From assembly GCA_051453625.1 (NCBI GenBank), contig JBOZIK010000001.1, forward strand, positions 47,150,562-47,185,183: a stretch of 34,622 nucleotides of DNA, in the 5' to 3' direction. The notes under the pieces were generated by a model that saw nothing but the letters and a program-made list of their open reading frames with translations, was not told the origin of the DNA and did not search any database. How positions within the stretch are numbered: position 1 is the stretch's first letter; each line of letters begins with the position of its first letter. This DNA is from Welwitschia mirabilis (lineage: Eukaryota). Below are positions 1 to 34,622 of the stretch, in pieces. The translations under genes were made by a program, and so were the position numbers.

Positions 1-329
1 GATTATGGTCAGATGTTAATTATCATTTCCCATTTTCAAGTTTATACATTTATCACTACTTCTCTTTCTTAACATCTTATCATCTCATACATCACTCTTG
101 CCATTCTACCATACCTTTTCCATTCATCTGTATCGCTTAAAGAAAGAAGAAGAAGTTAAAAAAAAAAAGAAGAAGGATAAAGAGCAAAACATCCAAAGAA
201 GTGCATGATCATTTTTGGCATAAGGCTTATCCTTCACCTCATACCAAAAGGGGTCAACTATGATAGGCGATGTGTGCCCCTAGGCACTGCCTTTTTGAGG
301 TCCATGTAAAATGACAATGGAAGGCGGCT

Positions 330-903
330 ATCAGTGAAGGATGGCACCTGAAACCGAGATGCCCAGGTGACAAAGAAGAGTAGATTAACAGCAGAAAACA
401 TGGGCGTACCTGCAAGAAGGGATCCGTGGCTCTGTACAGACTATAATTATAAAGCCGTGCATAATTTGTCACTGATTGAGCCAATGACTGGAAATTTTCT
501 GACTTTAAATTGATGTCCAAAGTGATTTCTGAAAGGAGGAATCCAAAAGTTTGCAGACTTTGGCAAGCAGACTCAGAGACGGAGAAGAAATGAAAGTTGC
601 GTCTTCAGCGCCTACACGTCCATGCTGGAACAATTCCACTTCTGCTTCCATTGTGTAATCGCCGAAGTGCATGAAATGTTGCAGAATCCTCTGGACACAG
701 TTAACATCATATAGTGTTTCCACTCTGTAAAAATAATTAGGGATAAGTAAATCGTCTACGGTTGCTTTATCCAGTCGCATTCTAATCCATCTCTCAATGT
801 CATTTATGCTGTTCTTTGAAGCATTTAAAATGAGGGCCCTTTAGAGTAGAGTAAACAGGAATTTCGTTAGAAGCATGAAATTCTTTTCAAAAGGAACTTG
901 AAC
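330..903 (-). pseudogene. NPH3-domain (NPH3/RPT2-like, NRL family) gene fragment, disabled
   Basis: Minus strand reads VPFEKNFMLLTKFLFTLL*RALILNAS..IERWIRMRLDKATVDDLLIPNY..ETLYDVNCVQRILQHF...VCKLLDS/ then EITLDINLKSENFQSLAQSVTNYAR..SLYRA..FLQ, matching the NPH3 domain pattern. There is an in-frame TAA at 841-843 and a 1-nt frameshift near 531-538. A GT donor at 409-408 and AG near 349-348 precede CHPSL (cf. the AHPxL motif). Confidence 0.9.
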
Positions 904-1502
904 AAGGGTGAAGCAGAAGCGTAGAAAAAAAAAGAAGGGAGAAGAAGGGGAAGAACGGACAGGACAGGAGAACGGAACTAAAGAAAACAAAGGGGGGTGC
1001 ATCAAAATAGTCCTTTTTTTAAATTTTATTTAAAAAAGGCATTTTATTTTTTAAAAAAAGAAAGGGGTCATTTAAATAGTTTTTCTTTTAAGTTATACAT
1101 TTGAAAAAAAAAGAAAACTTAGGAAAATCTTTTGTTTTATAGATAAGAGTTTTCTTTTAAAGCTATTAATTAAGATTAGTCTTATGTTTACTGAAAAAAT
1201 TCTTTCTTTTTCTCTTTAATTTTGAAATAAAAAAACCTTTTTTAATATTTTTAAAATCATATTTAAAACTTAGTCTTTTTCTAGTTTAGGCATTAATTTA
1301 AATATCTCTTAAAAACCAAAAACAAAAATCACAAAAGTCCTTATATTCTTAAAAAAAATGTTTTGTTTGGATTTTAATTATTTGTTAAGTCCTAAACTTC
1401 TCTTTTTTAGAAATCATTTTCATGCATTTAAATTTTCGCTATAGGTAAAACTTCTTAAGTCTAAAATAAATTGCAAGGAAATATTACAACATTAGGAAAC
1501 TT

Positions 1503-1770
1503 TGTCAAAATGAAATCGATTAAATTCAGTCAAACGTAGTCAACAAACACCACAACTTATTCAAACTAGTTAGAGTTAGTCAAAATCAGTCAAATCTAGT
1601 CAAACTATCAAAACGATAGTCAAAATTAGTCAAAATGAGTCAAATGATATCAGTTAACATAAGTCCAACTTAGTTAAACATAATCAAACATAGTCAAATT
1701 CAGACAACTTCAGTCAAGCTAGGTCAAGTCATTAGGTTTAGCTTAAACTCATTTAAATCATCGTCAAACC
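1503..1770 (-). repeat. ~10-bp periodic (A)GTCAA array (TTGAC W-box cores on the minus strand)
   Basis: About 13 GTCAA cores counted by eye, many spaced 10 nt apart (e.g. agtcaaaatc-agtcaaatct-agtcaaa). Confidence 0.9.
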
Positions 1771-1843
1771 ATCAAAGTCACCTATCATCGCATAACATTA
1801 GAACTAATCCACCATTTACAGAAAACACAAAATCTCGTAAACA

Positions 1844-4680
1844 CTCTTCATTTGCTTCTAATACATAAGTACATATTTTAATAATTTTAAAAGAGGTAAT
1901 GATATTATTGAATCTTCTAAAACTTTTGTTAAATATTATATGTCCCTTTTAATTTTTAGATGTTCTATTTATTTACTTCTCATTGAAAAAGGTAGAGGAT
2001 TTGTTGATGTATCAACTACTGCTTCCTTCCCTATATTTATTCCTTCATCAACTAGAGAGCTGCTCAAATTTGTTTTCTTTTCTTAGTCTTCATTTATCAC
2101 CATCTGTTTTTCAGATTTAGTAGTCATTACTTTACTTGTTATTTTCCTTGAATCTAATTAAGGTTAAGTAGGAATTTTTCCTGCTTTCTTCTCTATCTCC
2201 AATTTTTCTTTCATATCTTTTGGACCTTTGTTTCTCCAATTCCTATAATAATCATATTTCTCTTCTGACTTACCTTCCTATTTCCTACTTTAGTAAGGAT
2301 ATGATGTTTTTCCCCCTCGCTTACTTGAGGTTAATTTCCTATATTTAAATCTACTCTATTAATATCTAACCAATGAATAAATTTCTTCATCTAGGAATAT
2401 TCTGTCCTTTATGATTATCTTCTCCACAATGTTCGCATTCAAATCCTTCTTCTGCTTTAAAGTATTATACAACTAATTGATCAAAGTTTTCCACCATACT
2501 ATCAATCAATTTTTTAGCTACTTCTTCTATAAGATTGATATGCTTTGAACTATACACACTACCATCTGCTTTTGGGGTAAATGCTTCATTTGTTCTTTTC
2601 TTCTTTTTACTTTCTTACCTCCATCTTTGACTCATGTTATAAAACTGAGTAATAGCTTCTCCTAGCTCTTCAATATTCTTTGTTTTGATGCTTCCTCTAC
2701 ATAGTAAGTCTAATTCCTTCAAAGTTTGACTCTGTAATCCTCTAGGTAAAGCTCTGACTCATTCTCTAGCTATATTAGGACATTTAACTAATAGTATGTT
2801 ATATTTATCCATGAACTTATCAAACCTTTCATTATATTTCAATTTAATATTCAAAATTTGTTCTCTTAAATCTTTAACTATCCTCATGGGGTTGAAATTT
2901 AGCAAAGCAAGCTTTCTTAAGAATTCCCCTATGAAATAAAAGTATGATTAGGATGTCTAGGATAGCATAACTAAGAATCCCCTTTCAAAGTAAAAGGAAA
3001 ATAGCTCAGAAAATCAGATTCTTAAACAAGATAACTTACTTTGCAAAAGGAATCTAATAAACTTAAATGGAGTAAAGGTTCTTCTAAATTCTTACCCTCA
3101 AAACTAGGTGTTGATGTTATATTTATATTTCTCACTTTTTCTATGTGTTCTAAAGCTATAAGNNNNNNNNNNNNNNNNNNNNNNNNNNNNNNNNNNNNNN
3201 NNNNNNNNNNNNNNNNNNNNNNNNNNNNNNNNNNNNNNNNNNNNNNNNNNNNNNNNNNNNNNTTAAAAGTGGGTATTGATGTTATATTTATATTTCTCAC
3301 CTTTTCTAGGTATTCTAAGGTTATAGGATTAATAGAACTTAATTCTTCTAGCTAATGAGTGTCATAATTCAGATGTCTTGAATCTCCATCATATTTAAAA
3401 TAGAATCCTACTATAAATTTCTTTTTTGGTTTATTTATCATAGCTCTTTGGGAAGATCCTTCTTGAGTGATAGGTGATTTGAGAAGAATATGCAACCGAT
3501 GTTCTATTTCACTCATTAATTTAGGAAAGATTTGTTCTTTCACAGTCTTTTCAATAGTGGTTTCATCCATACTAAAACCTTCCTCTTCTATTTCCATTTT
3601 AATCTTACTCCCAGTGTGCTCATCCAAATTATATTTGTTAGGGTTTTTAACAAACTTGCCTCTCTCACCCGTCATTTTCCTTGATTATCTTGTTGAATTA
3701 TTAGACTTCTTCATCTCTACTAATTGGCTTTAGGATATCCCTCTTCAAAATGATAAAAGCTTATATTATGAAATAAATACAGAAGATACTAATAAATTAT
3801 ACTAAAAAATGTAGAAAATTATGATGCTATTAACCTGAAATAAGCTTAAACCATTAAATAAAAATCAAAGATTTACTAAAGACGTAATTGAAACCACTAG
3901 CGCTTTAATTATTTAGCTCAAAATGCATCATCAAGATAAACTCATGATGAAATTACTTGAACTAATCAGGTTGATAATTGATAAGTTTACTCTATATATA
4001 CATTACGGGGAATGAAGGAAATGGAAAAACATAATAGAAGTTTCACTAAATGCTGAACAGTATTTCTAATTATTCTAATTCATTATCTAAACAAACAAGA
4101 GTAAGTAAAAGAGAATATTACTTTTTTAAGTAATAAAACATGTTCATAATACTTCAAAAGTATTAACTTTGCAACTTTATATTAAAATACCAAAACATCA
4201 CACAAAAATATACTAATAAGTTTGTGTTTTCCTTTGCAGGTAATACTGGGACATTAAAGATAATGCTACATCTTTTTTAGGATGTCTAAAACTTTCCTTT
4301 GATCTCTTGCTTAATTCTATTTCTAGAGATTTTTTACTAAAAGATCCCTCCCCTTCATGGTGATTCTCTTCTTATACTTTTAGCTCCTTTATGTTTTGCC
4401 ATTTCCTTTCTTTGCTCCTGAAGGATAGGTTTATGGCTGAACTTATTGTTGTCTTTCTGCCACCTTGGTCTTCTCTCTCATCCTCATGTCAAATGGCATT
4501 TTGTACCTCTAATACAATGATGCAATAAATATATGCTGACCTACTAATCTATTAACTAGCTAGTATATTAACCTACATACTAAAGAAAAAATATTGAATA
4601 CCATCTAGAATATATAATTATAAGAATAAAAACATTTTATTAATAAGATAGATTTACATCATTATCTTTACTTATTAATC
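1844..4680 (-). mobile_element. Decayed Ty3/gypsy element: gag, leader and probable LTR remnant
   Basis: Minus strand shows PSFEGKNLEEPLLHL (gag N-terminal motif, ~3110-3060) and a retrotransposon-gag-like KDLREQILNIKLK..FDKFMDKY (~2880-2800). A knuckle CEHCGEDNH lies at ~2440-2410 and a gag-protease linker VLEDSIISLPLLKLLK at ~1925-1875. Many stops are present. Confidence 0.75.
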
Positions 4681-5985
4681 ATGATTTTAGGATTTATTGA
4701 TAGGTTTCCACAGGATTTATAGGAATCATGCATAGCTATCATAATGATCACAGAAGACATAGTTTTTGAATAGGTGATACTTCTTGGATGTTTTTGAGGA
4801 TGTATCTATTCTTGGTACTTCTAATGGAGTAATACCAATTTACAATTTGAAATTTTAAAGGGTCATATTTAGAAGGAATTCTAGTCATGATACACAAAAT
4901 GACCTTCCAAGAGCCGACATGACTTATGAAGATGTTTAAAAGCTAATTTTGACACTAAAAAGACCTCAAAAATCAATTTAAAATCAAAGGAGATTGATCA
5001 GAGTTTAGAATGATGTCAAAATATCTTCATTTGTTTTATAGTCTAGATGATACTTGATAAGATGAAAGATAGTATAATCCAATAGAAATCACTCTATTTG
5101 CTAATAATCAGCCACTCTAAACATCTACATGAACCTAAATGGATGACCCTAAACTAGACACATGGAAGGCAATTACTGGTAATTGAGAATTGTCCATAAT
5201 GATCATCAAGATGATGCCTAAGAGGACAACCACATTAACTAATATGAAAACTAATCTAATTATCATTAAATTGTTAATGTGATAATGCCTTTTTGGTTTA
5301 CACCTATTGGTGTTTTAAATTACTTATTAGAAATTATAAAAACACTTCTTAGGCGTTTATTTTAAGCTATTCATTATGAATAAAGTGATTTTGTAATAAT
5401 TTTAGAGTTCAATTAGGTAAGAAATTCATCTAGATTGAGAGAGAAGATTTCCTTCATGTTGAGCTGAGGATCCTTCATTTAAGGTGATTACTTGTAAGTT
5501 GATGTTATATGTTTTGATCAATAAAATAAATTTATTTCTCTTAAATTTTCTTCTATTCCTTGTATTCTTTGTTGAAGTTAAGTTATGTCAAATTAGATTT
5601 AATTTATGTCAAATTAGATTTAATTTTGATTTTGATATAAGGCCAACTTAGATGACAACAAGTTGGTATGCTTGGTTAATTAATTACATTTAGGATTGCA
5701 TTTCATTCTTGCATTGTCATTTCATTTTCACTTCACAGTTCATTACATTTCATCTATAATTGCATTATTATCTACTTATCATTCTGAAATTGAACAATAT
5801 ATCAATTATTTACCTTTTGAATAAACTAATTTTCTAAATAGTCATTAAACTTTTTACTTGTTTATGACATTAGATTGACTTATTACACTAGTATGTACAT
5901 ATGTGAAATATATATTTAAGATTGTAGGTTGTTATCGAAGATAGTTAATTGATTTGAAAATCACATGATCAGCATCTCAACAAAT

Positions 5986-6003
5986 TAGTACTGTTGCTGA
6001 GGA
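5986..6003 (+). other. Degenerate primer-binding site (tRNA-Asp type, Athila)
   Basis: TAGTACTGTTGCTGAGGA versus the Athila consensus TGGCGCCGTTGCCGGGGA: six differences, all C>T or G>A. It sits 3 nt after the LTR-terminal CA. Confidence 0.75.
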
Positions 6004-6959
6004 GGTATTCAGAAAAGTTTGAAAGGCTAATTCTCACTACTTAAGTAAGTAATTTGATTACAGGTTATTTAAATTGAGTAGTATTATATCATATTCCTAA
6101 GTTAGACCTACTTGTATGTACTTAATTACCTTTTAAGATCTATAAGTATTCATTTGATTATCCTAATTTAAAGTGTAATTGACTTTTCCTTTCTTGCAAT
6201 TTACAATTTTTCTAATTTACCTTTTTTGTTAAATGTACATTTCTTTTTAACTCAAATGATTTTTTTTTTTTTTTTGAGTATCATTATCGATTTTATTCTA
6301 CCCTTTCTTTTCTTTTCCTTTTTTTTTTCGGAAATAGATTATCTATTAGATCTACTCTCTTAATAAGAGATTATCATTCTTTGTTAGTTTTACCACTTAC
6401 ATTTTGTATGATCTAAGAAATTACCACATTGTTTTTCATATAAACTTGGCCTCTACTATGTGCTTCATGTAATTTGACTGATTACTACATCCATTATTAG
6501 TGTAACTTACTTCTTATACATTATGAAATCCTACAGATTACTGCTCTTGAATGTAAATAAGTTTGTTAACATTTGTAACGATGTAGGAAAATGGTAAAGC
6601 ATTTTATAGAAACAAACTTTGTTAAATAAACAATTAAATAAGGTTAAGTGGATTTTAATTCAAGAACTTAAGATGAGAAATAAACATTTATTTCAACAAC
6701 TAAATAAGATGATTTTTCTATAATCAATCTTTCTTATTTACTAATCCTCTTTATAGACATCTCGAAACATTCCTTTTAATAAAACTTTAATTCCTCCTCC
6801 TACAAGTACTCCCTCTACTGGATCTTCCTCACCTAAAACCCATTTTACAAAACCCACATATTCAGCCTCTTCCTCTTCCACTAATCCTTCTACTTATAAT
6901 CCTTTTACTTTAAATGCTCTAAACATGTCATATTCTATTACACTTCATTAACTTTCAAG

Positions 6960-7800
6960 AATATGATATCCGATAAGAAAAGAGAGAATCAAAACACTTA
7001 TGATCTAATTAATGGTAATGATAACAAACTCAAAAAACTTCATTTCTATCCTACCTTTTCAAGTGAATATAGTGAAGACCCTTTCTAAGACCTTGCTAAA
7101 ATGGAAAAACTTATTCTTACTTTTGAAAATAGGAAAAGGAAGATAACTGATAGGACTTACACAATTAGATTATCCTTCACCCTTAAAGGAAAGACCAAGA
7201 ATTGATTAAAAACTATCCCATACAAAAGCATTAAGACTTGGAAACAAGTTTAAGTTACCTTTGTAAAAAGGTTAATGAGTGAAATAATTATGAATAAATG
7301 AAGAAGAGAAGTTATCAATTTTGCTTAACAATATCATAAGAATTATGCTAGCTGCTTCATCCAATTTGGTAGATGAATTCTCAAAGGAAGAAAGGATTGA
7401 TCATTTCTATAGTGGATTAAATATCCAAACCAATCAATTAGTATATTTTGCATTTGAATGCAATTTACTTAACTTCACCTTGAATGATGATTAAAACATT
7501 TTGAAGGAACTAGTGCAAACTAGTCAAACATAGCCCAAGCCAACCCCTAAGGAAGGAAGAGCCATAAGATAAATTCTTAAATACTTGAATAAAGTACAAC
7601 ATGGATAGTAATTAATCCCTAATACTCTTGTTAGTAATTTCATCAGAATTTTGAAGAGTTATACCAAGGCCTTAGATGATGAGAAAATGTTAAATCAATA
7701 ACCCCAAACTTCAACATCTTAGTACCATTGTGAATTAAGTAAATATAGATCTAATTTCACAAAAGAATGTCCTACTTTACTAGAATGCAAAGAAATGATT
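6960..7800 (+). pseudogene. gypsy gag remnant
   Basis: YPTFSSEYSEDPF, SFTLKGKTKN*LKTIP..SIKTWKQV, and a degenerate knuckle CELS....FTKECPTL at ~7730-7785. Confidence 0.75.
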
Positions 7801-8669
7801 TATGAAGAAGATTATGCATTTAATATAAGACCTATTTTTTAAAAAATAATCAACAATTTTGGTCAAGAAATAATGGACCACAACCAACTTTTAAACCCTC
7901 TTTGGATAATAGATATAAAAACAACCAAGTTTAGCCCAACTCTTCTAGTTACCATAGAAATGATTTGTTTAGAGATTTGGTTGAAGAATTGAAGAGAATG
8001 CATGAAACCATAAACAAGAACATGAAGAATCAAAATAAAAATATTGAGGATCTCATAGGCAATCTTCAACAAACCTTATTAGAAAATCAAAGATCTCANN
8101 NNNNNNNNNNNNNNNNNNNNNNNNNNNNNNNNNNNNNNNNNNNNNNNNNNNNNNNNNNNNNNNNNNNNNNNNNNNNNNNNNNNNNNNNNNNNNNNNNNAC
8201 AAACCTTATTAGAAAATCAAAGATCTCAAGGCTTCCTTACAATCCAAATTGTCTCTAATCTTAATGATACGAAGAAAGATTGAAAAGTTATAACAAGAAG
8301 TTTAAATAATATAAACTCAAATGAAAAAACCTCAAACAAAGAAAAGGATGTTACACATGATGATGAAATTAAAATCCTTAATTAATTAAACCTTTCTTCA
8401 ACATCTAAATTAAATTCCAATAACAACACAATCAATGAGAACAAAGGAAAGAAACCTATAACCCCTTAGTTATAAATATTAAAGACTAATATTACTTATG
8501 ATGATTATCTTAAGGTAATCATGCAAGACATAAATCAACCTACCTTTTTGAAAAATATTGCAAGATAATCCTAACTGCAATAAGATATAAAAGAAACTAG
8601 TCAAAAGATAATAAAACAGAACCATATCAAGTAGAGTCTTTATTGACCAATATCTTTCAACTTGGTTAT

Positions 8670-9420
8670 GCAAAAATTTCCTAAGTTTAAAGATCGTAGG
8701 GCTTTCATAGTTAGTATTGTTTTGAAAGAAAATAAGAAGGTGAAACACTCATAATTTTCACAACTAAAAACATATTTTTACTCTGATATTGAAAATGCTA
8801 TGTCTTTAACCTTTCCCTCTAACATATGCATTAATTATAAATTATCACTTTTTTAAAAGAAAGCTAAGCTCTATAACATCCACCTAAAACTTAGTTATTA
8901 TTATGATATAAAATAAATCACACGTGGTCCATCCTCCTCAATTTATCACTACTTGTTATGTTTGCAATAGGGTGTTTCTTAAATCTGGCTCTGATACCAA
9001 AATGTAAAACTCGTAATATTTAGAATCAAAAACATATTTTTGCTCTGATGTTGAAAATGCTATAAAATGCTTTATAAATTTCTCTTTTTAGAAACGTGTT
9101 ACAAGAGTAATAAAGATTTGATAGACATAAGAGCACATGTGAATATAATGCCGCTTCGTATTTGCAAGAATTTTGGATTAGAAAGTACAATAGAATCAAT
9201 AAATATTATGTTGTACTAGGTAGATGTAATGATTAAAAAACTAATTGAAGTTATTAATAACTTAGTTATACCAATTTAGGATGATCTTTATCTTATAGAT
9301 GTAATCATCGTTGGGGTAGAACACAATGTAGAATATTCTTTACTCTTAAAAAGAGCCTTTTTTGTAACAGACCCTTATATTATAGATACAGGTACTAGAA
9401 TGATAAACTATCATATGGAA
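8670..9420 (+). pseudogene. gypsy aspartic protease remnant (split by the TRIM)
   Basis: PKFKDRRAFIVSI (cf. PKxKDPGSF) precedes 8741, and LIDIRAHVNIMPLRICKNFGL (cf. ALxDLGASVNxMP) follows 9103. Confidence 0.8.
8741..9103 (-). mobile_element. TRIM-like miniature LTR element (~360 bp)
   Basis: Direct repeats at 8741-8801 and 9003-9063. The right repeat is a complete TG..CA unit of 101 bp (9003-9103). The reverse complement of the tRNA-iMet PBS (GCTCTGATACCA) lies at 8988-8999, and a pyrimidine tract follows the left repeat. No clear TSD. Confidence 0.75.
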
Positions 9421-10029
9421 AATAAGAAATTGGTCATCCAAGTCTTTAATGTGGTTAAAAAAGATATGGGATAAGATTCATCTCTTAAATAATAAATTAG
9501 GCCCACTACAATTCTTCAACATCACCCCATAGAAGTAAGACTTCTCACTTTACATAACTCACCTTTATTCAATAATCATGAAGAATGTTAAACATCCTAA
9601 GTAGTCTTAATTCCTCCAACCTATGTAAATAACCGAGGTGAAGAAATAAGTGAATACCTTAATCCTCTCCTTGATCATGATTTCCAACATGTTAGATCTC
9701 TGGAAAACCTCCTACATCAAGATGGATGCACTACAATAATGAGGGATGATGATGATTTGCATCACAATGAATTACAAAATGGGTTAAAATGCATGTTTTT
9801 AAATGATAATCATAAGAAAACATTGATCATTATTACTTATCTTTATCCTTTCCACAAAAATACTTTAATTCAACTTGTTACTTTCAAAATGAATTATTTT
9901 TCTTGGACTCATCAGGACCATTCCTTCTTTTGTAGATTAACATAAAAACTTCTTAGAAGATATGTTAAAATCATTAAGCAACCATAAAGAAAACTTAAAA
10001 CCTACTCTTAATCAAATATTAAATAAAGA

Positions 10030-11460
10030 TATCATCAAACTTATGGATGCAGGAATAAGATATGCCATTTCTAATAGTGAATTGGTTAGGCCTCTTACTA
10101 TAAAGGATGAAAAGCAATGAGTCTATATTAAATTTAGAAAGCTTAATAATTTTATTAAAAAATATCATTATTCCTTATCCTTTCTTGATCAAATGCTTGA
10201 TTAAATTCAAGGCCATTCATACTATTATTTTCTTGATGGGTATAGCGAATACAACCAAGTATGTATAGCTAATGAAGATTAATAAAAGATAGACTTTAAT
10301 TCTCCTTTTGGTATAGTTTCTTTTATAAGAATACCCTTTGATTTGTGAAATTCCCCAGGAAACTTTTAATAAGCCATGATGGGTAACTTTTCTAATATGA
10401 TTTAGGAGTCTATTGAGATCTTCATGCATGATGTTTCTATATTTTGTTATTCTTTGAACAAACATTTCATAGATTAGAAAAAGTCCTTAATCATTACACC
10501 AAATGTGGTCTTCATCTTAGCTAGGGGAAAAAAATCCAATTTGTTGTGAGAGATGAGATTGTATTGGAACATCATATCTCTCATAAAAAAATTAAAATAA
10601 ACCTAAAAAAAATCGATAGCACTAAGAACCCTTCCCTCTTATTAATATCAAATAAGTTTGATCTTTTTTCAAACATACTAGGTTTTATAGGAGATTCATT
10701 AAAGATTATGCAAAGATATGTAAACCTCTTCACTCTCTTTTGGGAGAAAAGAAGCAAAGTTCTATTTGGAATAAGAAATGTTAACATGTGTTTTACCTCT
10801 AGACTTATAGATTGTGTCCCTGATTTGAATAAATAATTTAAACTCGTGAGTAATGCTAGCAAGGTTACTGTAACACCCCAACTTTAATTACCCTAATTAA
10901 CCATAATATTTTTTTTTATATAGTTATTAACTATCATGCACAANNNNNNNNNNNNNNNNNNNNNNNNNNNNNNNNNNNNNNNNNNNNNNNNNNNNNNNNN
11001 NNNNNNNNNNNNNNNNNNNNNNNNNNNNNNNNNNNNNNNNNNNTTTCATTAAAATTAATATCAAAATGTTTTACATAGTTTAGAAACCCTATTAATTAAA
11101 GCTTACAAAATGTGGGTTATGACAGTTACTATAGGTGGTGTCTTAGAAGAAAAGCATGAAAAAGGTTAGAAATTGACTTGCTATTAGTAAAACCCTTTCT
11201 GAAGTTAAACTTAATTACATTGCCTCTAAAAAGAAAATGCTTTCTATCATATTTTACCTTGATAAACTTCAATACTACTTTCTCGATTTCCATAGTAATG
11301 TATATACTGATTGTGCTACCATTAGATATTTTATGATCAAGACGAAGTCAACTGTAATATTAATTATATGGATGCTTTTGATGTAAGAATTTAACCTTAT
11401 CATCATGGTTAAAGAAGTTAAACATAATTACATTGCAGATCATCTTTCAAGCCTACCTAA
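10030..11460 (+). pseudogene. gypsy reverse transcriptase and RNase H remnant
   Basis: FLDGYSEYNQV (cf. LDGYSGYNQI) at ~10230, FMHDV at the YxDD position (~10420) and IVLEHHIS. RNase H shows NASK|VTIGGVL, LNY..KKKML, VYTDCATIRY and NYIADHLS. Confidence 0.9.
10869..11124. mobile_element. LTR insertion (solo LTR or gap-collapsed element) with 5-bp TSD
   Basis: TGTAACACCCC ... GGGTTATGACA termini with TSD GTTAC at 10864-10868 and 11125-11129. It contains a 100-N gap, so the true size is unknown. Confidence 0.85.
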
Positions 11461-11739
11461 TAATCATAAGGTCCTATATTTTTTCTTGACTTTACTACCT
11501 ATGATTTCTTTCTAAATGAATAATTATTTGTTATTAAAGATATTTACTATATTTATTATTATCATCCTCCTTCATGTTATGCTAATATAGTAAACTTTAT
11601 TGTTTCCATGAAAACCTTTCAACATTGGACTAAAACTAGAAAAAAGTTTTTCTTCATTTAATAAGAGAATATGAATGAAATGAGTCATATGTCTATCATG
11701 GATGCAAGGATTAAATCATGCATAAGTATATGATGGAAT

Positions 11740-14510
11740 GGAAATAATGTGATATCCTTACCCTTTATCATGGTGATGCATGTGAAGGCCACTCTAGTGG
11801 CCAAAAGACCACTATGAAAATCCTACATGCAGGTTTCTATTGGTCTTTTTTAAAGAATCTTTTACTTTTGCTACAAGATGTGATGCTTGTCAATAATTTG
11901 GTAGCCTTTTAGAATCTCCACACATATCCCTCCAACCTATCCTAGAATGTAAACCTTTTGATTATTAGAGTATAAACTTTATAGGCCCTCTCAAACCATC
12001 CCCTTGTAATAGAAATTATATCTTTATGACCATTGATTATGTGCTAAAATGGGTAGAAGCCATTCCTACTACCACAGATGATGTCAAAATTGCATGTTAT
12101 TTTCTTAGATCTAATATTTTTCATAAGTTTTTTTTTTAAGAAATGATAAATGTCTATTATACTATAATATAAGATAAGAGGAAAAACAACATGGCTTAAA
12201 AGCTATTTTTTTAAGCACGGTAGAAATCTTGCTGATAATCAAAGCCTCAAACATCAACATCTAATTTAGTCAACCCTCATTCTCAATTCCAATAAGAAAT
12301 ATGCTCTAAAGTAGCATACCCCAACAGGTTTACAACAAAATGGTATTCATAAGACTCCAAAGGTGGGAAATTTTTTATCCAATCCCAAGGCCTCTACAAT
12401 TTTAGGAAATTCATTAGAAGGAGAGTTGAGGTTTCTTATGATCTTGAATGTCCTCCTTTATCTCCTTTTCAGTTTTACCTTTTCTAGTATTCATTTAGAT
12501 TTTTTATCTATCTATCTAGTTTTTGAGTTTTGCTAATTGTTGGTGTATCTAAAATGCACAACTCTGCACAATTATTATTATCTAATTTCTCATGTGCCAT
12601 TTTCATTTATGATAGCTATTTTAATTTGGAAGAGCGAAATTGCATATTATAGATGCCCTCTGTGTGCTACTTTTCTTGTTTGGCTATTACTCATTCATTT
12701 CCTATTTTATTTTCCTACATCTATTCTAGTTTTTCATCTAATAGAATATTATATTTATTTGATTAAAATATTGGGTCATTGTTTGGAACTAAAGCTGGTT
12801 TCCTTTTATGATCTTTTTTTTAAACTTCTTACCAGTCATTTTTTCCCACTTTTTTATTTTTCATTTTTTCTTCTATCATATGTCCATTTTCACTACACTT
12901 CAAATATTGCAATGAAATATTTTAGATTTCTAGATTTACCAATTCCCCTCATATAGTATCCAAGATTAGATTTTTTACTTTGAAGCTATCCACTTTTATG
13001 TAAACACATATTCTAGTCATTGCCATTTTGGCCATTAAATTCATATTCTTATCAAGTTCAACAAACTCTCCTAATATATCTTTAAGTTATTTTAAGAAAT
13101 TTAGATACCATATTTCTAGGTGAAAGTTTGAGAGATAAATCCAAATTGGGATCTTTTAAAAAATGGTGGATTTGTTAAGAATAAAAGGGAACCATTTAGT
13201 TAGGAGTAAACCTCTACCGCCAAAAAAATAGGGCCCTCCTGCTAAAACCTTATTCATTTCTTCTTTAAACTCAAAAATAAAATATGACAATCCATCTCTA
13301 AGAGGGATTACCCTACAGAAACTTCTAATCACACCATAGATGCACTTTTTTAATAAATGAGAGCCCTCCTAAGGATTGAAATTTGTCAATGAGGCTATTT
13401 CTAAAATGAACCTCTAGATGCTTAGAGTAGTGGATGGGCATCTTTTCATGAATGATATCTCCTTTACACTTAAAACTAAAATTTAAGTAAGAAAAACTTT
13501 GGTGTTTTCTTCCTACCACTAAATCCACATAAGATTTGGTACCTAAAGATTCTGCCACAGTTGGAGAACGGAGTCTTGCTTTTAATAGCACATTGAAGAC
13601 GCACTGCACGAAGGGGAAAAAAACCCTACAGAATTAAAAACCATCTGCAGAAAGCCTATAAGAAAGCACTTGTGTTAAGAAGCCATGAAAGAGATAATAC
13701 TTTGACATGTGAAAGATGCACCAAAGGAAAAATTGCCTCTTTGTCTACTGCCACGCATCCTAAAATCCAAACACTAGCTTCACTGCTCTGCTTCCTCCTT
13801 GAGCTATCTCCCCATTAGGCATGTTTATATTTTCCATAAGTTTAACTTTTCTAAAGCTTTGAACAATGACTAAGGTTCTTATTTCATTAACAAGGTTCTT
13901 AGGAAACTTCTCCTTTCTATAGGAGTGGAACACAAAATAACTAATGCCCATTATCCACAACAAATGGTCAAGTTAAAAATGCTAATAAGAAAATCAAGAA
14001 AATAATCCAAAATCTTATCTTTAAGAATAAGAAATCTTAATCTTTAAAACCCAATGGTATTCTTTAGGCTTACTATACAACTTAGTATAATTCACTTGGT
14101 TTTGTTCATTATGAACTATTGTATGATAAATCTTATGTCCTTCCTATTGATGTATGCTATAAGACCATATATCAACTTTATGTCATTGATTTCAATGAAA
14201 ATATTCAACATATTTTATTCCAACTTTAACATCTTAATGAGAAACGAATTCATTCATCCTTACGAGACTCATATAAAAAGCCTAAGCCAACTTTCACCAT
14301 GATAAAATTCCTATACCTAAACCATTTTAACCTAGTTAATTGGTGCTTTTATTAAATACTCAAGTGCTTTTACTTCATAAAAAGTTAACTTATAAATGGA
14401 AAAGTCCTTCTCTTATACAAAAAGTGCATCTCAATGGATTTGTTGCAATTCTTGACTTAAAATCTCATGAAAAGTTAAAAGTAAATGGACAATAATTGAA
14501 GTTACTAATC
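11740..14510 (+). pseudogene. gypsy integrase remnant (split by the LINE derivative at 12131-13826)
   Basis: HHCC finger HGDACEGH..KILHAGFYW..CDACQ, then INFIGP, TIDYVLKWVEAIP and NIFHKF. It resumes after the insertion with D*GSYF..GVEHKITNAHYPQ and continues to the VNGQ tail. Confidence 0.9.
12131..13826 (-). mobile_element. Non-LTR (L1-clade LINE) derivative with decayed ORF1, poly(A) and 17-bp TSD
   Basis: TSD ATATTTT(T/C)CATAAGTTT at 12114-12130 and 13827-13843, with a poly-T run at the left junction. Minus strand shows KSYVDLV, NSLIDKF, GPYFFGGRGLLLTKWFP, ILGEFVELD..TRICVYI (DUF4283-type ORF1) and a knuckle relic YLKCSENGH at ~12910-12880. Confidence 0.85.
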
Positions 14511-15920
14511 ACCCATTATTGTCATTATATTATGCATATAATTGAAGTAATTAACTTAGATAATTTTCTTACCTAAGATAAGACTCTTCCCTTTGACATT
14601 GTCTAAATGCTTTCCTACTTGGATTCGTTGGTTAAGTAATCTTACTAATTGATCATCTATTGACTTTAAGTCAAAAATCTTAATAGAGTTATTAAGATGT
14701 ACTTTTTCTACAAGATAAGAACATAGCCATTTAGAAGCTAATTTATTATAAAGTAAATGCACTAGAGTATTAAACAAAAGTACCTATTAGCTTGGTTAAA
14801 AGATCTTAGGTATAATCTTTTTATCATGGTGAAATTTCACTTTGGTGTTTTGGATGAGTTGCCTATGGATAACATGAATTTATTTCTCATCAAGGTGAAA
14901 TTTTACCTTGCCCTTAGTTATCCCATCTTTTTCACTTTAGTAAGGCTATCCACCTATATCATTTGAAAAACCACCTAGATGATGAACTTTACCTCTTTAT
15001 CTGACTTCTTTTCCCTAATTTGAAATTTTGAAACATCTTTTAATCTCTAAAAATCACATTTTAGTGAATTCTGGTTCTTGTATTCTTTACTGATTTAAAA
15101 AAAGGGTAAAAAACTTTGTTGTCCATCATGTTATCTGGATGACAAAGTCAGCTAATCATTTTTCAAAGAATAAAATAACAAAGCATTTTTATAGTACTCA
15201 TTATAGTCTCTTATTTAAACAACCAGGAAGATGATCACTATAACCCATGAGTTATACCTTTTTCTCTTCCATTTGTTCTTATTTTCACTTATTATTTTAT
15301 CTCAAAAAATTTGAATCTTGATGCCTAGAGATCGTACTGTCATACACCTATCTCTTGGCATTAGATTTATATCAGATCTACCATTTAAATTCCAAGTTTT
15401 ATTGAGTTTTGTAGACATGAGGTGAGTTTCCATTCTATGTTACTTTTGCTTATTTCTCATATTTTTAGGCCTTTTTTAATGTAATTTTTGCATGGAAGCA
15501 TTAGCTTTCCAAGCTTAGCATTTTAGTCTAAATGGTATTTGATTTTACTAAGTATTTCATGAGATATAAACATTTTTACATTTCATAAGGTATAACAAGG
15601 GGTTTTCCTTCAAATTTGAATTGCTCTTTTATCTTCTAGTGAAGCTTAGCATATTTATAGTCAAAATTATAAGCTTAATGGACTAAACATTTCTACTATC
15701 ATGAAAGTTTGTTTTAGGCCTTTAATTTTTCTTTTATAGTGATTTTAGACCCCATATTACATTATTACATTTTCAACTCTTTTCCTTCAATGTTTTATAG
15801 AATTTGAGAAAAAATTGGTTTACTTGATGCAAAATAGGAGTAATCATTAGTTATTGTGGGTAAACATTCTAGCTTTAGAGAGTATACTTTTCAATTTTTG
15901 GACATATTTTTAACCCATGC

Positions 15921-15976
15921 ATGTGTGTATGTATACACACACACACATACATACATATACACATATACACATATAT
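15921..15976. repeat. Compound (TG)/(CA)/(TACA) microsatellite
   Basis: atgtgtgtatgtatacacacacacacatacatacatatacacatatacacatatat. Confidence 0.85.
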
Positions 15977-16084
15977 TTATGTTTTTATGATACAATCAAT
16001 GATACTAATATCTTCTATTAAGGTTAATTAGTTATTTAACTTAATCATAATATCAATTTTTACATGTCAATAATTGTCATCTCC

Positions 16085-17490
16085 AAAAGGGTTTTTTGGG
16101 ATACATTTGCTACAATTTTAATGGCTTCCTTCTTCCGTTTCTTCTCCACTAAAGGTATCCCTAATTTCTTTCCTTAAATCAGCTCCTTCTCACTTCTAGA
16201 ATCTAAATACGAGTCTAAATCATGTGATTCACTACTCCTCAATGGAGAGTACTTATTTAGTGATTATTTTTTTTTTCCTTGAAAATCTTCTTTGGGTTTA
16301 ATAGAGGGGTAATCACTTACCCTTTTTTCTTTGGCTCTGATTGAGCTTTATTCTTCTTTCAACTGCAAATTCAATGATAGTTTCTACTTTCTTATTTTTA
16401 GAACTATTTGGAATCCTTTCGAAAATTTTCTTATCCTACAAATGTCTCTTGCATGTTCAAAGTTTCCATAGTTCTAACATTATAATACCTCACATTATGC
16501 TAGGACATGGCCTTTTCTCCTATATTTTCCACATAGAAATTCCTTTAGTTTAGTAGAAAATTTATCCAAATTTCCTAGGGCTGAATAGTGATAACATCAT
16601 AAGGGGATATTTTTATATTCAACCTTAACTTTGTCTGATCTGAAGCTATGCAAAATTTCAATTACTCTTATGATTTTAGTGAGTTAATATCTATCCATGC
16701 ATAGAAGCATGTCAATACCATCCTTGTTCCACTTAGGGTTACAAGATTCACTTTTATAACTTCCCAAATTCAATAGCTAATGCTTTAATGAACTCTTGAG
16801 TCCATAGGGATATGCTAATTTCTTTTAGCTTGACCAAAATTAAGAGTTTTTAAAAGATCTTACTAAAATCTTTTCTGAGTCTCTAATGAGGGAGGGCTAA
16901 ACCACTTTCTCAAAAAACAAGGTCCCTCTCATCATTACATTATTCAAATCCTCTTTAGATTCAAACCTAAATAAACTAAATCCTCCATGAGTGTAATAAC
17001 TTGCATTGACTAGATTGTTGTCTAGTGTAATACAACCCATCCCCTGATTGCTTCTATGTTGGGATGAGAATTTGCAAACATGAAAATGGTCCACTAGGCT
17101 AAATCTAAAATGCTCTTTGACAGTAACAAAACTTTTTGAAGTTGCCCTAATCTTAAATCTACCATTTTCTCGAAAAACTATTCATCATAGAAGAGAGGGT
17201 TAGAAAGTAGCTAGCAAAAACCCTTAATAATGGATTTCACCTCCTTTCCATGAAGTAAAAAACACTTTTACTAAAAGGATGCAACTCCCTTGTGTAGCAG
17301 ACTCCTCTCCTAGCATTGCTACTCACCTCCTTTAATGCCTTTAAAAGTGACACACTTGCCTTTGATGCATTACCACTAACCCACTCTACCCACACTATAG
17401 CTATTTCACCTACTCTCGCAACCAATATCCTAGCACTTTGGCATCTAAAACTTCCTCCTGTAGTCACTTGCCTCATCTAGCTAGAAACCC
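16085..17490 (-). mobile_element. Second LINE ORF1 relic
   Basis: Minus strand shows GGFSLFRFESKEDLNNVMMRG.LFF (DUF4283-like), KVEYKNIP followed by a decayed knuckle (~16630-16560), and a basic C-terminus EKKRKKEAIKIVANVSQKTL (~16150-16090). Boundaries and TSD were not resolved. Confidence 0.75.
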
Positions 17491-17732
17491 TTAAAGATTA
17501 AAGCTTTTAGTAGTTATATTTGAAATGTTGCCATCCATTTAAAGTTACTCAAGCATTTTATGATCCATCCAATCTTGAAATTCTTAATAGTTCATAGTGT
17601 GTTAAATTTCAATGCTTTAAGCTTGACATTTTCTATGTTTATGTAGATGGAAATCCAGACTATAATTGTCTTAGTTGTATACATTGTTAGATAGTCTTTT
17701 TATTTAAAAAAAGTAAAACAGGAGGAAAAAAA

Positions 17733-18070
17733 CCCTTTTGAGTATTCTTGCAAGTTGTTACATAAATTTTTAATTTAAGTTTTATGAGTTTAGATTGATA
17801 ATTTAAAGCTAGCATTAGAATTCTTTAAAGATGATTTTTTTCCTTTCATGATAAATGATCTTCTAAGTTGTCTAGATGCAAAATCAAACTACAATCATCT
17901 CAATTTGAAACATTTTTTAATGGTCTTAAAAAAAAAATAATATCCCCTTTTGAGTATTCCTGCAAGTTGTTTCATGAATTTTAAATTTAAGTTTTATGGG
18001 TTTAGATTGATAATTTAAAGATAGCATTAGAATTCTTCAAATATGATTTTTTTCCCTTTCATGATAAATG
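17733..18070 (+). repeat. ~125-bp direct repeat pair
   Basis: CCCTTTTGAGTATTC..TTTCATGATAAATG occurs at 17733-17857 and 17945-18070 with scattered substitutions. Confidence 0.9.
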
Positions 18071-18886
18071 GCCTCATTTAATAAGAGTAAGACCAATTTG
18101 TTGTCTAATTTACTAAAAATGAAGTTCAACATGTCATCCAATAAAGGAAATTTTTCATGTGAGATTTTTTAGCTTCTAAATCTAGTCACATCATGTCCAT
18201 ATTTTGTCAATGTAAGGAAGAACACAATAGAGAGGCATTTTCCAATAAAACTCTTCCAACAGTAGTACTAAAGCCATGCCTCATAAAACTTTGGAAGTTC
18301 CACCATAATAAGATTGGTAGGTTTTCGTGTGCAAAATGAAATTGTCATTGATATAAAATTTTCCCCTTGTGCTCTTATACCCTGATTTGAAAAAGAGGAA
18401 TCAACACAAACTCCAAATTTGATAATAGCTAGTCTAAGATAATAGTAATGCATTAGAATGTTGCTGACGTGCTTGATAAGAAGACCTTAAAAACTACAAA
18501 CCCTTGCTTATGCCCCTTGCACTAAAACTTGGATCACTCTTAAGACCCAATAGAAATAAATACAAAAAATTAAATCCTATAAGAATATAAATAACTAAGG
18601 AATTTTTAGAGGTTCATTTAAAACCAATAAATTATAGAATAGTAGTTTTCATTTTGAGATATCTAAAATTTTTATCAAGATATATCTAAGGATAACAATC
18701 AAGTAAAAGTTCTTCAGAATGTCGATAATAGATTATCCATTTCACTTTGAGAAAACGTGTGAATAAAGCCAAATACTAACTTCACAAAAGGTGATACATG
18801 CAAAAGGAATGTATCGGGAAATGGTAAACTTAGGTGGATATCATGTTCGGAATCAGATGAGAAAAAAACTCAGCCATGCACTAGAA

Positions 18887-19570
18887 TTTGGATTAAACAA
18901 AGAATGGTGAATTGATAGGGCTATTATGTTATTTAAGATAGAAATAAATCAAATTTAAATAATTATGAATTGATTGTAATTAGCAATTATTTTATAAAAC
19001 TTTTGGGAACCATAATTGAAACAAAGATTAATACATAGATATAGGAAGACAAATTTTTAGGAATGTCTATAACAAAATCATTTTACAAAAGATTATCTCA
19101 TTAACACATTTTATTGACAAAAATAAAATTCAAATAAAAGTATTCATTTGGATTAAACAAAGAATGGTCAATTGATAAGGCTATTATGTTGTTTAAGATA
19201 GAAAATAAATTGAATTTAAATAATTATAGATTGATTGTAATTAGCAAATATTTTACAAAACTTTTGGAAACCATAATTGAAACAAAGATTAATAGATAGG
19301 TATAAGGAGACAAGTTTCCAGTAATGTCTCAAGTAAGCTTATAACAATATCATTTTACAAAAGATTATCTTATTAACACATTTTATTGACAAAAATAAAA
19401 TTCAAATAAAAGTATTCATTTGGATTAAACAAAGAATGGTGAATTGATAGGGCTATTATGTTGTTCAAGATAGAAAATAAATCGATTTTAAATAATTATA
19501 GATTAATTGTAATTAACAATTATTTTACAAAATTTTTGGGAACCATAATTGAGACAAAGATTAATAGATA
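18887..19570 (+). repeat. Tandem repeat, ~260-272-bp unit, ~2.6 copies, just upstream of the gene
   Basis: Units start TTTGGATTAAACAAAGAATGG at 18887, 19147 and 19419. The copies are diverged and no gap is involved. Confidence 0.95.
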
Positions 19571-19797
19571 TTACATATTATGAATTTTATTTTAATTTCA
19601 ATAGTAGACAATTACTTGTACATGGCAAAAAAAACAGACTAAAACGACGGTGGATCACGGCAGAAGCAATGAATATGCGATACTTCGGCGGTGGCACAGG
19701 CAGGAAAACCTTGTTAAACCTCGCTAAACCTCTTTTCGTTTTGTTCGGTTGATCGCAAAGAGAAAGCAAGCAAAAAAGTTACAAGCCAAAAGGAGCG

Positions 19798-19942
19798 ATG
19801 GCCGGCGCGCAGAGGGATTGGAGAGTCTTTGCTCGTCCTATACTGGAGACCGCCCTCAAAGATCACTGCAGTCGTCCCAAAGTTTTTCAGCCGCTCTTTC
19901 TTCACGGTCCTCGCGGCGCAGGCAAACGCACTCTTCTTCAAA
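19798..19942 (+). CDS. EMB1381: EMB1381-like P-loop protein, exon 1
   Basis: ATG at 19798 gives MAGAQRDWRVFARPILETALKDHCSRPKVFQPLFLHGPRGAGKRTLLQ, then A|GTAATT (phase 1). It resembles the recalled angiosperm W.IIPRPLLETVL..QPLILHGPRGVGKT. The gene symbol is from memory. Confidence 0.85.
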
Positions 19943-20094
19943 GTAATTCCCAATTCCTGTTCTTTCTTTAAGTGTTTTTTTTTTTTTTAATACAGTATTT
20001 GATTCTCAAAAAGCACATTGAATATAGAAAATATTGATTTATAGACGGTTTGTAATTTGATAGAGGATCCTTCTGTCATCCTGTCTTTTCGCAG

Positions 20095-20825
20095 GGCTGT
20101 TGGAGGAATGGAAGAGGCCTCCTCATGCATTCGAGCACATAGATTTTCGGCCGTTGGATTCCATGCCTCCTTGGACATTGTTGGAAACCCCAAGCGATTT
20201 GCGGACACTTAGGTCTCGGCTTGAGACGAGTCTTGAAGCGCTTACGAGAAAAGGAGTGGAGCTTGGATGCATCGGAGGAGAGCAGGTGTACGTTACTCTT
20301 AAAAAATGGCATGGCATAGATGGAGCGTTGCAGCACTTCTTAAAAAATCGTGTAGGTATCTCTGCATTGGCAAAAGTCTCTTCTTCTAAACGCGACGGGA
20401 CTCTCTTGTTGTGGAAAAAGGCGTTAAGGTCCCTGTCTGAGTTGAGTGCAAAGGGAAATAGCGACTCTAAAAGCATCTTCCTTCCTGTTAAGAGCTGGGA
20501 GGACGAGTATATCAGGCGTCTCAATGCTTTGGCTGCATGGAATGATGCCTTGCAATCAGGCAGTGGTTCTCCTTACAGATCTTTGCTGAAGGCCAGAATA
20601 TGGGATTCGAAAACAAATGAGGAACTCAATTATTTTAAGGAGTCATTGCTTTCTCTGCATTTGGCGAAGGAGCTGCTTTCTATACACGAACAATGGAGGG
20701 CTAATGCTATTGAGCATGTGAAGAAAACGGGAAGTTTTTCGAGAATGCTGGCACACACGGCAACAAATTGGCCGTCGCTTCTTATCGAATTACTTTCTTG
20801 CGGTGTGGCAGAAGGATACTTTCAG
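20095..20825 (+). CDS. EMB1381: EMB1381-like protein, exon 2
   Basis: Acceptor TTTTCGCAG|, 731 nt open, reading RLLEEWKRPPH...KWHG...LAKELL..WRANAI..NWPSLLIELLS..GYFQ, then donor CAG|GTAGAC (phase 0). Confidence 0.92.
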
Positions 20826-21298
20826 GTAGACACACATGCCCTTGTCCCGAAATGGATATAAGAGAAATTTGCTCATATAAAGATGTTTTTCTTTGAATAT
20901 GTTGCTCATGAAATGGATAAGCTACGGGGAAAGGAAACGATTTGAATGCAATTCTTTCAGGAATGTCGAATATCATTTGAAAGGCATCATTCATCAATTC
21001 AAATACGCACTTGCCTTCATGGCCAGTTCCTTCAGTGTCTTTTTGCTTTTTGGACTTGGATTCTTTGAACTTATTTCATCCATCTCGACTAGTGTTGGTC
21101 CTTCGATCTTTGGTGAGGGCATTTGTATGCACATTTCTACAAAACTTATACCAATCCATCAAGATATTATGATTCTTGAGAAATATTATTTCAAAAGTTC
21201 AAATAGTGCAATGGAATTCTCTACAAGAAGTCATAGGTCAGCCATCAAATTTGACGTAATTGAGGTGTGATTGTTTGAATAAAATATTTAGTCCCATT

Positions 21299-21410
21299 AC
21301 TTGTTGCTCAAGCAGCCTTATGGATAAATTCTGATGGCATGTAATGGAAGGGCATTGCCTAATCACATGCCCTAGCTTGACAAGAGATTGACAATCACTT
21401 TGCATTTCTT
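21299..21410 (+). repeat. Diverged dispersed repeat, second copy at ~23552-23660
   Basis: Both copies share CTT.TTGCTCAAG.A.CCTTATG.ATAAATT.TGATG..AAGGGCATTGCCTAATCA..AGCTTG..AGATTG. Confidence 0.75.
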
Positions 21411-21587
21411 TTTTATTATAATAGCAAGTGAGGTTGTCACCTGCATGTTGTCTCTTATCTCTTTATTTTTCCTTTGTTTATTCTCAACAATCGATGTCAA
21501 AGCTTGTGTTTTATTTCCATGATTGTGACTTGGGAAGGCAATAGCTTTGGAAAGTCTTTTCATGACTGCTAGTTGTTTGCTAGATTG

Positions 21588-22385
21588 TAGTGTTGCAAGA
21601 CACCAAGTCTCTATGAGTACTCCCCGAGTTACAAGTCTCTGAAGACTCATGAGTCAGTTTGCTTGAGACTCGCCGAGTTCAGGTCTGACCGCAAAACTTG
21701 CAAGTCTCTGTGAGCTGGCGAGTCTCATTGAGTCAAGTGGAGGGAAAAATATTAGATTAAAAAATGCCTTTTTAAAGGTATTTGGTGGGCGCCAGCAACG
21801 TTTTGGACTATAAGGAACCCTTTCTCCTCTATTCTAACACAGATTTCCCTCATTTTGGATCGGGAAAGAAGATTTTTGGAGAGTATTGGTATAGGGGTGT
21901 TCAACTTTTGCTTTGTACTTTAGCTTTCCATCGTGAAAATTATAAAATATTGCCTACGGTGATGATTTACAAAACTATTCTATAAAACATTTCAATGCAT
22001 CATATATTTTACATTTNNNNNNNNNNNNNNNNNNNNNNNNNNNNNNNNNNNNNNNNNNNNNNNNNNNNNNNNNNNNNNNNNNNNNNNNNNNNNNNNNNNN
22101 NNNNNNNNNNNNNNNNTATAAAATATTGCCTACGGTGATGATTTACAAAACTATTCTATAAAACATGTCAATGCATCATATATTTTACATTTAAATGTTT
22201 TAATGTAGTATAGAAGTCTAAGAATGTTATTGAAATCCTTAAAACTACTTAAAATGCTAAGAAATAACTCTTCAGTGACTCTTTTTGACTTCCAAGTCTT
22301 TGCCGAGTTGGCTGCCTAGTCGAGCCAAGTCACGAGTTGTTCCCCCTAGTTGACTCGGGTGGTGAGGATGAGTCTTGCAACACTG
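21588..22385. mobile_element. hAT-type MITE with GACTC/GAGTC subterminal repeats
   Basis: TIRs TAGTGTTGCAAGAC and GTCTTGCAACACTG (13/14 match). The 8-bp flanks CTAGATTG and CTAATTTA match at 5/8, a possible decayed TSD. The element contains a gap. Confidence 0.8.
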
Positions 22386-22469
22386 CTAATTTACACAATG
22401 GAGGTGGGCTTTGAAGCAATGGAAGTTGTGATTGGAGACCATGGCAAGCAATTGATGCATGGAGAAAAC

Positions 22470-22931
22470 CATTGTTGCAAGACTCGGACTCGCCACCTGA
22501 CTTGGCTAGGGAAAAAACTCGTGACTCGGCTCGACTCGGGGGCTGATTCGGCACNNNNNNNNNNNNNNNNNNNNNNNNNNNNNNNNNNNNNNNNNNNNNN
22601 NNNNNNNNNNNNNNNNNNNNNNNNNNNNNNNNNNNNNNNNNNNNNNNNNNNNNNCACCTGACTTGGCTAGGGAAAAAACTCGTGACTCGGCTCGACTCGG
22701 GGGCTGATTCGGCACAGACTCAGGAGTCAAAAAGAGTCACTAGAGAGTTTTATGTACAGATGCACCAAGACTCGCCAAAAACTTGCCCAATCTCACCAAG
22801 ACTCGTTGAGACTCGTAAGTTTTGTGAGCTGACTCGGACTCGGCGAGTTTCTACCCACTCGACTTGCGAGTTCAAAAAAACTAGGGACTCGGAGAGTACT
22901 CGCCGAGAGCCGGAGAGTCTTGAGAAAATTG
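22470..22931. mobile_element. Second, inverted and shorter copy of the same MITE family
   Basis: It begins CATTGTTGCAAGACTC. Its left part is the reverse complement of 22270-22385 and its right part resembles the reverse complement of 21590-21730. Confidence 0.8.
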
Positions 22932-23019
22932 TAAGATCTTGGAAATGTCACATATGGAAAATCACCCAAAAAATGGATGAGTGGATAGAAGCAATTGGAA
23001 AGAACAAGAAACTGTTATG

Positions 23020-23361
23020 TGTTTACGAGATTTTTTATATCCCGTAAACGGTGGATTAGTTCTAATGTTACTCGATGATAGGTAGTTTTGGTGGTTTGAC
23101 GGCTATTTAAAACGAATTTAAGCTAAACCTAATGACTTGACCTGGTTTGACTAAGGTTGACTGAATTTGACTATATTTGATTGTGTTTGACTACCTCAGA
23201 CTTATGTTGACTGAAGTAATTTGACTCATTTTGATTGACTTTGACCATCATTTTGACCGTTTGACGAGGTTCGACTGGTTTTGATTAACTTTGACTGATT
23301 TTGACTAGCGACTAGTTTGACTAACTTTGACTGTTATGAGATTTTTTATCTCTCGTAAATG
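23020..23361 (+). mobile_element. Short or internally deleted solo LTR carrying a TTGAC array, 5-bp TSD
   Basis: TGTTTACGAGA...TCTCGTAAATG with TSD TTATG at 23015-23019 and 23362-23366. It is homologous to the reverse complement of ~1510-1843. Confidence 0.8.
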
Positions 23362-23407
23362 TTATGTTCATATGAAACTCACTGCTATCAGTTATGTTTG
23401 TATGTCA

Positions 23408-23540
23408 GATTGAGGGGGTGATTGTTAGGATGCAATGTCAACATTCTAGAAGTTTGTTTAGGAAGAAGCTTCCACTGGAATCTGGAAGACTTTAGAAAGA
23501 TAGAGGAAGTGACTAGAGTTAATGAATTTATGTTTTATTA
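23408..23540 (+). mobile_element. Copia-like PPT and LTR start
   Basis: AGATTGAGGGGGTGAT followed by TGTTAGG, the typical copia end encoding ..LRG. Extent is uncertain. Confidence 0.55.
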
Positions 23541-24797
23541 GTGATTGATTGCTTATTGCTCAAGTAACCTTATGTATAAATTGTGATGTAAGGTACCTCA
23601 AGGGCATTGCCTAATCAGTTGTGTCAGCTTGGGAGGAGATTGGTAATTGCATTGTGCTTTATTTATTTATTTATTTTTTTTTTTGGGGCAATGCCAAATG
23701 ACAGTGGGTTTCCTTATCCCTTTATTTTTGCTTTCTCCTTCTTAGCATGGCTGACACATTTTTACTATGTTAGCCTTAAATTGACCCTCAACGTGGTTTA
23801 TAATATAACCACTTAAAACATGCGGTTTGATACCAAAGTATAACAAGAAAAAATTACAAAAATATGGGTTATAACATTGCAAGAATGAAATAAAGCAATG
23901 GGCCTTAATCCTTAGATTGACTTAGGACTACATGTGGAACTTAAAAATCGAAACCTAAATCTAACATTCTAATGATCCCCTGGTTACTTATAATTTAATT
24001 CATTACAGCATTGTAAATGGATGCCAAAAGTTTCACCATTATGCATTAAAATTAACTTCAACTTGAAAGCACCTAGGAAAATTGCACAGCTACTATATTT
24101 AGAACAGCCATGTTTTGAATGACGAGTTCATGTCTTGGTTGGAAGACATTTGGAAAATTTTTTCAATAGTTTATTTTTTGACCTTTTTATTAAATGACTT
24201 AGATGGTTCTGTTGCCCAGCCATCAGAGAGGTGTTAGAATTTGTATCTTATTTTGCAATCTAATTGTAGTTTTGCACATTTTCTTGCTTAAGAGTGGCTG
24301 CAACTACTTTCTACCAACATCAAGAATAGTGTAGCAACTTGATATAACCTTTTCAATAGTGGAGCAATCTGGCTCAGAACCATTAGTATGTAGCTGTTAT
24401 TTGTCTGTCTTTTATACAACATGTGATTACATATTGTGTTTGGTATTAATCATATACTCATAAAGCACAAACATAACATTAGTAACTTGTGAAAAATTAA
24501 AAAAGGAAGGGCGAAAAAATCTCATAAGTGTGCTGTTATCTTTATAACATTTCGTCATATATTATACGAATGCCAGTTCTGATAACATGACTCATTTGCT
24601 GATGGTGGCAATTCATTACTGTTGTAAGGAAAAGCAAATGTAGGGGCCATGTAAATTTTTTGCTTAAGAAAGATACAATATGTCTCAGATGAAAAACAAA
24701 TGCACACGTTCATATTTGATGGTTTTTCATTCTTTCTTTTAAAGCATGATCTTGAAACCTACTACATGTCTTACCCTAACTTTATTGCATGTGCCAG

Positions 24798-24964
24798 CCA
24801 AAATTATTTTTTAGCAACATAGACATGCTTCGGAAGGCAAGCAGTGCATCTTGTCATGATACAATGGTGAATGCAGAAATGTATCATGACAGCCTACTAT
24901 TACGCTTAGTTGCACTTGGACTAAATGAATGGTTTCTGCCGTTGGTTTTTCTTACCTCTGACAG
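24798..24964 (+). CDS. EMB1381: EMB1381-like protein, exon 3
   Basis: CAG| then PKLFFSNIDML..MYHDSLLLRLVALGLNE.FLPLVFLTSD, then AG|GTGTGC (phase 2). The preceding intron is 3972 nt. Confidence 0.9.
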
Positions 24965-26853
24965 GTGTGCTTCTATGAGAAATTCATTTTTAATGAATGT
25001 ATATATAGATGTAATTACAAGCTATATTATAGCTCATCATTAATTGAACATAGTAAGGTTGCACTGTTAACCAGAGTTTTTGAAATGTGATTTATTTTTT
25101 ATATCTAAAGAAAGTTTGCATATTGTTAAATGATACATTTTACTCTATAGTGGCTATTGAGTAACTTTATGCAGCTCCTCATTCACTTGAAGGCTCTTTG
25201 TCGATTTTAGGCTTAGCTTTTCACAACATGTTTCTTCTGAATTTTTTAGATTAAATGCCAAAATTGTTCTTTTTCTCTCCGTTAATTGGATCTTCTTTTC
25301 CCATCTTATCAACTCGATAAATTTTTTTGGATTACTGAAATTGACATTTATATAGCTTTCAAAACACACTAACCACCAATACACCCACTTGGTATGTGCC
25401 TGGCAATTTTTTCACTTGCAGTTGGGTTATGATTTGTAAGTTTGCTAAGAAGTTTACATAGACTCTCAAAGAGGGATCTTTAAGGGACAAAATTTGTCAA
25501 CATGAACTACACCAGGGAACAAGCAAATGGTTGTTATTAAAATGAATGCAGCACAAAATGAGATGAACAAGAACAAACAGAAATAACAAGAGCACACAAG
25601 ATTTTATTAGATTCAGCCCCTTTTTGGTGTATTTCCTTAGGAAAGCGGTGTAGGCTTCCTATCAGTGGCCAAAAGATTTTGAGAAAATGAAAGAACCATG
25701 AAGCATACCACACCAAATTCTTAATGGCTTCCGGTGTATATATAAGAGAGGGATTTAGGGGAAAGCATCACAACCGTGAATGCCTCCTACCACACTATAT
25801 TGCCCTTTTTTTATATTTTTTATTTTTAGGGGGATACGTTCAAATATAGCCTGAGATGTGAAATGTGTATTCATTTTGAAGATTTGAATTGTAGGAATTA
25901 CAAGCTGGAATCCTATGGAATTGCAAGGGTTAAAAAACATTAGAAATATAAAAACCGCTTTTAATAGATATTTAGCTCTAGTTGATTATAAAACCCAAAA
26001 ATATCTTAAAATGATCAATATAATGCATGTATTAGAGAAACAGGTATTTGGAACCATGGCAATATAGTGTCATACTTCATAGAAATTATATCTTTGCAAA
26101 ATGTGATATCTGTCAATGTTTGAGTTTAAAATCAAAATACAAGATGATGTAATGAGTGCAACATAATGATGAAATCATGAAACGATCTATGGCAATTCTC
26201 GTTGTGGTCATAAGGAAGAGAGTGCTCTGTTTCCTCTCTTGGTTGAATCTTGACTTCATGAAAACGCAGGTTAAAAAATAAAAAAATAAAAAATAACAAT
26301 AGTAATCAATAAATACAATCAACACAACTATTATGCATCTAAAAAATTATATTTGAAGTAGGTTTTGCAATAAACCCCACTTGAAATATGTGTTTTGAAT
26401 GAAAAGAAATTAAACATTGGAGGAAAGAAAATTTTTGAAGACTTAAAATACAAGAATACCTTGTCCTTCACACTAAAACAGTGAAAAAAAATTGACATTC
26501 AGTTAATACATTGGATTAAAAAATCCAAGATATTGATGTGTGTAGATCTTCTACTTTGCCAAATTGAACATTGGAATTCAAGTAATATGCTAGAAGGGCA
26601 AGAAAGACAATGTTTTTATCAAATTTTAAGTGTTTCTATCTGCTTTGAGATTCTAGACAATTTGTAATTGAGGGAGCCGTGATTCCAATTTAAATCATGA
26701 TTCTAGTGTCAGGAAGTGCAATTCCAGTGGAATAGCAATTCCATTGATATATATAATCCAGATTTGGAATTCAAATAGTTGTAGTCATTTGCATTTTTTT
26801 GAGTTATAATTGATTAAATAACTACCTAAAATGCAAATTGTTGAAAAGGTTGT

Positions 26854-27111
26854 TCACTTCGTGCTTTTTTTTGCTTCAACTCCTTGTTCCACTTCATGGC
26901 ACCGTATTTGACATTTTTGTTTTATTTCTGTGGGTGCTTTCGGACATGCTGATATTCTTTTTGATTTTATCCCACCTAACTGGAATTTCAATCGAGAAAC
27001 TCCACCATGACACTCTCTGTTACAAAAACTGCCACTGGTGGCAGTTTTTGGTTTGGATCCAGATGCTGCCCAAGTCCGACCAAAGTATTTTCTCCATCCT
27101 TCTTCTGCCAA
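26854..27111 (-). pseudogene. Degenerate BED zinc finger of hAT (DUF659-type) transposase
   Basis: GWRKYF...GSFCNRECHGGVSRLKFQLGGIKSKRISACPKAPTEIK matches the pattern W-x-CxxC..GG(I/V)xRLKxHL..C. The first Cys reads Gly, the His reads Gln, and the start codon reads TTG. Confidence 0.8.
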
Positions 27112-28070
27112 TTTAGAATTTTAAAGTGCCGCTGAAGTCTAGAATCTGCATAGGAAAATAAAAAAATTACAGTGAGAAAAGCTCACGAAATATTAATGAA
27201 TAAACTTTTAAGAACATGTAAAACACTAAATTTAAGCAAATGAAGCATTATAGAATATGAACTTATGATCCAAGCATAAGTTGTAAAATACTAAATTTGT
27301 AATGCATTTTCAATTATTCATTATTCAAGATCCTGCCATTATTCTAAGTTTCTCAGTTTAACCTAACTCCTAATGAAATTGTTATTATTAGTTTATTATC
27401 GGGCATATATAGTCATAGACATATGCACAAAGTGTTGGACCACAAAAACTTTTTACATGCTTTGAAGGTTGAACTGTTGACGCAAAAACTATGACTATGG
27501 GAATAGAAAGTGTGATTCATGCATGCCATTGGCAAAAGCAGGAAGCAGCTTTAAAGGAATTTTTTGGTATGTGGCAAATTACTAACACAGGAACATGTTT
27601 CATACGATTTCATTGTACAAAGGTAAGAGCTAGAAGCCTGATAATCTGATATAACAAATAATATCCAGTTGAACGGTGGAACCATTTGAAAATTGAAAGG
27701 CATTGGATCATATTTTTTGTAAGATGGTCTTGTAGATGCAGTTATCAGAAGTTTAGAACTCTATGCAATAGCACAAACACAAACCAGCTAGGGCATAGGG
27801 ACTAAAACTAAAGTAAATGCATTAAAAAAAATTAACTCACAGGCTGCATTACAGAGTTGTAGGAGGAGGTCAGGTCGAACTTTGAAGCTTGATTGCCATC
27901 TTAGTTGGATTCAAACATCGATTTGAGTGAAGATTCAAGTTTGTTTGTAGATTGAAATCTTTGGGAAGCCTTCTCTCTTGCACTAGAAGACAATAGAAAT
28001 AGAGAAATGTGGTAGAAATTTTGTTTTTAATAGTGGGTCCTTGGTTTTTTTTTTTTTGAAAAACTATAGA

Positions 28071-28280
28071 CATAGTTGTGGAATCATACAGATTGCACAT
28101 TGCCGTCTCTAGATCGTGATTCATCTGGCATCAATGAGCGATCTAGAATCACATGTGGATTGCGATTCCATGAATCGTGATTCCACGAATTGCAATTGGG
28201 CACTGATTTAAATTGTTTGTTTTTGGAGCGTGATCCAGAATCACGTAGATCACGATTCCGATTTGCTCCAGACATCTATG
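28071..28280. mobile_element. Small MITE with GAATC/GATTC repeats
   Basis: Ends CATAGTTGT and ACATCTATG form an imperfect TIR around multiple GAATC/GATTC motifs. A similar motif patch lies at ~26650-26780. Confidence 0.6.
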
Positions 28281-28494
28281 CTTTAAAATAAAACATCTTA
28301 ACCACCTTAAAGTGGCTTTATTAAAAGGCTTATAACATAAAAAAGGTAAACTTAAAATAAATAACAAGGGCAAAGAAATATAGGTTTAGGTTCACCAATC
28401 TCTAACAAGGTTGCCATAAGGTTCGATTGCAGTCTTTACTATTAAGAAGGATCGTTATAGAAAGTGATTGTGGATCTTTGGTATTTTCTTTAGC

Positions 28495-29210
28495 TGCCAG
28501 AGAATGTCTATTATTTTATTAGAACACAAAGTTTGTTATTATGATATGTCATTGGCTGATAAGTAAGCGTAAACAATGTGGTTATAAGTGAAGACCAAAG
28601 ATGTTGCAGTCTTATCTTTAAATAGTATTTGGATCTATCCATGTTTATATTGATTTTAGTCAAAGTTGTTTTGGCTATATTAGTCAATTACGGGTGATGA
28701 TTGGAATAACTATAGTTAGTTATAGGTTTGTTTTATTTGGTATTGTTGTCAGTGCATTAGACCATATAAATATGTTGTTACATCAATCATAACAATGAGC
28801 TGCATTCTTAACATATATAGCTTAACAAGTGGTATCAGAGCTTGGTTTGAACTAGAACTTGTTCTAACCTCATTATTTTGTGTAATGTTGTGTGTTCCAT
28901 CTTGTGTAATATCAAGTCCTTGATGATTATGAACATGAGATTAAGAGGGGAATTTGCTCTTTTTGATGTGCATCTAACCACTCTAGAATTGGGGTTTCCC
29001 TTTTGTCCAAAAAAAACAATAAACGAAAAAAAAAGAGGGGGATTGCTAGGATCATTTTATTAGAAAACAAAGTTTATTTTTAGGGTTTCTAATTGTGATA
29101 ATTAAGTGCAAATAATAAAGACAAAAGTAGCTACATCTTATCTTTACGTAATGTGGGATCTATCTTCTTTATAACAAGTTTAGTCAACATTGTGATGGCT
29201 ATGTTTAGCT
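28495..29210 (+). mobile_element. TRIM or non-autonomous copia-type element
   Basis: LTR at 28495-28827 (TG..CA), perfect PBS TGGTATCAGAGC at 28830-28841, ~200 bp non-coding interior and PPT AAAAGAGGGGGA at ~29031-29042. A diverged, truncated second LTR starts at 29044 and shares ATTTTATTAGAA.ACAAAGTTT, TCTTATCTTTA, GGATCTATC and TTTAGTCAA. Confidence 0.8.
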
Positions 29211-29715
29211 CTTCTACACAAGACAATTATGACTTAGGAGTCATTTATACAGTAGTCCTTGATAGATAGATCTTTGTGGCTTAAGAGCTCCCCATAGGTT
29301 TAGGCAACGAATGGCCTTGAAGGAGCATCTCGGTTTTCGAAGCACTGGTGCTATGAGAGCATGTCATCAAGTAGCATTTGTGAAGTCACTATTTTAAAGT
29401 GAGTCATAAACCAAGCTAGAAAGGCTTTGCCATGGCTGTTTTCTCATGTTGATGTTTTACAACGTTAAGTTTGGTTTCTCATTTTGTATTTTCACTTTTG
29501 TTTTTTTTTAATGTCTTTTTGTTAAAACATTTTCATCATTTTATCCTCATGAACGCTTCTTGTAAGAAAGTTCATGGGAAGTTTTGTCGGTCCTTTTCTA
29601 TGACATGCTTTGCATGTCTAAATTTTCAACCATGGTTATAAAATACAGATGTGATGGTGCCAACATCCTGGTCTTTCTTTTCTCTATTATTTTACTAGTT
29701 TACAAAGCCTATCAT

Positions 29716-30158
29716 CAATGATTAAAATGTCGCGACATATCTGTCGCCCTTTTTTCAAATTGAAAATGTCTTTAAGTCGGTCGACATTTTCAAAAAGTCG
29801 GTGACATTTCCGACATTTTTGACTTTTTGTCGACATTTTGCCGACTTTTTCAAGATGTCTCACATAGGTATAGTTAAAACTGTTTTCTGGCCAAAAAAAT
29901 CATTTTCTGCTAAACAGACCAGTGAACAACGAGTAAAATTAAGGGGAAAAATCACAATTTTCTTATGCAAAATTCATTTTTGCTAGTAGAGCATTGATTG
30001 ATTGCACATCTTATTAAATTAATAAGCTTTGCATTTTTTTGAGAAAAACAATTGCCGACATTTTGCGCCGACATATTGCCGACACAATGGCAACATGTCT
30101 CCCCTACACGACTTTTTGAGCCTGCTGACATTTTAATTTGCCGACATTTTACTCATTG
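29716..30158. mobile_element. hAT-type MITE, 443 bp, with CGACA subterminal repeats
   Basis: 17-bp TIR CAATGA(T/G)TAAAATGTCG (16/17 match) and perfect 8-bp TSD CCTATCAT at 29708-29715 and 30159-30166. Confidence 0.95.
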
Positions 30159-31450
30159 CCTATCATTTGATTAATCAATTTTGTTAGCAGGATGTCTAGG
30201 TTTCTTAACAAAATCAACAGTCATTACCTTGTCCAAACCCAATGAATACATAATATTACAACTCAAACTCACCACTAGGTTATCTCAAGACTCGAATAAT
30301 TAACTGAATATGTCCTAGCATCACCTATGCTAGAGATCTTCACTCTAATTGCAACCATTTGAGAGAGAATGCTGTTAAAGTGCTAAAGATAACAACCATA
30401 AATTCATTTGAGTCTGGTCTTAATTTTTAGATGTTTTTGAGGCAAGAAGACATGACTTCACCTTGTCTTTGCTTGATATAACTTTTCTAATGTTTGCCAC
30501 AAACCTTATCCAAAGGCTGCATCTTGCATTTTAAAAGAAAGCACCTTAACAATGAAACGACATAAAATTATAGATTTGGCTTCAACAATTTCTAACAGTC
30601 CATGCATTCTTATTTTTCATCAATGTATATTGGACATGTCTTTGATGTTTCTTTGTCCATGGCTATAGGTATAGAGGTGACACTCACATTTGAACCTTGG
30701 AACACATGAAGTGAAAAGGGGCCAAAATGAGTATTTATGATTCTTGTTACAAGTTTAAGTAGCCACTTTCATTTATATTCAACAAAAGGATAACACTGTT
30801 TATTTTATATAGTTATTTTTAATGTAAATTTAATAAGAATTCAATGAGTCATATAAACACAGAAATATTAATAATAATAATAAGCTCTAGACATGTTTAA
30901 TTTTTCCATTTAATAAGGCATAAATGAAAATGAGAACATTTATTCCCATCTTGTTTGTGTCTGATTTAATGCAGTTTTATTATTTTCATTGCTACTTTTC
31001 CATTTTCGTTTGTACCTAATTTCAAGCCAGACTAGAGAACCTTTTCTATAGATGGGAGTTGATCTGTGCAGTTTGTCATACCTCCAAGTTTATAATGGGT
31101 TTCAGTATTGCTGAGTTTCTATTTTATGTTTCCTTTCCCCAACATTATCATCCAGTAAACTGTCAAATATATCTTGAAATCATTTGCTGTTTATATTTGT
31201 ATAGAATTTATAACATTAGTTATAAAACTGATTATAGTTTATTAAGGTTTTCTGAGAATAGACCTAATATTCATATGCATGGTGTAGCTTCATAATTTAT
31301 GTTTTCTAATGATTTCATATGCTATATTAATGCATACCAATTTGTGTCAAGTTTCTACAATCAGTAGCCAATATTTGCCATCAGAAATTCATTTGAACTA
31401 TGCTCATTTTTTCTTCTGTTGTTCTCAAAATGCTTATGTTGCGTTTGCAG

Positions 31451-31511
31451 CTATTACTCATTCCAAGCAAGTCAAGATTTTGACTTCCCGGATATTTTTA
31501 TTTATAGAGAG
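31451..31511 (+). CDS. EMB1381: EMB1381-like protein, exon 4
   Basis: TTTGCAG|C completes Ser, then YYSFQASQDFDFPDIFIYRE and GAG|GTACAT. The preceding intron is 6486 nt. Confidence 0.9.
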
Positions 31512-31618
31512 GTACATATTTGTAAAACTATCGTCTTTTGAAATTTTGGAAAAGTTTTTGTCAAGCGACTTTTGTTCCTTCATAGTTCTGGATATGCATT
31601 TCCTTAATTTGAATGTAG

Positions 31619-31684
31619 GCATTTGGATGGACTGTTGAAGAAGCTAAAGTACATATGGTTCCAGATTACTTCACAGAGGAAGAG
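31619..31684 (+). CDS. EMB1381: EMB1381-like protein, exon 5
   Basis: TGTAG| AFGWTVEEAKVHMVPDYFTEEE |GTTGTT, phase 0/0. Confidence 0.9.
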
Positions 31685-31870
31685 GTTGTTCATATTATTC
31701 TTGTTTGTGTCATTAACTGCTTGTATCATGCCTTTTTCATGGGATAATTACCTTGTGGTTGCTTATTTAACATTGGATGTCTCTGAAGCTTCCTACAAAT
31801 GAAATTGTGGGTCGTATGCAGCAATTGAGACAATTTTTACTTATCAGGAAGGCTTGTTCTGAAGCTGCAG

Positions 31871-31956
31871 TGGGAAGTCATAGCTAATGTGTTGGGCTCA
31901 AACATACGCCACCTTTTTGAAGTTTACTCTCTTAAGCAGACTCATACCTTTGTACA
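31871..31956 (+). CDS. EMB1381: EMB1381-like protein, exon 6 (gene probably continues beyond the window)
   Basis: CTGCAG| WEVIANVLGSNIRHLFEVYSLKQTHTFV then CA|GTAAGT (phase 2). No stop is reached and no further exon was recognised before 34622. Confidence 0.9.
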
Positions 31957-33225
31957 GTAAGTTCCCAATTTTGGTCTTTAGTTACTAAGCTGTCACTAAC
32001 AGATGGGACATGTTGACTCTCAAAATGACTTTTAACTAAATATTTGTTAAAATTGATTGAAGATAAATCATATACCATAGTGAATTTTCAAAATGAAAAC
32101 CAAATGGTTGCTTAGTGGCATGATCTATATGAAATACATACATAGTGCTAGAAATCTTGAATGTCAAAAATGGTTGATAGTTATGTAAATTATTAGTCAA
32201 CCAAAAGGCGTTGAGAACAAACTATACAGCAGTTACCAGTATCACTCATGTGCTTGGCTACATCCTCTTGTTAGAATGTTTAAGATGGTATTTAAGCAGC
32301 CTATTTATGTTTGTTTTATGTCTAGTTGTGGACCATTGCATGTTAGGATCAAGGTTTATCATCCATTGGAAATTAGTTTATAAGCCCTTTGTGCTACTTC
32401 AGTTTAGTCAATTTTGTTGATATGCTTTTGAGTCATGTGTAGCTTCCACTTTGTGTATCGCGCTAGGCTTTTAACTTCTGCAATGTGGTTGATGCTTTTA
32501 TCTATTCTTTACTTTTCAATGCTAGATAGTTTCGTATTAGAGAGAATTTATTTTCACTTTCTTCTACATCATTGAGCTTAACATTCTTGTGAGGATACTT
32601 GGTTGGATATCCATAATAGTTTATGTTTTCACAGTTTTTCCCCCCCTTCAAACTATATATTTTAAGTTGAAGCCTTAAACATCCTTCTTGTCTTGCATTA
32701 TATGTTGCTATTTTAAGTAAGCTTATAGGAAGCTTTATGAACATAAATGTTTGTTGTCAAATTTCAGGAAGACCCATACTTACCCCTTTATGAGTTTTTA
32801 CTTTTTTGCACACACTGGAATGCATTTCAAATTATGGTTTATGATTAAACAGGTGGCAACCTTTGAAAAAAATAAATTTGTCACTTAGAGCCTAGTCGGC
32901 AAAAAAGTTAAGAATAAAAGAACATTCAGTATTTTTCTCTCACATTGGGAAACATTAGGAGACAGAATTTGGATATATTCAGCAATCGACTAATACAATA
33001 ACTAAAGTAGTAAGTTAAGATGTTTGCGTTAAACAGCCACGAAAGAATAATTACACTTGGTGAATACTAGATTTACAAGTATTTGATCCAAATTCAAAAT
33101 GTCATTATCAAAATAGGAGGACATGACCATATATTTTATTAGTAACTGTATCTTCGTTTGTACACCATGTAGGTGCAATAAGAAAGAACGATCAGAATTG
33201 TGTAATAGTGAAGGAGAAAAGTGGT

Positions 33226-33515
33226 TGTTAAAAGTCCTTGTATTATAAAAGTTACATTTATTCAATTATTTTTGACTTGGCATTATACAAATGTAAAGTT
33301 AGGGTTTACAGCCTAATGGAGGGTCATAAATAGGGAGGTGGGGTTAGAGGGAAGGCATTGGAGTTATACTAACAGCTTGGGTTCCTGTATTCTTATTTTT
33401 AATAAGAGAGCTCTGCACTATTTCTTTGAACGTAGGGTAGAAAGAACCTGAACCACATTAAATCTTGTCTTTTTTGTTGCTGCTTTGCTTCTTCTGTTGA
33501 TCTGAATTTATAACA
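33226..33515 (+). mobile_element. Probable copia-type solo LTR remnant
   Basis: CATAAATAGGG TATA-like box, the GAACGTAGG..TGAACCACATTAAATC motif typical of copia R/U5, and an ending TAACA. The start and TSD are uncertain. Confidence 0.55.
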
Positions 33516-33692
33516 AAAATGTTAACTTGTATAGACATACAACCAGAAAGTTAGTGTTTAACCCTGTGGGATCATGCTAATGATGGGATAAACCTTATGG
33601 GTATGTGTTCCTAGAAGATCTCTTTGTAGCTATTACTTCTTCCATGATTGATACATATCAGTCTGGTTCTAGTCTAATCTTTTATGTTTGCC

Positions 33693-33766
33693 AATTTATC
33701 ATTTTTAATTAGGTAACAATGTCTTTTCTGTTTGGTAATTTATCATTTTTAATTAGGTAACAATGT
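33693..33766 (+). repeat. 30-bp direct repeat
   Basis: AATTTATCATTTTTAATTAGGTAACAATGT occurs twice. Confidence 0.9.
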
Positions 33767-34177
33767 GTACTTACTTTCATTGATGTCATTACTTATATTA
33801 TTGATAACATTTATAGTCAATGAGATGGATAACTTTTGAGAAATGTGTCGCTTTTAATTAATAATTATTACAGTATTACGTCATATTTCATTCTATCCAA
33901 AGGGGGCTAATGGTATCTTGGTGGATCATGGTGTGCTTAACCTTGTTATAGTTAGTGATGTGATTTGGATTTTAGTGCTAAACCACAAGATGGAGCATAG
34001 GTTTATGGGCAACCAGCTCAATCACATTTGAAGGACAACTATAGAGGGCAAAGGACAACTTAGTCTCAATAAAGAAGGTTGGAGGACTCGAGAGGAATAT
34101 TCCTTAATGGAAGAGATTGGTATGGTGATGGTAAGACATGAATGAGAAACAACTAGGAATGTGGAGGTGACATGGGG

Positions 34178-34390
34178 TGATGGAAATGAGCTAGAGTAAT
34201 GTCATGAGGAATGAGGAGGGCTCAAGTATAAGGTTCAAGAACCAGCAATAGAGGTGGTGTTGGTTGCTGAGGTAATGAAGAGGGTTGGTGGAAATGAGCT
34301 AGAGGAATGTTGTGAGGAATGAGGAGGATTCAAGGTTCAAGGACTAGCAATAGAGGTAGTGTTAGTTGCTAAGGCAATGAAGAGGGGTGA
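34178..34390 (+). repeat. ~105-bp tandem duplication, purine-rich
   Basis: TGGAAATGAGCTAGAG..TGAGGAATGAGGAGG..AAGGTTCAAG..AGCAATAGAGGT.GTGTT.GTTGCT.AGG.AATGAAGAGGG occurs twice. Confidence 0.9.
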
Positions 34391-34393
34391 GGT

Positions 34394-34622
34394 TGTTAGA
34401 AAAATGCAGCAGAGCAAAAGCAAAATGCAAACATCAACACCCCAGATTTACGTGGAAAACCCCAATGTGGGGAAAAATCACGGAAGCAATGCAGAGCTTT
34501 CTATTAGAATGAAAAAGGGCAAGGACACAAGCCGTCCTTAATAGCCAATCTTGCAACTCTTGACTCCCACACACCTTATGGCATTCCATGCTTCTACTCT
34601 CTTTATAGAGATTTTCTTTTAG
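34394..34622 (-). mobile_element. Copia-type LTR 3' end, reverse orientation, truncated by the window
   Basis: TGTTAG terminus and GATTTACGTGGAAAACCCC..GGGGAAAAATCACGG, the reverse complement of the CCGTGGTTTTTCCC..GGGTTTTCCACGTAAAT motif of copia LTRs. Confidence 0.7.

What the first reader, a model, noticed from the sequence alone, without database searches (positions are those of the whole stretch)
12114..13843. ORF1-only LINE with poly(A) and 17-bp TSD: possible plant analogue of HAL1 (half-L1)
Seen: a 1.7-kb insert bounded by a 17-bp TSD and a poly(A) tail. It has a short 5' leader, a decayed ORF1 (DUF4283-like region, knuckle, basic tail) and ~250 bp of 3' sequence, with no recognisable endonuclease or RT. 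Known: TPRT normally truncates LINEs at the 5' end, leaving ORF2 3' parts, so keeping ORF1 while lacking ORF2 is the opposite pattern. ORF1-only HAL1 families are described mainly in mammals. Inference: a non-autonomous ORF1-only family mobilised in trans.
Basis: partly seen in the sequence, partly recalled or inferred. Interest (0 to 1): 0.75.

Follow-up and report, generated by a model that had tools for sequence, protein, structure and literature searches.

The report
Plant half-LINE family lacking copying enzyme
This is a dead copy of a plant LINE-1 jumping gene that kept its RNA-packaging gene but lost nearly all of its copying enzyme; diverged sister copies share the same cut, so it likely belongs to a parasite family that borrowed the enzyme from intact relatives, a habit known in animals and a slime mould that our literature searches did not find described in plants.

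Summary
The insertion is real. It is a 1,696-nt minus-strand element inside a decayed LTR-retrotransposon integrase, with a 16/17 TSD, a short poly(A) and a TTT/AA nick site. Its boundaries match empty-site relatives. ORF1 carries DUF4283 (E 3.5e-15).

One correction: ORF2 is not wholly absent. Its first ~21 codons follow a TAATG stop/start overlap, then join a ~210-nt tail near 12350. This is an internal-deletion derivative.

Public reads show a repeated family, roughly 100-2,000 stub-bearing copies. Five of 16 listed contigs, 15-18% divergent from this copy, bridge the same junction, which argues strongly against a private deletion. Not shown: TSDs of other copies, any record linking the ORF1 core to the junction, selection on ORF1, and the helper L1.

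Best reading (0.7): a non-autonomous, ORF1-retaining L1 family mobilised in trans. It works like mammalian HAL1, HeT-A, Ag-Sponge and TRE5-A.2 but is not HAL1 by descent. Eight literature searches found no plant example; Repbase and the HAL1 paper could not be checked. The scan noted this design before on animal and fungal DNA, and none of the 14 notes listed was from a plant.

The parts
12114..12130 (.). Target-site duplication, copy at the element's 3' end
   Evidence: 16/17 identical to 13827-13843; empty-site arithmetic
12128..12137 (-). Poly(A) tail, A10, of which 3 A lie inside the TSD
   Evidence: sequence; relatives' alignments end at 12128-12137 (table 8)
12138..12350 (-). 3' tail, high copy, shared with a second population that has a different sequence upstream
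   Evidence: depth 205-440 in raw reads; loose ends at 12350 in 75 contigs of X1 and 75 of X4; no folding signal, z 0.27
12348..12414 (-). ORF2 stub: ATG at 12414-12412, endonuclease start motif at 12410-12384, about 21 codons, with two premature stops in this copy; deletion junction near 12350
   Evidence: in L018 and L002 the same motif starts Exo_endo_phos
12412..12416 (-). TAATG overlap of the likely ORF1 stop and the ORF2 start
   Evidence: sequence; a TAATG/TGATG overlap stands in 10 of 28 metagenome L1 loci that have ATG 9 nt before the motif
12414..13633 (-). Decayed ORF1 (frameshifted; 6 stops in 181 core codons); start codon not located
   Evidence: ORF1 HMM iE 1.5e-19 at 13302-12799
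13003..13314 (-). DUF4283 (PF14111)
   Evidence: E 3.5e-15, 56.3 bits
12860..12915 (-). Degenerate zinc-knuckle position (approximate)
   Evidence: alignment A1 keeps one Cys and Gly-His; no Pfam hit
13634..13826 (-). 5' leader or ORF1 N-terminus, poorly covered by relatives
   Evidence: raw-read depth 5-13 over 13582-13824
13827..13843 (.). Target-site duplication, copy at the 5' end; followed by AA, giving a TTT/AA nick site on the + strand
   Evidence: contigs of this locus span it with 0 and 3 differences in 247 nt (records 8, 15)
10525..14460 (+). Host: decayed LTR-retrotransposon RNase H-integrase region split by the insert (limits approximate)
   Evidence: RT_RNaseH E 3.5e-10; 8 of 8 PDB hits of the left flank are integrases, weak, E 0.03-0.1; empty-site joints

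Best explanation
This is a dead copy of a plant L1 that kept ORF1, the first ~21 codons of ORF2 and a poly(A) tail, and it likely belongs to a non-autonomous family that was copied by the ORF2 enzyme of intact L1s. SHOWN: the anatomy; insertion into an integrase with a TSD and a T-rich nick site; high copy number; the same stub-to-tail junction in other, diverged sequences. INFERRED, step 1: an ancestral L1 lost nearly all of ORF2 in one internal deletion, possibly at a short microhomology around the junction. Step 2: the shortened element kept its promoter and was transcribed as a ~1.7-kb polyadenylated RNA. Step 3: its own ORF1 protein coated that RNA in cis and made it a good substrate, as proposed for rat HAL1 and shown for an ORF1-only human L1 reporter. 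Step 4: a helper ORF2p nicked TTT/AA and reverse-transcribed from the poly(A). Step 5: copies then decayed (CpG observed/expected 0.17).
For: TSD, poly(A), nick site and empty-site joints. DUF4283. ORF2 stub at the canonical place after TAATG; the HMM match ends at 12348, and reads independently mark 12350 as a boundary. Five of 16 listed contigs bridge 12350 by 31 or more letters on each side with 40-57 differences (15-18%), whereas 4 listed contigs of this locus differ by 0-4 letters. Three of the five reach the poly(A) and carry 151, 782 and 596 further letters that fit nothing in the stretch. Depth does not fall across the junction (X13 381 then 352; X14 398 then 373). Parts of ORF1 are as deeply covered as the tail (13177-13257: 364 and 402), which suits a short element better than a 5'-truncated 6-kb one (inference). 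No cluster of loose ends showing the stub running on into an endonuclease is among the 24 listed.
Against: No record spans the whole element. Depth drops to 6-22 at 12529-12690, so the link between the junction and the DUF4283 core is seen only in this copy; the bridging contigs reach 12524 at most. The 5' leader has depth 5-13 only. No TSD of another copy was seen. That the unaligned letters lie beyond the poly(A) rests on my reading of record coordinates. The listed pieces are the longest of more than 23,000, which favours bridging ones, and only 24 of about 4,600 loose-end rows are shown. 75 contigs in each of two runs share the tail without the stub, and their identity is unresolved. No helper L1 and no intact ORF1 of this family were found (0 of 1,502 candidates; best relatives 23-35% identical).
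Confidence: 0.7

Rival explanations
1. Recurrent dead-end products: intact L1s repeatedly make the same shortened copy (template jump at a microhomology, or splicing), and the short copies never replicate themselves.
For: A shared junction is expected here too. Microhomology-bounded recurrent deletion is described for CR1 SIDEs (PMC6740152, passages), and spliced L1 copies exist in humans (PMC5860796, passages). A GT lies 6 nt upstream of the junction ATG.
Against: If the second population is the parental 3' end, its 30 letters before the junction hold no AG on the sense strand (read by eye table 7), so canonical splicing does not fit. Stub depth is close to tail depth, and no stub-into-endonuclease cluster is listed, so full-length parents look rarer than this model would need (weak; listing is truncated).
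Confidence: 0.13
2. The amplified unit is only the last ~400 nt (ORF1 end, stub, tail), as 5'-truncated or SINE-like copies, and the long ORF1-bearing form is rare; the ORF1 depth comes from other L1s.
For: Bridging contigs stop at 12524; depth trough at 12529-12690; very low depth on the 5' leader.
Against: At 12495 the loose ends of 56 X4 contigs resemble the window's own next letters by eye, so the trough looks like local decay of this copy. Even 5'-truncated copies need a longer transcribed source that carries the junction.
Confidence: 0.07
3. One deleted copy was amplified passively inside the surrounding LTR element or by segmental duplication.
For: The flanks are high-copy repeats too (table 2).
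Against: Six listed relatives of the flank are empty at this site. Four listed contigs stop aligning at the poly(A) (12128-12137) and do not continue into the integrase flank, which was part of the stretch laid.
Confidence: 0.04
4. Private post-insertion deletion, or a one-off prematurely polyadenylated transcript.
For: The copy is old and heavily decayed, so later deletions are plausible a priori.
Against: 5 of 16 listed contigs, 15-18% divergent, bridge the same junction, three of them from one run. The endonuclease match ends at codon 21, about 210 nt before the poly(A), and that tail also occurs behind a different upstream sequence, so it is not read-through ORF2.
Confidence: 0.04

Closest known systems
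HAL1 (half-L1) of mammals, including rat RNHAL1 (PMC5753468 and PMC2241872, passages; Bao and Jurka 2010 not held)
   Same: L1 derivative that keeps ORF1 and has lost ORF2 by deletion; multi-copy (about 7,500 HAL1 copies in rat per PMC2241872); arose several times independently in mammals
   Different: Plant DUF4283-type ORF1 rather than the mammalian Transposase_22 type, so an independent origin; this copy is dead; keeps a 21-codon ORF2 stub and the TAATG overlap; helper not identified
TRE5-A.2 of Dictyostelium (PMC3159450, passages)
   Same: Non-autonomous derivative with ORF1 and a large ORF2 deletion, efficiently mobilised in trans by the full-length partner's ORF2
   Different: TRE5-A targets tRNA genes and needs a 3' hairpin; here the target is an integrase gene, and the tail shows no folding signal (z 0.27, decayed copy)
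ORF1-present bipartite non-autonomous LINEs: HeT-A (Jockey clade) and Ag-Sponge (CR1 clade) (PMC5786205, passages)
   Same: 5' and 3' parts of a LINE with ORF1 kept; ORF1p proposed to multimerise with helper proteins
   Different: Other LINE clades and insect hosts; the passages read name no plant member
Autonomous plant L1 such as poplar Celine (PMC11288735, passages) and loci L002, L018, L020
   Same: DUF4283 ORF1, ORF2 start motif directly behind it, poly(A), TSD
   Different: They are about 6 kb with a 1,250-1,410-aa ORF2 (endonuclease and RT; zf-RVT and RNase H seen in L002 and L018); ORF1 cores in alignment A1 are only 24-26% identical to the window's
Sadhu retroposons of Arabidopsis (PMC2848041, abstract and outline)
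   Same: Non-autonomous plant retroposons with target sites consistent with LINE mobilisation
   Different: Recalled, not checked in the text: Sadhu is non-coding and not derived from L1 itself

Membership tests
Plant L1-clade LINE lineage | ORF1 with DUF4283 | tested here: met
   PF14111 E 3.5e-15, above cut-off
Plant L1-clade LINE lineage | CCHC zinc knuckle in ORF1 | tested here: inconclusive
   no Pfam hit; one Cys and Gly-His align
Plant L1-clade LINE lineage | Poly(A) end, variable TSD, T-rich nick site | tested here: met
Autonomous plant L1 | ORF2 with whole APE endonuclease and RT | tested here: not met
   only positions 1-21 match; no RT in six frames
ORF1-retaining non-autonomous LINE (HAL1-like design) | ORF1 kept, ORF2 removed by internal deletion, both ends present | tested here: met
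   whether the 5' end is complete was not established
ORF1-retaining non-autonomous LINE (HAL1-like design) | Same deletion junction in several diverged copies | tested here: met
   5 of 16 listed contigs bridge 12350 at 15-18% divergence
ORF1-retaining non-autonomous LINE (HAL1-like design) | Whole short element at independent sites, each with its own TSD | tested here: inconclusive
   3 bridging contigs end at the poly(A) with unaligned remainder; no whole copy or second TSD seen; no genome held
ORF1-retaining non-autonomous LINE (HAL1-like design) | ORF1 functional and under purifying selection in source copies | not testable with these tools
   no sequences of sister copies could be retrieved
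ORF1-retaining non-autonomous LINE (HAL1-like design) | Autonomous partner with matching 3' end | tested here: inconclusive
   75 contigs in each of two runs share the tail with another upstream sequence; 30 letters do not identify it; no partner in the window or in 33 metagenome loci
Mammalian HAL1 by descent | Mammalian L1 ORF1 (Transposase_22 type) | tested here: not met
   the only Pfam hit above cut-off in the insert is DUF4283; the window also holds a plant NPH3 exon
Spliced L1 retrocopy (SpIRE) | Deletion bounded by GT...AG | tested here: inconclusive
   GT 6 nt upstream of the junction ATG; no AG in the 30 letters of the other population, but that population may not be the parent

The most novel reading that the evidence does not exclude
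ORF1-only L1 parasites are a recurrent, overlooked class in land plants, and in this genome they outnumber their helper. Leads for this: a high-copy family here; a second tail-sharing population whose 30 visible letters weakly resemble the ORF1 end; a second ORF1 without ORF2 in the same window; and a DUF4283-RNase H fusion protein from another plant (P0069). The family may also have kept the TAATG stop/start and an in-frame mini-ORF2 of about 28 codons because re-initiating ribosomes help the RNA capture a helper ORF2p.
Probability: 0.25. Interest if true: 0.65.

Novelty: new member of a known kind. Interest (0 to 1): 0.45.

Why it matters
The half-LINE habit is described in mammals, insects and Dictyostelium. 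A high-copy plant case built on the unrelated DUF4283-type ORF1 would be another independent origin. It would support the idea that ORF1p acts in cis to make its RNA a preferred substrate. It would also give a population-genetic test of what DUF4283, a domain of unknown function, does: selection on ORF1 in elements that have no ORF2 to escort. In practice, RT-anchored LINE surveys would miss such families or file them as unknown genes. The mechanism itself is not new.

Tried and rejected
No genome is held for the window, so whole copies could not be collected. The plasmid search gave no match and was irrelevant. The word-index search with the decayed ORF1 found 0 of 1,502 candidates. The profile search returned 187 DUF4283 proteins, but 4 of the 5 alignment rows were the metagenome loci, so its ranking says little about the nearest relative. 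The exhaustive protein search never ran: the queue was full on 8 tries. No atlas look-alikes were obtained. A finer read-mapping over the junction was not obtained, so the share of reads spanning it is uncounted. Pfam did not detect the stub alone and NCBIfam found nothing in the two insert frames sent. The stub call rests on the motif test and on an HMM built from loci that were selected by that same motif, so the first nine positions match by construction. Tail folding gave no signal. Among 33 metagenome loci none showed stub plus short tail plus poly(A). L003 and L032/L033 lose the endonuclease after about 54 codons but run into unrelated sequence with no A9+ run; L004 was a chance hit (no endonuclease match). 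An SDHxP-like word at 15239 has no endonuclease HMM support and was dropped. The Ipi1_N, BD-FAE, IS481 and RnlA_toxin_N hits are below cut-off and were treated as noise. Host lineage was not resolved (best named hit 45%). No look-alike or same-genome notes in the scan.

Full report
OBSERVATION. The insert lies on the minus strand between two 17-nt repeats, 12114-12130 and 13827-13843, identical at 16 of 17 places; only one other such pair starts in 11000-15000. A T10 run at 12128-12137 is the poly(A), three bases of which belong to the TSD. The other junction reads GTTT/AA on the + strand, like the 5'-TTTT/A-3' L1 nick site given in PMC5860796 (passages). The flanks are a decayed LTR-retrotransposon pol region: RT_RNaseH upstream at E 3.5e-10, and weak integrase hits for the left flank, 8 of 8 PDB sequences at E 0.03-0.1. 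The label Ty3/gypsy is my recall from the RNase H-integrase order. Six listed contigs of relatives skip the insert. In 4 of 6 the intervening letters equal the number expected if 12131-13843 is absent; one is 1 short and one 11 short. The boundaries are therefore right, and the element is 1,696 nt. The host is a land plant (NPH3 exon, PF03000 E 1.3e-16); its lineage was not resolved.

ANATOMY. With stops read as X, one frame matches DUF4283 at 13314-13003 (E 3.5e-15), the dominant plant L1 ORF1 domain (PMC5203782, passages). The 181-codon core has 6 stops, and the ORF changes frame at least twice by eye. The knuckle is degenerate. CpG observed/expected is 0.17. At 12410-12384 the sequence matches 8 of 9 residues of a motif recalled as the plant ORF2 start; 300 shuffles reached at most 5, and the rest of the window 5. 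To test what the motif is, I scanned metagenome contigs and got 33 loci. In 32 of 33 an endonuclease HMM built from 10 of them matches from the motif on. In L018 and L002, Pfam places Exo_endo_phos position 1 at the motif, followed by RVT_1, zf-RVT and RNase H, and L018 has DUF4283 upstream. Six of these loci have an upstream ORF1 that matches the window's at E 7e-16 to 5e-9. Ten of the 28 loci with ATG 9 nt before the motif have a TAATG/TGATG overlap, and the window has TAATG at 12416-12412. In this copy the ATG is out of frame with the motif; 30 of 325 and 32 of 305 reads carry two more letters there (table 4). An HMM of 22 distinct ORF2 N-termini matches positions 1-21 at 12410-12348 and nothing further, and no RT is found. 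The stub frame runs on across the junction to a stop five to six codons later.

IS IT A FAMILY? No genome was held. One read-mapping at 80% likeness was obtained, on 4 of the 18 runs listed: two raw-read runs, about 1 in 100 read, and two contig sets, 54-57 in 100 read. Of 9,388 and 10,026 reads laid, only 3 and 5 were 99% alike and 51 each were 95-99% alike, against a depth of 352 and 373 over the stub. That brackets stub-bearing copies at about 110-2,000, with a floor of 54-70 from the thinnest bin; the figure includes any full-length L1s. Depth does not fall across the junction (381 to 352; 398 to 373). Five of 16 listed contigs bridge 12350 by 31 or more letters each side: X1 records 1, 3, 4 and X4 records 10, 11, with 40-57 differences (15-18%). 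Record 2 has too few letters on one side and is not counted. Four listed contigs that belong to this locus differ by 0-4 letters, so the five are other sequences. Three come from one run, so at least two further loci are involved even if two are alleles. Records 1, 3 and 10 end at the poly(A) with 151, 782 and 596 unaligned letters. I read these as new flanks because records 4 and 11 both clip at 12524 in the way that reading predicts; this is an inference about the table's coordinates.

LIMITS. No record spans the element. Bridging contigs reach only about 110 nt into the ORF1 end. Depth is 6-22 at 12529-12690 and 5-13 on the 5' leader. The table shows the longest pieces of more than 23,000. 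A second population, 75 contigs in X1 and 75 in X4, shares the tail but leaves at 12350 into another sequence (agreement 0.67). It may be the helper's ORF2 end or 3' UTR. Its 30 letters also resemble the window's ORF1 end weakly by eye (four identical codons' worth of residues in low-complexity DNA), so it may be a sister ORF1-only form; one X4 contig joins 12332 to 12412, i.e. lacks the stub (table 5c). No loose-end cluster of the opposite kind, stub running into endonuclease, is among the 24 rows listed, whose smallest entries are 51 and 45 contigs and 262 and 276 reads. That hints at rare full-length parents but is not a count. A finer mapping of the junction was not obtained.

MECHANISM. 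Most likely (0.7) an L1 lost nearly all of ORF2 once, and the shortened element multiplied using helper ORF2p. The TPRT marks and the shared junction are shown; transcription of the short form, a cis role of its ORF1p and the helper are inferred. The analogy has experimental footing elsewhere. An ORF1-only human L1 reporter needs a functional ORF1p and an ORF2p driver in trans (10.1101/2024.05.03.592410, passages). TRE5-A.2 is mobilised by TRE5-A.1 (PMC3159450, passages). Many plant L1s are proposed to recognise poly(A) loosely (PMC3747384, passages), which fits a tail with no folding signal (weak, decayed copy). The main rival (0.13) is recurrent dead-end deletion or splicing from intact L1s. 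Canonical splicing is disfavoured only if the second population is the parent, because its 30 letters hold no sense-strand AG. The other rivals are a short amplified 3' unit (0.07), passive duplication (0.04) and a private or one-off event (0.04).

COMPARISON AND NOVELTY. It works like HAL1 (PMC5753468, PMC2241872; passages) and the ORF1-present bipartite LINEs HeT-A and Ag-Sponge (PMC5786205, passages). It is not HAL1 by descent, since the ORF1 type differs. PMC6740152 (passages) calls internally deleted non-LTR elements rare and lists only insects and trypanosomes. A land-plant TE review (PMC9033089, passages) lists LARDs, TRIMs, SMARTs, MITEs and SINEs as non-autonomous types; the passages seen name no ORF1-only LINE. 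Searches listed no plant ORF1-only L1 family; I saw most of those papers only as listings. PMC11288735 and PMC10625261 (passages) describe full-length or mutated plant LINEs only. Bao and Jurka 2010 was not held. Heitkam 2014, Repbase and all supplements were not seen, and any of them may hold a plant case. The scan has noted this design in rays, camelids, octopus, a shark and a fungus (14 distinct notes, none from a plant); these are unchecked notes and are not used as support.

VERDICT. New member of a known kind, apparently in a new kingdom as far as these searches go; interest 0.45.

Noticed in passing
window ~17200-16070 (-): A second, more decayed L1 ORF1 (69% over 80 nt to the first, E 5.6e-7; DUF4283 E 0.028, below cut-off). 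No endonuclease or RT follows it, and no convincing poly(A) or TSD was found; a microsatellite lies just downstream. It may be another ORF1-only element or a 3'-deleted relic.
   Followed up: partly
P0069: A 488-aa protein with DUF4283 fused in frame to RVT_3 (RNase H-like), 12 member sequences, on a 2,320-nt contig: looks like another internally deleted plant L1 product.
   Followed up: no
window 12350 (table 7): 75 contigs in each of two runs share the 3' tail but carry a different upstream sequence: helper L1 end or sister ORF1-only subfamily.
   Followed up: partly
window 508-840 (-): Exon of an NPH3-family gene (PF03000 E 1.3e-16); best named relative only 45% identical.
   Followed up: partly
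window 14256-14464 and 14662-14870: Inverted repeat with 209-nt arms, 75% complementary, 197 nt apart, in the 3' part of the LTR element.
   Followed up: no
window 18886-19601 and 17733-18058: Tandem arrays of about 260-272-nt units (three copies) and 212-nt units (two copies).
   Followed up: no
window 1563-1857 and 23006-23301: Two copies, in opposite orientation, of a ~300-nt repeat built on a 10-nt TAGTCAAAAT-like unit.
   Followed up: no
window 19717-21267: GC-richer island (0.43 at 20001-21000) with several long open frames on both strands (up to 265 aa); the two scanned have no Pfam hit. Possibly organelle-derived (a guess).
   Followed up: partly
window 21941-22192 and 22494-22715: Near-identical 76-nt and 61-nt repeats on both sides of 100-N gaps: probably assembly overlap artefacts.
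   Followed up: no
L003, L032, L033: L1 copies from other plants whose endonuclease stops after about 54 codons and runs into unrelated DNA; not the same structure.
   Followed up: yes
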